In this document: positions 1 to 64,000 of the stretch, in pieces
Numbering within the stretch: the stretch's first letter is position 1
Layout of the letters: every line of letters starts with the position of its first letter
Program-made: the position numbers and the translations under genes
DNA from: Gemmatimonadota bacterium
GTDB taxonomy: Bacteria > Gemmatimonadota > Gemmatimonadetes > Palauibacterales > Palauibacteraceae
Assembly (NCBI GenBank): GCA_046758745.1
Contig: JBHIAV010000006.1
Location: forward strand, 33,608-97,607
Direction: 5' to 3'
Length of the DNA: 64,000 bases
The notes under the pieces: model-generated
What the model was told of the DNA's origin: nothing
Databases searched by the model: none
What the model saw: only the letters and a program-made list of their open reading frames with translations

Positions 1-1
1 T

Positions 2-160
2 GTCATCGGTGTACACCTCCTTCCCGGTGGACATGGCGAGGCCGTCGGTGCGGCGGTTGCGCCGCCCCAGCACGCGGAACTCATCCGCGCCGAGCGCCTC
101 CAGCTCTTCGGGGGAGTCCGCGCTGGATCTCTGCAGGCGCTCGAGCTCCTCGGGCAGCAT
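2..160 (-). CDS. Xanthine dehydrogenase/CO dehydrogenase family molybdopterin-binding subunit, N-terminal part (runs off window)
   Basis: ATG at 160 reads MLPEELERLQRSSADSPEELEALGADEFRVLGRRNRRTDGLAMSTGKEVYTDD; the 'V(L/I)G..R.DG....TG...Y.DD' pattern is typical of the large-subunit N-terminus; directly follows the 2Fe-2S subunit. Confidence 0.8.
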   Translation of the reverse strand, partial: MLPEELERLQRSSADSPEELEALGADEFRVLGRRNRRTDGLAMSTGKEVYTDD

Positions 161-164
161 GGCT

Positions 165-707
165 TCAGGCCTCCCCCGGCGCCGGTACCCGAGCCGGCGA
201 CGGGTGCGGTGATGCGAGCAGCTCCGCCGGAGCTCGGCCGCTCCGAAGCGCCTCGGCCGCCAGCTCCACCGCCTCGAAGATCTTCGTGTAGCCGGTGCAC
301 CGGCACAGGTTGCCGGACAGGGCCTCCATGATCTCCTTCCTGGTAGGCGAGCTGTTCTCCGCGAGGAGTCCGAAAGCACTGCACAGAATGCCGGGGGTGC
401 AGAAGCCGCACTGCGCCGCGCCGGTCAGGTCGAAGGCATCCTGCAGCGGGTGGGGCCGAGCGCCCTGCGCGATCCCCTCCACGGTGGTGACCTCGTGGCC
501 CATCGCCTCGTACACGGGAAGGATGCACGACAGCACGGCCTTCCCGTCGAGCAGCACCGTGCAGGCGCCGCAGTCGCCCTTGTCGCACCCCTGCTTCGAG
601 CCTGTCAGGCCGAGACCATAGCGGAGCGTCTCGAGGAGCGTGAAGTGGGTCGGGACGCCGACCTCGACAGCGTCACCGTTGACCCGGAGATTGATTACGT
701 CCTTCAT
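165..707 (-). CDS. (2Fe-2S)-binding small subunit of molybdo-hydroxylase (CoxS/XdhC/HcrC family)
   Basis: GSKQGCDKGDCGACTV, QCGFCTPG and NLCRCTGY cluster motifs. Confidence 0.95.
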   Translation of the reverse strand: MKDVINLRVNGDAVEVGVPTHFTLLETLRYGLGLTGSKQGCDKGDCGACTVLLDGKAVLSCILPVYEAMGHEVTTVEGIAQGARPHPLQDAFDLTGAAQCGFCTPGILCSAFGLLAENSSPTRKEIMEALSGNLCRCTGYTKIFEAVELAAEALRSGRAPAELLASPHPSPARVPAPGEA

Positions 708-846
708 GGCTGGGTAGTACCCCGCGTTTGTCGGGGTCGTTCGAGCTTCACGAAACCGTGACCGGGCGAGTGCCGGATCGATGGGCGCCGCTTCCGGCGC
801 GGACGGGCCGTCCCGAGCCCCGGGCGGACGGCCCCGTTCCTGCGGG

Positions 847-876
847 ACGTTAGACGCGCCGTGCAGGTCGGGTCAA
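847..876 (-). promoter_or_regulatory. Putative sigma-70 promoter for the 2Fe-2S/Mo operon
   Basis: Minus strand TTGACC-18 nt-TAACGT. Confidence 0.4.
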
Positions 877-976
877 GCGCGAGGCACCCCGCACGGGAGA
901 TGGGGGTACGCAGGCGGACGCTCGGCCTTCGGGCCGCAAGCTGGAAGCCCGGTCGGCCGGCGCCGGACACCCGGTC

Positions 977-2437
977 GTGGTTGCCGGAGAGATGAACCGG
1001 AGGAGCCGAATGCCACGCGGAGCACTCCTCTCCTTCTGCTTCGCTGCATCGCTGATCGCCGCCGCGCCCGTCCCGGCGGCCCAGGCTGCCGTGCAGGCAG
1101 CCGATCGAGGGCCCGCGAGGATCGCCATAGACCGGTGGCTCGTCTCGGGGGCTTTCGAAGCCGACACCGGTCCGTCTCCCCTGTCGGTGGACTACCTCAG
1201 GGGAGGCGAGCCGGACATCCTACCGGACAGGGGACGCGAGGCCGGGTCGACCCGGTGGACGCTCGTCCGGCAGGACTCGGCCGACCTCTTCTCCCTCGAC
1301 TCGATCCTCGGCGAGCGGCCGGCGCGCGCCGTCGCTTACGCGCACGCCTATCTCCGCTCGCCCTCCGAACGGACCGTCCGCCTCCTCCCGCGGGGGCCGG
1401 ACTGCGGCGATGTGGATGTCCGACTGAACGGACAGCCGCTCGGCGAGGCCCGCTCCTCCGCAGACACGATCGACGTGAGGCTGGCCTTCGGATGGAACAC
1501 CCTTCTCCTCGAGGTTCTGGGCGGCGACTGCGCCTACACCTTCGGGGCCCGGCTCCTGGCGGGGATCGACGGCCTCGACGAAGTTCGGGTCCAGGCCTCG
1601 CGTCCGCCCGGCGACGCACGGGCCTTTCCGGCGCCATCCCTGACGGTCCCTCCGCTCCTGGAGATAGAGCCGTCGCTCGCCTGGCAGGCCGACGAGCTGC
1701 TCGCGAGGCTCGCCCTCCCGCTCACCGCTTGGGGGAGCGGCCCGATCGACAGCGTGCGCATCCGATTCCGTTTGGGAGGTACCGACGAGAGATCGGTCGC
1801 CCGGGACCTCCGGCCGGCGACCGTGACCAGCCTGGCCTTCATTCTCCCCTTCGACGCCCTTCGGAAGGGGGCCCTCCAGGCGGAGGCCGTTCGACTCGAC
1901 CTCCGCTGGGGGCGTGACAAGGCCGAGCCGAGCGTCTCCATCGCCCCCGAATCGCTCCTGCGAACGGTTCACGCGCCGATCCGACTCGTCGGCTGGGGAC
2001 CGGGGGCGGTGGAGACGGCAGCGCGGAGCAGCGAAGCACCGGGCGACCCACCCCTCCCCACCGGAAGCGGGGTCGCCGTCGGCGGAAAGTGGAAGGTGCC
2101 GCGAGAGCTGGCGGGGTTCACCCTGCTTCTGGACGCCGGAGGCGCTCCCGGCTCCTACCGGCTCGGAAGCGGGCAGTCCGTCACGCCGGACACGCTCCTC
2201 ACGCTGTGCCGCGGGTGCCGCCGCGGCCAGGAGATCTCCATCCACGCGACCTCGTCCGCGGCCTGGAGCTCATACCCGACCGTGCGGGTCGCCGAGCCGG
2301 GGTACCCCGCCGCGGCCGACGCGGCCGAAGCGCCGGACGCGCAGACATGGCTTCGGGCGCTCGGCGAGAAGAGAAACGAGCGCTACCTCGAGCTCTCCGC
2401 CCGCTTCGGGAGAGAGACCGCGGCGGAGGGAGGATGA
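977..2437 (+). CDS. Secreted hypothetical protein (beta-sandwich-like domains); true start may be ATG 992 or 1010
   Basis: Long ORF with signal peptide (LLSFCFAASLIAAAPVPAAQA); 'AVAYAHAYLRSP...VRLNG...LAFGWNTLLLEV' segment; stop overlaps next ATG (ATGA 2434-2437). Confidence 0.75.
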   Translation: MVAGEMNRRSRMPRGALLSFCFAASLIAAAPVPAAQAAVQAADRGPARIAIDRWLVSGAFEADTGPSPLSVDYLRGGEPDILPDRGREAGSTRWTLVRQDSADLFSLDSILGERPARAVAYAHAYLRSPSERTVRLLPRGPDCGDVDVRLNGQPLGEARSSADTIDVRLAFGWNTLLLEVLGGDCAYTFGARLLAGIDGLDEVRVQASRPPGDARAFPAPSLTVPPLLEIEPSLAWQADELLARLALPLTAWGSGPIDSVRIRFRLGGTDERSVARDLRPATVTSLAFILPFDALRKGALQAEAVRLDLRWGRDKAEPSVSIAPESLLRTVHAPIRLVGWGPGAVETAARSSEAPGDPPLPTGSGVAVGGKWKVPRELAGFTLLLDAGGAPGSYRLGSGQSVTPDTLLTLCRGCRRGQEISIHATSSAAWSSYPTVRVAEPGYPAAADAAEAPDAQTWLRALGEKRNERYLELSARFGRETAAEGG

Positions 2438-3492
2438 TGAGGGGGGGCCGAGCGGTCTGGCGCGCGGCGTCGATCTCCCTCCGACCGACCCTCTCGAGGG
2501 CCTGTCTCTCGCCGGGCCCGCGCCCGGCGGCACTCTCCTCTCTCCTCGCCGTCTCCCTGGCGGCGTTCGGCGGCGGGTGCAGCGGCGGCGCGGTGCAGGT
2601 ACCGCCCCGCGATAGCGGCTGCGGGGATGCGCGGCGGTTGGCCGCACTCCCGCCGGAGCTCAAGGAGGCCTCCGGGATGATCCGAGACCCGCGACGCGAA
2701 GACCTCTTCTGGCTGCACAACGACAGCGACAACGACCCGGCCCTGTACCTCGTCGACGTGGAAGGACACCTCGTGATGTCCGTCGAGGTCAGCGGCGGCA
2801 CGAACGAGGATCCCGAGGATCTCGCGCTGGCCGAGTGCGGCGATCGCTGGTGCCTCTACCTCGGCGACATCGGCGACAACTTCGGGCGGCGGCGTGAGAT
2901 CTTCGTCCACCGCATCCTCCTCCCGCCCCTTCCGACGGAGGCCGGAAGGCGGGGGGGATCGTCGCCATCGAGCTACGGAGTCGGCTCGGTGCCCCGCGGC
3001 GAGGTCGCCGTGGAGCGCAGCTTCCGCCTCCGGTACCCGGACGGTCCACGGGACGCCGAATCGATGATCATCGACGAGCGTACGGGCCAGCTGATCCTCA
3101 TCTCGAAAGGGCGGGAGGGGAGGGTGTCGATGTACGCGGCACGGCTGGACGCCGAAGGGGAGGAACCGATAACCCTGCGGCGGATCGGTTCCCTGCGCAT
3201 CCCCATCGGCCGCAGCACGAGCCAGTACCTGACGGCGGCGGATCTGTCGGCGGACGGGCGGCAGCTGGCGGTGCGCAGCTACACGACGATCTTCCTCTTC
3301 CGGTGGCCGGGTCTGAGCGCGTTCGACACGACCGCCGTACCGGCGGCCGTCTCCCTCGCCGCTGCGGCCGAGCCCCAGGGCGAGGGGCTCACCTTCGCGG
3401 CCGACTACGGCCTCATCTATCTGGCGAGCGAGGGCCGGCTCGGGCGGCCGCAGCAGCTCAGCGTGGTGAGCTGCCCGGCGCGTCGTCCCTGA
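2434..3492 (+). CDS. Exported (probable lipoprotein) beta-propeller protein, SdiA-regulated/phytase-like
   Basis: ATG 2434 overlaps the upstream stop; EASG, WLHNDS, EDPEDLA, YLGDIGDN, DAES, TAAD, QGEGLTF repeats; lipobox-like FGGGC. Confidence 0.75.
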   Translation: MMRGGRAVWRAASISLRPTLSRACLSPGPRPAALSSLLAVSLAAFGGGCSGGAVQVPPRDSGCGDARRLAALPPELKEASGMIRDPRREDLFWLHNDSDNDPALYLVDVEGHLVMSVEVSGGTNEDPEDLALAECGDRWCLYLGDIGDNFGRRREIFVHRILLPPLPTEAGRRGGSSPSSYGVGSVPRGEVAVERSFRLRYPDGPRDAESMIIDERTGQLILISKGREGRVSMYAARLDAEGEEPITLRRIGSLRIPIGRSTSQYLTAADLSADGRQLAVRSYTTIFLFRWPGLSAFDTTAVPAAVSLAAAAEPQGEGLTFAADYGLIYLASEGRLGRPQQLSVVSCPARRP

Positions 3493-3495
3493 TCC

Positions 3496-3966
3496 TCAGC
3501 CGAACAACGTCGTCTGGTCGTCGCCCGGCTCGGAGACGCCGCGCTCCTCGCTCCCGACACCCTCCTCTCCCGGCGGGGAGCTGCCGCGGCCCCCGCTCCG
3601 AGCGTCCTCGCCGCCGGAGTCGGAGGCGCCGGCGCCGGTCGGGTCCGGCGTGGGGCCCGCCGGGGACTCGGACGCCCGGTTCGCTGCCTCGGGCGGCCGG
3701 TCCGCTGCCGCGGGTGACGAGGGGGCGGAAACGGACGCTCCGGACCCGCGCGGGCCCGGCGGCGGCGGGGTCGGCGGCGGAGGGGAGCTCCCGAGACGCT
3801 CCGCCTCCTCCAGCTCGCGCTGGATCTCGTTCAGGCTGCGCCGGAACTCCCGCATCGCCCGGCCGAGGGAACGGGCGATCTCGGGAAGCCGCCGGGGCCC
3901 GAAGAATATGAGGATGATGACGGCGATCACGAGCATCTCGGAAAGCCCGAGGGTCCCGATACCCAT
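3496..3966 (-). CDS. tatA: Twin-arginine translocase TatA/TatE(TatB)-family subunit
   Basis: GLSEMLVIAVIILIFFGPRRLPEIARSLGRAMREFRR: TM helix, hinge and amphipathic helix, then a long disordered Pro/Ser tail. Confidence 0.85.
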   Translation of the reverse strand: MGIGTLGLSEMLVIAVIILIFFGPRRLPEIARSLGRAMREFRRSLNEIQRELEEAERLGSSPPPPTPPPPGPRGSGASVSAPSSPAAADRPPEAANRASESPAGPTPDPTGAGASDSGGEDARSGGRGSSPPGEEGVGSEERGVSEPGDDQTTLFG

Positions 3967-4039
3967 CAGCCACTTCCCGCGGAAGGCGAGCCCACCTGAT
4001 CCGCGGTTGCAACGGGGACGGCAACCGGCCGGGAACCGG

Positions 4040-4588
4040 TCAGCCGGTGAGGGCCCGCAACACCTCCTCGCCGTAGAACATGCGGATGTACTTCGCCTGG
4101 ATCGGCGTGATGCGCCGCACCGCCCACACGAGCTCGACGTCGTTCGGCGCTCGAGGCATGGCGATCGGGCGCATGCCGCTCTCCTCGGGAAGGCGGCTGC
4201 CCTTCCGGAGATTGCACTTGCTGCATGCGGTGACGACGTTCAACCATCCGTTGTCGCCGCCCTGAGAGAGCGGCACGATGTGGTCGCGGGTGAGGGATTC
4301 CCGGTAACCGAGCTGACGCCGGTGCCGCCCGCAGTACTGGCATCGGTACCCATCGCGCGCGAACAGGAAGGTGTTGGTCACCTGCCGGCGGAATCTCCGC
4401 GGCACGTGGATGTAGCGGACCAGGCGGATGACGACGGGTGCGGCGAAGTGACACCACTCGGAGCGGAAAGGCCGATCGGCGTCGACCTCCAGCGCCTCCG
4501 CCTTTCGGTCTATCACCAGCCTGAGAGCGCGGCGGACCGGAATGATGGTGAGCGGCTCGTACGACGCGTTGAGCGCGAGACACCCCAT
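4040..4588 (-). CDS. HNH endonuclease family protein
   Basis: LALNASYEPL N-terminus; LFARDGYRCQYCG...LTRDHIVPLSQGG...WLNVVTACSKCNLRKG; SD AGGAGG at 4600-4605 supports the ATG 4588 start. Confidence 0.92.
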   Translation of the reverse strand: MGCLALNASYEPLTIIPVRRALRLVIDRKAEALEVDADRPFRSEWCHFAAPVVIRLVRYIHVPRRFRRQVTNTFLFARDGYRCQYCGRHRRQLGYRESLTRDHIVPLSQGGDNGWLNVVTACSKCNLRKGSRLPEESGMRPIAMPRAPNDVELVWAVRRITPIQAKYIRMFYGEEVLRALTG

Positions 4589-4613
4589 GTAACGTCCCAC
4601 CTCCTGTTCCGAG

Positions 4614-7247
4614 GTGGAGTCTAGGGCGCTTCGGCGCGCAAAGTCAAGCATGTCAGGGAATAGCGGCATCCAGACTCAGGTCGGACAGGACACCGCGGCT
4701 GCGGCACGGACCGGCCGGCAGCGTGTCGCCCAGGGTGGGCTAACGTCTGGCGCCGCAGAGCTTTACTGCCACGTCGCGCTGCCGCGGCCCGTGCGGCAGA
4801 CGTTCGCCTACCGGCTCCCGCCCGCCCTGGCCGCATCTGCCCGTCCCGGGATGCGCGTGGTCGTGCCGTTCGGCCACGGACGGCTCGTCGGATGCATCGA
4901 CCGCCTCGCGGATCGGCCGGGACGAGGGGAGACGCGGGACGTGCTGGATCTCCTGGACCCGGAGCCGATTCTCTCCGAGCCGCTGCTCGAGCTGTGCCGG
5001 TGGTTGGCCGACTACTACGTGGCTCCCCCCGGCATGGTCCTGCGGGCAGCTCTTCCCCCGGGCCTGTTCAGCGAGTCGGCGCTCCGAATCGAGCTGCTCG
5101 ACCGGCCCGCCCGCCCGGAGAACCTCACGACGACCGAGGGCCGGATCCTCGAGCGTCTTGAGCGGGCCGCCGGCCCCCTGCGCGCTGCCACACTCCGCCG
5201 GGAGCTCGGACTCACGGCGATCGGCCCGACGCTGCGCAAGATGGTGGAGCGCGGCCTCATCTCGGTCGACGAGGAGCCGCCCCAGCCCGAAGCCCGCCCG
5301 CTGCGACGACAGGTGGTGCGTCTCACCCGTTCCCTGCCGACCCTCCTGGCGCGTGAGAAGGCCTTCGGAAGGGCGAGGCGGCAGCGAGACGCATACGAGA
5401 CGCTGGAGGCCCTGGGTGGGGAATCCACCGTCTCGCACATGGAGCGGCAGCTCGGCTTCAGCCGAGCCGTGCTCGCTGGTCTGGTCGAGCGGGGGGTGGC
5501 GGAGCTCAGGGAAGAGACCGTGGGCCGCGACCCTTTCGCCGAAGGCGCGCCTTCGATGGAGCCGGGGCCGGCGCCGATCCCGACGCCACGACAGGCCGAG
5601 GTGACCCTCGCCCTGCGCGAACAGGCGGACTCGAGCGACCCTGGCGTGGCGCTGCTCAGAGGGGTTACGGGGTCGGGGAAGACCCTCGTTTACCTGGAGC
5701 TGCTCGATGGCCTGCTGGAGTGCGGCCGCTCGGCGATCGTCCTCGTGCCGGAGATCTCGCTCACACCACAGACGGTGAGCCGATTCCGGGCTCGGTTCGG
5801 GGAGGCGGCCGCGCTCCTCCACTCCGGCCTCTCGGACGGCGAGCGGTACGATGAATGGAGGGCGTTGCGCTCGGGGCGAAAGCGGCTCGTCGTCGGAACG
5901 CGCTCCGCCGTCTTCGCGCCGGTCCGCGAGCTCGGCGCGATCATCCTCGACGAGGAGCACGACGGGAGCTACAAGCAGTCGGAGACCCCGCGCTACCACG
6001 CACGCGCGGTCGCGGCCATGCGGTGCCGCCTGGAAGGGGCGCTGTGTCTCCTCGGCTCGGCGACTCCATCGCTCGAGAGCTGGGCCCACTCGCTGGCCGG
6101 TCGCTACCGGCTGTACGAGCTGCCCGACCGCGTCACCGGCCAACCGTTGCCGCGGGTGGAGCTGGTGGACATGAGAGACGAGCGGGAGGCCCTCGCCGCC
6201 GGAGCGCCCGGCGGAGGAGTCACGGAGGGGGCGACCGCCTTCCCCGTCGTTCTCTCCGCACGTCTCCGGAGCGCCCTCGCCGCACGGCTGGCGCGAGGAG
6301 AGCAGACGATCCTCCTCCTCAACCGTCGCGGCTTTTCCACCTTTCTCCAGTGCCCGGCGTGCGGGAAGGTGTGGAGCTGCCGGAGGTGCAACGTGTCGCT
6401 CACGCACCACCGCCGGCCCCCGCGGCTCCTGTGCCACCACTGTGCCTTCGAGACGGCCGTTCCCGAGCGCTGCGACGAATGCGGCGCCGAGGACGTCTCG
6501 TTCACCGGCCTCGGGACCGAGCAGGTGGAGGCGCGGATCGGCGAAGAGTTCCCCGACGCCCGCGTGGCGCGGATGGACGTGGACACGACGCGGCGCAAGG
6601 ACTCGCACCGGATGATCCTGGAGCGGGTGCGGCAAGGAAAGATCGACATCCTTCTCGGCACCCAGATGATCGCGAAAGGCCTCGACTTCCCCGAGGTCAC
6701 GCTGGTGGGCGTGATCAACGCGGACGTCGGCCTGAACCTGCCGGACTTTCGCGCCAGCGAGCGGACCTTCCAGCTCCTCGCTCAGGTGGCCGGGCGGGCG
6801 GGACGCGGGCGTGAGCCCGGCGAGGTGCTGGTGCAGACGTCCCGTCCCGGGCACGCGGCCCTGCGCACGGCCGCCGCGCAGGACTTCGTCGGTTTCGCCG
6901 AGCTCGAGCTCGCGGAGCGACGGGAGGCCGGCTATCCCCCTTACCGGCGGCTCGCCAACCTCGTGGTCAGCGGCAGGAGCGAAGAGGCGGTGGCGGAAGC
7001 GGCGCTGCGCGCCGCCGACTGGACACACGGGCTCATCGAGGACCGCCGGCTCGTGGGGATCGACCTGCTGGGCCCGGCGCCCTGCCCGATCGACCGTCTG
7101 CGGGGCCGCTACCGGTGGCACTTCCTCCTCAAGGCCGACAGAGCGGCCGTTCTCGGCACGGTGCTCCGCTACCTCGCACGGGAGTTGGGGCGGCCGGTGG
7201 GCGGCCTGCGGCTCGAGATAGACCGAGATCCCGAAGCGCTGCTGTAG
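4614..7247 (+). CDS. priA: Primosomal protein N' (replication restart helicase); real start probably somewhat downstream of 4614
   Basis: GVTGSGKT Walker A, DEEHD, two CxxC pairs, GTQMIAKGLDFP, QVAGRAGR. Confidence 0.97.
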   Translation: MESRALRRAKSSMSGNSGIQTQVGQDTAAAARTGRQRVAQGGLTSGAAELYCHVALPRPVRQTFAYRLPPALAASARPGMRVVVPFGHGRLVGCIDRLADRPGRGETRDVLDLLDPEPILSEPLLELCRWLADYYVAPPGMVLRAALPPGLFSESALRIELLDRPARPENLTTTEGRILERLERAAGPLRAATLRRELGLTAIGPTLRKMVERGLISVDEEPPQPEARPLRRQVVRLTRSLPTLLAREKAFGRARRQRDAYETLEALGGESTVSHMERQLGFSRAVLAGLVERGVAELREETVGRDPFAEGAPSMEPGPAPIPTPRQAEVTLALREQADSSDPGVALLRGVTGSGKTLVYLELLDGLLECGRSAIVLVPEISLTPQTVSRFRARFGEAAALLHSGLSDGERYDEWRALRSGRKRLVVGTRSAVFAPVRELGAIILDEEHDGSYKQSETPRYHARAVAAMRCRLEGALCLLGSATPSLESWAHSLAGRYRLYELPDRVTGQPLPRVELVDMRDEREALAAGAPGGGVTEGATAFPVVLSARLRSALAARLARGEQTILLLNRRGFSTFLQCPACGKVWSCRRCNVSLTHHRRPPRLLCHHCAFETAVPERCDECGAEDVSFTGLGTEQVEARIGEEFPDARVARMDVDTTRRKDSHRMILERVRQGKIDILLGTQMIAKGLDFPEVTLVGVINADVGLNLPDFRASERTFQLLAQVAGRAGRGREPGEVLVQTSRPGHAALRTAAAQDFVGFAELELAERREAGYPPYRRLANLVVSGRSEEAVAEAALRAADWTHGLIEDRRLVGIDLLGPAPCPIDRLRGRYRWHFLLKADRAAVLGTVLRYLARELGRPVGGLRLEIDRDPEALL
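4618..4647 (-). promoter_or_regulatory. Putative sigma-70 promoter for the HNH gene
   Basis: Minus strand TTGACT-18 nt-TAGACT just upstream of the SD. Confidence 0.6.
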
Positions 7248-7283
7248 GCCGGGCGGTCCCCGGCCGCCCTCGAGGCGCTCCCG

Positions 7284-8312
7284 TCAAGCCGCTGGCAGCT
7301 CCACCCCGAGCCCCGGCCGGTCGTTAAGCACGATCCGACCGGCGGCGTCGATGCCGGGCCCGCGGAAAGGATCGTCCTTGAGCAGCGCAGCGCCATCCAG
7401 ATCTACATAGTCCATGAGCGGAGCGAGGTGCGCCGCCGGTGCGATCCCCAAGGTGCTCTCGAGCATGCAACCCATCATGACTCGCAGGCCACACGCCCGC
7501 GCCGTGTGGATCATGCGGAGCGCCTCCCTCGGTCCCCCACACTTAGCCAGCTTGATGTTGATCCCGTCCGTGAGGCCCACGAGCCGCGGGATGTCGCGCG
7601 CGACCATGCAGGACTCGTCGAGGATGATCGGCAGAGCCGACCGCTCACGCAGGAAGCGCAGCCCCTCCACGTCGTCCGGCGGGAGGGGTTGCTCCACGAA
7701 CTCCACTTCGTAGTCGACCGCCATCGCGATGCGATCCACCGCCTGGCGCGGCGTCCACGCCGCGTTGGCATCCACTCGCAGCCTCTTCCCGGGCGCCGCG
7801 CCCCGAACGGCGGCCAACATCTCCTCATCCCGATCCGTACCCAATTTAATCTTCAGGATCGGGTAGCTGTCCGCCTCGCGAGCCTTGCGCGCCATCGCCT
7901 CCGGTTCATCGATTCCAATGGTAAACGAGCTGAAGGGCGACTGCGCCGGATCGAGCCCCCACAGCCGCCATAGCGGCCGGCCGAGCCGCTTTCCCACGAG
8001 GTCATGAAGTGCCGCGGAGACCGCGGCGTGGGCGGAGCCGTTACCCCCGAGGGCGGACCGCAGCTCCCGCTCGAGCACGTCGAGCCCTTCCGGATCGATC
8101 GCGCGCTCCACTACGGGCCGGAGTGTCTCCAGGGCCGCCTGCACGGTGGCCGCCGTCTCTCCGTAGTAGCCGGAAGGATCCGCCTCTCCCCACCCCTCGA
8201 TCCCGTCCGTCTCGATACGAACCCACACGAGCGTCTCCCGGGTCCGCGTCGAACGGCTGATCTCGAACGGATGCCTCGGCTCGACCTCGAACGTCTCCCA
8301 CCGGATCTTCAC
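7284..8312 (-). CDS. Dipeptide epimerase (L-Ala-D/L-Glu epimerase, enolase superfamily)
   Basis: LKIKLG, RVDANAAW, EQP, LDESC, NIKLAKCGG, DLDG; GTG start overlaps the upstream stop (GTGA 8309-8312). Confidence 0.9.
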   Translation of the reverse strand: MKIRWETFEVEPRHPFEISRSTRTRETLVWVRIETDGIEGWGEADPSGYYGETAATVQAALETLRPVVERAIDPEGLDVLERELRSALGGNGSAHAAVSAALHDLVGKRLGRPLWRLWGLDPAQSPFSSFTIGIDEPEAMARKAREADSYPILKIKLGTDRDEEMLAAVRGAAPGKRLRVDANAAWTPRQAVDRIAMAVDYEVEFVEQPLPPDDVEGLRFLRERSALPIILDESCMVARDIPRLVGLTDGINIKLAKCGGPREALRMIHTARACGLRVMMGCMLESTLGIAPAAHLAPLMDYVDLDGAALLKDDPFRGPGIDAAGRIVLNDRPGLGVELPAA

Positions 8313-9019
8313 ACCGAGTCTCCACCCAGCCCGACCAGCCGCACGAAGTCGTACGCCGCCCACGGCCCCGTGATGTCCATCTTCACCGCTTCGTCGCGCG
8401 ATTCCCAATCGCCTACGTGCTCCACGAAGCGGATCCACTCGCTTCGCGAGATGAGGAAGGCCGCGCTGAGGAGCCGCGAGTCGGTCCCCTCGGCGAGGAT
8501 CCGGGCGGCGCGGGCATGACGACGCAGGTCCTCGTATACATGGCGGGCCATCCCGCGCGTGGCCTCCGACGGCGAGTCCGACACCACGCAGGAGATATGC
8601 AGCCGCAGCTCGTAACAGTCCTCGAAGAAGTCGAGCGCCTCGAGTAATGGTACGCGCTGCGTCTCCAGGAAGCGCCGCACGGCCGCCTCGTCGCGTGCTC
8701 GGAGGCCGAATGGCGCCGGCACGACGCTGCTCCGGCGCAGGAGGTGCGCCACGATCTCCGCGTGAGCGCGCACGGCGGCCGGGTCCATTTCGGCCGTACC
8801 GAACTCGGTCTCGGTCACGGCCGCCGCCAGCTCGCCGGCCTCCACGAGCCGGAAATGCCGGGAAGGCTGACGCAGGCGGATCGCGTCGAGCGCCTTGTCG
8901 GTCCGTCGGTTGCGCACCACCGCATGGACCGCCAGGCCTGCCGGGCGCTCGGCGCTCACAACGTCCGCATCCCTCGCGTCTCGCCCGTCCGCCTCCGTCC
9001 CCGCGCGTGCCTCACTCAT
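8309..9019 (-). CDS. GvpL/GvpF family protein
   Basis: H..IV......VVPAPFG, ELRL, LLSAAFLI and C-terminal TGPWAAYDFV motif of the GvpF/L family. Confidence 0.8.
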   Translation of the reverse strand: MSEARAGTEADGRDARDADVVSAERPAGLAVHAVVRNRRTDKALDAIRLRQPSRHFRLVEAGELAAAVTETEFGTAEMDPAAVRAHAEIVAHLLRRSSVVPAPFGLRARDEAAVRRFLETQRVPLLEALDFFEDCYELRLHISCVVSDSPSEATRGMARHVYEDLRRHARAARILAEGTDSRLLSAAFLISRSEWIRFVEHVGDWESRDEAVKMDITGPWAAYDFVRLVGLGGDSV

Positions 9020-10208
9020 CGACGAGCCATGGCTCCCGTTGGACGGAGGGGGTTGTAACTTCGGGGCCGTTCGCGCTCAGGTAGACGTTGATCTCCGAGC
9101 GAACTCCGAATCGACCATCCAGGTACACACCGGGCTCCACCGAGAAGCCGATGCCTCGTACGAGACGTCTATCCTCCCGCGTCTCCACACAGTCGAGGTT
9201 GGGGCCGAAACCGTGGTTCACACGATCCATGCCGTGCCCGGTGCGGTGCAGAATGTGTTCCCCATACCCGTGATCGGCGAGGATCTCGCGCGCCCGTCGG
9301 TCCACCTCCGCGCCCGTCGGGCCGGTCTGGCCGTCATACCGATCCGCGATGAACTCCACCGCTCCATCCCGGGCGCCCCGCACCGCTTCCCAGACCTCGA
9401 GGAAGGAGTCGGGCGTCTCCGCGCCGAGCACGCACATCCACGTCTGGTCCGCAAAAACCGCTTCGGGCAGGCCATCCGTGCGGCCCCACACGTCGATGAG
9501 GAGCACGGCTCCAGGGCGCAGGGCGGCGGAGCCGCCGGCCGGCGGCGCGTAGTGCGGCACCGCCGAGTTGGCTCCGGCGGCCACGATCACCCCCCCACCC
9601 GTCAGCCCGCGGCCTGTCATCTCCGCCTCGATCCAAGCGGAGAGGTCGTGCTCCGTCATGCGCTCTCCGTTCTTCACCGCCACCGCCGCACGAAGAAACG
9701 CGGAGCGGGCCGTCTCCGCCAGCACGGCACCGGCCTCCCTGTTGAGCCGGACCCCCTCCTCGCCCCATTGCGCATACGTGCGGGAGAGGAGATCGCCGGA
9801 GCTGACCACCCTCGCCCCGACGGCGGTGACCAGCTCGACCACGCCGGCCGGCACGTTGTCGACGAACGGGACCGCGTCTCGCTCGGACACCTCCATCGCC
9901 ACCGACGCGCAGCCGGCCAGTGCGCCCCGCAGCAGCGCTTCCAGCTCCTCCCACCCGACGTACGGGAGCAGCTCACCCTCCCACTCCTCCCAGTGCTGCA
10001 GCTCGATCCGGTGCGCCAGCGCCATCGGACGGTGGCCGGGTCGGATCAGCACGAACCAGCGGCGCGAGATCCCCTCCGGCAGACCGACGAGCTCGGCGGC
10101 CACGCGGTTGCGCGCCTCCAAGTCATACAGGAGCCAGCCGCCGATGCCGGCCCGCTCGAGCTCACGCTCCGCCCCGCTCAGAAAAGCCGCGTCGAGTTTG
10201 GCCTTCAC
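9012..10208 (-). CDS. Xaa-Pro aminopeptidase / M24 family metallopeptidase
   Basis: NSAVPHY, LLIDVW, ADQTW, HRTGHG, FSVEPGVY, GVRSE; GTG 10208 after purine-rich SD. Confidence 0.9.
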   Translation of the reverse strand: MKAKLDAAFLSGAERELERAGIGGWLLYDLEARNRVAAELVGLPEGISRRWFVLIRPGHRPMALAHRIELQHWEEWEGELLPYVGWEELEALLRGALAGCASVAMEVSERDAVPFVDNVPAGVVELVTAVGARVVSSGDLLSRTYAQWGEEGVRLNREAGAVLAETARSAFLRAAVAVKNGERMTEHDLSAWIEAEMTGRGLTGGGVIVAAGANSAVPHYAPPAGGSAALRPGAVLLIDVWGRTDGLPEAVFADQTWMCVLGAETPDSFLEVWEAVRGARDGAVEFIADRYDGQTGPTGAEVDRRAREILADHGYGEHILHRTGHGMDRVNHGFGPNLDCVETREDRRLVRGIGFSVEPGVYLDGRFGVRSEINVYLSANGPEVTTPSVQREPWLVDE

Positions 10209-11208
10209 CCCTCTTCCTCTCACTCTGGTCGTCCCCGGCCGCTTCCGCGAGACCGCGTAGGTGCGCGACGACATTGCGGCCGAGCTCAGGTGGATTGTAA
10301 CCGCCCTCCAGCAGCGAAACGATACGCCCACCCGTGGTCCGGCGGGTCCGCCGCACCACCTCCAGGGTCAGGTGCCGGAAGTGCGACGCCTCCAGCGTGA
10401 ACCCGCCGAGCGGGTCGTCCGCGGCCGCGTCGAAGCCGGCAGAGACGAGCACGAGGTCCGGCGCGAAGGAGCCGGCCGCTTCGTCGACGGCTTCCAGGAG
10501 GGCCCCGACGTACCGCTCCGGCGGAAGTCCGGGAGGCAGAGGGAGGTTCAGCGTCGTTCCCCAACCCTCGCCGCCGCCGCGCTCTTCCTCCATCCCGGTG
10601 CCGGGATAGAAGGGATGCTGGTGCATCGATAGGTAGTAGACGCTCGGGTCCTCGTAGAAGATCTCCTGCGTTCCGTTCCCGTGGTGCACGTCCCAGTCAA
10701 CGATCAGCACCCGCGTCGCGAGCCCCCTCACGATGGCATCTCGGGCCGCCACTGCCGCGCTGTTCACCACGCAGAAGCCCATGGCGCGATCGCGCGTGGC
10801 ATGGTGGCCGGGCGGCCGCACCGCACAGAAGGCGGCGGTCAACCGGCCCGCGCACACGGCCTGCACCGCATCAACGACGCAGCCGGCCGCCGCGAGCGCC
10901 GCGTCCCACGAGGCAGCCGACACGACTGTGTCCGGATCCAGTCGGAGCACCGCATCCTCGCGCCGCGCGCGCTCGACCGTTGCCCGCACCCGTTCCAGGT
11001 AATCGCCGTCGTGCACCGTCGCGAGGACGGCAGGAGCGATCGGCCGGCCCTGCACGGGCTGCACCGCTTCCGCCAGCTCCGGGAGAGCCGCCTCCACGGC
11101 CTGCATCACGGCGCGCAGCCGCCCCTGATGCTCCGGATGTCCCCACCCCGTGTCGTGCAGGCTGCAGCTCTCGTGGGTGTAAAGGCCGATCCTCGGCACC
11201 TGACTCAC
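10162..11208 (-). CDS. Histone deacetylase family protein (Zn-dependent amidohydrolase)
   Basis: HPE, RPPGHHA, AMGFC, DWDVHHGNGTQ, FYPGTG, SAGFDA, LEGGY. Confidence 0.95.
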   Translation of the reverse strand: MSQVPRIGLYTHESCSLHDTGWGHPEHQGRLRAVMQAVEAALPELAEAVQPVQGRPIAPAVLATVHDGDYLERVRATVERARREDAVLRLDPDTVVSAASWDAALAAAGCVVDAVQAVCAGRLTAAFCAVRPPGHHATRDRAMGFCVVNSAAVAARDAIVRGLATRVLIVDWDVHHGNGTQEIFYEDPSVYYLSMHQHPFYPGTGMEEERGGGEGWGTTLNLPLPPGLPPERYVGALLEAVDEAAGSFAPDLVLVSAGFDAAADDPLGGFTLEASHFRHLTLEVVRRTRRTTGGRIVSLLEGGYNPPELGRNVVAHLRGLAEAAGDDQSERKRGEGQTRRGFSERGGA

Positions 11209-11393
11209 CTCCGATCTGCTGGAGAAGGCGGCGGCGGCGAGCGCGAAGACCGCGGTTGATCCGCTGCGGGCGGGCTCCTAGCTTCCCCGTGGGTCGCTCC
11301 CCCCGGAGAACAGGAAGGCACAATCTACATCGCGAACCCGCTCGGTCCACGGCCGGCCATCCGCGCCGGCGGCTGCGCCACTCGCGGGAGTAA

Positions 11394-12407
11394 ATGAGGC
11401 TCGGCCGCGCGCTCCTGCCGGCCTGTGCAGCAGCGTCGCTCCTCAGCGCCGCGTGCAAGGTCGAGTTCGGTGGCGCGAGCTTCGCCCTCGAGAACCCGGC
11501 GCCGCCACCGGCGCCGACTCCCGAGGCCCCTGCCGAGGACACGGCCGCCGCGCCGATTCCACTCCCCGAAGGCCCGCTGCTGTACGTCGCGCGATTCGCG
11601 ACGGCCGGCGATCGCGCGCTGGTGCTGCCGATCGTGCGCGTGACGACCGATGGGATCGCCGACCTGGAGCTTCCCGGCGCCCTCCCGGCCGACTTCCGGG
11701 CGCGCTTCGACTCGGCCTTCCTCCGCCCGGGGGCCGAGCTGGCCCTTCATGCCGGCGGAGAGCGGATCGGCTCGCTCGTCCTCGCCGAACGCCGGATCAT
11801 CCTGGGGGACGGCTGCCCGTCCGCAGCGGAAGCCCATGTCCTCGTGCCTCCCGGGGGACGCGCTCCGAGCTTCGGACTCGCCGTTCCCCTGGACGTTGCC
11901 GCCGCGCCGCCGGTCCGCTTCGCACCGAGCGAGCCGGACAGGCGAATGCTCAGGTATGCCCCCATCCTCGCGGAGAGACTGCTCCGCGAGGCGGGCGAGC
12001 GGAGGCCCTTCCTGGCGCGCAGGGTCCGGCTCGCTACCGTGCGCTTCCAGAGAGACGAAGCGCCCGGGATCGCCGCCACCTACCTGATCGGAGACACGCT
12101 TGCCCCCGTGGCGCCCGCCGGCGAGGCGGTGTCGCTCTTCTACCTCGCTCGCTTCGAGCCGGCACGCGGCTACGTGCCGGCATGGTCGATCGTGCGACGT
12201 TACACCTCACCCGCCGAAAAAGAGGCCTATGCCTTCCTCGACTGGGTCGCGCTGCCGTCAGGTCGCATCGACTTCCTCACGCTGTTCAATGGCGCGGCGC
12301 GGCGGCTGGCGGCGAGCGCGGCATCGGTGGGGGAGCGGCGGATCGACTGGAGGGAGCCTGCCGGATGCCCGTCCCCGCAGCTGATGAAGGGAGCGCTGGG
12401 GGGATAG
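11394..12407 (+). CDS. Hypothetical lipoprotein
   Basis: SD GGGAG, signal peptide ending LSAAC, Pro-rich linker, 337 aa. Confidence 0.75.
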   Translation: MRLGRALLPACAAASLLSAACKVEFGGASFALENPAPPPAPTPEAPAEDTAAAPIPLPEGPLLYVARFATAGDRALVLPIVRVTTDGIADLELPGALPADFRARFDSAFLRPGAELALHAGGERIGSLVLAERRIILGDGCPSAAEAHVLVPPGGRAPSFGLAVPLDVAAAPPVRFAPSEPDRRMLRYAPILAERLLREAGERRPFLARRVRLATVRFQRDEAPGIAATYLIGDTLAPVAPAGEAVSLFYLARFEPARGYVPAWSIVRRYTSPAEKEAYAFLDWVALPSGRIDFLTLFNGAARRLAASAASVGERRIDWREPAGCPSPQLMKGALGG

Positions 12408-12431
12408 ACGGCGGGTCGACCCTGCGGCGAG

Positions 12432-13322
12432 TCAGGCGGCGGCGAAGCTCCGCAGCACGCTACCCATCGGTCCTCGACGGAGCTCGCTGAGCGCCCGGTC
12501 GCGCAGCTGGCGAACGCGCTCGCGCGTCACGCCGAGCAGCTGTCCGATCTCCTCGAGCGTGTGCTCGTCCTCGCCCTGCAAGCCGTAGTACAGACGGATC
12601 ACCCGCGCGTCCCGCGGTCGAAGCTCCTGCAGGGCGCGAGCGACGTGATCCTGAAGGAGTCGGGCTTCGAGCGATTCTTCGACGCTCGTCTCGTCGACCA
12701 GGAATCGCTGGTGCAGCTCGTTGTCATCCGTACCGCCGACCGGCGCATCGAGCCGCACCTCGGCCACATTGAGGGCGAGGAGCATCTCGACCGTGAGCAC
12801 ATCCAGTCCAGACACCTCCGCCATCTCGCGCGGCGTGGGATCCCGGCGCAGCGATTGCTTGAGTTCCTCGCGCACGCGCAGCACGCGCCCCAGCTCGGTA
12901 GCCCGATTGAGGGGAAGGCGTACCGACCGCCCCTGCTTCGCAAGCGCAGCGAGAATCGCTTGCCGTATCCACCATACGGCGTAGCTGATGAACTTCACGC
13001 CCTGATCCGGATCGAATTTCTGCGCCGCGGTTACGAGGCCTACGTTCCCCTCCTGGATGAGGTCGGCGAACGCCATCCCGCGATTCTGATATCTCTTGGC
13101 GACCGAGATGACGAAGCGGAGGTTCGAGCGGACGAGTGTCTCCAGCGCCTTCCCATCGCCCGACCGGGCGAGGCGCGCGATGCGATCTTCCTGGTCGGGA
13201 TCCAGGAGGGGATAGCGGCTCAGGTCATCGAGATACAGGTCTATAGCGCTCGGGCTGTCCTGCACGAGCGCCGGGGTCCGGCTTCCTCTACCATCAAGCG
13301 GCATTGTGGACGCGGAACTCAC
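12432..13322 (-). CDS. RNA polymerase sigma-70 family factor (RpoD/SigA family, no region 1.1)
   Basis: NLRFVISVAKRY, DLIQEGNVGL, KFISYAVWWIRQAI, TLEEIG...VTRERVRQ. Confidence 0.95.
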   Translation of the reverse strand: MSSASTMPLDGRGSRTPALVQDSPSAIDLYLDDLSRYPLLDPDQEDRIARLARSGDGKALETLVRSNLRFVISVAKRYQNRGMAFADLIQEGNVGLVTAAQKFDPDQGVKFISYAVWWIRQAILAALAKQGRSVRLPLNRATELGRVLRVREELKQSLRRDPTPREMAEVSGLDVLTVEMLLALNVAEVRLDAPVGGTDDNELHQRFLVDETSVEESLEARLLQDHVARALQELRPRDARVIRLYYGLQGEDEHTLEEIGQLLGVTRERVRQLRDRALSELRRGPMGSVLRSFAAA

Positions 13323-13396
13323 TTCCGAACCAGGTGTCGCCGTCCGGTCGCGCCTCCCGCCGGTCCCCGAGCACGGTCGCCGGACGCCGCTGCGCG

Positions 13397-13425
13397 ATAA
13401 TAGGACCCGCTTCGGAACGCGTCAA
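13397..13425 (-). promoter_or_regulatory. Putative sigma-70 promoter of the sigma factor gene
   Basis: Minus strand TTGACG-17 nt-TATTAT. Confidence 0.65.
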
Positions 13426-13675
13426 TGAGTTTCGTCGACCGATTATCGTTATCCGCTCGCGCCCATCTCTCCGTGGGCTCCGACGGTTGTGCCGACCAGC
13501 TCCCGGCCCTCGAGCCTGTCTTGCCCGTGGCCGGATTCCGGCGGGCCTGACGGTCACAGCGGGGCCGCCGAACGGCTTGTCGGCCGGGCTCTTCACGGGT
13601 AGATAACGTCGGTCGACGCGGTTCCCCGTCCGCGCGGCGTCGAGAGGGACCTCGCCGGGCCAGACCGAGGAGGAG

Positions 13676-14425
13676 ATGGGGAAGATTCGTTGGACCCACG
13701 CCGCACTCAGCGACGTCGGGCGACTGCGCAGCGGAAACGAAGATGCCGTTTTCGCCGAACCGAAGGCCGGCGTGTTCGTGGTCGCCGACGGCATGGGCGG
13801 ACACGCGGCGGGAGAGGTGGCGAGTGCCATCGCCACCCGAGCCATAGGCGCTCGCCTTTGCTCGCTCTCCGCGACCTGCTCCCTTCAACAGGCCCGCGGA
13901 TCCATACATGAGGCGTTCGTGGATGCCGGGGACCAGATCGTTCAAGAAGCGCGCGAGAACCCGGCCCACGAGGGCATGGGAACGACCGCCACCGTTCTCG
14001 TGCTCGGACCCGAGGACCGGTACGTGGTGGGACACATAGGGGACAGCCGGGGCTATCTGTTCCGGGATGGAGAGCTGCGCCAGATCACCCGCGACCACTC
14101 GTGGGTCCAGGAGCAGGTGGACCGCGGCGCGATCAGCCGTGAGCAGGCGCGTTTCCATCCGCAGTCGAACATCATAACGAGAGCGCTCGGCACCGCAGAG
14201 ATCCCGTGGCCGGACGTGTACGACGGCCAAGCCAAGCCCGGCGACATCTTCCTGGTGGCGAGCGACGGCCTCACCGACATGCTTCCGGAGGAGCGTATCG
14301 CGGAGATCCTGCGCTCCGGCCGGACACCGAAGGAGATGGCGGTGAAGCTGGTGGACGAAGCCAACCTGGCCGGCGGTATCGACAACATCACCGTTCTCGT
14401 GGTGGCCGTCGAAGAGGCCTCGTAG
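13676..14425 (+). CDS. PP2C-type Ser/Thr protein phosphatase (Stp1/IreP family)
   Basis: SDVGRLRSGNED, VADGMGGH, MGTT, HIGDSR, TRDHS, SDGLTD, GGIDNIT; SD GAGGAGGAG. Confidence 0.95.
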   Translation: MGKIRWTHAALSDVGRLRSGNEDAVFAEPKAGVFVVADGMGGHAAGEVASAIATRAIGARLCSLSATCSLQQARGSIHEAFVDAGDQIVQEARENPAHEGMGTTATVLVLGPEDRYVVGHIGDSRGYLFRDGELRQITRDHSWVQEQVDRGAISREQARFHPQSNIITRALGTAEIPWPDVYDGQAKPGDIFLVASDGLTDMLPEERIAEILRSGRTPKEMAVKLVDEANLAGGIDNITVLVVAVEEAS

Positions 14426-14444
14426 GGCGGCCTGGCCCACCATC

Positions 14445-15773
14445 TCAGGAGAGTGGCCGATCCTCATCCAGGCGGGCGGCCACGCCGGATGCGGAGTCCT
14501 CCAGCAGCTCAAGGATCGGTCGGGGGTCCTTGGGACTCATCGTCTCCAGGGCGAAGATTCGAAACACGCGGGTCGTATGGAGCAGGGACTGACTGAGCCG
14601 GGGAAGATCGATCAGCCCTTCCTCTCCAGTCGAGGTGAGTCGGCGGACCTCGCCGCGCCGACGCACGAGCAGGAGGTGTAGCCGCAGCATGCGCGGGTCC
14701 GTCGGATAGTCCAGGATCACCGAGCCACCTGCGAGCCCCCACTCCCGTGCCAGCCGGTCCTCCAGCCGGCGCACCAGCTCGGGGTGGGTCTCCACCCAGG
14801 GCGCTCCCCCGCTCGGGAGGTCGTCACCGAACAGTTCCAGCACCCTCTTCGGGAGCCTGCGATCGACCAGCGCGGCGAGGAGCGCACGCAGAATCGGCGG
14901 CCCGGTCCCGTTCTCCAGCCTCCTCGCAAGGAGGTTCATCAGCTCCTCATCGGTGCGACCCGGGAGCTCCTCCCGCTCCAGCGCTCGGCACGCGAGGGCG
15001 CGCTCGACCAGCCGGCGGAAGGCGGCGGTGGCAGCCCGCACCGTGTGATGCCAGTACACGTTGCGGAACATCTGGTACTTCGAGAAGAGAAGCGACTCCA
15101 GCGCGCTGATTCCCTTCTCAGTGACGGCGACCTCCAGTGGGGCTTCGGGCACCTCGCGAGCCAGCGTAAGCGAATCCAGCAGCCGTTCCACGTCTACCGC
15201 TCCGTACGGGACGCCGCAGAACAAGCTGTCACGCCGCAGGTAGTCGATCTTGTCCAGATCGAGAGAGCCGGACACGAGCCCCTGCAGCGGATGCCGCGAA
15301 CGGCCCCGGATCAGCTCGGCAATGCGGGAGGGGGCCTCCGGGTGCACACCCTCCAGAGCCGCTCGAATAGGCGGCGCTTCGAGGAATCGAGCCGCCACCT
15401 CTTCGTGGTGACCCGGGATCGACTCGGGCTCCAGCTCCTCCATGGCGTGCGAAAAGGCGTAGTGCCCGACGTCGTGCAGGAGCGCGGCGAGCCGCACGAC
15501 CGGGATCTCTGCCCGCTCATCGGCGCTCAGCTTCTCCAGGGCACCCGACCGTCCGAGCGTCTCGATCGCGCGGCGCGTCAGGTGATAGACGCCAAGGGCG
15601 TGCAGGAAGCGGGTGTGGACCGCGCCGGGGTAGGCCAGGTGAGCGAAGCCGAGCTGCTTGACGCGGCGAAGCCGCTGGAACTGTGGCGCGTCCACGATGG
15701 CGGCCGCAACGGGGTCGAGCGGGATGTTCTGCCATACCGGATCCCGGACGGTCCGGGCGCGGGGCGCCGCCAT
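14445..15773 (-). CDS. HD-domain phosphohydrolase (SAMHD1/dNTPase-like family)
   Basis: RDPVW, FQRLRRVKQLG, YPGAVHTRFLHALG, LLHDVGH, LDLDKIDYLRRD, VYWHH; ATG 15773. Confidence 0.9.
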   Translation of the reverse strand: MAAPRARTVRDPVWQNIPLDPVAAAIVDAPQFQRLRRVKQLGFAHLAYPGAVHTRFLHALGVYHLTRRAIETLGRSGALEKLSADERAEIPVVRLAALLHDVGHYAFSHAMEELEPESIPGHHEEVAARFLEAPPIRAALEGVHPEAPSRIAELIRGRSRHPLQGLVSGSLDLDKIDYLRRDSLFCGVPYGAVDVERLLDSLTLAREVPEAPLEVAVTEKGISALESLLFSKYQMFRNVYWHHTVRAATAAFRRLVERALACRALEREELPGRTDEELMNLLARRLENGTGPPILRALLAALVDRRLPKRVLELFGDDLPSGGAPWVETHPELVRRLEDRLAREWGLAGGSVILDYPTDPRMLRLHLLLVRRRGEVRRLTSTGEEGLIDLPRLSQSLLHTTRVFRIFALETMSPKDPRPILELLEDSASGVAARLDEDRPLS

Positions 15774-15777
15774 CCCC

Positions 15778-16345
15778 TCAGCCTCGAGCCGCCCGCTCGC
15801 CCCGGCGCTCTTCGGCGTCCACCACGCTGATCGCCGCCAGGTCCGCGATGTCCTGCCCGCCGGCGCCCCGCTGGAGAATGTGCGCCGGCTTCGCCATGCC
15901 AAGCAGGAGGGGCCCGATCGCCTCCGCGCCGCCCAGCCGGCTGAGGAGCTTGTAGGCGAGAAGCTTGTTGACCTGGTTCGGATAGTCGGATCGGCCGGTC
16001 GTCATGATCTCGTCGTCGCGCACCGTCTGCAGCTCCTGGGGCATGATCTCATCGTGCGGGTCGGCCATGGCGAAGAGGATGGGCCGTTCCGCCATCGAGG
16101 CCACCAGTGTCGCCGCTAAGCACGCCCGCTACGGAAAGGCCCACGAAAACGTCGGCACCGCGTATCACCTCCGCCAGGGTGCAGGCCTTCGTCTGCCGCG
16201 CGAATCGGGCCTTGTAGCGGTCCATCTCCTCCTTCCGTCCCTCGCACACCACGCCGAGGCGGTCCACCATTGTGATGTTGTCGAGCCGAACCGCCAAGCT
16301 GACGTAATGGTTCGCCGTGGCCACGGCGAGCCCTCCCGCGATGGC
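15778..16345 (-). pseudogene. maeB: Degraded NADP-dependent malic enzyme (MaeB) remnant: 5'-truncated, frameshifted, internally deleted
   Basis: ATANHYVSL..NITMVD..GV...GADVFVGLSVAG, then a frameshift near 16108, then SMAERPILFAMADP..EI...TGRSDYPNQVN fused directly to the PTA-domain C-terminus LAYKLLSRLGGAEAIGPLLLGMAKPAHILQRG. Confidence 0.85.
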
Positions 16346-16503
16346 AAGCCCACGCCCGCCCCGCATGGGGCCGTCCACCCCCGTTGCGCCGCGGCAGCAG
16401 CGAGCTGCCCCGCGTACGGCATCGCCACCTGCTTGACACCCCCGAAGAGCGAGGAAACTTTCTGTCTCGGATTCGACTCCCGACCCCAGCGCCCGGAGGC
16501 GCC

Positions 16504-16902
16504 TTGGAGATCAAGCACGACCTCATGATCCATCTCGGGTACGGGAAGTACTGGCGCTCGGATGAGATCGTCGGTCTCCTCCCGATCGAAGAGGGGCGCG
16601 GTCCCGGCCGCCGCACCGAGGTGTACGTGGCCAGCCGCGAGGAGCCGATCGTGGCGTCGCGCTCCGAGCAGACGATCCTTCAGGACATGGCCTCCCTCCC
16701 CGACGAGCTCGCCCGCGCCACGGAGGCGCGCTCCCTGGTGGAGGACCTTCTCGAGGAGCTGAGCGAGCTCTCGCCCGTGCTCCGGAGGATGCTCCGCAAC
16801 GAGGGAGGGATCGATGTGGAGTTCTGGACCCGCCGGTTTGGTCAGCTTCTGAACCCCGAGGAGCCGGTCTCGCCGCAGGAGGATCTCTTTCCGAGAGACT
16901 GA
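16504..16902 (+). CDS. Hypothetical protein, N-terminus resembles RemA/DUF370-like fold
   Basis: SD GGAGG before TTG 16504 (alternative ATG 16525); IHLGYGKY..SDEIVGL...GRRTEVYV....PIVASRSEQTI. Confidence 0.7.
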   Translation: MEIKHDLMIHLGYGKYWRSDEIVGLLPIEEGRGPGRRTEVYVASREEPIVASRSEQTILQDMASLPDELARATEARSLVEDLLEELSELSPVLRRMLRNEGGIDVEFWTRRFGQLLNPEEPVSPQEDLFPRD

Positions 16903-16940
16903 GCCGGAACGCGCCTCCGCGCCCCCGGTACACATCTCCC

Positions 16941-19100
16941 GTGCAGACATTCCCGAATATCCCGCCTCGACCGGCGCGGCGAATCGCCGGTCAGGGGCGG
17001 AAAGTCACTCTGCGCTCCCGGTGCGGGGGGCGCTCGCTGCCGATCCTGGCGTGGCTGCTCCTGGCAGGGTGGGCCGGGGCGCCGCATGCCGACGCCGCGG
17101 CCCAGGAGTGCCCGTCGGCGGCGGCCGAGACCGTGGAGGCGGGCTGGAACTCGGCGCGCGCGCTGGAGATCGCTGCCTCGGCCATCAGGGCGCGGCGCCA
17201 TACCTTCGCCGACAGCTCCCTCCAAGCGTTCCGGGCGCGCGCGGAAGGCCACGTGCTCTTTCTGGCCGACCTCGGCGAGCTGGCCGGACAGCAGCTCATC
17301 CGAGCCGACCAGGTGGCGCTTCAGGTGGCCTGGCAGGCCCCGAGACGCTCGCTCCAGTGGATCGTCGGGCGGCGGTACATGAACCGCTTTCCCTCGCGGA
17401 TTCGCTATCACATCGACCACATCAGCCTCGTGCTCGACAACTTCAGCGACCGCATAGAGATCGGAGAGGGCGAGGAGGTACGCGATGTCCTCCACCCTGC
17501 GGCGCCGGGGGCTCTGGACATGTACCAGTACCGCCTGGTGGACTCGTTGGGGATCGAGATACTGGGGGACCTCACCAGGGTGTACCGTCTGGAGCTGCGT
17601 CCGGCGTGCTCGGCCGCGGCCGGGGCGGTCGGCACGATGGACGTGGATCGCGATTCGCGTGCGATAGCCCGGCTCGCGCTGACCTTCACCCGGGCGTCGT
17701 ATGTCGACCCCTCGGTCGACTACGTGAGCGTGGAGCTGGAGTCGGGGCACTTCGGCCGACGGTACTGGCTCCCCGTCGAGCAGCGGGTGGAGATTCGAAG
17801 GCAGGTGAATTGGCTCGACTTCCCGCTCGGCGGGATCATCCGCACCCGGTTCCGTATCCTGGAGTACGACCTGAACCCGCAGATCCGGCCCCGCCTCCGC
17901 CCGGGCAACCGGGTGGCCAGTCTGCCCGACACCGTCGTGGAGCGCTTCGCGGGTTGGGAGACCGGTCTGCTCGCCGGGCCTCTCGAGGAGCAGTGGAGGG
18001 ACTCCGTCTCCCTGGAGGAGGTGCGGCGGCGCGCGCTCGCCATCGTGGGGGGGCGTTATCTCGGTGGCAACGCCCGCCTGCGCGGCTATCTCCCGGACAT
18101 CTCGGGGGCCGTGCGTGGCCGACGCGCGGAGGGGCTCCTCCTGGGGGCCGGGCTCCGCTACATGCTGGACGGACGGAGCGACCTGACCGGATGGGCCGGC
18201 TATCCCCTTGCCAGGGAGCGGCTGGAGTGGCGTCTCGCCTACCGTCGCTCGATCGGGCGATCGGAAGTGCGGCTCGAAGGATTCGACGACCTTCACACCG
18301 ATATCGGGCCGTTTGTGGCGGCGACCGGCGTCGTCTCGAGCTTCGGCCTCGTCATCCGGGGAGAGGACTTCGTGGACCCGTACTTCCGCGACGGCGCGAC
18401 GCTGACGGTCACCCATCCCCTGTGGGGCGGGCGCGGATCCGCGGGGCTCTCGTACGAAGAGCACAGCTCGGGCTCGCTCGTGGCGGATCCGATCGGCGGC
18501 GTGGACCCCCGGCCGGTGAGGCCGATTCGGGACGGAGAGGGGCTCCGGCTGGAGCTCGGATTCGACCGCTCTCTGGGGGAGGCGCTCTCCGCGGCATGGA
18601 CGATCCGGGCGCGCGCGGAGCTCGCCGCGCCAGGCGACTTCGATTACACGAGGTGGATCGTCACGGCCAAGGCCCAGCCCCCGGCCAACGGGATGATGAG
18701 GGAGTGGGAGGCGACCCTGGGCGCCGGGATCGTCACCGGATCGCTCCCGCCGCAGCGCCTCCTCCTGCTCGGCGGGCGAGGCACGGTGCCCGGCTACCCA
18801 TTCCGCGAGTGGGGAGGCAACCTCGCGGCCTTCATCAACGCGGGCATGGCGGTGGTGTCCTTCGATCCGTGGGTGCGGCTGCGCGCCATCGCCGCAGCAG
18901 GGTGGGCGGAGCTGACCTCGGCGGGGCGGGAGGCCGCAGCCGCGCTTGGGGTCGAGAGCTCCGGCGGGATCCGCGCCTCGGCCGGCGCCGGCGTGGGACT
19001 GCTGTACGACCTCCTGAGAGTCGAGGCGGCTCGCGGGCTGGACGACGGCACATGGGAGTGGATGGTCTCGGTGAACCCCACGCTCCGCCTACCCCTGTAG
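16941..19100 (+). CDS. Outer-membrane protein, N-terminal periplasmic domain plus C-terminal beta-barrel (DUF5686/BamA-TamA-like)
   Basis: Signal peptide; LGGRGTVPGY motif; amphipathic beta-strands near the C-terminus. Confidence 0.7.
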   Translation: MQTFPNIPPRPARRIAGQGRKVTLRSRCGGRSLPILAWLLLAGWAGAPHADAAAQECPSAAAETVEAGWNSARALEIAASAIRARRHTFADSSLQAFRARAEGHVLFLADLGELAGQQLIRADQVALQVAWQAPRRSLQWIVGRRYMNRFPSRIRYHIDHISLVLDNFSDRIEIGEGEEVRDVLHPAAPGALDMYQYRLVDSLGIEILGDLTRVYRLELRPACSAAAGAVGTMDVDRDSRAIARLALTFTRASYVDPSVDYVSVELESGHFGRRYWLPVEQRVEIRRQVNWLDFPLGGIIRTRFRILEYDLNPQIRPRLRPGNRVASLPDTVVERFAGWETGLLAGPLEEQWRDSVSLEEVRRRALAIVGGRYLGGNARLRGYLPDISGAVRGRRAEGLLLGAGLRYMLDGRSDLTGWAGYPLARERLEWRLAYRRSIGRSEVRLEGFDDLHTDIGPFVAATGVVSSFGLVIRGEDFVDPYFRDGATLTVTHPLWGGRGSAGLSYEEHSSGSLVADPIGGVDPRPVRPIRDGEGLRLELGFDRSLGEALSAAWTIRARAELAAPGDFDYTRWIVTAKAQPPANGMMREWEATLGAGIVTGSLPPQRLLLLGGRGTVPGYPFREWGGNLAAFINAGMAVVSFDPWVRLRAIAAAGWAELTSAGREAAAALGVESSGGIRASAGAGVGLLYDLLRVEAARGLDDGTWEWMVSVNPTLRLPL

Positions 19101-19122
19101 CCGTCGACTCCGCGGAGACCGC

Positions 19123-21912
19123 TCAGCGCTCCTTGCAGTCGTACCAGCTCTTGCCGACAGCGCAGTCGACCCGGAGCGGGACATCCATCTCGATGGCACC
19201 CTCCATCTCCTCCCGCACCGACGCCCGTAGCTCCCGCACATCGCTCTCCGGCACCTCGAACAGCAGCTCATCGTGCACCTGGAGCAGCATGCGGCAGCGG
19301 GTGCCGGCGAGCCGTCGGTGCAGCCGGATCATCGCGACCTTGATCAGGTCGGCCGCCGTACCCTGAATGGGAGAATTCGTCGCCGTGCGCTCCCCGAAGC
19401 CCCGCATGCCCGGATTGGGAGAGCGGATCTCGGGTATGTAGCGCCTCCGGCCGAGCAGGGTCTCGACGTATCCTTTCTCCCGCGCCTCTTCCTTCATGCG
19501 CTCCAGATAGTCGCGGACGCCGCTGAAGCGGTCGAAGTACTGTTGGATGAAGGTCTGCGCCTCGGCGCGGGAGATGCGGAGCTGGCCGGCCAGGGCCACC
19601 GGTCCCTGACCGTAGATGGTCGCGAAGTTGATCGTCTTCGCCTGGTCCCGCATACCCGGCGTCACCGCCTCCGGCTCCACCCCGAAGATGAGCGCCGCCG
19701 TGTCTCGGTGAATGTCCCGACCCTCCCGGAAGGCTTTCACGAACGACGGGTCCCCGGAGAGGTGGGCGAGCACGCGAAGCTCGATCTGAGAGTAGTCGGC
19801 CGACAGGAAGACCCAACCCTCCTCCGGCACGAACCCCCTGCGGATCTCGCGACCCAGTGCAGAACGGACCGGGATGTTCTGCAGGTTCGGGTCCGAGGAC
19901 GAGAGGCGACCCGTAGCCGTGACGGTCTGATTGAACCTCGTATGAAGGCGCCCCGTCCCCGGATTCACCATCGCCGGCAGCTTCATCACGTATGTCGAGT
20001 TGAGCTTGTCCAGCTCCCGATGCTCCAGGATCAGCCGGGGGACCTCATGGCCCTGCATGGCCAGGGTCGTCAGGACGCTCTCGTCCGTCGAAGGACCGGT
20101 CTTGGTGCGGCGTACGACCGGCAGACCCAGCCGGTCGAACAGGAGCTCGCGCAGCTGCGGAACGGAGCGAAGGTTCACCTCTCCCCCGGCCAGCTTCTGG
20201 ATCTCCTGCTCCACCAGCTCGATCTCGCGCGCCATGCGAGCCGCGAGAGATTCGAAAAAAGCGAGGTCGATGCGGATCCCGGCTCGCTCCATCGCCGCCA
20301 GCACCGGCACCAGCGGCATCTCGACCTCATCGAGTAGCTTGCGCATGGCGTGCTGCTCCAGCTCCCGCTCGAGCAGGCCCGTGAGACGGAGGGTGTAGTC
20401 TGCGCGCACGGCGGCGTACCTCACGGCGCGCTCGGGCGGCACCTCGGCGTAGGGGATCCGGCTGCGCCCGCTGCCGCACACTTCATCGCGAGTCGGCAGC
20501 CTACGGTCGAATCGTTCGAGGGCGAGCAGCTCGAGGCCATGCCCCCTCTTGCCCGGGTCGAGGCAGTAGGAGGCGATCGAGGTGTCGAAAGCGATCCCGT
20601 CCAGCGACACGCCCGCCCGCCCCAGCACGACCAGGTCGTACTTGATGTCGTGACCACTCTTCGCGAGGTGGGGGTCGGCCAGGAGCTCTCTCAGAGACGA
20701 CAACGGCGGCGAGTCGATCGACGGGAGGTTGGCAGGAGCCTCGCCGGCGAGGGCCAAAGAGGGGTCGTCCGTCTCATCGAGGTTCGTGGCGGGCCGCCGG
20801 TGCGCGAAGGGCATGTACCAGGCTCGCCCGCTCTCGGCTGCCAACGCCAGCCCCACCACCCGGGCACGCATCGGATCAGGAGAGTCTCCCTCCACTGCCA
20901 CCGCAACTCTCTCGGAGCGCCGAGCTTCCGCGATCGCTCTTCGCAGGTCGTCCTCCCGGGCGATGAGGGCGTAGCCGTTCTCCGGAGCACTCCGCCTCCC
21001 TCCGTCCTCCTCCGGACCGCAACCTCGCACGAGCGAGTGGAATTCGAGCTCGATGAAAAGCTCACGCAGCCTCTTTCGGTCGGGGGACTCGCGCCGGAGG
21101 GATTCCAGATCGAGCGCCACGGGAGCATCCCGGCGGATCGTCACGAGCTTCTTGGAGAGCTGCGCTTCCTCAGCGTGCTCTTCGAGCGCTCGGCGCACGC
21201 GCGCGCTGGTGATCTCGTCGCGCCGTGCGAGAATCTCCTCCAGAGTTCCCAGCTGCTCGATGAGCTTCGGCGCCGTCTTCCCCCCGATCCCCCGCACACC
21301 GGGGACATTGTCCGAGCTGTCTCCGATGAGCGCGAGGTAGTCGGTGACGCGCTCGGGCGGCACTCCGAGACGCTCCGCCGCGTTGGCCGACGTCACCCAC
21401 TCCTCGCCTATCCCGGCCGGTCCACCGCGCCCCGGGTTCAGGAGGCAGGTGCGCTCGTCGATGAGCTGGTAGAAGTCCTTGTCTCCCGAAACGATGACGG
21501 TGCACAGCCCCCGCTCGGCCGCCTGCACGGCCAAGGTACCGATGACGTCGTCGGCCTCCCAACCGTCGATCTCGATCACCGGGATGCGGAACGCGCGCAC
21601 GATCTCCCGGCAGCGCGGAAGCGAGGCCGCCAGCTCGTCGGGCATCTTCTCGCGCGTTCCCTTGTATTCCTCAAACAGCTCGCCGCGAAAGCTGTCCCCC
21701 GCATCGAGCACCACCCCTATGTAGTCGGGACTCCGCTCCTCGAGAAGCCGCATCAGGAACCTCGAGAGGCCGTAGGGAGCGGATGTGTTCTCGCCGGATG
21801 CGGTGGTGAGCGGGCGGCTGATCATGGCGAAGAACGCCCGGTAGATGAGGGCGTGGCCGTCGATCAGATAGAGAGTGGGGCGGCCGACCAGCTCGGCCGG
21901 AACGTCGGACAG
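19123..21912 (-). CDS. polA: DNA polymerase I (start appears to be non-canonical CTG at 21912)
   Basis: LYLIDGHALIYRAFFA upstream of the ORF-track start, EADD, SGDKD, GDSSDNVPGV, TGRLSSSDPNLQNIP, ADYSQIELR, QVHDELLFE. Confidence 0.97.
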   Translation of the reverse strand: MSDVPAELVGRPTLYLIDGHALIYRAFFAMISRPLTTASGENTSAPYGLSRFLMRLLEERSPDYIGVVLDAGDSFRGELFEEYKGTREKMPDELAASLPRCREIVRAFRIPVIEIDGWEADDVIGTLAVQAAERGLCTVIVSGDKDFYQLIDERTCLLNPGRGGPAGIGEEWVTSANAAERLGVPPERVTDYLALIGDSSDNVPGVRGIGGKTAPKLIEQLGTLEEILARRDEITSARVRRALEEHAEEAQLSKKLVTIRRDAPVALDLESLRRESPDRKRLRELFIELEFHSLVRGCGPEEDGGRRSAPENGYALIAREDDLRRAIAEARRSERVAVAVEGDSPDPMRARVVGLALAAESGRAWYMPFAHRRPATNLDETDDPSLALAGEAPANLPSIDSPPLSSLRELLADPHLAKSGHDIKYDLVVLGRAGVSLDGIAFDTSIASYCLDPGKRGHGLELLALERFDRRLPTRDEVCGSGRSRIPYAEVPPERAVRYAAVRADYTLRLTGLLERELEQHAMRKLLDEVEMPLVPVLAAMERAGIRIDLAFFESLAARMAREIELVEQEIQKLAGGEVNLRSVPQLRELLFDRLGLPVVRRTKTGPSTDESVLTTLAMQGHEVPRLILEHRELDKLNSTYVMKLPAMVNPGTGRLHTRFNQTVTATGRLSSSDPNLQNIPVRSALGREIRRGFVPEEGWVFLSADYSQIELRVLAHLSGDPSFVKAFREGRDIHRDTAALIFGVEPEAVTPGMRDQAKTINFATIYGQGPVALAGQLRISRAEAQTFIQQYFDRFSGVRDYLERMKEEAREKGYVETLLGRRRYIPEIRSPNPGMRGFGERTATNSPIQGTAADLIKVAMIRLHRRLAGTRCRMLLQVHDELLFEVPESDVRELRASVREEMEGAIEMDVPLRVDCAVGKSWYDCKER

Positions 21913-22009
21913 GGCAGGCAGGGTGAGTCTACCGCTTCACGCGGTCGTCGAGCCGCGTTTCCGGCATTACCCAGCTTCCGATCGGGCGGAGGGTTCGAGG
22001 GCGGACACG

Positions 22010-22210
22010 CTAAAGCTGCCGCACGTTCGCGGCCTGCGGTCCCCTCTCTCCCTCACGGATCTCGAACTCGACCTCCGCCCCTTCCACCAGCGTCTTGTAT
22101 CCCTCCATCACGATCGCGCTGTAGTGGACGAAGACGTCCGGTGCGCCTTCCACCTCGATGAAGCCGTATCCCTTGGCCTCGTTGAACCACTTGACCCTGC
22201 CTCTCGGCAT
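22010..22210 (-). CDS. Cold-shock domain protein
   Basis: [24 protein letters not shown] (RNP1/RNP2). Confidence 0.97.
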
Positions 22211-22254
22211 GTCACGAGCCTCCTGAGGGGTAGCATGTCGAGTTCCGCCCGATG

Positions 22255-24582
22255 CTACCCGCCGTCCTCTCGACCGTCAACGCTCGCCCCCTCGAGCCCG
22301 TACAGCCGGCGATACACGTACACGGCGACGTACACCGCCTTCAAGTATCGCCGCGTCTCGCTGAACGGGATGCGCTCGATGAACAGCTCCTCGTCGGCCT
22401 TGAACTCCGGGAACTGCCTCCACCGCACGAGGCGGTGCGGACCAGCGTTGTAGGAGGCGAGGGCCGCCGCAAGTGAACCGAACCGGTCCAGCAAGTCGCG
22501 AAGGTAGCGGCTCCCGAGTGTCATGTTGACCTCCGGTACGACGAGCTGGTCCAGGCTGAACTCCGACAGGCCCACCTGCCCGGCCAGCGCGCGGGCCGTG
22601 CGAGGAATCAGCTGCATGAGACCGACCGCGCCCGCCGTCGATACCGCACGGCTGTCGAAGATCGACTCCCGGTGGACGAGCCCGGACACGAGGGCCGGGT
22701 CGAGCCTCTCGCGCGCCGACACCGCCTCGATCGCTCGTCGAAACCGAAGCGGGTAGGCCGCCCGGATGAGCCTCAGGCTCCACGGTCGCCCCCGCGTCCG
22801 GTGCAGCCCTCGCGCGATGGCAGATCCCTGCCAGGTCCAGCCGGCTGCGTTGAGCGCCTCGGCGAGGCGCAGACGATCCTCGGCGGACTCGGCGCGCCCG
22901 TGTCTCGCCTCGCGGAGCTCGATGAGGGCGCGTCCCTTCCAGCCGAGCGACTGGAGGAGCGACATGCGATCGATCAGCGTGCGGTGGTCCGGCCCCGGCA
23001 GCGCGGTGCTTCCCGACGCGGGCAAGCCACGCCAGGGGTCGTCGCCGGAACGGAGGGCGGCGCGGATTCCGTAATAGCCGACGGGGTCGTGGGCGAGCTC
23101 CCGGTACAGCCGCCGGGCGGCCGCGCTGTCCCCCATCATCTCCCTGGCGCGCGCCTCCCAGTAGGCGGCGGCCCGGTACCAGTTCCCCGCGGGGAAGCGT
23201 CGCTGGTAGTCCGCGAGACGCCCCGCGGCGGTCTCATGGTCGCCCTCCAGGAAGTCCAGCATGGCGAGACGGAAGAGCGCCGTGCCCGCGAAGGAGGAGC
23301 GGGGGAAGGCGAGGAGAGTGCCCTCGTATCCCTGCCGCGCCGCATCCAGGTCGCCGTCCTCGTGAGCCACATCTGCGACTAGGAAGGAGGCGTAGGGGGC
23401 GTTCGGTCCGGGCCGGCTCGCGGCTTCTCTCCACGCGTCCACCGCCCGCTCCCGTTGCCCGCCCCGGTAGCGAGCCCGACCCACGAGGAACCACATCTCT
23501 CCGAGCGTCTCGCCGCCCGGCGTGACCCGCTCAGACCGGGCCCTACCGAGCCAGCCGGCGAGCCCCGCGCTGACCTCACGGTACGCCCCGGCTCGGAAGC
23601 GCGCCTCGGCCAGCCGCAGGGCTAGGACGGCGCGACGCTCCGGCGGTGCGCCGGCGATGAGCCGACGCAACAGGACGGCTGCCCGGCCGGCGCGACCCGC
23701 GCGCCGATCCGACTCCGCGACGGCGCGGAGAACGACCGTGCCGGAGTCAAGCACGAGCAGGAGGCGGCCGACCTCCGGATTCGCGCCCCTCTCCTCCAGG
23801 GCGGCTCGCAGCTCGCGGATCGCTCCCGTCGTGTCGCCCCTGGCAAGCCGGGCCGGCGCCGTCCACTGCGCGGCCAGGGCGGAGCGGGCGCGCGGGGCGA
23901 GCTCGGCAGCCGCGGCCAAGCCGTGGGAAGGGTCGCCGGCCCGGAAGGCCGCCAGGGCGAGCTCTCGTCGCACCGAGTCACCGGGCACCACATGATCCGC
24001 GAGGAGCTTCCCGGCAAGAGCCCGCGCACCTGCCGTGTCCCCTCCCTCGGAGCGAGCCTGCAGCGCGGAGAGCAGAAGCCACGAGGCGACCTCCGGGCTC
24101 TCGCTCGCGGCGCTCTCGAACTGGTCGGCCGCCTGCACACGCCGCCCGGAGCGAAGGAGCGCGCGCGCGTACCCGATGCGGCCGGCCAGGCGCATTCGGG
24201 CCGCCGATCCGGCTCTGCCCGGCCCGCCGAGGTAGAGCTCATAGTGCTTTAGGGCGGCCGACAGGCTGTCCATCTCCAGCATCGCGCGGGCGAGCGCCAG
24301 GCGCCCCGCCCCTCCCTGCACGGAATCGAGCCACGCACGCCCGATGAGCAGGCGGCGAACGGCGGTCCAGTGCCTGGTCGCTTCGTAGGCCCGCGCGGCG
24401 AGCAGGATCAGGTCGGGTGTAGCCGTCTCGCCCATCGAGAGGAGTCGGGCGAGCCCGCGGCTGGCCGTGAGCGCCAGGCCCGCGTCGATCAGGCTGAGCG
24501 CTTCGGCCCGAGGGTCCGGCGCATCCTCCGGAAGCGGCTGGCCGACGACAAGGAAGGCCAGGAGGAGGGTCGAAGCGCTCAC
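22255..24582 (-). CDS. Soluble lytic murein transglycosylase with TPR superhelix (Slt70-like)
   Basis: TPR-like repeats, then [36 protein letters not shown] start overlaps the upstream stop. Confidence 0.9.
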
Positions 24583-25991
24583 GTATCGTCCTGCCCCGGG
24601 AGGGACTCTCGCTGCTCCGCACGGTGGCGCCGCAGCTGCTCCGCCGCCTCCCTGAGAAGGAGCCTCGAGCGCTGCGTGAGCACGAAGGTTCCGAACCCGC
24701 TCACGTCCTCGAACAGGAGGCGTACGCGGATCGGCAGCGACTCCTCGTACAGCCACTCGATCTGGGCCCGTTCTCCGGTCCGCCGGGGAGCTCGAAGCAC
24801 CTCCTTGTCGGGCTCTCCGAGCTGCACGAGCGCCCGCCCCCTGTCACTCCGCCAGCCCGGCGTGCGCGAGTCTCCGTAGCGCCGGTTCGCCTTGGTCATC
24901 CGATCGAAGTACTCGGCGAGGAACTCGTTCGCCGGCGTCTTCGGGTCCGGGTCGCTCTCGGTCCAGAACCGACCCCACAGTCTAGAGCGCTCGGCAGGTC
25001 CGGCCTCGCGCCATGCCTCCAGCGTCTCGGGCGGCACCGCATACCGGAGATGCTCCGTTGCTTCCTCGAAATCTCCGAATACCCACTGGTCCGCCAGGCC
25101 TACGAGCAGCGTCGCCCGCGACGACCGGCCATCGTCCAGCGCCTGCACCTCAATGCGAGCCAGGCCGGGGGGGAGGAGCTGTAGGGGGAGGGGCGCGATC
25201 GCGGTAGCCGGGCCCTGCTCAGCGACCCGGCCTCGCAACGTGTCTTCCCACACCCGCTCCTCCCCCACGAACGCCCGCACCAGGAAGCCTGCGCTGCCCG
25301 GAGCGTAGTCCTCGATGACCACCACCGCGGGTGCTCGGCCGTACACGGCGGTCGATCGTGGGGAGATGATCATCGGAGGCGGCTGTGCGTACTCCCGGCG
25401 GGGGGCGGCACGGTACGCCACCAGGGGAGGAGAGAGCGTGGCACCGCTCGCCCCGAAAGCCGGTACCGCGAGAGAGTAGCGGGAGGTGGCCTGGTTGCGG
25501 GTCGTGAGCTCGCGGACAAGCACGTCGACCGTGTACTCACCCGGAGGGAGGGTGACGAAGCGCTGGAAGACGATGGCTTCGTCCGTGCGGGCCGTCTCGG
25601 AGAAATCTTCCACCCGCACGATCTCGCGTCGGTTCACCGCGCGAACCGTGTCCCTGCCCGACAGGAAGGTGAGCCTTACCTGGTAGCTGGCGGAGAAGAG
25701 GTCACCCTCCCGCGCGAAGCGGAGGGACGCGGGCGGCATTGAGGCGGCGAAGCCGACATAGGCGCTGTCAGCGGGTCCCCGCAGGATCACGAACCGCCCG
25801 ACGACCGGGAGGTCGGGGTTCCCGACCACGAGGTCGAGCGCCCGGTACGTGTCCAGGAGATCCGCCGCCGGACGGCCGCCGGCCGAGACATCGGGCGGCG
25901 ACGGGACACCCGAAGCGCAGCCCACGAGGACCCCCGCCAGCCCCACGAGCAGCGTTCCCCGTACGCTCCACGCCGCCGCTCCTGCCCTCAC
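24579..25991 (-). CDS. GWxTD domain-containing lipoprotein
   Basis: FW...DPDPKTPANEF..EY..R...AN..Y....PGWRSDRG...VQLGEPD; lipobox LVGC. Confidence 0.85.
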   Translation of the reverse strand: MRAGAAAWSVRGTLLVGLAGVLVGCASGVPSPPDVSAGGRPAADLLDTYRALDLVVGNPDLPVVGRFVILRGPADSAYVGFAASMPPASLRFAREGDLFSASYQVRLTFLSGRDTVRAVNRREIVRVEDFSETARTDEAIVFQRFVTLPPGEYTVDVLVRELTTRNQATSRYSLAVPAFGASGATLSPPLVAYRAAPRREYAQPPPMIISPRSTAVYGRAPAVVVIEDYAPGSAGFLVRAFVGEERVWEDTLRGRVAEQGPATAIAPLPLQLLPPGLARIEVQALDDGRSSRATLLVGLADQWVFGDFEEATEHLRYAVPPETLEAWREAGPAERSRLWGRFWTESDPDPKTPANEFLAEYFDRMTKANRRYGDSRTPGWRSDRGRALVQLGEPDKEVLRAPRRTGERAQIEWLYEESLPIRVRLLFEDVSGFGTFVLTQRSRLLLREAAEQLRRHRAEQRESLPGQDDT

Positions 25992-26080
25992 CTCTCTCCC
26001 ATCCGTCGTCAGCCTTCTTCGAGCGAGCCCCGTGTGGTTCTCCTACCCGAGCGGGAACGCGAGCGGTCCGCGCCGAACGA

Positions 26081-26118
26081 GAGCGGCGGCCCCCGGCATC
26101 CACCGGAAGCCGCCGCTC
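26081..26118 (-). terminator. Stem-loop downstream of the TonB-dependent receptor
   Basis: GAGCGGCGGC (26081-26090) / GCCGCCGCTC (26109-26118) perfect 10-bp inverted repeat; weak U-tract. Confidence 0.4.
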
Positions 26119-26146
26119 GAAACCGACCGTGCGCGGCCGTCCTCTC

Positions 26147-29086
26147 TTACGGAAAGTCGTATCGAAGCCGGAACATGGTGTACCGACCCAGGTTCGGCGT
26201 TCCGACGAAGGTCGTGTACTCCTCATCGAAGAGGTTCTGGATATCGACCTGCGCGGTCACGCCCGTCCCCGGTATCCGGTAGCCGAAGTTCAGGTCGAAC
26301 ACCTCATAGTTGTCGATCTCGCCGATGTAGACCCCGGAGTTGACCGGGAATCCCTTGACGAAGCGGGCCCGGACGGCCGCGTTGAAGCCGACCCCGTCGT
26401 TGCGGTAGGAGAGCGAGGCCGCACCCTTGGCCGTCGGGGCGTTCAGAGGAATCACCTCGGCGTCCGTCCCCTCGCCGGCCGTGAACTCATCATCCTCCAC
26501 GAAGGAGGCCGAGACGTTGAACCGCCACTCGTCGGTGAGGAGGACCGCGGCGGAGAGGTCTCCGCCGAACAGCTCTACATCGCCGAGGTTCCGGTAGGTG
26601 AGCATGAGGGTCGCGTCCGTGGTGCCTCCCACCGTCGTCGGGGTGATCACCCCGAGCGGAATCTGGGAGATGCTGCCGGCCAGCGCGGACGCGGTCGCGC
26701 GCGCCGTCAGCTCGTCCGGGAAGAGGATCCCGACCAGGGGGACGAGCTGAGACTGCAGGTACGCGTCGAGCTCCTGGCCGTTCAGGAAGACGTTCGGGGT
26801 TGAGAGGCGAAGCGCCGAGACGAAGTCCTCGATCCTCGTAAAGTAGGCATTCGCCGCCAGGAGCACCCGGTTCCCGATCAGCCCCTTGTAGCCGAGCTCG
26901 AGCGTCTGGGTGGTCGACTCCTGAATGGGCGGGAGGGCGGAGATCCCCGCGAGGCCGCCGGGGGTCGGCGCGAACTGCTGGCTGTCGAGGTTGAGGGTCA
27001 GGGCGAGGATCGACACATCGGCGTCCGTCGGGGGCGCGATCGCCTGCAGCAGCCCACCCGCCTGCGGGTCGTTGGCGGACACCACGGCCACCGCCTCCGC
27101 CCACAGCTGCGGGGTCGTGGTGGGGAGGAACTCCCGCGGGCTCCCGCCGAGCAGGAGGTTGAAGGGAGACTGGTGGTCCGGAACTCCCGTCCCGAACCGG
27201 TCGCTGAAGGTGAAGCCGTCCTCCGTGGTCCCCTGCGCGCGGACGTCGTACCGGAACGGACCTCCGAGGGGCACGGTGCCGCCCGAGATGTCGAGGAAGA
27301 GGTTGAGGGTCGTCGGCGTGGAGAACGAGCGGTTGTACGTGACCCGCAGGCTGTGCTCCTGGGTCGGTCTGAAAACGAGCGCCGCCCGGGGCGAGAAGAT
27401 GAGGTCCTCCAGACGGCTGTGGTCGTCGAGCCGCGCCGCGAGCACCAGGTCCCACTGGTCGCTGAGCGTGGTCTCCGACTGGATGTAGCCGCCGACCTCT
27501 GTGATGTCGTCGTCGTCCTCGTGTCGGCCGTTGATCGTCCCCGCCGACTTCGGCACGGTGCGCAGGAGATCGAAGCCGTAGATCAGCCTCTCGCGATTCC
27601 CGATCCGCGACGCGTACTGGAGCTGGCCGACGAACAGCTCGGACTTGTCCACCAGAGGACGCCCCGAGCGCAGGAGGAAGGTGTCATCGTTGTCGCTCTT
27701 GTTAAAGAAGAGCTGCCCGAAGAAGTCCTTGTACCGGACGCGAGCCTGCGCGTACGTGTACCCCCAGTCGATGACCTGCCCGGCGCCGAGACCCGTGAGG
27801 TCCACGCTGCTGACCGCCTGCGTGCGTCCCCCGGAGAGGATCAGGTTGAGATCCGGGGACGGCCTGACATCGAGCCGGCCATCGACCGTCCAGCGCTCCA
27901 GGTCGTTGTCCCGCCCGGTCGCCACGTTCCCCACGCTGGTGAGCAGCAGGTCGATGTCTTCGGGGCTCGCGCCCGGCCCGCTCACGTTGAGCCCCTGGGC
28001 GAAGGCGAGGCAGGCGGGGTTCGGGTTAAGCGGATCGAAGGCCGTCTGGAGGCATGCGCCCGCCGCTGCTCGCCCCGCTGCCTCCACCTCGTCGACGAAG
28101 CCGAAGTCCTCCGAGTTGAAGTACAGCCCCGACAGCTTGAAGCCGACCCTCTCGTCGCGGCTCTTCAGGGCGATCCGACCCTCGAAGTGCCCTACGTACT
28201 CGTCGGTAGAAGGCAGATCGACCGGCGTCTCCGGAACGCCGTCCCCGTTCAGGTCCACAATCGTCTGATCGGAGTCCTGCTGCCTCACCCCGTTTCCCAC
28301 CGCGATGGTCACGCCCGGATAGTCGATCGGAGACTTTGTCAGCGTGTGGATCACCCCGTTGGCCGCGTTGGGACCGTACAGAGCCGATCCGGGGCCGAGA
28401 ACGACCTCGATCCGGTCGATGTCGAGGGTGGTCGTCGGGTTCGACAGGTGCGAGATGTTGGCGCGCAGGGAGGGAACCCGCGCGATCCGGTTGTCCGTCA
28501 GGGTAAGTGTGGCGCCCGAGAAGATGTTGTTGAAGCCGCGGACGACCGAATAGTTGCCCTGAAGCCCGGTGGTGATCACGTCGACCCCGGCCTTCTCCTT
28601 CACGTAGTCCGCGCTCGTGGTGGCCGGACGCTCGAACACGTCGCGGGCGTTGACGACCTCGATCGCCCCCGGGGCTTCCAGCACCTTCTCCTCCGTCTTG
28701 GAGGTCGTGACGGTGATCGGGTTCAGGTTGTAGCTCCGCTCGATGAGCTCCACGGCGAGACTGGTGGTCTGTCCGGGGCTCACCGCCACCCCCTCCTCGC
28801 GCATCTCCCATCCGGGAATCGTGAAGACCAGGGTGTAGCTGCCGGCCTCCACCCCGGTGATTCGAAAGGCCCCGTCGACGCTGGTAAACGCCCCGGCCAC
28901 CGTCCCGCCGGCGGGCCCTCGCACCTCGACCTGCACGGCGGAGAGACCGGTGCCCGTGGTGGCGTCCCGCACCGTGCCCGCGATCCCGCCCGTCTGGGCC
29001 GCCAGCGGGGGCACGGACAGGAGCAGGAAGAGGAGCGACGAGAGGGAGGAAGGGTGCCACCGGAACGCTACGTGGAACGTTCTCAT
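26147..29086 (-). CDS. TonB-dependent receptor with N-terminal carboxypeptidase-regulatory-like domain
   Basis: Signal peptide from ATG 29086; GGIAGTVRDA..G; plug RGF..., IDRIEVVLGPGSALYG.NA; C-terminal NLFDEEY...GR.....LRYDF. Confidence 0.93.
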   Translation of the reverse strand: MRTFHVAFRWHPSSLSSLLFLLLSVPPLAAQTGGIAGTVRDATTGTGLSAVQVEVRGPAGGTVAGAFTSVDGAFRITGVEAGSYTLVFTIPGWEMREEGVAVSPGQTTSLAVELIERSYNLNPITVTTSKTEEKVLEAPGAIEVVNARDVFERPATTSADYVKEKAGVDVITTGLQGNYSVVRGFNNIFSGATLTLTDNRIARVPSLRANISHLSNPTTTLDIDRIEVVLGPGSALYGPNAANGVIHTLTKSPIDYPGVTIAVGNGVRQQDSDQTIVDLNGDGVPETPVDLPSTDEYVGHFEGRIALKSRDERVGFKLSGLYFNSEDFGFVDEVEAAGRAAAGACLQTAFDPLNPNPACLAFAQGLNVSGPGASPEDIDLLLTSVGNVATGRDNDLERWTVDGRLDVRPSPDLNLILSGGRTQAVSSVDLTGLGAGQVIDWGYTYAQARVRYKDFFGQLFFNKSDNDDTFLLRSGRPLVDKSELFVGQLQYASRIGNRERLIYGFDLLRTVPKSAGTINGRHEDDDDITEVGGYIQSETTLSDQWDLVLAARLDDHSRLEDLIFSPRAALVFRPTQEHSLRVTYNRSFSTPTTLNLFLDISGGTVPLGGPFRYDVRAQGTTEDGFTFSDRFGTGVPDHQSPFNLLLGGSPREFLPTTTPQLWAEAVAVVSANDPQAGGLLQAIAPPTDADVSILALTLNLDSQQFAPTPGGLAGISALPPIQESTTQTLELGYKGLIGNRVLLAANAYFTRIEDFVSALRLSTPNVFLNGQELDAYLQSQLVPLVGILFPDELTARATASALAGSISQIPLGVITPTTVGGTTDATLMLTYRNLGDVELFGGDLSAAVLLTDEWRFNVSASFVEDDEFTAGEGTDAEVIPLNAPTAKGAASLSYRNDGVGFNAAVRARFVKGFPVNSGVYIGEIDNYEVFDLNFGYRIPGTGVTAQVDIQNLFDEEYTTFVGTPNLGRYTMFRLRYDFP

Positions 29087-29254
29087 AACGCGGCCTCGCA
29101 GCTGAGGGTATACGGCGGAAGTGGCTCCGGCTCCGGAGGGGCCGTTTCGACTTCCAAGGTCAACACTTCCACCATGCAACGCAAGGCTGCCCGCCCGGAG
29201 ATGGGGAGGCGTGCCCGGCCGCGGAGAGGGCGGCGGCTCCGCACAACGCGAAGA

Positions 29255-29274
29255 GGCCCGGGAGGTCCCGGGCC
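29255..29274 (-). terminator. Putative intrinsic terminator after the exbB-like gene
   Basis: GGCCCGGG/CCCGGGCC 8-bp stem, followed on the minus strand by TCTTC. Confidence 0.45.
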
Positions 29275-29304
29275 CCGCTTTCGTCCATTCCGCGAAACGG
29301 CGGC

Positions 29305-30021
29305 TCAGCTCGCGGCCGCCTGCCCCCGCTCGATGCTGTGCAACGCGTCGATCATCTTCTGAGCGCTCTCTTCCATATCGATGACGAGGCGGTCGACGCG
29401 CGTGACGAAGTAGTTGTGCATCACGTTGATCGGGATCGCGATGGTGAGGCCGGTGGCGGTCGTGATGAGGGCGACCTTGATGCCGCCGGCGACGAGAGTG
29501 GCCTCCACCTCCCCGGCGATCTCGATCGCCTGGAAGGCCTGGATCATCCCGATCACCGTGCCGAGGAAGCCGAGGAGCGGCGCGACGTTGGAGAGGGTGG
29601 CGAGCCACACCAGCCCGCGCTCCAGATTCGCCACCTGGATGGCGCCCGTGTTCTCGATCGCCTGCATCACGCGCTCGGTGCCTTCGTGATGCCGCTTGAG
29701 ACCTGCCTTGAGGATCTCGGCCGCGGGGGACCTGGACTCCTCGCACAGCGCCAGAGCCTGATCGAGGCGCTGCTGGGCTATGAGACCGTCCACCTCGCCG
29801 AGCAGCTTGCGCGTGCGGGCGGCCTTCACCTGAAGGTCGAAGAACTTCCACAGGATGATGAGGACCCCGACGGCCAGGCAGAACCCGAGAGGCCACATCA
29901 TGAAGCCTCCGGACTCCCAGATCTCGCCGAGATTCAGGCCTTGTCCCTGCCCGAGCGCCGGGCTCTCCTGCAGCATCCACAGCGCCGTTTGAGCCAAGCT
30001 GCCCACGGTGACCTCCGACAT
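29305..30021 (-). CDS. MotA/TolQ/ExbB proton channel family protein
   Basis: GGFMMWPL, APLLGFLGTVIGMI, GIKVALITTATGL. Confidence 0.93.
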   Translation of the reverse strand: MSEVTVGSLAQTALWMLQESPALGQGQGLNLGEIWESGGFMMWPLGFCLAVGVLIILWKFFDLQVKAARTRKLLGEVDGLIAQQRLDQALALCEESRSPAAEILKAGLKRHHEGTERVMQAIENTGAIQVANLERGLVWLATLSNVAPLLGFLGTVIGMIQAFQAIEIAGEVEATLVAGGIKVALITTATGLTIAIPINVMHNYFVTRVDRLVIDMEESAQKMIDALHSIERGQAAAS

Positions 30022-30069
30022 CAGGAGTAGGATCGATCCTCGCGCCCGCGGCCGGCGACAAGGGGTTCG

Positions 30070-30099
30070 AAGCTATTTGGCGGCCTCGCTGGCTGTCAA
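30070..30099 (-). promoter_or_regulatory. Putative sigma-70 promoter for the exbB-like gene
   Basis: Minus strand TTGACA-18 nt-TAGCTT. Confidence 0.55.
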
Positions 30100-30208
30100 G
30101 TCGCGCCAAACGTCCGCTTCGGAGCGATTCCACGGGTCGAGTGAGGCCTCCGGCGGCGCTCTCCGGGGATCGAGAACCCTCCTGCTCCGCCCACACCCCC
30201 CGATCCCT

Positions 30209-31252
30209 TCAGACCTTGATGCATCGCGCCCGCTGGCCCGGCCTCTTCTCCTCCAGGGATGGCACGGCGGTCAGGCACTCAGGCCCCTTCGCGGGGTGCG
30301 GGCAGCGGGGATAGAAGGGGCATCCCGCCCGCGACTCCGGCCACGCCAGCGGGTCGCCCCCCAGGACGATTCGCTCTCGTCCCGCTGGCGGATGTGGCCT
30401 CGGCACGGCGGCGAGGAGGGCTCGCGTGTACGGGTGCAGCGGTTCCCGGAAGAGGGAGTCCGCATTCGCCAGCTCCACGATCCGTCCGAGGTACATCACG
30501 GCCACCCGGTCGCTCACCTGCCGAACGACGGCCAGGTCGTGCGCGATGAAGAGGTAGGTGAGGCCGAGGTGCTCCTTCAGGTCGGCGAGGAGGTTCAAGA
30601 CCTGGGCCTGGACGGAGACGTCGAGCGCTGAGACGGGCTCGTCGGCCACGATGAACTCGGGCTCCACGCTCAGGGCGCGGGCAATCCCGATCCTCTGTCG
30701 CTGGCCACCGGAGAACTCGTGAGGGTACCGGTCGGCATCACGAGCGGGAAGTCCGACGAGCTCCAGAAGCTCGACGATTCGATCTTCCGCTTCCACGCCG
30801 CGGGCGATCCCGTGGACCCGCAGGGCCTCCCGCAGGGCCGCCGCCACCGTGAGCCGGGGATTCAGGGAGCCGAACGGGTCCTGGAAGACGATCTGCGCCC
30901 GCCGCCGGAACTCTCGGAGCTCGGCGCCGTGGAGTTCAGCGATGTCCTGTCCCGCGTATCGAACCTTCCCCGCCGTCGGCTCTTCAAGACGAAGGAGAAG
31001 CCGTCCGATCGTGCTCTTCCCGCACCCCGACTCTCCGACGAGCCCGAGCGTCTCTCCCGCCCTCACGGTGAGCGAGAGATCCTGGACCGCTCGCACCCCG
31101 TCCCGGCGCCGGCGGGCGCGCGCCAGTGGACCGCCGGCGGGCGGGTAGTGCTTGACGAGACCGCGTGCCTCGACGAGAGGGGCAGCCGCCGCACGGAGCA
31201 TCTCGCCGTCCCCCGATGGCTGCCCTTCGCCCCACGACGCGCGCCGGTTCAT
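30209..31252 (-). CDS. Oligopeptide/dipeptide ABC transporter ATP-binding protein (OppF/DppF-like)
   Basis: [40 protein letters not shown]-terminal CPFYPRC. Confidence 0.93.
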   Translation of the reverse strand: MNRRASWGEGQPSGDGEMLRAAAAPLVEARGLVKHYPPAGGPLARARRRRDGVRAVQDLSLTVRAGETLGLVGESGCGKSTIGRLLLRLEEPTAGKVRYAGQDIAELHGAELREFRRRAQIVFQDPFGSLNPRLTVAAALREALRVHGIARGVEAEDRIVELLELVGLPARDADRYPHEFSGGQRQRIGIARALSVEPEFIVADEPVSALDVSVQAQVLNLLADLKEHLGLTYLFIAHDLAVVRQVSDRVAVMYLGRIVELANADSLFREPLHPYTRALLAAVPRPHPPAGRERIVLGGDPLAWPESRAGCPFYPRCPHPAKGPECLTAVPSLEEKRPGQRARCIKV

Positions 31253-31298
31253 CGCACCTCCTCCTTCGGGACGCCCCCCTCGCCGCTCGGCCGATCGC

Positions 31299-32318
31299 TC
31301 ATTCGTCCCCGGACGCGCCGCGAGTGGCGCGGCGCCCCGGCTCCTCGACGAGCCAGCACCGGGCGCGGGTTCGGCCTGCATCCAGCATGGGCGGCTCGAA
31401 CTCACGACAGCGTTCCCACGCGTGGCGGCAGCGCGGGTGGAACCGGCACCCGGCCGGCCACTCCACGGGCCGCGGCACCGAGCCTCGGATGGGGGCGAGG
31501 CGCGCGGCGGTCCGGTCGAGGGCGGGAACCGAGCGCAGCAGACCTTCCGAGTAGGGGTGTCGCGGCGCGGCGAGAAAGTCCGCCACGGGACCCTCCTCGA
31601 CCACACGCCCGGCGTACATCACCGCCACCCGGTCCGCCATCTCGGCCACCACGCCGAGGTCGTGCGTGATGAGGAGGATCGCCATCCCGAACTCCGCCTG
31701 CAGCGATCGGAGCAGATCCAGGATCTGGGCCTGGATCGTAACGTCGAGCGCAGTGGTCGGCTCATCGGCGATGAGGACGGTGGGCCGGCATGACAGCGCC
31801 ATGGCGATCATGACCCGCTGGCGCATCCCCCCGGAGAGCTGGTGCGGGAAGGCGCGCACTCGACTCTCGGACTCCGGGATCCCCACCCGATCCAGCAGCC
31901 GTATGACCTCATCTCGTAGAGCGGCGCCGCGCAGCCCCCGGTGCTCCCGGATCGCTTCCCCGATCTGATCCCCGATCGTGAACACCGGGTTGAGGCTCGT
32001 CATCGGCTCCTGGAAGATCATGGCGATCTCGCCCCCCCGCACCTCCCGCATCTCCGCCTCGGCGAGGCTCAGGAGCTCGCGACCCTGCAGCCGAATACTC
32101 GAGCCGGCGAGGATTTCCCCGGGCGGGTGTGGCACGAGGCGGAGGACCGAGAGCGCGGTCATCGACTTGCCGCATCCCGACTCTCCCACCAGACCCAGGG
32201 TGGCGCCCGCCTCGAGCTGAAGCGACACACCGTCCACGGCCCGCGCGACACCGTCCTCCGTCCGGAACCAGGTCCGCAGGTTCTCGACGGCGAGGACGGG
32301 CACGCTCATTCGCTCCAT
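31299..32318 (-). CDS. Oligopeptide/dipeptide ABC transporter ATP-binding protein (OppD/DppD-like)
   Basis: [41 protein letters not shown]. Confidence 0.93.
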
Positions 32319-32388
32319 GGCGGGCCGGCCCGCCCGCCCGGCCCAGGGCGACGTCGGCTCATCCAGAAGTCCGAGCACGGACCGTGGC

Positions 32389-33522
32389 TCATTCGCTCAG
32401 CCTCGGATCCAGCGCGTCCCTCAGCCCATCGCCCACCAGGTTGAAGGCCATCACGGTGAAAACGATCGCCAGGCCGGGGAAGGCCGTGATCCACCACGCG
32501 TCCAGAATCGCGTCCCGCCCCTCCGAGACCATCCCCCCCCAGCTCGCCGTCGGCGGCGGCACGCCGAGGCCGAGGAAGCTCAGCGCGGCTTCGGCGAGAA
32601 TCGTGTTACCGATTCCGAGCGTCGCGGCCACGATGACCGGCGTGAGCACATTCGGAAGGATGTGCCGGCCGATGATGCGGCCGGCGCGATAGCCGAGGGC
32701 CCGGGCCGCCTGCACGTACTCCAGCTCCCGGACCGCCAGCACCTGCCCGCGCACGATGCGGGACGTGCCCATCCATCCGGTCAGCCCGAGCACGAGCGTG
32801 ACCAGGGCGATGGAGGGGTTGAAGATCGCCACCACCGCGATGAGGAGCACGAGCCGGGGAAAGCTGAGGAGAAGGTCGACGAAGCGCATGGTGAGCGCGT
32901 CGGCCCACCCCCCGGCGTAGCCGGCCATCGCCCCGAGCAGCGTCCCAAGGGTGATGGCGATCGCCACCGCCAGGAAGCCGATGGACAGACTGATGCGGGC
33001 CCCGTACAGGACCCGGCTGAACACGTCGCGGCCGAACTCATCGGTCCCCATCGGATGGGTGAGGGAGGGAGGAAGGTAGCGCGTGGCGACGATGTCCCCG
33101 ATCGCGTCCGGGTCGAAGGGAGCCAGGTAGGGCGTCAGCAGCGCCGCCAGCGCCAGCGCCAGCATGAGAACGAGCCCGCCGAGCGCCTGCCGATGCCGCC
33201 GGAAGCGACGCCAAGCCACCACCCACTGCGAGCGGCCAGCGGGCGCCTGCGTCGGCCGCGCAATCCTCCCCCCGGAGCGGTTCGCCGCCAGCCAGCAAGC
33301 GGCCAGGACGCCCATTAGGGTGATGAGCGCCACCCACTCGTCGACGGCGCCGCCTCCCAGCGTGACGACCATGCGCGGCCACCTCCAAACGAGGAGGGCG
33401 AGCAGGAGCACCCACCCCCCGGCGAGGACCGTGCCCAGTGGACGGCGACGGACGATGAGAGAAACACCCGGCAGGGCCCGGTCCAGGGTGCGCGCCCACC
33501 GCGGTGCGGGCTCGCTATCCAT
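32389..33522 (-). CDS. Peptide ABC transporter permease (OppC-like) with N-terminal TM extension
   Basis: [25 protein letters not shown]-like loop [30 protein letters not shown]. Confidence 0.93.
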
Positions 33523-34492
33523 ACCTGATCCTCGGGTCGACGACGGCGTACAGCAGGTCCGCCAGGAGGTTGCCGATCAGCACGAGTGCAGCGAACAGGA
33601 AGCTCGCGGCGAGCACGACCGGCGTGTCGCGGGCGATCACCGCATCGTACAGCAGTCGGCCCATGCCGGGCCACGAGAAGACCACCTCGATGACGACGGC
33701 GCCTCCGAAGAGAAGCGGGAGGTACAGCCCGAACAGGCTTACGATCGGAATGAGGCCGTTGCGCAGCGCGTGCTTGAGGATGACGCGCGCCTCCGACAGG
33801 CCCTTCGCACGCGCGGTTCGGATGTAGTCCTGACCGATCACCTCGAGAAGGGAGCCCCGCATGTAGCGAGCCACACCGGCGGCGGACGCGATCCCCAGCG
33901 CGACCGATGGGAGCACCAGATGTTGCAGGCGGTCGAGCGCCTTCTGCCATGGGGTCAGGAAAGCGTAGTCGATGTCCGTGATGCCGGAGATCGGGAGACG
34001 GAGGCCGTCGGGGACCGCCGAGGATGAGAAGAGGATCACCAGCATGAGCCCGAGCCAGAAGCCGGGTATCGAGTAGATGAAGAGCGTGAGAAAGGTGAGG
34101 ACTCCGTCCAGCCGTGAGTACTTGCGGACCGCTTGCACCGTCCCCACGGTGCACCCGATCAGGAAGATGAGGCCGAGGGAGACGGCGCTCAGCAGCAGGG
34201 TGTTCGGGAGGGCGTCCCGGACCACATCGCGCACGGGACGGAACTGGCTGAAGCTGTAGCCGAAGTCCCCCCTGAGGAAGGAGCCGAGCCAGCGCACGTA
34301 CTGGACGTGGACCGGTCGATCCAGCCCCATGTTCCGTCGCATCTGCTCGATGACTTCGGGGGGGATGTTCGGGTTGAAGTACGCGGCGGTCGCATCGCCG
34401 GGGGCCAGGTGGAGGATGAAGAAGACGAGGGTCAGGATCCCGAGGAGGAGCGGGACCGCACCCAGCGTCCGGGTGGCTGCATAGCGGATCAG
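33515..34492 (-). CDS. Peptide ABC transporter permease (OppB-like); start appears to be CTG 34492
   Basis: (M)IRYAATRTLGAVPLLLGILTLVFFILHLAPGD..., GDFGYS, DYIRTARAKGL, HALRN, DLLYAVVDPRIR. Confidence 0.92.
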   Translation of the reverse strand: MIRYAATRTLGAVPLLLGILTLVFFILHLAPGDATAAYFNPNIPPEVIEQMRRNMGLDRPVHVQYVRWLGSFLRGDFGYSFSQFRPVRDVVRDALPNTLLLSAVSLGLIFLIGCTVGTVQAVRKYSRLDGVLTFLTLFIYSIPGFWLGLMLVILFSSSAVPDGLRLPISGITDIDYAFLTPWQKALDRLQHLVLPSVALGIASAAGVARYMRGSLLEVIGQDYIRTARAKGLSEARVILKHALRNGLIPIVSLFGLYLPLLFGGAVVIEVVFSWPGMGRLLYDAVIARDTPVVLAASFLFAALVLIGNLLADLLYAVVDPRIRYG

Positions 34493-34562
34493 CCGTCCCT
34501 CCCGGCGGCGCGACCGCCGGACCGCGGCCCGGCGGCGCCCTCGCCGACCCTCGCCGGCGTGC

Positions 34563-36326
34563 TCACCTCGCGGCGCCTCGCCGCTCGTCCGGCATCAGCC
34601 ACCAGCGGCTCACCGAGGCCCAGTCGCCGCGGGCGTCGGGCTCGAATCCCCGAAGCACGCGGCGCAACGCGTCGGCCCGCTTCTCGAAGTAGAGGAATGT
34701 GTAGGGCTGGTCGGTCGCGATGATCTCGTGGTAGTGCCGGATGAGATCCTTCCGACGCTCCCGATCCACCGTCAGGGGGATCGAGTCGAGCACGGGGTCG
34801 AGCTCCGGATTGCAGTAGCTGGTGAACTGGAGAGGTTGACCCAGCTGGTCGCACGCCCACAGGTCGCGGTCGTTGAGGAAGACGTCCCGCACCCAGGCCA
34901 GCACCGCCGCGTCGTAGCGACGGTCGGGGCTCGTCACGGCATCCCGGAGGGCCGCGGACTCCCGGACGCGGGGTATCGCCTCGACCCCCACGCGGGCCAG
35001 CGCCGCCTGCACCACCACCGCGATGTCCCGGCGCTCCTTCATCTCGTTCGTCATCAGCTCGAAGCTGAACCGTATACCCTCCCTCTCGCGTACGCCGTCG
35101 CCGTCCCTGTCGCGCCAGCCGGCTCGATCGAGGATCGCCGCCGCCGAGTCGGGCGCGTATGGAAGAGGCCGCCACGTCGGATCGAACGCCGGGTGCCAGG
35201 GACCGACCGGACCCGCGGCCGGGGTGCCGAGCCCGCCGCGCACGGCCCGCAGCAGCTCCTCCCGGTCGATGGCCATGGTGAGAGCACGGCGCAGCTCCGG
35301 CGAGGCGAAGTACGGCCGAAGCGAGTTCCACGCGATGAAGCTGTACGTCGGCGAGGGGAAATCGACCGTGGCCAGGGAAGGATGCGCGGCCAGGCGCGGC
35401 AGGCGGTCGGGCGCGACGTCCACGTACAGGTCGACCCGGCCCGACGAGAGCTCGGCGAGCGCGGCCGTCTCTTCCGGAATCACCCGGTAGACGAGCCGAT
35501 CGAGGTACGGTCGGCCACCCAGCCCGGCCGGGAAATCCGGGTTGGCCTCGAATACCCAGCGCTCGCCGGGCACGCGCTCGACGAACCGGAACGGGCCGCT
35601 CCCCACCGGGCTCGACGTGCCGAAGGGATGGCCCTGCAGCCGGCCCGGCGGCACACCGCCGAGGATATGCCGCGGCATGATCGCCGTCACCGCCCAGCCG
35701 TAAAGGAAGTCGCCATGCGGCCGGATGAGGAAACGGATCCTGTGCTCATCCACCACCTCGGCGACCTCCCAGCGGTCGAAGTAGCTGCGGTTGGCGAACG
35801 GGACCTCGGGATCCTTGGCCCGGTCGAAGGTGAAGGCGACGTCGGCCGCCGTCACGGGGGTTCCATCATGCCACCGCACGTCGTCGCGCAGGTGGAAGAG
35901 TACTTCCGTCGTATCGGCGTTCACCTCCCACGAGCGGGCGAGGAACGGCTCCTCGACGAACCCGGGGCCGTGCCGCACCAGCGTGGTGAAGAGGACGTAG
36001 ACCTGATGCTGCAGCGTGTAGTAGTCGGAGGAGGTGAGCGAGTTCATCGAGTGGAGGTCGCTCATCCCCGCCACCACCACCGTGCCGCCGTAGCGCGCCT
36101 CTTCCGGAACGGTGTCGGCGTCAACCCGCGGAATGTCCTTGCCTTGGCGATCGCCGCAACCGGCCGCCGCGAGGCCCGCGACCACCGCGCCAAACAGCGC
36201 GCCGCGGATCCACCGGCTAACGGCGTGCGTCACCGGCGCCCCGCGCCCCGCCCGGCGAGCCCGCAGGTCGGCAGGCAGGCGGTGAGTCCTCTCACCCGCC
36301 GCCGCCTCGACCGGAGCCTGCGTCAT
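34563..36326 (-). CDS. Peptide ABC transporter substrate-binding lipoprotein (OppA/AppA-like) copy 2
   Basis: Lipobox AAGC; LARSWE, LRDDVRWHDG, PVGSGPF, RRALTMAIDR. Confidence 0.92.
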   Translation of the reverse strand: MTQAPVEAAAGERTHRLPADLRARRAGRGAPVTHAVSRWIRGALFGAVVAGLAAAGCGDRQGKDIPRVDADTVPEEARYGGTVVVAGMSDLHSMNSLTSSDYYTLQHQVYVLFTTLVRHGPGFVEEPFLARSWEVNADTTEVLFHLRDDVRWHDGTPVTAADVAFTFDRAKDPEVPFANRSYFDRWEVAEVVDEHRIRFLIRPHGDFLYGWAVTAIMPRHILGGVPPGRLQGHPFGTSSPVGSGPFRFVERVPGERWVFEANPDFPAGLGGRPYLDRLVYRVIPEETAALAELSSGRVDLYVDVAPDRLPRLAAHPSLATVDFPSPTYSFIAWNSLRPYFASPELRRALTMAIDREELLRAVRGGLGTPAAGPVGPWHPAFDPTWRPLPYAPDSAAAILDRAGWRDRDGDGVREREGIRFSFELMTNEMKERRDIAVVVQAALARVGVEAIPRVRESAALRDAVTSPDRRYDAAVLAWVRDVFLNDRDLWACDQLGQPLQFTSYCNPELDPVLDSIPLTVDRERRKDLIRHYHEIIATDQPYTFLYFEKRADALRRVLRGFEPDARGDWASVSRWWLMPDERRGAAR

Positions 36327-37938
36327 CCACCGTGCCCTCCCGCCGCCACCTCCACCGCCGGAGGGTTACCAGCTCGCCGCGCGCGTCCATGCGCACTCCC
36401 TCGAGTCGACGGCTCACCGCAGCCAGCTCGTCCTGCCAGAAGAGGAGGGTGAGCGGTTGGTCACGCTGCAGGACGCGGGTGAATTCCGTCCAGATCTCCG
36501 CCGCCTTCGTGGTGTCCAGGGTGACGGCTCCCAGATCCATCAGGCTGTCCGCCACCGGGTTCGCGTAGGAGCTCCGGTTCGCGCTGTTCTCGATCTGAAG
36601 CTGGCTGCTGTGGAAGAGCGGACGCGGATCGACGCGGAAGTTGTCGAGCACCCAGTTCGTCAGGACGGCGTCGAAGTCGCGTGCGCGGTGGCGGCCGAGC
36701 ACCGTCTGCCACTCCAGGAGCCTCGGCTCGAGCTCCACCCCGATGCGGCGAAGCTGCGCCTGGATGATCTGCGCCATGTCGCCGTAGATGGGGTTACGCT
36801 GGTTGGTGAGCAGCTCGAAGCGGAAGGGACGCCCGTCCCGGTCCCGCACGCCGTCCCCGTCGCTGTCCCGCCAGCCAGCCCGTTCCAGGAGAATGGCCGC
36901 CGAATCCGGATCGTACGGCAGCGGCTCGATTTCGGGAGCGTAGCGATGCCACGGGGGCACCACGCCCGAGGCGACGTGGCCGTACCCGAGGAGGACGGCG
37001 TCGACGAGCGCCTGGCGGTCGATCGCCATGGCGAGCGCGCGACGGATCTCCACCGTGGTGAAGGGCTCCCGCCGCGTGTTCCACCCGATGTAGCTGAACT
37101 GGCGCCACGGGAAGGCGACGAGGCGCACCCCATCCGCGTCCCGCACCCGCGGAACCTCCGCGGGACCGAGCGTCCCGTACACATGCACGCTCCCGCCGAG
37201 GAGCTCGGCCAGCAGCGTGGTGGCCTCCGGCACGATGCGATAGATGATGCGACCGATCGGAGGCGGGCCACCCAGGGACGGCGCGAACTCGGGGTTGCCT
37301 TCGAAGACGAGCCGCTGGTTCACCTCCCAGCTCACAAACCGGTATGGGCCGCTGCCGACGGGTGAGCGGCCGAACGGATGACGGGCGAGCTCCTCCGGGG
37401 GAACATCCTCCAGGAGGTGCCGCGGCACCGGGGGCCAGAAGAAGTCCTCCAGCGGCTCGGCGTGCGGGGAGGCGAACGTGAAGCGGATCTCGCGCTCGCC
37501 CAGGATCTCCGCCCCTGCGACGTTGGCCAGATACGCGGCAGCGAGGGGAGAAGCCGTCCTTGGATCCTTCGCCCGCTCGAAGGTGAAGAGGACGTCGGCG
37601 GCGGTGACCGGCTCGCCGTCATGCCACCTGACATCGGACCGGAGTCGGAAGACCACCTCGTCCTCGGCGATCTCCCAGGACTCCGCCAGGCCGGGCGCGA
37701 TGTTGGAGGCGGAATCGTACTCGACGAGCGGCGTGAAGAGGAGATAGTAGATGAGCTCGTTCGCGTTCGTGTCCGTGCTGGTCAGGGGGTTGAGCGTTTG
37801 CAGCTCCGAGGAATACCCGAGGACCAGGGCACGCTCGGGCCGCGCACCGCTCCCTCCGCCTCCGCACGACAGTACGGCGAGCGCGGCGGAGAGGCCGAGG
37901 TACCCGAGCCTCCAGGCCGGCCCGATTACCGCCGCCAT
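36292..37938 (-). CDS. Peptide ABC transporter substrate-binding lipoprotein (OppA/AppA-like) copy 1
   Basis: Lipobox VLSC; PGLAESWE, LRSDVRWHDG, PVGSGPY, RRALAMAIDR. Confidence 0.92.
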   Translation of the reverse strand: MAAVIGPAWRLGYLGLSAALAVLSCGGGGSGARPERALVLGYSSELQTLNPLTSTDTNANELIYYLLFTPLVEYDSASNIAPGLAESWEIAEDEVVFRLRSDVRWHDGEPVTAADVLFTFERAKDPRTASPLAAAYLANVAGAEILGEREIRFTFASPHAEPLEDFFWPPVPRHLLEDVPPEELARHPFGRSPVGSGPYRFVSWEVNQRLVFEGNPEFAPSLGGPPPIGRIIYRIVPEATTLLAELLGGSVHVYGTLGPAEVPRVRDADGVRLVAFPWRQFSYIGWNTRREPFTTVEIRRALAMAIDRQALVDAVLLGYGHVASGVVPPWHRYAPEIEPLPYDPDSAAILLERAGWRDSDGDGVRDRDGRPFRFELLTNQRNPIYGDMAQIIQAQLRRIGVELEPRLLEWQTVLGRHRARDFDAVLTNWVLDNFRVDPRPLFHSSQLQIENSANRSSYANPVADSLMDLGAVTLDTTKAAEIWTEFTRVLQRDQPLTLLFWQDELAAVSRRLEGVRMDARGELVTLRRWRWRREGTVDDAGSGRGGGG

Positions 37939-38771
37939 GTCCAGGCTCCCGAGCGATATCGGGCCTCGAGCCGCCTGGCCCTCTCCCTCTCCGCTGCGGT
38001 TGCCTCACCGGGCTCCACCTCGACCCCGAACTCCGAAGCGAAGCCCCGGGCCAGCGCTCCGCACAGTGCCGCGAGCGGCGGCAGCACTCCGAGGACGTCG
38101 GCCAGGCTCGCCGCCGCCACCGCGCCCTCCCTTCCCTTCCCGTTCAGCCGGAGGCGCTCGGCGAGCTGCTGGTCGTCGTGAAGGAGGATCGAGCCGTGCT
38201 GGAGAAGGGCTCCACCCTCCCGCCACTGGGCGCTTCCCACCAGCTTCCGCCCTCCGGCCACCACCTCGCCGGGCATCGGGTGGCGGAAGCAGGCGCGCGG
38301 CGATGGTTGTCGGAGACCACTGCTGGCCCGACCCGGCGCGACCGCCGCGGGAACCCCCAGCTCGCGAAGGCCGGCCGCCAGCGCCCGGTTGATCCGGCGG
38401 TAGCTCTCACGCAGTCCCCCCCACGCGTCCGAGGGCGCCGTGACGCTGTAGGTGAGTTCGCGGTCGTGATAGACGGCGCGCCCTCCCGTCGGGCGGCGGA
38501 CGATGTCGATTCCCAGCCGTTCGGCACGCCCGACGTCGTAACGCCCGCGGGCCGGTTCGTTCCGACCGAGGGAGAGACAGCCGGGAGCCCAGCCGTAGAA
38601 GCGAACCGTGAACCGCCCGCGGCGCCCCGATGCGAGGAGCGCTTCGTCGATCGCCATGTTCCACGCCCCGGGGGCTGGTCCATCGAGGATCAACCGGAAG
38701 GTCTTGGAGACGACGAAGGTGTGGGCCGTCCGATGCAGCCCGCCGGACGCCGCCGGGCCCGGGGGGGTCAT
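37926..38771 (-). CDS. Lipoate-protein ligase / octanoyltransferase (LipM/LplA family)
   Basis: GAWNMAIDEALL, VRRPTGGRAVYH, RKLVGSAQ, LQHGS; follows the gcv genes. Confidence 0.9.
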   Translation of the reverse strand: MTPPGPAASGGLHRTAHTFVVSKTFRLILDGPAPGAWNMAIDEALLASGRRGRFTVRFYGWAPGCLSLGRNEPARGRYDVGRAERLGIDIVRRPTGGRAVYHDRELTYSVTAPSDAWGGLRESYRRINRALAAGLRELGVPAAVAPGRASSGLRQPSPRACFRHPMPGEVVAGGRKLVGSAQWREGGALLQHGSILLHDDQQLAERLRLNGKGREGAVAAASLADVLGVLPPLAALCGALARGFASEFGVEVEPGEATAAERERARRLEARYRSGAWTWRR

Positions 38772-38778
38772 GGGCGGC

Positions 38779-40269
38779 TCATTCCTCGGCGTTAGAGAAC
38801 TCCCACCTGACATCGAGCCGCCGGCCCGCACGCCCCTCATCGAGCCGCCGCACCGGAGTCGTGTGCGGGGCGGCCCGGACGAAATCCGGATCGCGCTCCG
38901 ACTCGCCCGCGATCTCCAGGAGCGCGTCGGCATAGCGGTCCAGCTCCTCCTTCGTCTCCGTCTCGGTGGGCTCCGTCATCAGAGCCTCCGAGACGATGAG
39001 CGGGAAGTAGATCGTCGGCGCATGGAAGCCGTAGTCGAGGAGACGCTTGGCGACGTCGAGCGTCCTGATCCCCGTCCTCCTCTTCAGCTCGGCGGCCGTG
39101 AACACCGATTCGTGCATCCCTCGGCCGAAGGGGAGAGGATAGCTCCCCTCGAGGCGGGTGCTCAGGTACGCGTTGTTCAGGACGGCCGCCTCGGCCGTCT
39201 CGCGGAGCCCCTCGCGCCCCAGCATGCGGATGTAGGTGTAGGCCCGCACGAGAACTCCGAAGTTCCCGTAGAAGCCATGTAGCTTGCCGATCGAGTCCGG
39301 AATGTTCCACTCGAGGACGTACTCGCCGTCGGGGCGGCGCATGACTCGCGGCGCGGGGAGGAAGCGCTCCAGCCGTGCCTTCACCGCCACCGGGCCGGCG
39401 CCCGGCCCACCCCCACCGTGCGGAGTGCTGAACGTCTTGTGCAGGTTGAAGTGCACGATGTCGTACCCCATGTCGCCCGGCCGGGCGACGCCCATCAGCG
39501 CGTTGAGGTTCGCCCCATCCATGTACATCAGGCCGCCCGCCCGGTGCACCAGACGGCAGATGTCGCGGATCTCCCTCTCGAAGACACCCAGCGTGTTCGG
39601 GTTTGTGAGCATCATCCCCGCCACGGTGTCATCGAGCGCCGTGCGCAAGGCGTCGAGGTCCGTCCTCCCGTCGGGGTTCGATTTCAGGGTGACGGCTTCG
39701 AAGCCAGCCAGTGCGACGGTGGCCGGGTTGGTGCCGTGAGCGGAGTCCGGGATGAGGATCCGCCGACGGTTCGGTTCGCCGTTCGCCCGGTGGTAGGCGC
39801 GCATGAGGAGGACGCCGGTCAACTCCCCCTGCGCCCCGGCGGCCGGCTGCAGCGTGACGGCGTCCATCCCGGCTACCTCGCGCAGGATCTCCGCCAGCTC
39901 GTGCATGAGCCGGAGCGCGCCCTGCACCGCCATGTGCGGGGTGAACGGGTGAAGGTCGGCGAAGCCCGCAAGCCGTGCCATCGCCTCGTTCACCTTCGGG
40001 TTGTACTTCATGGTACACGACCCGAGAGGATACAGGGCGCGGTCCACGTGGTGGTTCTTGAGCGAGATCTCCGTGTAGTGACGAACCACCTCGTGCTCCG
40101 GCGCCTCCGGCAAGCGGGGAGGACGGGTGCGCAGATGCCGCGCCGGCATCAGCTCCTGCAGGGGACGGATCGGGACATCCGGCCGGGGCACGCGAACCCC
40201 GCGCCTTCCGCGCCGCGACTTCTCGAAGATCGTCGGCGTGACGTCACCCTGAAACGGAAATGCGACCAC
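38779..40269 (-). CDS. gcvPB: Glycine dehydrogenase (decarboxylating) subunit 2
   Basis: YPLGSCTMKYNP, SAHGTNPAT, YMDGANLNA, NLHKTFSTPHGGGGPG. Confidence 0.96.
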   Translation of the reverse strand: MVAFPFQGDVTPTIFEKSRRGRRGVRVPRPDVPIRPLQELMPARHLRTRPPRLPEAPEHEVVRHYTEISLKNHHVDRALYPLGSCTMKYNPKVNEAMARLAGFADLHPFTPHMAVQGALRLMHELAEILREVAGMDAVTLQPAAGAQGELTGVLLMRAYHRANGEPNRRRILIPDSAHGTNPATVALAGFEAVTLKSNPDGRTDLDALRTALDDTVAGMMLTNPNTLGVFEREIRDICRLVHRAGGLMYMDGANLNALMGVARPGDMGYDIVHFNLHKTFSTPHGGGGPGAGPVAVKARLERFLPAPRVMRRPDGEYVLEWNIPDSIGKLHGFYGNFGVLVRAYTYIRMLGREGLRETAEAAVLNNAYLSTRLEGSYPLPFGRGMHESVFTAAELKRRTGIRTLDVAKRLLDYGFHAPTIYFPLIVSEALMTEPTETETKEELDRYADALLEIAGESERDPDFVRAAPHTTPVRRLDEGRAGRRLDVRWEFSNAEE

Positions 40270-40288
40270 CCGCCCGCCCCCTCTCCCC

Positions 40289-40981
40289 TCAGAACCCGTA
40301 TGTCCCCCCCGCTGCCAGAACGATCACCTCCGCGGTGGCCCCCACGCGCCTCGCGAAGGCATGCGGATCCTGACGAATCAGCTCCCACGTATCGTAATGG
40401 ATCGGGATCACCGCGCGAGGCCGAATCATCTCCACGGCGCGCGCGGCGTCCTCCGGACCCATGGTGAAGTTGTCGCCGATCGGGAGGAGCGCGACGTCCA
40501 CCTGACCCTGAAGGAGCTGCATCTCCATGAGAAGGGCCGTGTCGCCCGCGTGGTATATCCGGCTGCCGTCCACCGTGACGAGGAGGCCGGCGGGGACCGT
40601 CGTGTATCCCTCCGCCCCTTCCCCCGCCACCTGTCCGCCGTGCAGGGCGGGAGTGAGCTTCACCCGGCCGAACGGGAAGTCGTGACCGCCGCCGATGTGC
40701 ATCGGATGGGCGTTCTCCACTCCCTGGTGCGCCTGTGCGTAGCTCACGATCTCGAAGGTGGCGATCAACGTCGCTCCGGTCTTCCGCAGCAGCTCGTAGC
40801 CGTCTCCCGTATGATCGAAGTGCCCGTGCGTGAACAGGACGTAGTCCAGGCGGTCCTGGAAATGTTCCGGTCCGACGTCGGCCTTCGGGTTCTCGGTGAG
40901 GAACGGGTCTATGAGCAGCCGCGTGCCGTCGCCAGCCACGATCTCGGTGCAGGCGTGGCCGTGGAAGATCAGCTGGCCCAT
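40289..40981 (-). CDS. Metal-dependent hydrolase, MBL fold (UPF0173-like)
   Basis: GHAC, IDPF, THGHFDH, YHAGDT, LPIGDNFTMG, IPIHYDT. Confidence 0.92.
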   Translation of the reverse strand: MGQLIFHGHACTEIVAGDGTRLLIDPFLTENPKADVGPEHFQDRLDYVLFTHGHFDHTGDGYELLRKTGATLIATFEIVSYAQAHQGVENAHPMHIGGGHDFPFGRVKLTPALHGGQVAGEGAEGYTTVPAGLLVTVDGSRIYHAGDTALLMEMQLLQGQVDVALLPIGDNFTMGPEDAARAVEMIRPRAVIPIHYDTWELIRQDPHAFARRVGATAEVIVLAAGGTYGF

Positions 40982-41102
40982 TCATACCTCCTTCCGCACG
41001 AGACGAGGACCCCCGACCCGTGCCCGGATGGCGGCCCGGCGCGATCTCCGCGGTACAGGACGTGAGGCGCGGCGCCGGCGCGGTCGGGGTGGCGTTCGCG
41101 CA

Positions 41103-42437
41103 TCAGCCGCCGAGAGTCTCGACCAAGCTGTCGATCTCGGCCCGGTTCCGCTTCTCCGTGAAGGCGAGCAGCAGGCCGTCCGGGGCCCCCAGCTCGGGGA
41201 AGCGCGACAGGCTCACCCCGGCGAGCACGCCCCGCTCGATCCCGCGATCGAGGATCGCGTGTGAGTCCTCCTCCGTCGCCACGGCGAATTCCCGAACGAA
41301 CGGCGTGTGGGGGTGGAGCGGACGCACCCCCTCTACCTCCTCGAGTCGGCGACGCGCATAGTGAGCGTTCTGGGCGGACGTCTCGGCCACCTGGCGAAGG
41401 CCCTCTCTCCCGATCAGCGCGAGGTGGATGGTGGCTGCCAGCGCGTTCAAACCTTGATTCGTACAGATGTTGCTGGTGGCCTTCTCCCGACGGATCTGCT
41501 GCTCCCGCGCCTGGAGGGTGAGGACGTAGCCGCGCCGACCCTCCACATCGACGGTGGCGCCGACTATGCGACCGGGCATCTGCCGGATGTACTTGGACTT
41601 CGCGGCGAACAGGCCGACCCCCGGTCCTCCGAAGCTGAGCGAGTTGCCGAAGGGCTGCCCCTCGGCCACGACGATGTCCGCGCCACACTCGCCGGGCGAC
41701 CTCAGCAGGGCGAGGGAGACAGGGTCGGCCGCGACGACGAACAGCGCGCCGACGCCGTGCGCTCGCTCCGCGAGCGGCTCCAGGTCTTCGATGAGACCGA
41801 AGAAGTTCGGGTATTGGACGATCAGACAGGCGGACTCCTCATCCAGCCGTTCCCCGACCCCCTCCGGATCGAGGAGGCCGTCGTCTCCCGGCTTGACCTG
41901 CTCCAGCTCGATCGCCTGGCCGCTGACATACGTCTTCACGACCTTGCGGTAGTGAGGGTGGAGCGATCCTGCCGCGATGACCCGTCTCCGCCGGGTCACG
42001 GCCGTGGCCATCAGAGCGGCCTCTCCTGCCGCGGACGCACCGTCGTATAACGAGGCGTTCGCCACCTCCATGCCGGTGAGCTCGCAGATCATCGTCTGGA
42101 ACTCGTAGATGGCCTGGAGCGTGCCCTGTGCGACCTCCGGCTGGTAGGGGGTGTAGGCCGTGTAGAACTCGCTCCGTCGGACCAGGTGATCGACCGCCGC
42201 CGGCACGTAGTGGTCGTACAGCCCCGCTCCGGCGAAGCTGACCAGCGGAGCGTTGCCGTTCGCGAGCTCCCCCAGGAGCCGCACGGCCTCCCACTCGGAG
42301 AGGCCTTCGGGAACGTCCAGAGGCCGCTCCAGCACCAGGTCGGAGGGAACATCCTGGTACAGCTCCCGGACGCTGCCAATCCCGACCGCCTGTAGCATCG
42401 CTACGCGGTCCGAGGGGCCGTGCGGAACGAAGGACAT
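41103..42437 (-). CDS. gcvPA: Glycine dehydrogenase (decarboxylating) subunit 1
   Basis: FYTAYTPYQPE, ANASLYDG, REQQIRREKATSNICTNQ. Confidence 0.96.
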   Translation of the reverse strand: MSFVPHGPSDRVAMLQAVGIGSVRELYQDVPSDLVLERPLDVPEGLSEWEAVRLLGELANGNAPLVSFAGAGLYDHYVPAAVDHLVRRSEFYTAYTPYQPEVAQGTLQAIYEFQTMICELTGMEVANASLYDGASAAGEAALMATAVTRRRRVIAAGSLHPHYRKVVKTYVSGQAIELEQVKPGDDGLLDPEGVGERLDEESACLIVQYPNFFGLIEDLEPLAERAHGVGALFVVAADPVSLALLRSPGECGADIVVAEGQPFGNSLSFGGPGVGLFAAKSKYIRQMPGRIVGATVDVEGRRGYVLTLQAREQQIRREKATSNICTNQGLNALAATIHLALIGREGLRQVAETSAQNAHYARRRLEEVEGVRPLHPHTPFVREFAVATEEDSHAILDRGIERGVLAGVSLSRFPELGAPDGLLLAFTEKRNRAEIDSLVETLGG

Positions 42438-42443
42438 GCGGCC

Positions 42444-42833
42444 TCAGGCCTCGATGTGACTGCGGTACTCCTCGTCGGACAGCAGCGAATCGAGCTCGGA
42501 GGAATCCCTGAGTCTGAGGCGGATCATCCACCCTTCGTTGTAAGGGTCCGAGTTCACCAGGGCCGGATCCTCATCGAGGGCCTCGTTGACCGCCAGCACC
42601 TCGCCCGCCACGGGGCAATACAGCTCGGATACCGCCTTCACCGCCTCGATCGTCCCGAACACGTCCATACGCTCGAACGTGTCGCCGGGGCCTGGCAGCT
42701 CGACGAAGACCACATCGCCGAGCTCACTCTGGGCATAGTCCGTGATCCCGATGATGACTTCCGATTCCGAGTCGGTCTCGCGAACGTACTCGTGCTGTTC
42801 GCTGTACCGAAGCCCCTTCGGGATCTCTGACAT
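42444..42833 (-). CDS. gcvH: Glycine cleavage system H protein
   Basis: GITDYAQ.ELGD, IEAVKAVSEL lipoyl-Lys motif, NSDPY.EGW; ATG 42833. Confidence 0.96.
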   Translation of the reverse strand: MSEIPKGLRYSEQHEYVRETDSESEVIIGITDYAQSELGDVVFVELPGPGDTFERMDVFGTIEAVKAVSELYCPVAGEVLAVNEALDEDPALVNSDPYNEGWMIRLRLRDSSELDSLLSDEEYRSHIEA

Positions 42834-42890
42834 AAGATTCCTCCGACCGTGGATCCGAATTCCGGCACCTCGAGGTCCGCAGTGCCCGGG

Positions 42891-42920
42891 ACTATACCCA
42901 GCGCCGGTTCGGGGCGTCAA
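42891..42920 (-). promoter_or_regulatory. Putative sigma-70 promoter of the gcv operon
   Basis: Minus strand TTGACG-18 nt-TATAGT. Confidence 0.6.
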
Positions 42921-42977
42921 GGAGGTTTTCGCCCCGCGGGCGCCTAGCTTCCTCTCCGCCGCCGCTTGCGATAGGTG

Positions 42978-43006
42978 TTGAAACTTTTTTGCACGAACGA
43001 TAGGAT
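42978..43006 (+). promoter_or_regulatory. Putative sigma-70 promoter of the Phd-like gene
   Basis: TTGAAA-17 nt-TAGGAT in an AT-rich island. Confidence 0.6.
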
Positions 43007-43102
43007 TCTCTCGTATACATAGGTGATGAGAAATCGATCAATCCAAGTCGATCGGTCGGCGTCGCACTTCGCAGATGAGACCTGATGCAAGAGGAGACGA
43101 GT

Positions 43103-43315
43103 ATGGGGCGTAGGAAGAAGGTCGGGCTGAAGGTGAGGGTCAGCGGCGACACGGCATTCGTGAGCACCACGGATATTCGCACCAACTTCACGGCGATCTA
43201 CGACCGCGTGCTGAGGAAGTATCCGACGATCGTGGTGGAGAGGAACGGACAGCCGGTCGCCGTGCTGAAGCGACCCTCCGAGGTCGAGGCGGCCGTGACC
43301 GTGGAGGAGTTCTAG
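43103..43315 (+). CDS. Phd/YefM antitoxin-like small protein (no adjacent toxin)
   Basis: FVSTTDIRTNFTAIYDRV....TIVVERNGQPVAVL matches the Phd_YefM pattern; SD GAGGAG before ATG 43103. Confidence 0.75.
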   Translation: MGRRKKVGLKVRVSGDTAFVSTTDIRTNFTAIYDRVLRKYPTIVVERNGQPVAVLKRPSEVEAAVTVEEF

Positions 43316-43369
43316 CGAACCGCTCTCACCGGGCGTGCACCGCGCAGCCCGGGCATCCCGTCGAACCGA

Positions 43370-44038
43370 CTACCCCCGCCGACGCTCGATTCGGCGAGCC
43401 CGCCGCTCGGCCCGGATGCGGCGCTTCGCTTCCCGGCTCGACTCGCCCGGATAGCGCGTCCGCACCTCGACCCCACCCATCATGGCGAAGCCGTTGATCT
43501 TGAGCACGGGAGCCTGCGGACCCGGGTCGCCGGCCACCTGATCGAGCTGCTCGAACCCACCCATGATGGCGACGCCGTTCGTGTGGACTTCCAGACCCGG
43601 CGGCACGATCACGCCCGTGCCTCCCATGAGCGCCAGGATGGTCACCTCGGTGACGCCCGGGGGCAGCCTCGCCTCCCGAAAGTCGAGCTCGGCGCCCCCG
43701 CACACCGCCACGACGTACAGGTGCCGGGGGGGTGTCCACGCTCCACTCCTCTCGTGCCCACCCAGGACCGCCACGATCAGCCCGCGCTCGGAGACCGAAG
43801 CGGGCGGCGCGGCCGAGACCGGGGCGGAGGCTGGAAGTGTCTCCTCGCGGAGTACCGGCAGGTCGGCGAGAACGGCCTTCAGCGCGGTCACCGTCATCGC
43901 CCGGTAGGAGCGGTCGAGGCGGGCCTCGAACTCCTCGACGCTCAGGCGGTCTTGCGCGAAGTGGGTGCACAGGGCCTGCACCGTCTCCTCGCGGGCCTGC
44001 GGGGAGGGGACCTCCTGCGGCAGATCGCCGTCGTTCAT
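43370..44038 (-). CDS. DUF1707 (SHOCT-like) plus LiaF/DUF2154-like domain protein
   Basis: RE..VQAL..HFAQDRL..EEFEARL...L..VLADLP; GGAELDFREA, MGG..VIVPPG. Confidence 0.85.
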   Translation of the reverse strand: MNDGDLPQEVPSPQAREETVQALCTHFAQDRLSVEEFEARLDRSYRAMTVTALKAVLADLPVLREETLPASAPVSAAPPASVSERGLIVAVLGGHERSGAWTPPRHLYVVAVCGGAELDFREARLPPGVTEVTILALMGGTGVIVPPGLEVHTNGVAIMGGFEQLDQVAGDPGPQAPVLKINGFAMMGGVEVRTRYPGESSREAKRRIRAERRARRIERRRG

Positions 44039-44100
44039 GCGACGCCCTCAGCCTCTCGGCGGGAATCGATCAAGCGGGCGAGCCACTCACTCACAGCCAT
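44035..44100 (-). CDS. Putative 21-aa leader ORF coupled to the DUF1707 gene
   Basis: SD GGAGGGGAGAG then ATG; MAVSEWLARLIDSRREAEGVA*, stop overlaps the DUF1707 ATG (ATGA). Confidence 0.4.
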   Translation of the reverse strand: MAVSEWLARLIDSRREAEGVA

Positions 44101-44194
44101 CTCTCCCCTCCAAATATAGGATCGTGCCGATGGCCACGCCCGACATGAGACCAGCGACGCAGGGCGGGCCTGTGCCCGCCGCGCTCCTCCGCGC

Positions 44195-44872
44195 TCACCC
44201 CAGCAGCCAGAAGGCGCCCACACCGCCGGCCACCGCCGCGAGCCCGCCAAGCAGGATCCCGTACGCCCGGTCGCCGGCGGCCGCTACCAGTCGCTCCGCA
44301 ATCAGCCCGGCCAGCGCGGCAAACGTGAGCATGCCGGCCACGGTGCCCATCGCGAAGCCGGAGAGGTAGACGACGGAAGCGGCGAGGGACGGCAGGGCCA
44401 GCGCCGGAAGCACCCCCACCAGGTGCGAGCTCCCCGCCACCCCGTGAAGAACACCGATGACCAGGGCGGCGTGCTCATGCGCGTGGGCCGCCGGATGTGA
44501 GTGCGAACCGGCGCCGCCGCGCAGATGGATGTGGAGGTGCGTGTGTCGGTGACCATCGTGCTCGTGCTCGTGGGCGTGCAGGCGACCGGATAGCGCACGC
44601 CGGAGGGCCCACAGGCCGATCCCTACGAGGGCGAGCCCCACCAGTCGCTCGCCGTGCCCGGCGACCAGCTCCAACGGGATGACCCGGCGAAACAGGAGGA
44701 CGAGCGCGCCGACGGCGAGCGCACCCAACGCGTGGCCGAGACCCCACCGCAGGCCGGTGCGCCACGCGCGGGGGCCGGCCTCCGCCGCCAGAGGGGCCAC
44801 CGCGGCCAGATGGTCCGGCCCGGCGAGCACGTGAATCATCCCGGCGGCGAGTCCGGCAAGGACGGGTAGCAA
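44195..44872 (-). CDS. High-affinity nickel/cobalt transporter (UreH/NicO-like)
   Basis: HVLAGPDHLAAV, WGLGH, His-rich loop HAHEHEHDGHRHTHLHIH, GVLHGVAG. Confidence 0.88.
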   Translation of the reverse strand: MLPVLAGLAAGMIHVLAGPDHLAAVAPLAAEAGPRAWRTGLRWGLGHALGALAVGALVLLFRRVIPLELVAGHGERLVGLALVGIGLWALRRALSGRLHAHEHEHDGHRHTHLHIHLRGGAGSHSHPAAHAHEHAALVIGVLHGVAGSSHLVGVLPALALPSLAASVVYLSGFAMGTVAGMLTFAALAGLIAERLVAAAGDRAYGILLGGLAAVAGGVGAFWLLG

Positions 44873-45053
44873 GCCCAGAGACCCTAGCTCCTCCGCTGGT
44901 GTTGGACGCGTGGCGGGGCGCCGCGCTCGACGGCCCGCAACGGCCCGGCTCCGATGAGGCAGGCCGGATCGGGCGGCGAGACGGCGGGCAGCCCAACACT
45001 AGACGTGGAGCGAGAGCACGACAAGGAAGCCGGTCGAGTGCGGTGCGTGGCGC

Positions 45054-45082
45054 TTGCCGACCCCCGGAGCTCCGTCTAGCTT
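45054..45082 (+). promoter_or_regulatory. Putative sigma-70 promoter for the structured RNA/sORF
   Basis: TTGCCG-17 nt-TAGCTT; the first hairpin begins about 9 nt downstream. Confidence 0.55.
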
Positions 45083-45088
45083 TCTGGT

Positions 45089-45300
45089 ACGCCGGGGCAC
45101 AGGGAGGGTGGATGTCCCTGCCGCGGCGCCGGTGCTCGGCCCGATCCGTTCACTCAGCAAAGGAGGTGATCCAGTGTCCGAAGGGAGTAGATTCGAGTCT
45201 GACTCGACACGGGCAAGCGGTCGCCTTGGAGTGATTCGCTAGGGGAGGTGTTCTTCCCGCGCCGGCCTCTCGCCGAGGCACGGCGCGTGCCTGGCCGGCG
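45089..45300 (+). ncRNA. Putative structured small RNA/mRNA with a 16-nt complement to the 16S rRNA 3' end
   Basis: 5' stems 45091-45100/45132-45140 and 45100-45105/45115-45120; AAAGGAGGTGATCCAG at 45159-45174; 3' stems 45242-45258 and 45260-45300. Confidence 0.5.
45174..45242 (+). CDS. Putative 22-aa micropeptide MSEGSRFESDSTRASGRLGVIR
   Basis: GTG 7 nt after the GGAGG core of an extended SD; stop TAG 45240-45242 runs directly into a hairpin. Confidence 0.5.
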   Translation: MSEGSRFESDSTRASGRLGVIR

Positions 45301-45473
45301 GAGCCGTGAGAGGCGCCGCGTCGAGTTGGGCCGAAGAGTACCCCGCGGCCGCAGCGCTCTCCCCGAGCCTGCGGCCGTCTGTTTTCCCAATCGCCCGCAC
45401 CCATCCATCCGGCCGGTGCCCGGGGAAGCGATTCCCGTTGAACGCGTTTCACGTCAGGACGGAGCGAACGGAT

Positions 45474-46691
45474 GTGGAGCTCTTCGTAGCGCGGCAGCCG
45501 ATCTTCGATCGGCAGGACCGGCTCTTCGGGTACGAGCTGTTGTATCGCGGCAGCCGAGAGGCCTCGGTTGCAGGTGGTGCCCCCCCGCACCAGATGACGT
45601 GCGAGGTGATCGCCAACGCCTTTCTGGAGCTAGGGATCGACCGCGTGGCGCACGGCAGGCCGGCCTTCATCAACGTGACCCGGCAGATGCTCCTCGACGG
45701 CCATCTCTCCCTGCTACCCGCAGATTCTATCGGCTTCGAGATCCCGGCCCGGTTGGCCCATGACCCGGAAATCGCGGTGGCCTGCCGGGAGCTGGCGGAG
45801 GGGGGGTACCGCCTTGTCCTCGACGGCTTCACGGAGAGCGCACGAGTCGGCTCCCTTCTCGAGCTCTGCGAGCTGACCAAGATCGACGTGCTGGGACGCG
45901 ATCCCGGCGAGCTGGCCCGGACGATCGAGGTCCTCTCTCCCTCAGCCGCTCGGGCGGTCGCCGTCCGGGTGCAGAGTCGCGAGTTGCGGAGGAGGAGCCT
46001 CGAGGTCGGATTCGACCTCTTCCAGGGCAACTTCTTCAGGTCGCCCGATCTCCTGGTCGCGCGGAGAATGTCGGTGGAGCTCGCCGAGGTCGTTCGCCTG
46101 CACAACCTGCTTCTCGACGAAACGGAGGAGGAGGATCTCGTGCGGGTACTCCGCTCGGCTCCCGGGCTGGCGTACCGGCTGCTCCGCATGGCGAGCACCT
46201 CATGGCCGGGCGGCACGAGCATCGGGTCGATCGAAGGGGCGCTCCGGCTCGTGGGGCGCGATCTGCTTCGTCGGTGGCTCTCGATCCTTCTCGTCTCATC
46301 GGCTGCCGGAACCGGAGGAGTGGGAGAGCAGCTGGCCGCCGAGGCCCTGTTTCGCGCCAGATTCCTGGAGCTCCTGGCCGGCGAAGACGGTGCATCGGCA
46401 GGTTCCTTCTACCTCACCGGCCTGGTCTCCGGGCTCGACGCCCTTCTCGGCATGCCGATGAGCGACGTGCTTTCCCTCATCGACCTACCCGAGGAGGTGC
46501 GGGAGGCGCTGGGAGCGCGAGCCGGACGGCTCGGCGAGATGCTGGACCTCGTCGAGGCGTACGAGGGGGCCGACTGGGCTCGAGTGACCAATGCGGCGAC
46601 CCCGCTGGGGATCGGGCAAGAGGGCCTCTCCGACCGGTACCGCGAGGCGCTCGTTTGGTCCCGGGAGAGGCTCCTGGCGGGGGGCGGCTGA
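45474..46691 (+). CDS. EAL-HDOD domain protein (YuxH/PdeH-like), EAL probably degenerate
   Basis: FVARQPIFD, YELLYR, AFIN, FQGNFF; HDOD LAYRLLR...SI..AL...G, RARFLE, GLVSGLDALL. Confidence 0.88.
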   Translation: MELFVARQPIFDRQDRLFGYELLYRGSREASVAGGAPPHQMTCEVIANAFLELGIDRVAHGRPAFINVTRQMLLDGHLSLLPADSIGFEIPARLAHDPEIAVACRELAEGGYRLVLDGFTESARVGSLLELCELTKIDVLGRDPGELARTIEVLSPSAARAVAVRVQSRELRRRSLEVGFDLFQGNFFRSPDLLVARRMSVELAEVVRLHNLLLDETEEEDLVRVLRSAPGLAYRLLRMASTSWPGGTSIGSIEGALRLVGRDLLRRWLSILLVSSAAGTGGVGEQLAAEALFRARFLELLAGEDGASAGSFYLTGLVSGLDALLGMPMSDVLSLIDLPEEVREALGARAGRLGEMLDLVEAYEGADWARVTNAATPLGIGQEGLSDRYREALVWSRERLLAGGG

Positions 46692-46720
46692 CCTCGCGCG
46701 GCCGATGCCGCGGCCGTGGA

Positions 46721-47488
46721 TCAGCGAGACCGGAACTCTCCGTACCGGATGACCAGCACGGCCGCGGCCAGCAAAGCGAGCCCGTACCCGACCACGAGGA
46801 GCACGGAGCCGGCCGGGGGAACGTGCCCGGCGAACAGGGCCCCCTTCATCGCATCGAGGGCCTCTATCGGTGGCAGGAGTAGCCGCAGGACCGGGATGGC
46901 GCGCTCCGCTCCACCGGCCCAGTGTCCCTCGGCTAGGCGCGCCAGGGTCGAGGGCGCCAGCGCGAGCGGGACGACGAGCAGGGCGTCCCCCCTATCGAGC
47001 CAGGTCGACGCGAGGAAGATGGGCGAGCCGATCGCCAGCGCGTACCCGCCTGCCACGAGGACCGCTCCCGACAAGCTGAGCGGACGGCCGAGCCCCGACG
47101 CGGCCCACGTGCTCGCTGCCCCGAGAGCGAGTCCGGCGACAGCGAGGCAGACGAGGCTGGCCAGGTAGCAGGCCAGGAAGTAACCAGGTCGGGAGATCGG
47201 TCGCGCCAGGATGGTGCGGAACGTCCCCTCCCGACGACCGCGCGCCACGATCCCCTCCCAGAGTAGCAGGGCACCCGCGCCGAGCATCAGTCCGATCGGC
47301 CCCGACAGCGGGTGGGCGTCTGCCGTCACACTCAGGCCATCGCGGAGGCCGCTCACCGCAGGGGTTCGCGCCGCGGCGCGCAGCCCGACCAGGTGCGGTC
47401 CCGCGAGGAGCATCGCCCCCCCCAGAAGGAGGCCGAGCCGCCCGACCCGGTCACGAACGAGGAGCGGAAAGTATCGTAGTAGGGTCAC
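46721..47488 (-). CDS. ABC-2 type transporter permease
   Basis: Multiple TM helices; 'REGTFRTILARPISR' ABC-2 motif; GTG overlaps the upstream stop. Confidence 0.8.
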   Translation of the reverse strand: MTLLRYFPLLVRDRVGRLGLLLGGAMLLAGPHLVGLRAAARTPAVSGLRDGLSVTADAHPLSGPIGLMLGAGALLLWEGIVARGRREGTFRTILARPISRPGYFLACYLASLVCLAVAGLALGAASTWAASGLGRPLSLSGAVLVAGGYALAIGSPIFLASTWLDRGDALLVVPLALAPSTLARLAEGHWAGGAERAIPVLRLLLPPIEALDAMKGALFAGHVPPAGSVLLVVGYGLALLAAAVLVIRYGEFRSR

Positions 47489-48396
47489 GGCCGCTCCCCG
47501 CCGACTCGCTCGAACGCCTTCCGCACCGTCCGCTCCAAGGAGGGCAACTGCGGTATCAGCGCCTCGAGCACCCCGCCGGCGGCCAGGAAGACCGCCAGGG
47601 CGCGGCTCAGGTCGGCCGGCGCGACCGAGGAAACGCGGTAGCCATCCTCCACCCGCACCGCCGCGGGAAGGAAGCGGTCCAGCGGCACGGGCCCGGAGGT
47701 GCGGACGAAGACCTCGCTGACAGCCGGGCGCCGGAGGTCGATGAGCTCCCGAAGGCGTCCGCGGTCGATGAGCGCCACTCGGTCCGCCACGCGCTCGATT
47801 TCGTGCAGGTCGTGCGATGCGATGAGGATCGTCCGGCGGGGGTTTTCCGTCCGTAGCTCCCGGAGGAGATCCCGGAAGCGAACGCGCCACAGCGGGTCGA
47901 GCCCCACGGAGGGCTCATCCAGCAGGAGGAGCTCGCGCGGCCGGAGGAGGAGCTGAGCGATCCCTACCCGCTGGCGATTCCCTTTGGAGAGGGACTTGAT
48001 GCGTTTGGCGGCATGCTCGCCGAGCCCTACGCGGGCGATGGCCAGGCGGACCCGCCGGTCCAGCTCCGCGCCGCGGAGCCCGTCGAGAATGCCGAGGCGC
48101 CGGAGTGCTTCGGGAACCCGCTGGTGCCCCGGAAGCTCCACCATCTCCGGCAGGTAGCCGATCCCGGTCGCGCGGGCATAGAGGCGAGGCTCTTCGTCCG
48201 CCACCCTGACGGTGCCGCCGGTCGGCCTCAGGTAACCGAGGATGAGGCCCAGAATGGTCGACTTCCCCGCGCCGTTCGGTCCCACGATGGCGAAACACTC
48301 TCCGCGCCCCACGCGGAAGCTCATCCCATCGAGCGCCAGCGCGCTCCGACCGAAGGGCACCCCGTAGCGCTTCCGGACGTCCTCGAAGGCGATCAT
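47485..48396 (-). CDS. ABC transporter ATP-binding protein (exporter type)
   Basis: GPNGAGKS, LSKGNRQR, LLLDEP, SH. Confidence 0.93.
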   Translation of the reverse strand: MIAFEDVRKRYGVPFGRSALALDGMSFRVGRGECFAIVGPNGAGKSTILGLILGYLRPTGGTVRVADEEPRLYARATGIGYLPEMVELPGHQRVPEALRRLGILDGLRGAELDRRVRLAIARVGLGEHAAKRIKSLSKGNRQRVGIAQLLLRPRELLLLDEPSVGLDPLWRVRFRDLLRELRTENPRRTILIASHDLHEIERVADRVALIDRGRLRELIDLRRPAVSEVFVRTSGPVPLDRFLPAAVRVEDGYRVSSVAPADLSRALAVFLAAGGVLEALIPQLPSLERTVRKAFERVGGERP

Positions 48397-48607
48397 CGGG
48401 GCCGCCTCGCCTCCCCGGAGAGCACTCCCGCCCTTGGAGACCCGCTCTCACTCATGCGCCAACGTTCCGGAGCGCCCTCATCATTCTCTCAACCCAGGGC
48501 GGAGAGCGGCGGAGGCCGATTGCAACCTTTTCGGCGCTCCTCTCGTCTATACCTGTGCAGGTGGCAAATGGAACGGACTACGGGGCCGGGAAGCGGGGAG
48601 GCGGAAG

Positions 48608-48763
48608 ATGACGACGAAGAGAAGCCAGATGATACTGGAGAGGCAGCGACGGGTGATGCTCCGATGGTGCCGGCGCTACGGCCTCTCGCGCCACGAGTTC
48701 CTCCGCCGGCACGGGGCCGACGCCCTCCTCCGGGCCGCCCGCCGGCCGGCGCTCGCGGCCTAA
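48608..48763 (+). CDS. Small Arg-rich hypothetical protein (51 aa) ending in ALAA
   Basis: SD GGGGAGG upstream; fills an intergenic gap; GC3-rich codons. Confidence 0.55.
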   Translation: MTTKRSQMILERQRRVMLRWCRRYGLSRHEFLRRHGADALLRAARRPALAA

Positions 48764-48781
48764 CCCGGTCCGGAGCCCGAG

Positions 48782-48828
48782 CTCACGGCGACCCGGGCGC
48801 CTCACGGCGACCCGGGCGCCTCACGGCG
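48782..48828. repeat. 19-bp tandem repeat, about 2.5 copies
   Basis: CTCACGGCGACCCGGGCGC x2 plus CTCACGGCG. Confidence 0.9.
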
Positions 48829-48862
48829 GCCCCTGCGGCCGAAGCACCCGGCCGCTCCCTCC

Positions 48863-50149
48863 TCAGCCTACCCGTCGCGTCCGGCGGCGCAGGAAATCCA
48901 TCAGAATGTACTGCCCGAGGCTCATCGTCGAGGTGAAGTACGCCTTGCCGCGGCAGATCTCCGCCATCTTCCGGACGAAGGCGACCAGTGCGGCGTTCCG
49001 CGCCAGCATGAAGGTGTTGATCGCGATCCCCTCCCGGCGGCAGGCGGCGACCTCCGCGAAGGTGCGCTCGAGGATCCGCCGGTCCAGCCCCATCGAGTTC
49101 TTGTAGATCCGACCGCCCGGCAGCGAGATCGCGCTCGGCTTCCCGTCCGTGATCATGATGATCTGCCGCATCTCCTTCCGTTCCTGGCGGAGCAGCCGGC
49201 GGGCGAGCCGGAGGCCCTCGGCCGTGTTCGTATGGTAGGGTCCCACCTGAGCACGGACGAGCGTCCGGAGGGGGATCTCTTCCGCCGAATCGTGGAAGAG
49301 CACGCAGCGCAGGGTGTCGCCGGGGAACTGGGAGCGGAGGAGGTGCGCCAGCGCCAGCGCTACCTTCTTCGCCGGCGTGAAGCGGTCCTCCCCGTACAGC
49401 ACCATCGAATGGCTGCAGTCCAGCATGAGCACGGTGGCGCAGCTCGATCGGTAGGCCGCCTGATGAACCCTGAGGTCGCCGTACTCGATGTCGAGCGGAA
49501 GCCTTAGCCCGCCTCGGGTGATGGCCCGGAGGAGCGTTGCAGGAACGTCCAGGTTCAGCGTATCCCCGAACTCGTACGGCTTGGAGCTCGCCTCCGCTTC
49601 CACCCCGGTGGCCAGCTCGTTCGTCTCGTGCATGCCGGCGCTCGCCCGTCCGACCGATCCGAGGATCTCCCGCAGGGCCCGATAGCTCAGAAAGTCGAGG
49701 CCCTTCTGCGTGAGATCGAATTTGATGGAGCGCGTCGCCCCCTTGCCCACGCTCGCTGGCCCGGTGACTGGACGTGCCTCGTCCGGCACGCGCGGCGTCC
49801 CCTCCACCCTGATGTAGCCCTCCTTGACCAGACGCTCGACGATGTCGTCCAGCAGCCGGGCCAGGCTCGCCGACGTCGCTTCTGCAGCATTCCCCTCCCC
49901 TCGCAACGCCTCCAGCATCTCCGCCGTCAGCTCGCCGCCCTCGATGAGGGCTCCACGGATCGCGTCCCGCAGGGCGTCGAGCGAGTCCGCCTCGCTCGAA
50001 GGATCGAACTCATCGCGGAAGAGGTCCCCCCACGGGTCGCCGGCGAAACCGCTGTCGAGCAGGAACTGCGACAGACGGTCCAGAAGGGCCTGCACGTTCA
50101 GGGCGTCGAGCAGGCTGCCGCGGTACTGTTCGTAGCTTGTCAGTCGCAT
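48863..50149 (-). CDS. VWA domain-containing protein (partner of the chelatase-like AAA+ ATPase)
   Basis: MIDAS DCSHS, TNTAEGL, MITDGKP; YEFGD.LNLD; ATG 50149. Confidence 0.9.
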
Positions 50150-50320
50150 CGGTTCCTCGCCAAGTCTCCGCATCATACCGAACAGAGGCGACGCCGCGCC
50201 ACGCCGCGGCGCTTGCTGCGAGCTGCGCGGCGCGAGTATGCTCCCGCCGCATCTCCGTGACGGAACGCGCGACCCACCGGAGAGCGCGGGCGACGACGAA
50301 TCGACGGGCGCGAGGCGAGG

Positions 50321-51148
50321 GTGCGGTTTTTCAAGTATTCGGGGGCCGGGAACGACTTCGTGATCGTCGCGGCCGAGGAGATGGCGGGGCTCGCTCCGGA
50401 TCTCCTCGCGCAACGAATCTGCGCGCGGTCGACCGGCGTCGGCGCGGACGGGCTCGTCCTGGTGCGACGGCTCGGGCCCACCCGGGTGGAGGCGCGCTTT
50501 TTCAACCCCGACGGCTCGGAGTTCTCGACGTGCGGTAACGGCACCCGCTCTGCCGCCCGCTACGCCCTGGACCTGGGCCTGGTCGACAGCGAGCCGTTCA
50601 CCGCCGTCACCGCGGCTGCCGAGATCACGGCGGCCTCCATCCCCGGGGGGATCGCGCTGGAGTACCTCATCGAGGCACGCATCGCGGGCGAGCGGCGGGT
50701 GCCCTTCGACGGCGAGCCACGGACGGGCTGGCTCGTCCACATCGGACTCCCGCACTTCGTTCTCCCGCTCCAGGCGCTCCCGGAAGGATCCATCGAAGAT
50801 GCGTGCCGCCCGATCCGCCACCACCGCGCGTTCAGCCCCGAAGGAGCCAACGTGAACCTGGTGGCGCTCCACCAACGCCGGTCCGGGGAGATCCGCACCT
50901 TCGAGCGCGGAGTGGAGGGCGAGACGCCGGCGTGCGGGAGCGGTGCCATGGCGGCGGTCCTCGCCCTCCACGTGGCCGGGCGATGCGACCGCTCCGTGGC
51001 GCTTCGCACACGAAGCTCCGAGGTCCTCGAGGTGACGCTCGGCCAGGAAGCCGTCACTTGCGGCGAGAGCGGCCGAGTCCTCATCGGCCTCGCCGGTCCG
51101 GTCCGCCGACTCTTCGAGGGCTTCCTGCCCGCGGGCGGCGCGCACTGA
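50321..51148 (+). CDS. dapF: Diaminopimelate epimerase
   Basis: KYSGAGNDF, GVGADG, FNPDGS..CGNG, PH, RTFERGVEGET.ACGSG. Confidence 0.95.
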   Translation: MRFFKYSGAGNDFVIVAAEEMAGLAPDLLAQRICARSTGVGADGLVLVRRLGPTRVEARFFNPDGSEFSTCGNGTRSAARYALDLGLVDSEPFTAVTAAAEITAASIPGGIALEYLIEARIAGERRVPFDGEPRTGWLVHIGLPHFVLPLQALPEGSIEDACRPIRHHRAFSPEGANVNLVALHQRRSGEIRTFERGVEGETPACGSGAMAAVLALHVAGRCDRSVALRTRSSEVLEVTLGQEAVTCGESGRVLIGLAGPVRRLFEGFLPAGGAH

Positions 51149-52342
51149 AGCGCGAACCGATGGACGAAGGGGAGCGCGCGCGGACCAGCTGCCGTGCAGC
51201 GCGGACGACATCCGACGCGGGGCGCGGAGGAGCACCTGCGGACGAAGCGGCCACCTCGGTCCACGACGCGCGCCGGGCAGCCGGAATCGCCGGCGCTCTG
51301 CTCGCCTGGTTCGCCGGCCGCGCCCGCGACGTGCCGTGGCGCGGGGAGTCGGACCCGTACCACATCTGGGTGGCCGAAGTGATGGCCCAGCAGACCCGCG
51401 TGGCCGCCGTGAAGGAGTACTGGGAACCGTTCCTCCGGCGTTTCCCGAGCGTCGAATCCCTCGCCGAAGCGGATCTCGACGAGGTACTCAGGAGGTGGGC
51501 GGGGCTGGGGTACTATTCCCGCGCCCGCCACCTGCACCGGGCGGCCCGCGAGGTGGTGGCCAGCTACGGCGGGAAGGTGCCCGACGACCCCGCGAAGCTG
51601 CGGAAGCTACCCGGGGTCGGCCCCTACACGGCCGGCGCCATCGCCAGCCTGGCGTACGGGAGGCCGGAGCCGGCGGTGGACGGCAACGCACGCCGCGTGC
51701 TCGCGCGGCTCGAGGATCTCGAGACGACCACCCGGCCCGTCCTGGAGGCCGGCGCTCGCCGTCTCCTCGCGGCGCGTCCGGACGCTGCCGCCCCCCTCAA
51801 CCAGGCACTGATGGATCTCGGCGGCTCGCTGTGCACGCCGCGCTCTCCGGACTGTCGGGCCTGTCCCGTGCGGCGCTGGTGCCTGGCGCTCATGCGGGGC
51901 ACGATCGCCGCCCGCCCCACCCGCCCGGCGAGACGCGCCCTTCCTCACCACCACATCGCGGTCGGCCTCGTGTGGCGGCAGAAGCGCCTCCTCATCGCGC
52001 GCCGCCCCGAGGAGGGACTGCTCGGCGGTCTGTGGGAGTTCCCGGGGGGGAAGGTGGAGGCCGGCGAGACTCCGGCCGAGGCGGCGCGGCGGGAGATAAG
52101 GGAGGAGCTCGGAATCGAGGTCCAGATGGGGAGACGCGCCGCCCGCGTCCCGCACGCGTACAGCCACTTCCGGATCACCTTGCACGCCTTCCACGCCCGC
52201 TGGCTCGCCGGGGAGCCGGTTCCGCGATCGGCGAGCGCGCTCGCGTGGGTGGAGCCGGAGCGGCTCGCCGACTACGCCTTCCCGGCCGCCAACGCCCGCA
52301 TCATCGAAGCTCTCCGAGAGCAGAGGTCCCGCGCGGCCGCCC

Positions 52343-53773
<1,431 letters not shown>

Positions 53774-53938
53774 CTGACCTCCGGTGGTCGATTGCGCGCC
53801 CTGCGGCGCAGTCTTACGGCGCGCGCGCCTGCCCGTTCCCTGGCTCGTCGCTGCGCCCGGCTCCTGGAACGGCACCGCGACGGCCCTCCGCTCACATCCC
53901 GAGCGGCCGAGCCGGTCATGCCCAGGCGGCCGAGCCGG

Positions 53939-55192
53939 TCACATCCCACTCCTCCCAATCCCAAGCGGTGCCGCCACGACCGCCGGATCGGAGCGCATCG
54001 CCCAAGCCCGCACAGCCGCCGCGAGGAGCGGGACGGCGGCGGCGGCGAACGCCCAAGCGAAGCCGAGCCCGCCGAACACCCAGCCGCCGGCCAGCGGGCC
54101 GATCAGCCTCGCCAGGCTGCTCATGGACTGGCTCACGCCCAGGACGACGCCCTGCTCGGCGGCCTCCGCCCGGCGGGAGACGAGACTCTGGAGCGAGGGT
54201 GCCATGAACCCCCATCCGGCGCCGATCACCGGGACGAGGAGGATGGCGGCGAGGAGGCCATCGAGCCAGCCAAGCGCGATCAGGCCCGCGCCGAGAAGCC
54301 CTGCCCCCCACGCTCCGACGGCGGCCTCCCCCCGCCTCTCGACCAGCGGGCCGACGAGGCCGCCCTGCACGACCGCGGAGCAGAGACCGGCCAGCGCAAA
54401 GAAGCCACCGGCGTGGGCGGCGGTGAGCCCGAGCGGGGCCTCCAGGAAGAGGGGAAAGGTGGTGGTGTAGGCCGCGAAGCCAACGGTGCCCAGGAAGAGA
54501 GCGCTGATCGGCCCCCGGAGGCGCGGATGCGAAAGCGTCCGCGCGAGACTGCCGAAGTGGGCCCGCAGAGCCGCCATCCCACCCAGTCCCCCAGCCCTTG
54601 TACGGCGCCCGGCGGGCAGCGGCTCGGGGAGAAAGAGCCAGGCGGCCACGGCGTTCAGCAGGCTGAGCGCCGCCGCGACGTAGCCCGGGACCCCGTAGCC
54701 CCAGCGGCTGAGCAGGCCTCCGATCGCGGGTCCGAGGATAAAGCCGAGCCCGTAGGCCACCCCGATCAACCCCATGCCCCGCGCCCGGCGCTCGGCCGTC
54801 GTCGCATCGGCGATGAAAGCCTGCGCTACAGGCACGGTCGCGCCCATGACCCCGCCCACCACCCGCGAGAGGAGGAGCACCGGAAGGCTTCCCGCGAGAG
54901 CGAAGATCAGGTACGAAGCGGCCGACCCGAGGAGCCCGATGACCAGCGGTGGCCGCCGTCCTATCCGATCGGAAAGGCTTCCCCACACGGGGGAGAACAG
55001 GAACTTCATCGCGGAGAAGCTGCCGATGATCAACCCCACCTCGAGCGGACTCGCCCCGAGAGCGGTCGCGTAGAAGGGGAGGAGGGGGAGAACGATCCCG
55101 AACCCGATCAGGTCGATGAAGACCGTGAGGAAGACGATGGTCAGCGGACCACGCCCCGCCACCACCCTCTCGCGGCTCTCAGCGAGGCTCAT
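53939..55192 (-). CDS. MFS transporter (TetA/DHA1-like)
   Basis: FIDLIGFGIVLP, GSLSDRIGRRP motif A, GFILGPAIGG motif C. Confidence 0.92.
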   Translation of the reverse strand: MSLAESRERVVAGRGPLTIVFLTVFIDLIGFGIVLPLLPFYATALGASPLEVGLIIGSFSAMKFLFSPVWGSLSDRIGRRPPLVIGLLGSAASYLIFALAGSLPVLLLSRVVGGVMGATVPVAQAFIADATTAERRARGMGLIGVAYGLGFILGPAIGGLLSRWGYGVPGYVAAALSLLNAVAAWLFLPEPLPAGRRTRAGGLGGMAALRAHFGSLARTLSHPRLRGPISALFLGTVGFAAYTTTFPLFLEAPLGLTAAHAGGFFALAGLCSAVVQGGLVGPLVERRGEAAVGAWGAGLLGAGLIALGWLDGLLAAILLVPVIGAGWGFMAPSLQSLVSRRAEAAEQGVVLGVSQSMSSLARLIGPLAGGWVFGGLGFAWAFAAAAVPLLAAAVRAWAMRSDPAVVAAPLGIGRSGM

Positions 55193-56036
55193 GCCCCTCC
55201 AGCCTCGGGAGTTTCATTCCCTTCGCCGCCAGGTGGGCGAGGTGGGCGCGAATCGAAGCCTCGGCCGCCGTCTGGAGGGCCGGCTCGAGCTCCCCGTATA
55301 GGCGCCGCCGGATCTCAGCCACGCTGCGGGCGCCGCGACGCACCGACTCCGCGATCTGCCGTTCCCGCTCCAGCCGATGCGTGCGATACTCGTTGAGCAG
55401 CCGCATCGGATTCTCCACCGGCTCGCCGTGGCCCGGCAGGATGCGTCGCGGGCGGAGAGAGAGAAGGCGGGTGAGGCTGGCCAGGTAGGCGCCCATCTCT
55501 CCATCGGGGTGGAGGATCACCGTGGTGCCGCTGCCGAGCACCAGATCCCCCGTGAAGAGGAGGCGATCCGCCGAGCGCCAGAAGCACAGGTGGTCGTGCG
55601 AATGTCCGGGCGTGGCGAGGGCCGTGAGCGCCCGGCGCTCCCCGTCCACCTCGATCGGGTCGCCGTCGTCCAGCGCTTCCCCATCGATACCGAGGCGGTG
55701 GAGCGTCTCCGACGAGGCGTGTACGCGTACGCCGAACGCCCTCGCGGCCCGCTCCGCCGCGGCCGCGTGGTCCGGGTGGGCATGGCTCAGGCAGATGCTC
55801 TCCACGCGCCGCCCCGCAGCCAGCCGCTGGAGCCGCTCGAGCTGGCCCGCCAGATCGGGTCCGGGGTCTATGAGTGCGCAGCGCTCCCCGCCCACCAGGT
55901 AGCTGCGGGTCCCATCCAGGGTCAGCGGGCCCGCGTTGTCGGCGGTGCAGACGCGCACGCGGCCGCCCAGCTCACGCGGCGCCCCCGACGATCCGACACG
56001 CGACCCGCGACCCGAGCTCACTTCGGCCTCCGTCAC
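55179..56036 (-). CDS. MBL-fold metallo-hydrolase (LACTB2-like)
   Basis: N.GP.TL.GT, SHAHPDH, TPGHSHDH, FTGD, PGHG, HRLERE. Confidence 0.9.
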   Translation of the reverse strand: MTEAEVSSGRGSRVGSSGAPRELGGRVRVCTADNAGPLTLDGTRSYLVGGERCALIDPGPDLAGQLERLQRLAAGRRVESICLSHAHPDHAAAAERAARAFGVRVHASSETLHRLGIDGEALDDGDPIEVDGERRALTALATPGHSHDHLCFWRSADRLLFTGDLVLGSGTTVILHPDGEMGAYLASLTRLLSLRPRRILPGHGEPVENPMRLLNEYRTHRLERERQIAESVRRGARSVAEIRRRLYGELEPALQTAAEASIRAHLAHLAAKGMKLPRLEGHEPR

Positions 56037-56063
56037 CGCGGCTGGCGGTGAGAAGCCACGCGT

Positions 56064-56954
56064 CTACTCCGCCTCCTCGTAGGCGGGATCGCCCGGCAGA
56101 ACGGGGCGAACCGAGCTCCCGACGACGAGGAGGCGCGGCAGGATCGGCTCCACGACGCGATCGCGCCAACCGTCCTGTATGGACGCGACGCTCGAATGGC
56201 GGGAGAGCATCTCCAGTGTGTAGCGCGTGGGAATGAGCATCGGCAGACGCCCGTCTCGGCTGCGGGCGACGGCGTCGGCCGGCGCGAGCCACACATGGCT
56301 CTCCAGCTCGTCCGTGAGCTCCGGCTCGCCTCCGCCCGGCCACTCCGCGAGGAAGAAGCGGGTATCGTAGCGACGAGAGAGGCGCTTCGGGGTGATCCAG
56401 CGGGAGAGGTAGACGGCCCGGAGCCGCCCGAAGCTCACTTCCGCATGGCGCACGACGTCGAGGAAGCCGCGCCGGCCCTCGAGCAGGTCCCGCCTCGCCT
56501 CTCGCAGCTGCGCGGGCGGGAGCGCATCGTCCGCCAGCAGGAAGCCCGTCTCCTCGAAGAGCTCGCGCAGCCCGGCGATGAGCGCGGGCGCCTCCCGGCG
56601 CAGGCCGGCGGGCACCCGGCGTACCAGCTCCGGGGCTCCGTCCCCGGGGTCGATCGTTCCGCCAGGAAAGACGTACGCCCCTGCCGCGAAACGCGCCCCC
56701 GATGGCCGGCGCAGGAGGAGCACCTCGAAGCCCGAGCCCGCACGCTCCGTGCCCCTCTCGCCGTTCTTGCCCTGGGTGGGCGATGTCGCGACGGTCGGCC
56801 GCGCCACCACGACGGTTGCGGCGGGGCGAGGGCGAACCGGGACCTCGCCGGGTGGGACCTGCCCGCGCATGAACTCCTCTCGCTCCAGCCGATCCAAATC
56901 GAAGGAGATGCCCGGCGGCTCAACCGGTTCGCCCGCTCGCCCCCCGCCCGCCAT
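56064..56954 (-). CDS. NUDIX hydrolase (NUDT19-like)
   Basis: PRPAATVV, YVFPGG.ID, RELFEETG, WITP...RRYDTRFF. Confidence 0.9.
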   Translation of the reverse strand: MAGGGRAGEPVEPPGISFDLDRLEREEFMRGQVPPGEVPVRPRPAATVVVARPTVATSPTQGKNGERGTERAGSGFEVLLLRRPSGARFAAGAYVFPGGTIDPGDGAPELVRRVPAGLRREAPALIAGLRELFEETGFLLADDALPPAQLREARRDLLEGRRGFLDVVRHAEVSFGRLRAVYLSRWITPKRLSRRYDTRFFLAEWPGGGEPELTDELESHVWLAPADAVARSRDGRLPMLIPTRYTLEMLSRHSSVASIQDGWRDRVVEPILPRLLVVGSSVRPVLPGDPAYEEAE

Positions 56955-56962
56955 GGCGATCT

Positions 56963-57706
56963 CTACGGGAACGGGAGCCGTCCGCCGGGCAGCTGGTCCA
57001 GCCGGCTCATCAGCACGAGGGCCAGGACGAAGAGCGCAGCGGCGAACGCGGCGAGCAGCGCCAGGGGCAGCAGGACGATCGCCACCGCCCTCCCGGTGGT
57101 GGTGCGGTGAGCCTCGCGGATGCCGAAGACGAGCAGGACCACGGCCCACGCCCCTCCGGCGAGCGCGCCGGCCCACGGCACGATGGTGAGGAGCCAGGGA
57201 CCGGCCGAATAGCAAAAGGCACGCGCCGTCGCGCCGAGGGGGCGTCGCTGCGGCGAGAGCATGAGGGCCAGCAGGTGGAGCACCAGGCTCGACACGGCCA
57301 AGGCGAGCAGCGCGATGAAGGGCGAGAGGGTGAAGTTGAGGAAGATGAACGCCTCCCGGCGGATCTGCAGCGCTTCGAAGTCCTCGAGGCCCGTCGGTTC
57401 GACGCCGGCGGCCGTCCACACGAGGGTGAAGAACGCGGACGCGATCGCCAGGATTAGATAGTACAGGATTGGCCGTGCGAGCGGGGCCTCCCATGGCGCC
57501 CTGGCGAAGAAGCGACCCGGGGCGAAAAGGCTTTCCCTCAGGGTGTCCAGGAAATTGGTCGGGAAGCGCCGCTCGGGATCCTCCCAGGCGATGACGTCTC
57601 CCGCCCGACCGGCCACACGCGTGTCGCCCTGGATGGCCGCGCGGCAAAGCGGACAGGCCACCGCCCCGGCCGCGACTCCGAACCCGCAGTGCGGGCAACT
57701 CGCCAT
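56963..57706 (-). CDS. YIP1 family membrane protein with N-terminal zinc ribbon
   Basis: CPHCG...CPLC; WED...TLRESLFAPGRFF; about 5 TM helices. Confidence 0.8.
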   Translation of the reverse strand: MASCPHCGFGVAAGAVACPLCRAAIQGDTRVAGRAGDVIAWEDPERRFPTNFLDTLRESLFAPGRFFARAPWEAPLARPILYYLILAIASAFFTLVWTAAGVEPTGLEDFEALQIRREAFIFLNFTLSPFIALLALAVSSLVLHLLALMLSPQRRPLGATARAFCYSAGPWLLTIVPWAGALAGGAWAVVLLVFGIREAHRTTTGRAVAIVLLPLALLAAFAAALFVLALVLMSRLDQLPGGRLPFP

Positions 57707-57725
57707 CTTCGTCTCCCTGGGCCCG

Positions 57726-59864
57726 TCAGGCCGCAACGCGGATCCGCGCGTCCACCGCGAGGCACCGCGCCGCCTCGGGGAAGGCAAGGAACGGGTTGAT
57801 GTCCAGCTCTCGGATCTGCGGATGCCGGCCCACCAGCTGGCTCACCCGTTGGATCACCTCGGCGAGGAACTCCAGGTCCACGCCCGCTTCGCCCCGAACG
57901 CCGACCAGGAGCGGATAGCCCCTCAGCGAGCGGACCATTTCACCGGCATCGACGTCGCTTACCGGCTGCACGCGAAACGTCACATCGCGCAGCACCTCCA
58001 CGTATATCCCTCCGAGCCCGAACATGACCAGGGGTCCGAAGTTCGCTTCCAGGACCATTCCCACTATGGTTTCCCTGCCCCCCCGGATCATGCGCTGCAC
58101 GAGCACGCCGCCGAAGCCCTCTCGTCGTCGGCTGCTCGGCACCGGGCGCCCTCCCTCCGGCGATGCCACGGGCTTGCCGGAGACCGCGCTCCGGATCTCC
58201 CGGAAGGCCTCGCGCACCTCGTCGTCCGTCCGGAGGCCGAGCTTCACCGCCCCCGACTCCGTCTTGTGCAGGATCGCGGGAGCGGCTGCCTTGAGCGCCA
58301 CCGGGTAGCCGACGGCCGCCGCCATCGCCACCGCCCCCTCCGCATCTTCGGCGTGCCGGCTCTCCACGGCCGGGATCCCGTAGCAGCGCAGGACCTCGAA
58401 CGTCTCCACCAGGGCGAGATATTCCCGCCCGTCCGCCAGCGCGGTGGTCAGGATCGCGTCCACCCGGCCCGCATCCACCTCGAACTCCCGTACGATGCCG
58501 GCCGGTCTCTCAAGCCACCGCCGGTAGCGGTACATCGAGCCGAGCGCCCGCGCGGCCGACTCGGGAAAGATGTAACCCGGAATGCGGGCCTCGCGTAGCT
58601 CCGCCATCCCCTGGGGCAGTCCCTTCCGTCCCATCAGCACCGCCAGCACGGGCTTGTCCGAGTCCTTCGCCACCCCGCGGATCTCCCGTGCCACCTCCGG
58701 TGCGCGGAAGCCGACCGGCACGTACGCCGCGACGACGGCGTCCACCTCCGGGTCGGCGAGCACGATCTCCAGGGCCCGCCGGAAATCCGAAGGCGTCGCG
58801 CTGGCGATCATGTCGACGGGATTCGAGACGCTCGCCTCGGCCGGAAGCCCCTCCCGCAGCCGCGCCTGGGCTTCGGCGGAGAGCGGCGCGACGTCCAGCC
58901 CGACGCCCTCGCATGCATCGGCGATGATGATGCCCGGCCCACCCGCGTTGGTGAGGATCGCCACGCGCGGGCCGGCCGGCAGCGGTGCGTTGCCGAACGC
59001 TATCGCCGCCTCGAACAGCCCCTCGACCGTGTCCACCCGCTGCACGCCGCACTGGGCAAAGAGCGCGTCGGTGGCGATGTCCACGGCGGCCAAAGCGCCG
59101 GTGTGGCTGGACGCCGCCCGGGCGCCCGCCCCGCTTCGGCCCGCCTTCACCACGATGACCGGCTTCCGACGAGTGGTCCTCCGCGCCAGGCGGGTGAAGC
59201 GCCGGGGGTTCCCGAACGCCTCGAGGTACATGAGAATCACACGCACGTCTCCATCCTCGCCCCAGTAAGCGAGGAGGTCGTTGCCCGAAACGTCGGCCTT
59301 GTTGCCGATCGATACAAACTGGCTGATCCCGATCCCGTACTCGGCCGCGTAGTCCAGGATCGTCACTCCCATCGCGCCCGACTGGCTCATGAAGGCGATG
59401 CCCCCGCGGGGCGGCATGGTCGGGGCGAACGTCGCGTTCATGGAGACCGATGGCGCGGTGTTGATAACACCCATGCAGTTCGGCCCAACCAAACGCATCC
59501 CCTCCCGCCGCACGAGATCGAGCAGCTCCGCCTCCCGCCTCGCGCCATCCGGCCCCGTCTCCCTGAAACCGGCGCTGATCACCACGAGGGCACGCACCCC
59601 CGCGGCAGCGCAGTCGCGAGCTACGTCCAGCACTCTCTCCTTGGGGACGACGATGACCGCCAGTTCCGGCGCCTCGGGGAGGGAGCGGACGGAGGGATAG
59701 GCGGGCACGGAGTGCACCGAGTCCGCGTTCGGGTTTACCGGGTACACGGGGCCCGTGAAGCGGTGGCAAAGGAGGTTGTCGAGGACATCGTAGCCGATGC
59801 TGCCGGGCGAGCGACTCGCCCCGATGACCGCGATGGAGCGTGGCCTCAGAAGGCTGTCCAGCAT
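57726..59864 (-). CDS. Acetate/acyl-CoA ligase (ADP-forming), fused alpha-beta
   Basis: RSIAVIGAS, GPNCMG, SQSG, SHTG, TNAGG, HKTESG, FGLGG, LDINP. Confidence 0.93.
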   Translation of the reverse strand: MLDSLLRPRSIAVIGASRSPGSIGYDVLDNLLCHRFTGPVYPVNPNADSVHSVPAYPSVRSLPEAPELAVIVVPKERVLDVARDCAAAGVRALVVISAGFRETGPDGARREAELLDLVRREGMRLVGPNCMGVINTAPSVSMNATFAPTMPPRGGIAFMSQSGAMGVTILDYAAEYGIGISQFVSIGNKADVSGNDLLAYWGEDGDVRVILMYLEAFGNPRRFTRLARRTTRRKPVIVVKAGRSGAGARAASSHTGALAAVDIATDALFAQCGVQRVDTVEGLFEAAIAFGNAPLPAGPRVAILTNAGGPGIIIADACEGVGLDVAPLSAEAQARLREGLPAEASVSNPVDMIASATPSDFRRALEIVLADPEVDAVVAAYVPVGFRAPEVAREIRGVAKDSDKPVLAVLMGRKGLPQGMAELREARIPGYIFPESAARALGSMYRYRRWLERPAGIVREFEVDAGRVDAILTTALADGREYLALVETFEVLRCYGIPAVESRHAEDAEGAVAMAAAVGYPVALKAAAPAILHKTESGAVKLGLRTDDEVREAFREIRSAVSGKPVASPEGGRPVPSSRRREGFGGVLVQRMIRGGRETIVGMVLEANFGPLVMFGLGGIYVEVLRDVTFRVQPVSDVDAGEMVRSLRGYPLLVGVRGEAGVDLEFLAEVIQRVSQLVGRHPQIRELDINPFLAFPEAARCLAVDARIRVAA

Positions 59865-59891
59865 CGGACGGCGGAAAGACCGCAGCCTCGT

Positions 59892-60995
59892 TCAGTCCAG
59901 CAGCCTGAGCGGCATCACCAGGCAGAGGTAGTCGAGCTCACCCCCGACCGGCTCGAAGGTGGCGGCTCGCTCGGGCGCCTTGAAGGAGATACGTACATCA
60001 TCCTCGGGCATGTAGCGCAGTACCTCGAGGAGGTAGTTGGCGTTGAAACCGATCTCGAGCGGGGCCGCGTCGTACTCCACCGCCATTTCCTCGTCCGCTT
60101 CGCCGAGATCCGGGGTCTGCACCCGAAAGGAAAGCTTTCCATCGGCGAACGCCATCCGCACCCGGTGCGTCTGGTCGCTTGCCACCACGGCCATCCGGCG
60201 GATGGCCGCCGTCAGTGCCTCCCGGCTCGCCGTGGCCTGCTTGTCGTTGTCCTTCGGGATGACCTGCTCGTAGTTCGGGTACGGACCTTCGATAAGGCGA
60301 GTGTACACGACCCTGTTGCTCGAGCGGAATGCCAAGTGGTTCTTGGAGCGGCCTACCTCCACCTCATCCCCAGGATCGAACAGCCGCTCCACCTGCTGAA
60401 GAGCTTTCGGGGGGATGATAAGATCCGCCTCAGGTGCGTTGAGCCCCTCGAGTCTCACCGTCATTCTGGCCAGGCGGTGTCCGTTCGTCGCCACCATCGA
60501 CGCCTCATCTCTACGCACCTGCCACAGGACTCCGTTCAGGATCGGTCGGCTCTCCTCTGTCGATGCCGCGAAGACGGTGCGGGCGATCAGACCCTGGAGC
60601 TTGCCGGCCGGCACCCGCCAGCTCTTCTTGAAATCCACCTCGGGAAAGGAAGGAAACTCATCCTCCGGGAGGCCGAACAGCTTGAATCGGCTCTTGCCGC
60701 ACTCGATCCGGATCTCCACTCCCTCGGCCGTCACGTGAACCGGAGCATCTTCCAGTTCTCGGGAGATCTCGGCGAACTTCCGCGCCGGAACGGTCACCGC
60801 TCCCTCCGCTTCCACCTCCGCATCCACCGACACCGACACCGAGATATCGAGATCCGTGCCGCTCAGCTCCAGCTTCCCGTCGTGCGCTCGCAGGAGAATG
60901 TTCGACAGCACGGGAAGCGTAGTCTTCGAGGGGATCGTCGCGGCGACAGCTCCCAGGCCGCCGTGCAGGCTTTCCCGTGTGATCGATAGCTTCAT
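59892..60995 (-). CDS. dnaN: DNA polymerase III beta clamp
   Basis: TLPVLSNILL, TDLD, RPILNG, ATNGHRLA, LIEGPYPNY, VMPLRL. Confidence 0.97.
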   Translation of the reverse strand: MKLSITRESLHGGLGAVAATIPSKTTLPVLSNILLRAHDGKLELSGTDLDISVSVSVDAEVEAEGAVTVPARKFAEISRELEDAPVHVTAEGVEIRIECGKSRFKLFGLPEDEFPSFPEVDFKKSWRVPAGKLQGLIARTVFAASTEESRPILNGVLWQVRRDEASMVATNGHRLARMTVRLEGLNAPEADLIIPPKALQQVERLFDPGDEVEVGRSKNHLAFRSSNRVVYTRLIEGPYPNYEQVIPKDNDKQATASREALTAAIRRMAVVASDQTHRVRMAFADGKLSFRVQTPDLGEADEEMAVEYDAAPLEIGFNANYLLEVLRYMPEDDVRISFKAPERAATFEPVGGELDYLCLVMPLRLLD

Positions 60996-60999
60996 CCGA

Positions 61000-61271
61000 G
61001 ACCTCACTCCCCTTTCGCCGTGCAGGCTTTTCCCCTCAGCAGTTCTGGTGCTGCTGTTCTACCTAGATAAACAGAAGTAGTAGTAGAGGGCGTGGAAATG
61101 TGTATAGCCGGGCTGACGGGTGCCAGGGACCCGCACGTCGACACGTATTCGTCTACCCCCGCCTCCTGTGGATTGCGCGGCGAAAGCAGCCTGCCTCTCC
61201 ACGGCCTTTCCGGATGGTATCTCTGAGCCAGGCCGCCGGATCGCCCGTCAACATCCTATCAACACATGCCT
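61000..61271. other. oriC: Replication origin oriC (dnaA-dnaN intergenic)
   Basis: DnaA-trio run CAG AAG TAG TAG TAG (61072-61086), GC spacer, tandem DnaA-box-like CGTGGAAAT/TGTGTATAG (61091-61107), plus TGTGGATTG (61167-61175) and CTATCAACA (61256-61264). Confidence 0.8.
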
Positions 61272-62645
61272 TCAACGGATCAAGTCATCTTGAATGCGTC
61301 GCACCCGTGATCGGAACTCCGAATCACTCGCCATCTCTGCCTCCACCTTGTTGACAGAGTGGATGACTGTCGAGTGATCTCGCCCTCCGAACAGCTTCCC
61401 GATCTCCGTGAAGGGAAGGTCGAGCATAGTCTTGATCAGGTACATGGCCACCTGTCGAGGCACGGTGAGGGTCTTCGTTCGGCGCTTGGATAGGAGCGCG
61501 TCGACGGATACGGACCATGCCTCCGCTGTCAGCTGTCGAATCTCCTCAGCCGTGATGCGGGTGGTCTCGTCCTCCTCCTGCTGTGGGCCCAGGGCCTCGC
61601 GAGCGAGCTCCAGGGACATCTCGCGGCGCGTAAGAGAGCTGTAGGCGAGAAGCTTGATCACCGCCCCTTCAAGCTGACGGACCGAGGTTCTTCGATTCCG
61701 AGCGATGAACTCGATCACATCGTCCCCGATAATCAGGTTGTCCTCGGCCGCCTTCTTCTGGAGGATTGCCACGCGTGTCTCGAAGTCGGGTGGCTTGATG
61801 TCGGTGACGAGTCCCCACTCGAAGCGCGATACGAGTCGCTCCTGCAGGCCGGGAATCTCCGGCGGCGGTCGGTCGCTCGTGATGACGATCTGCTTCTGGG
61901 CATCATACAGCGAGTTGAACGTGTGGAAGAACTCTTCCTGAGTCCCTTCCTTGTTACCCAGGAAATGCACGTCGTCGACCAGAAGCACGTCGATCCACCG
62001 ATAGCGCTGCCGGAAATCGGCGGTGCGTCCGCTCTGGATGGCCGCGATCATCTCGTTCGTGAACTGCTCCGAGGGGATGTATGCGACCCTCCGTTGGGGT
62101 GACTCCGCCAGGATCGCGTGCCCGATCGCGTGCATGAGGTGGGTCTTTCCGAGACCGGTGTCGCCGTACACGAAGAGAGGGTTGTAGGCGTGCCCCGGGG
62201 CATCCGCCACGCGCTGGCAGGCCGCCGCGGCGAGCTGATTGTTGCTCCCGATGACGAATCGCTCGAAGGTGTAGCGCTCGTTCAGGCCGGCAGCCGACCA
62301 GCTACGCTCGAAGGGCACTGCGGCCTGCGGCGGCAATCGCTGGCGCTCCTCGTCCTCGCGCGAGTGGATCTCCGGAAACTCCAGACGGTCGGCGGCCCCG
62401 TGGTGTTCGAACTGGAGCTTGAGCGGCCTGCCGAGCGTGCGTGAGGCGAGGTCACGCAGCAGCCCACCGTATTTGTCCTCGATCCACTCCACGGCGAACT
62501 TGGTCGGCGCGCCGACGACGAGCGTCTCGTCCGACAGAGCGACCGCTTCGGTGGAGGAGAGCCAGGTTCGAAACGTCTGCTCGGGGAGTACCTCCTTCGC
62601 CGCCTCCGTTATGGAGGACCAGACTTCGCTAGCCGTCAGTTCCAT
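61272..62645 (-). CDS. dnaA: Chromosomal replication initiator DnaA
   Basis: YTFERFVIG, YNPLFVYG.TGLGKTHL, TQEEFFHTFN, GGRDHSTV. Confidence 0.98.
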   Translation of the reverse strand: MELTASEVWSSITEAAKEVLPEQTFRTWLSSTEAVALSDETLVVGAPTKFAVEWIEDKYGGLLRDLASRTLGRPLKLQFEHHGAADRLEFPEIHSREDEERQRLPPQAAVPFERSWSAAGLNERYTFERFVIGSNNQLAAAACQRVADAPGHAYNPLFVYGDTGLGKTHLMHAIGHAILAESPQRRVAYIPSEQFTNEMIAAIQSGRTADFRQRYRWIDVLLVDDVHFLGNKEGTQEEFFHTFNSLYDAQKQIVITSDRPPPEIPGLQERLVSRFEWGLVTDIKPPDFETRVAILQKKAAEDNLIIGDDVIEFIARNRRTSVRQLEGAVIKLLAYSSLTRREMSLELAREALGPQQEEDETTRITAEEIRQLTAEAWSVSVDALLSKRRTKTLTVPRQVAMYLIKTMLDLPFTEIGKLFGGRDHSTVIHSVNKVEAEMASDSEFRSRVRRIQDDLIR

Positions 62646-62697
62646 GCACGGGCTGTTCGTAGTGTCCGGTTAGCCGGGAGGAGGCTCGGGGGCGACC

Positions 62698-62726
62698 ATT
62701 CTAGATACCGCGTTCGGGCGTGTCAA
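62698..62726 (-). promoter_or_regulatory. dnaA promoter
   Basis: Minus strand TTGACA-17 nt-TAGAAT, near-consensus. Confidence 0.8.
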
Positions 62727-62800
62727 CGACTGATCGAAGAAAACGCGCAGGTGACGGATGGGAAAGCGCGGTGCGAAAGGAGCGGGTCACTCGGCCGGGT

Positions 62801-62829
62801 TTGACAATGCCGTGAAGTAGGTCTAGGCT
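62801..62829 (+). promoter_or_regulatory. rpmH operon promoter
   Basis: TTGACA-17 nt-TAGGCT. Confidence 0.7.
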
Positions 62830-62897
62830 TAAAGATTCTGTTATTTAAAAGTTTTATTGCATGAGCGGAAACGACCGCGACAGCGAGCGATCACACG

Positions 62898-63065
62898 ATG
62901 CAACCGACGTATAGAAAGCCGACGAATCGGAAGCGGTTGAGGGACCACGGCTTTCGCGCCCGAATGAAGTCGAAGGCCGGTCGAAAGGTGTTGGCCAGGC
63001 GCCGGCAGAAGGGACGCCGCCGCCTTACAGTCAGCGACCGGACTCACCGCAAACGGCGGCGCTGA
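62898..63065 (+). CDS. rpmH: 50S ribosomal protein L34 (missing from the ORF track)
   Basis: [55 protein letters not shown]. Confidence 0.95.
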
Positions 63066-63096
63066 CGGCACGGAAGATGACCCGGGGCGCCCGTCG

Positions 63097-63477
63097 GTGT
63101 CGGTGAACGGTGCCGAGCGCTTCCCGCGTCGGGCGCGGATCCGGCGCGATCTGCAGATCCGGTCGCTGGTCCGGAGGGGGAAGCGTCGGCAGTGCGGTCC
63201 GTTCGACCTTTATGTGGCCGGCTCGGCGGGCGGACGGCCGCGCGTCGGACTCGTCGTGCCGACCTTCGGTCGGAGCAAGGCCGAGCGAAACCGGCTGAAG
63301 CGCGTACTGCGGGAGCTGCTTCGTCGGGAATGGCTGGCAGCGGCGTGGCGCGTCCCGCTCTGCGTCGATCTCCTGCTCCGGGCGCGCCCCGCCGCCTACG
63401 AGGCGTCGTTCGCCGAGCTGCGCGCGGCTCTGCTTGCCTGCATGCCCCGTGATCATCCATCCGGCGATGGGAGCTGA
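63097..63477 (+). CDS. rnpA: Ribonuclease P protein component
   Basis: RVGLVV, KAERNRLKRVLRE (RNR motif); follows rpmH. Confidence 0.9.
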   Translation: MSVNGAERFPRRARIRRDLQIRSLVRRGKRRQCGPFDLYVAGSAGGRPRVGLVVPTFGRSKAERNRLKRVLRELLRREWLAAAWRVPLCVDLLLRARPAAYEASFAELRAALLACMPRDHPSGDGS

Positions 63478-63787
63478 CGTGCTCGAGCGTGTCATCGTCG
63501 CGTCGATCCGCTTCTATCAGGCGGCCGTTTCGCCGCTCCTCCCGGGAAGCTGCCGGTACACACCGAGCTGCTCGGAGTACGCCCGTATCGCGGTCCGCCG
63601 GTTCGGTGCGGCGAAGGGAGGTTGGCTCGCCGTCCGTCGGCTGGCGCGCTGCCACCCGTTCGGTGGCTTCGGACCCGACCCGGTTCCTCCAGCGCGAGTG
63701 CCGGGGCCACGGGCCGAGACGGAAGTGGCCGGAACGGCACGCCTCGCGAGGGGAGTGAGACGGAGAGGACCTGTGGGGGGGCGTTGA
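63467..63787 (+). CDS. yidD: Membrane protein insertion efficiency factor
   Basis: FYQ..VSPL...SCRYTPSCSEY, RCHPF..G.DPVP. Confidence 0.93.
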   Translation: MGADVLERVIVASIRFYQAAVSPLLPGSCRYTPSCSEYARIAVRRFGAAKGGWLAVRRLARCHPFGGFGPDPVPPARVPGPRAETEVAGTARLARGVRRRGPVGGR

Positions 63788-63807
63788 AGAAGGGGACGAT
63801 GGGATAG

Positions 63808-64000
63808 ATGGAGAAACGCTTGGTTCTGGCGGTGGTCCTTATGATCGCCGTCATCTTCCTCACCAACATCCTCTTTCCACCGATCGCGCCGCCGCCGAGG
63901 GGACCGGGCCCGAGCGGGGAGACCATCCCGAGCCCGCCGGGGGAGACCATCCCGGGCCGGACGGGGGAAACCATCCCGGGCCAGACGGCCCGGGGCACTC
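63808..64000 (+). CDS. yidC: Membrane protein insertase YidC, N-terminal part (runs off window)
   Basis: MEKRLVLAVVLMIAVIFLTNILFPP; conserved position after yidD. Confidence 0.85.
   Translation, partial: MEKRLVLAVVLMIAVIFLTNILFPPIAPPPRGPGPSGETIPSPPGETIPGRTGETIPGQTARGT
63916..63987 (+). repeat. 24-nt in-frame tandem repeat x3 (GETIP[S/G]xx) in the yidC linker
   Basis: GGGGAGACCATCCCG... units start at 63916, 63940 and 63964. Confidence 0.85.

Follow-up and report, generated by a model that had tools for sequence, protein, structure and literature searches.

A candidate rre-type small mRNA family with an extended Shine-Dalgarno sequence in class Gemmatimonadetes

The region around positions 45090–45385 of the window analyzed here (64,000 nucleotides of contig JBHIAV010000006.1 of a Gemmatimonadota bacterium, assembly GCA_046758745.1) appears to encode a stand-alone, single-copy small mRNA of approximately 296 nt that is built like the rre small mRNAs of alpha-proteobacteria. 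We consider this explanation, taken as a whole and together with the mechanism outlined below, to be the probable one. Comparison of related genomes suggests that the element is a separate rre-type family in another phylum, present in most families of the class Gemmatimonadetes.

The defining feature of the element is an extended Shine-Dalgarno (SD) sequence on the plus strand, the 16-mer AAAGGAGGTGATCCAG at 45159–45174, the last G of which opens a GTG start codon. This sequence is complementary at 16 of 16 positions to the 16S 3' end CUGGAUCACCUCCUUU and has a 5' extension, AAA, and a 3' extension, UGAUCCAG. The preliminary description of this DNA had noticed the match against the usual bacterial 16S rRNA; it holds for the real partner as well because the 16S 3' end of the same genome, encoded on a separate contig (G000:C23), reads ...CTGCGGCTGGATCACCTCCTTTCTAG. 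The 3.08-Mb assembly contains two copies of the 14-mer core, one in the element and one in the 16S gene. In 100 dinucleotide shuffles of the window, with up to two mismatches allowed, the mean number of matches was 0.04, compared to one observed with no mismatches, in agreement with the earlier claim that the similarity exceeds chance expectation. The predicted duplex between the element and the 16S tail (-29.7 kcal/mol) is the strongest in the window, where the mean energy of such duplexes is -8.3 kcal/mol, with a standard deviation of 3.3; the runner-up outside the element reaches -25.5 kcal/mol.

A search for the exact 17-mer with GTG identifies a single occurrence per genome in 16 of 61 relatives, with no occurrences of the reversed control pattern in the same 61 relatives; in a class-level sample, 21 of 72 family genomes contain the exact 17-mer, compared to none of 228 genomes from nine other families. 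Conserved homologs are detected in related genomes with a covariance model, denoted R1, that was built from 26 sequences (alignment A1): R1 matches are present in 88 of the 114 family genomes, including 56 of the 63 high-quality ones, and in 16 of the 20 genera. Each of these genomes has a single strong match; in two of them, G003 and G200, there is also a second, much weaker one. In the class sample, R1 identifies the element in 84 of 151 genomes. When the matches are counted by family, the element is common in five families (31/35 in f1, 3/3 in f2, 3/4 in f3, 31/32 in f6 and 3/3 in f8, the last tally taking in the unpublished genome G083) and sparser in the other four (9/28 in f5, 2/10 in f7, 1/31 in f4, including the unpublished genome G074, and 0/4 in f9). 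The phylum sample yields matches in 55 of 151 genomes, and none was found in 19 genomes from three families outside the class. One of the matches within the class coincides with a locus of a record named Gemmatimonadales.

The SD segment AAGGAGGTGATC is invariant in the 26 sequences of A1 and is retained throughout the class with few exceptions (GGTC in five sequences and CAGGAGG in three). The complement to 16S rRNA extends to 17 nt in several relatives (GAAAGGAGGTGATCCAG) and to 18 nt in one. Across the class, the 12 nt AAGGAGGUGAUC are nearly invariant, and in the window the match is widened to 16 nt, reaching the G of the start codon; in other families, AAGGAGGUGAUC is kept, the positions that would reach into helix 45 are variable, and the start codon is mostly UUG. 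The ungapped SD variants found in the family (GAUCUAG, GGAAGG, AAGGGAGG and GAGAGG) are all A>G or C>U changes that retain a G.U pair. No disrupting SD substitutions were found among the family elements; one-base deletions ahead of the start codon do occur. The 16S 3' end is identical in all five relatives checked, among them carriers of SD variants. Given that the anti-16S match is single-copy and conserved, and that the substitutions keep the pairing with an unchanged 16S tail, it appears to be selected rather than fortuitous; judging from these substitution patterns, pairing with the 16S tail is what selection acts on.

The conserved element extends beyond the hairpins immediately downstream of the open frame, to one strand of a long-range helix at 45312–45331 followed by a terminator hairpin at 45346–45377 and a U-tract that ends at approximately 45385. 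The RNA would thus span approximately 45090–45385. The preliminary description proposed a self-contained RNA of about 210 nt; the self-contained character is supported, and the length is revised to about 296 nt because conservation reaches the 3' strand of the long-range helix, the terminator hairpin and the U-tract. A putative promoter lies on the same strand at 45054–45082 (TTGCCG at 45054–45059, a 17-nt spacer, and TAGCTT at 45077–45082) and would place the transcription start at about 45089–45090. The hexamers and the spacing previously reported are indeed there, and hexamers resembling TAGCTT, CAGCTT or TAGTTT can be recognized by eye at comparable upstream distances in relatives, but a consensus promoter scan of the window does not call the TTGCCG/TAGCTT pair (0 found). 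The intrinsic-terminator-like hairpin is formed by 45346–45356 with 45367–45377 and is followed by UCUGUUUU to 45385; in the family alignment, its 11 pairs are 96.9% paired, with 8 pairs changed on both sides. A simple terminator scan did not call this hairpin, probably because its loop is about 10 nt long.

The alignments show the same order of parts throughout. The 5' portion consists of a variable hairpin, a GCCC box, an A/C-rich spacer, and the extended SD with the start codon and a second codon UCN; the middle portion, of a local hairpin (P1), a GGGC motif, a near-invariant block, denoted block C, with the consensus GCG(A/G)UCGCC, the stop codon, and variable hairpins; and the 3' portion, of the conserved sequence GGC(A/G)(U/C)CGC-GUCGAGU(C/U)(A/G)GG and the terminator hairpin with its U-tract. 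In the window, the 5' leader hairpin is predicted at 45090–45128, and its sequence is not conserved in the alignments. The GCCC box (45139–45142), invariant in the 26 sequences of A1, could pair with GGGC at 45211–45214, both sides being invariant. The hairpins predicted at 45243–45311, which include those at 45242–45258 and 45260–45300 and lie inside the long-range helix (P2), differ in both sequence and length among relatives. All the hairpins named in the preliminary description are part of the predicted fold.

Three helices within this layout share strands. The first, P1, is the local hairpin UCGAGU-CUG-ACUCGA at 45193–45207, with 6 pairs, 93.1% of 174 alignment cells paired and 3 pairs with changes on both sides. 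The second, P2, is the long-range helix. Its 3' strand (45312–45331) consists of GGCGCCGC (45312–45319) and GUCGAGUUGGGC (45320–45331); the latter pairs with the P2a 5' strand at 45197–45208, inside the short open reading frame (sORF), and the former with the P2b 5' strand, that is, positions 45217–45225 of block C, GCGGUCGCCUU (45217–45227). P1 and P2 are mutually exclusive because the same 3' strand of P1 serves both. When stem covariation was examined in 29 family sequences, P2 together with the terminator (31 pairs) proved to be paired in 97.8% of 897 cells, with 14 pairs changed on both sides; none of 500 shuffles scored as high, and slid registers were 28–43% paired. In P2b, an A-U pair is replaced by G-C in 8 of the 29 sequences. 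An alignment-free search identifies P2 also in other families with different sequences, e.g., CAACCCGGC with GCCGGGUUG and CCGCGACCUGAC with GUCGGGUCGCGG; in 59 of the 86 unique elements, no more than 5 of 200 shuffles attain such a helix, and the 27 misses include at least four with a wrong GGGC anchor (L189, L191, L196 and L197), one cut by a contig end (L167), and others with interrupted helices.

The third helix would form within the 5' half of the element. Block C resembles the 16S tail (GAUCGCC compared to GAUCACC) and thus is an internal anti-SD mimic, positions 45219–45227 of which can pair with SD bases 45163–45171. Among 88 distinct class sequences, the SD–block C pairing accounts for 95.3% of 791 cells, compared to 26–57% in slid controls; with the columns near-invariant, the shuffle control is almost equal (95.0% vs 95.3%). 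There is one compensated pair, in three sequences of family f2 (A>G in the SD and U>C in block C), and the changes seen in block C retain wobble pairing. When the sequence is folded alone, the minimum-energy structure (z = -4.0) contains the SD–block C helix, and approximately 7 nt, among them the first SD bases, stay unpaired; in many single-sequence folds the SD has different partners, and in forced folds the energies of the SD-closed and P2 states are within a few kcal/mol. Taken together, the alignments indicate three mutually exclusive helices supported by covariation, of which the SD–block C helix is the least secure because its columns are almost invariant.

The arrangement closely resembles that of the rre small mRNAs. 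One of these, rreB, comes from Bradyrhizobiaceae; in this 165-nt mRNA, 17 nt complementary to the 16S 3' end, the G of GTG among them, lead into a sORF of 14 codons. The other, rreR, is the counterpart in Rhodobacterales, with an 18-codon sORF (Hahn et al. 2016, RNA Biol 14:1353, PMC5711450). According to the same report, rreB is found in the ribosomal fraction and co-sediments with 30S subunits, the rre small mRNAs combine strong 30S binding with weak translation, the stability of rreB depends on the start codon, and over-expression has no growth phenotype; the first SD bases of rreB are unpaired, whereas the remainder is in a conserved hairpin (PMC5711450). The peptides RreB and RreR are dissimilar to each other, and the authors do not require homology of the two genes (PMC5711450). 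As described in the body of that paper, rre genes are reported only in alpha-proteobacteria (PMC5711450); the extended alignments of its Fig. S1 may list further taxa. Among the papers searched, no later work on rreB or rreR was found, the S. meliloti Ribo-seq paper (PMC10117765) included.

The Gemmatimonadota element shares with rre a perfect complement of 16–17 nt to the 16S 3' end that stops at the first base of GTG; a tiny sORF (14 and 18 codons in rreB and rreR, 22 here) with a weak GTG start; an SD of which only the 5' part is predicted to be single-stranded, the rest being held in a hairpin; and a single copy per genome with conservation within the clade, in a genomic context that is not conserved across orders. 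The rre RNAs are transcribed separately, each from a promoter to a terminator of its own; the element may be so as well, given the promoter-like hexamers recognized by eye in relatives, the covariation in the terminator hairpin and the varying neighbors. There are also differences. The present element comes from Gemmatimonadota rather than alpha-proteobacteria and is about 296 nt rather than 165 nt long; elsewhere in the class the start codon is mostly UUG and the complement spans just 12–15 nt; the peptide shows no coding-type constraint; and there are a long-range helix and an anti-SD mimic, defined here by covariation. Beyond the SD and start motif, no homology to alpha-proteobacterial rre is detectable: R1 scores 15–35 bits at alpha-proteobacterial loci, owing to the shared SD and start motif, and 76–85 bits at two loci of records named Gemmatimonadota (L038 and L045), and the peptides are unrelated. 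The properties of rre are transferred here by analogy.

An Rfam scan of the whole window identifies no family at the gathering level. The relevant sub-threshold match is to CC2171 (RF01867), a Caulobacter sRNA validated by northern blotting in Methylorubrum extorquens according to a preprint (10.1101/2022.01.24.477521), with a score of 23.4 bits compared to the gathering score of 75 (E-value 0.027 in the region and 0.008 genome-wide). The CC2171 consensus begins with GAAAGGAGGUGAUCCAGUGUC, and the two RNAs share this motif, a long-range helix closing a multi-hairpin domain, and a terminator that follows; the internal helices, however, are not alignable and the score is far below the gathering level, so that no described family was matched. 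Nevertheless, the element does have known counterparts, as its motif recurs both in the rre small mRNAs and in CC2171. Another sub-threshold Rfam match, to AS1726 at 44270–44340 (25.8 vs 50 bits), was taken to be due to chance.

A scan of species-representative genomes for AAGGAGGTGATCCA[AGT]TG yields at least 120 loci. Among the matches listed, the motif is followed by an ORF no longer than 27 codons in 108 of 120 loci, and in 96 of these 108 mini-ORF loci a crude terminator is found within 400 nt. Of the same 108 loci among the matches listed, 28 are in named records, namely, Planctomycetota (9), Acidobacteriota (7), Gemmatimonadota (4), Krumholzibacteriia (2), beta-proteobacteria (2), gamma-proteobacteria (2), Fibrobacterota (1) and Zixibacteria (1). 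Thus, the same 17-mer with a mini-ORF occurs in at least six further named phylum-level groups. Among the matches listed, R1 scores at most 35 bits on the loci from outside Gemmatimonadota, and of 17 representative loci the CC2171 threshold is reached by the alpha-proteobacterial L040 alone (76.7 bits). By these scores, the loci outside Gemmatimonadota look like separate families with one common design.

The covariation, combined with the experiments on rreB, points to the following mechanism. A toehold for the 16S tail would be provided by the A/C-rich stretch together with the first SD bases, both unpaired, and the rest of the SD would be held by block C (GAUCGCC). Capture of a 30S subunit or completion of the transcript would then shift block C and the 3' half of P1 into P2, a helix of about 20 bp the partner segment of which lies just ahead of the terminator. 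P2 would bury codons 8–18 of the sORF, and we propose that very tight 30S binding and poor translation would follow from this; passage of a ribosome would have to unwind P2 and would end at the conserved stop codon. Strong 30S binding, weak translation and ribosome-dependent turnover can accordingly be expected of the element by analogy with the rre small mRNAs, and the suggestion of the preliminary description that this RNA might hold 30S subunits is supported by the fact that holding has been shown for the analogous rreB.

The principal alternative is that the element is an ordinary small-protein gene, with a peptide of 20–22 amino acids containing an (R/W)ASDR motif as the product and the long SD serving just to ensure expression; we regard this as improbable. 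The sORF (45174–45242, plus strand) consists of GTG at 45174–45176, 22 codons in total, and TAG at 45240–45242, with the frame MSEGSRFESDSTRASGRLGVIR. The same frame is open from an upstream TTG at 45054, for a total of 62 codons, of which the sORF is the 3' part; GTG at 45174 is taken as the start because of its place just after the SD. All 86 unique class elements have a start codon, with the first stop in frame reached at codon 16–24; in the +1 control frame, the first stop falls in this range in 33 of 86, which speaks for maintenance of the frame under the rre-type interpretation. The small-protein interpretation also draws on the open frame in all 86 elements and on the interchangeable use of all three stop codons (TAG in 33, TAA in 30 and TGA in 23). 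Furthermore, several indels between the start and (R/W)ASDR are multiples of 3, this motif is in the same frame in most sequences, and rreB and rreR themselves are treated as small-protein genes conserved within their clades (PMC5711450).

However, codon positions 1, 2 and 3 are equally variable, both in the family (0.56/0.54/0.53) and in other families (0.85/0.98/0.86), and the peptide is frame-shifted across (R/W)ASDR in one genus (L010–L012) and in L031, L213, L229 and L230, with stops at 19–24 codons. The motif is encoded by block C, the changes in which track RNA pairing (A>G with U>C in the partner, 8/29). ATG is avoided in 85 of the 86 elements (GTG in 56, TTG in 29 and ATG in one). Searches with the peptide produced no NCBIfam match and a single chance-level Pfam match (HTH_92, E-value 0.18). 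In addition, synthetic RreB and RreR peptides are unstructured (PMC5711450). Over-production of a micropeptide, one of the roles considered in the preliminary description, is accordingly disfavored by the weak start codons, the lack of codon periodicity and the frame-shifted peptides in some genera. We read these patterns as selection on an open frame of fixed length, which would provide for ribosome loading and a defined stop, rather than on the amino acid sequence.

Even less probable is a cis-acting role, in which the element would act as a translated leader or attenuator for the next gene, an EAL-HDOD gene in this genome, as first suggested, or dapF in the ancestral arrangement. Analysis of the neighborhoods in 37 family genomes with flanks shows that 19 have dapF, in the same orientation, as the next gene, 8 a convergently oriented VWA gene, and one an EAL-HDOD gene; the remaining 9 have none of these. 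The position of dapF in the 19 genomes is compatible with such a role, as is the gap of only about 30 nt between the terminator U-run and the dapF start in L030, which would make read-through possible there, and the presence in one genus (L196–L198) of a hairpin ahead of dapF that is devoid of a good U-run. The combination of a short ORF overlapping mutually exclusive helices upstream of a terminator also recalls ribosome-dependent attenuators, such as trpL. On the other hand, the EAL-HDOD gene follows in this window's genome only, and a tblastn search with its protein against 16 related loci recovers only its own locus; the conserved terminator stands in between; and the convergent VWA gene separates the element from dapF in 8 of the 37 genomes. 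In the window, VWA (48890–49972, minus strand) and dapF (50324–51130) are found some 3.5–5 kb beyond the element, which suggests that genes were inserted here, so that about 4.9 kb with several genes on both strands separates the element from dapF. The upstream genes, on the opposite strand, are DUF1707 and/or gcvH in 29 family genomes and corA in 6. The Atlas cluster nearest to the DUF1707 protein is most frequent in Gemmatimonadota; an actinobacterial origin, which DUF1707 at first brought to mind, was rejected after a search of this genome (87% complete) yielded no 6C RNA.

Outside the family, the neighbors are unrelated (a Ser/Thr kinase, YceI and a CYTH protein). None of the proteins DapF, VWA, CorA, GcvH, DUF1707 and EAL-HDOD has a tblastn match at 33 loci from other families, a result to which only L033, L045 and L152 lend weight because most of the loci are just 501 nt long. 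In contrast to attenuators, there is no conserved regulated operon, the peptides on inspection contain no run of regulatory codons, and the alternative helices P1, P2 and SD–block C (45163–45227 and 45312–45331) are, by inspection, apart from the terminator stem at 45346–45377. Attenuators are not known to have an extended SD, which is the hallmark of the present element. The genomic context thus supports the view that the element is an independent unit.

Finally, the possibilities that the match is fortuitous, that the element is a degraded piece of rRNA or that the assembly is wrong, which the preliminary description had kept in mind, can be discarded with near certainty: although the 16-mer exactly matches the reverse-complemented 16S 3' end, a common primer site, the likeness to the rRNA gene ends after 16 bases and the flanks differ, the element occupies a syntenic non-rRNA position in independent assemblies, single-contig genomes included, the expectation given above is far below one per window even with two mismatches, and conservation in 88 of 114 genomes is accompanied by covariation that supports an RNA structure.

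A broader interpretation, which we put forward as speculative and doubtful, is that rre-type RNAs constitute a multi-phylum class with the free 16S 3' tail as the ligand, and that the RNA of Gemmatimonadetes is a switch operated by the ribosome. A vacant, correctly matured 30S subunit would invade from the 5' toehold and free block C, which together with the 3' strand of P1 would form the 20-bp P2, so that elongation would be blocked and the subunit locked on the RNA. If so, idle 30S subunits might be parked, protected or counted in this manner, or the maturation of the 3' end might be tested, with translation of the fixed-length frame serving as the reset; the element would then be an RNA that directly senses or holds free 30S subunits.

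Returning to the more conservative interpretation of the element as a stand-alone rre-type small mRNA, the rre small mRNAs contain the most extreme natural Shine-Dalgarno sequences known, and the present analysis suggests that this design exists as a conserved single-copy gene in a second phylum-level lineage. What appears to be new here, in addition, is selection for complementarity to the 16S tail and for a frame kept open over a fixed length, as opposed to the peptide, and the delineation of three testable, mutually exclusive helices that amount to a defined structural hypothesis. The covariance model R1 could seed a new RNA family.

Shortly after the start of the small ORF, most of these small mRNA elements carry a conserved stop codon in the +2 frame. 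Across the bacterial class, such a stop is found no more than 16 codons from the start in 82 of the 86 unique elements, usually at codon 1 or 4 (UCUAGU or AGUAGA), and is conserved to the same degree as the flank of the SD. In the window, the corresponding region, 1-4 codons past the start, lies at approximately 45186-45190 and reads GUAGA.

The 17-mer, i.e., the extended SD complementary to the 16S 3' end, also precedes ORFs of other kinds. In six loci from records named Acidobacteriota or Acidiferrales (L039, L057, L076, L135, L138 and L149), it is followed by a 6-codon ORF (V-R-Y-x-x-x) and, within about 20 nt downstream, by a second SD-like sequence, GAGGAGG or GGGGAGG, with CTTGTG. This layout suggests a tandem start arrangement, unlike the Gemmatimonadetes and alpha-proteobacterial types. 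The ORF that follows the 17-mer in L129, from a record named Streptomyces sp., is 51 codons long; its product ends in a stretch rich in Cys and Ser (…CCWSSILDGCQF) and looks like a possible ribosomal-peptide precursor. Two loci from records named Aequorivita and Snuella (L059 and L093, Flavobacteriia) carry an ORF of 82-83 codons (VPLRQSEVNRMLGK…) after the 17-mer; according to PMC7797042, SD sequences are rarely used in this lineage. Finally, a record named Cytophagales MAG (L053) contains a start of the Rhodobacterales rreR type (VSRKVLE…) at the extreme end of a 7.6-kb contig, which may be mis-binned.

Elsewhere in the window, a sub-threshold match to the Rfam sRNA family AS1726 at 44270-44340 (25.8 bits, cut-off 50; E-value 0.26) falls within a GC-rich ORF region and is probably due to chance.

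The gene downstream of the element in the window (45474-46691), designated EAL-HDOD in the preliminary description, occupies this position in only one of the 37 family genomes examined, that of the window itself. Both domains of the encoded protein score below the curated Pfam cut-offs (28.8 bits vs 31.3 for EAL and 19.6 bits vs 22.9 for HDOD), and it could be a degenerate EAL protein without catalytic activity.

A different gene, dapF, is located 3' of the element on the same strand in loci L029, L031 and L032, and in most loci of the genus that includes L030 (G174:C1). In L030, where the junction was located by eye at about 200-290 nt 3' of the SD, only about 30 nt separate the terminator U-tract from the dapF start codon, so that there is no obvious space for a separate dapF promoter. 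In the genera concerned, dapF expression may depend on read-through from the element or on a promoter within it.
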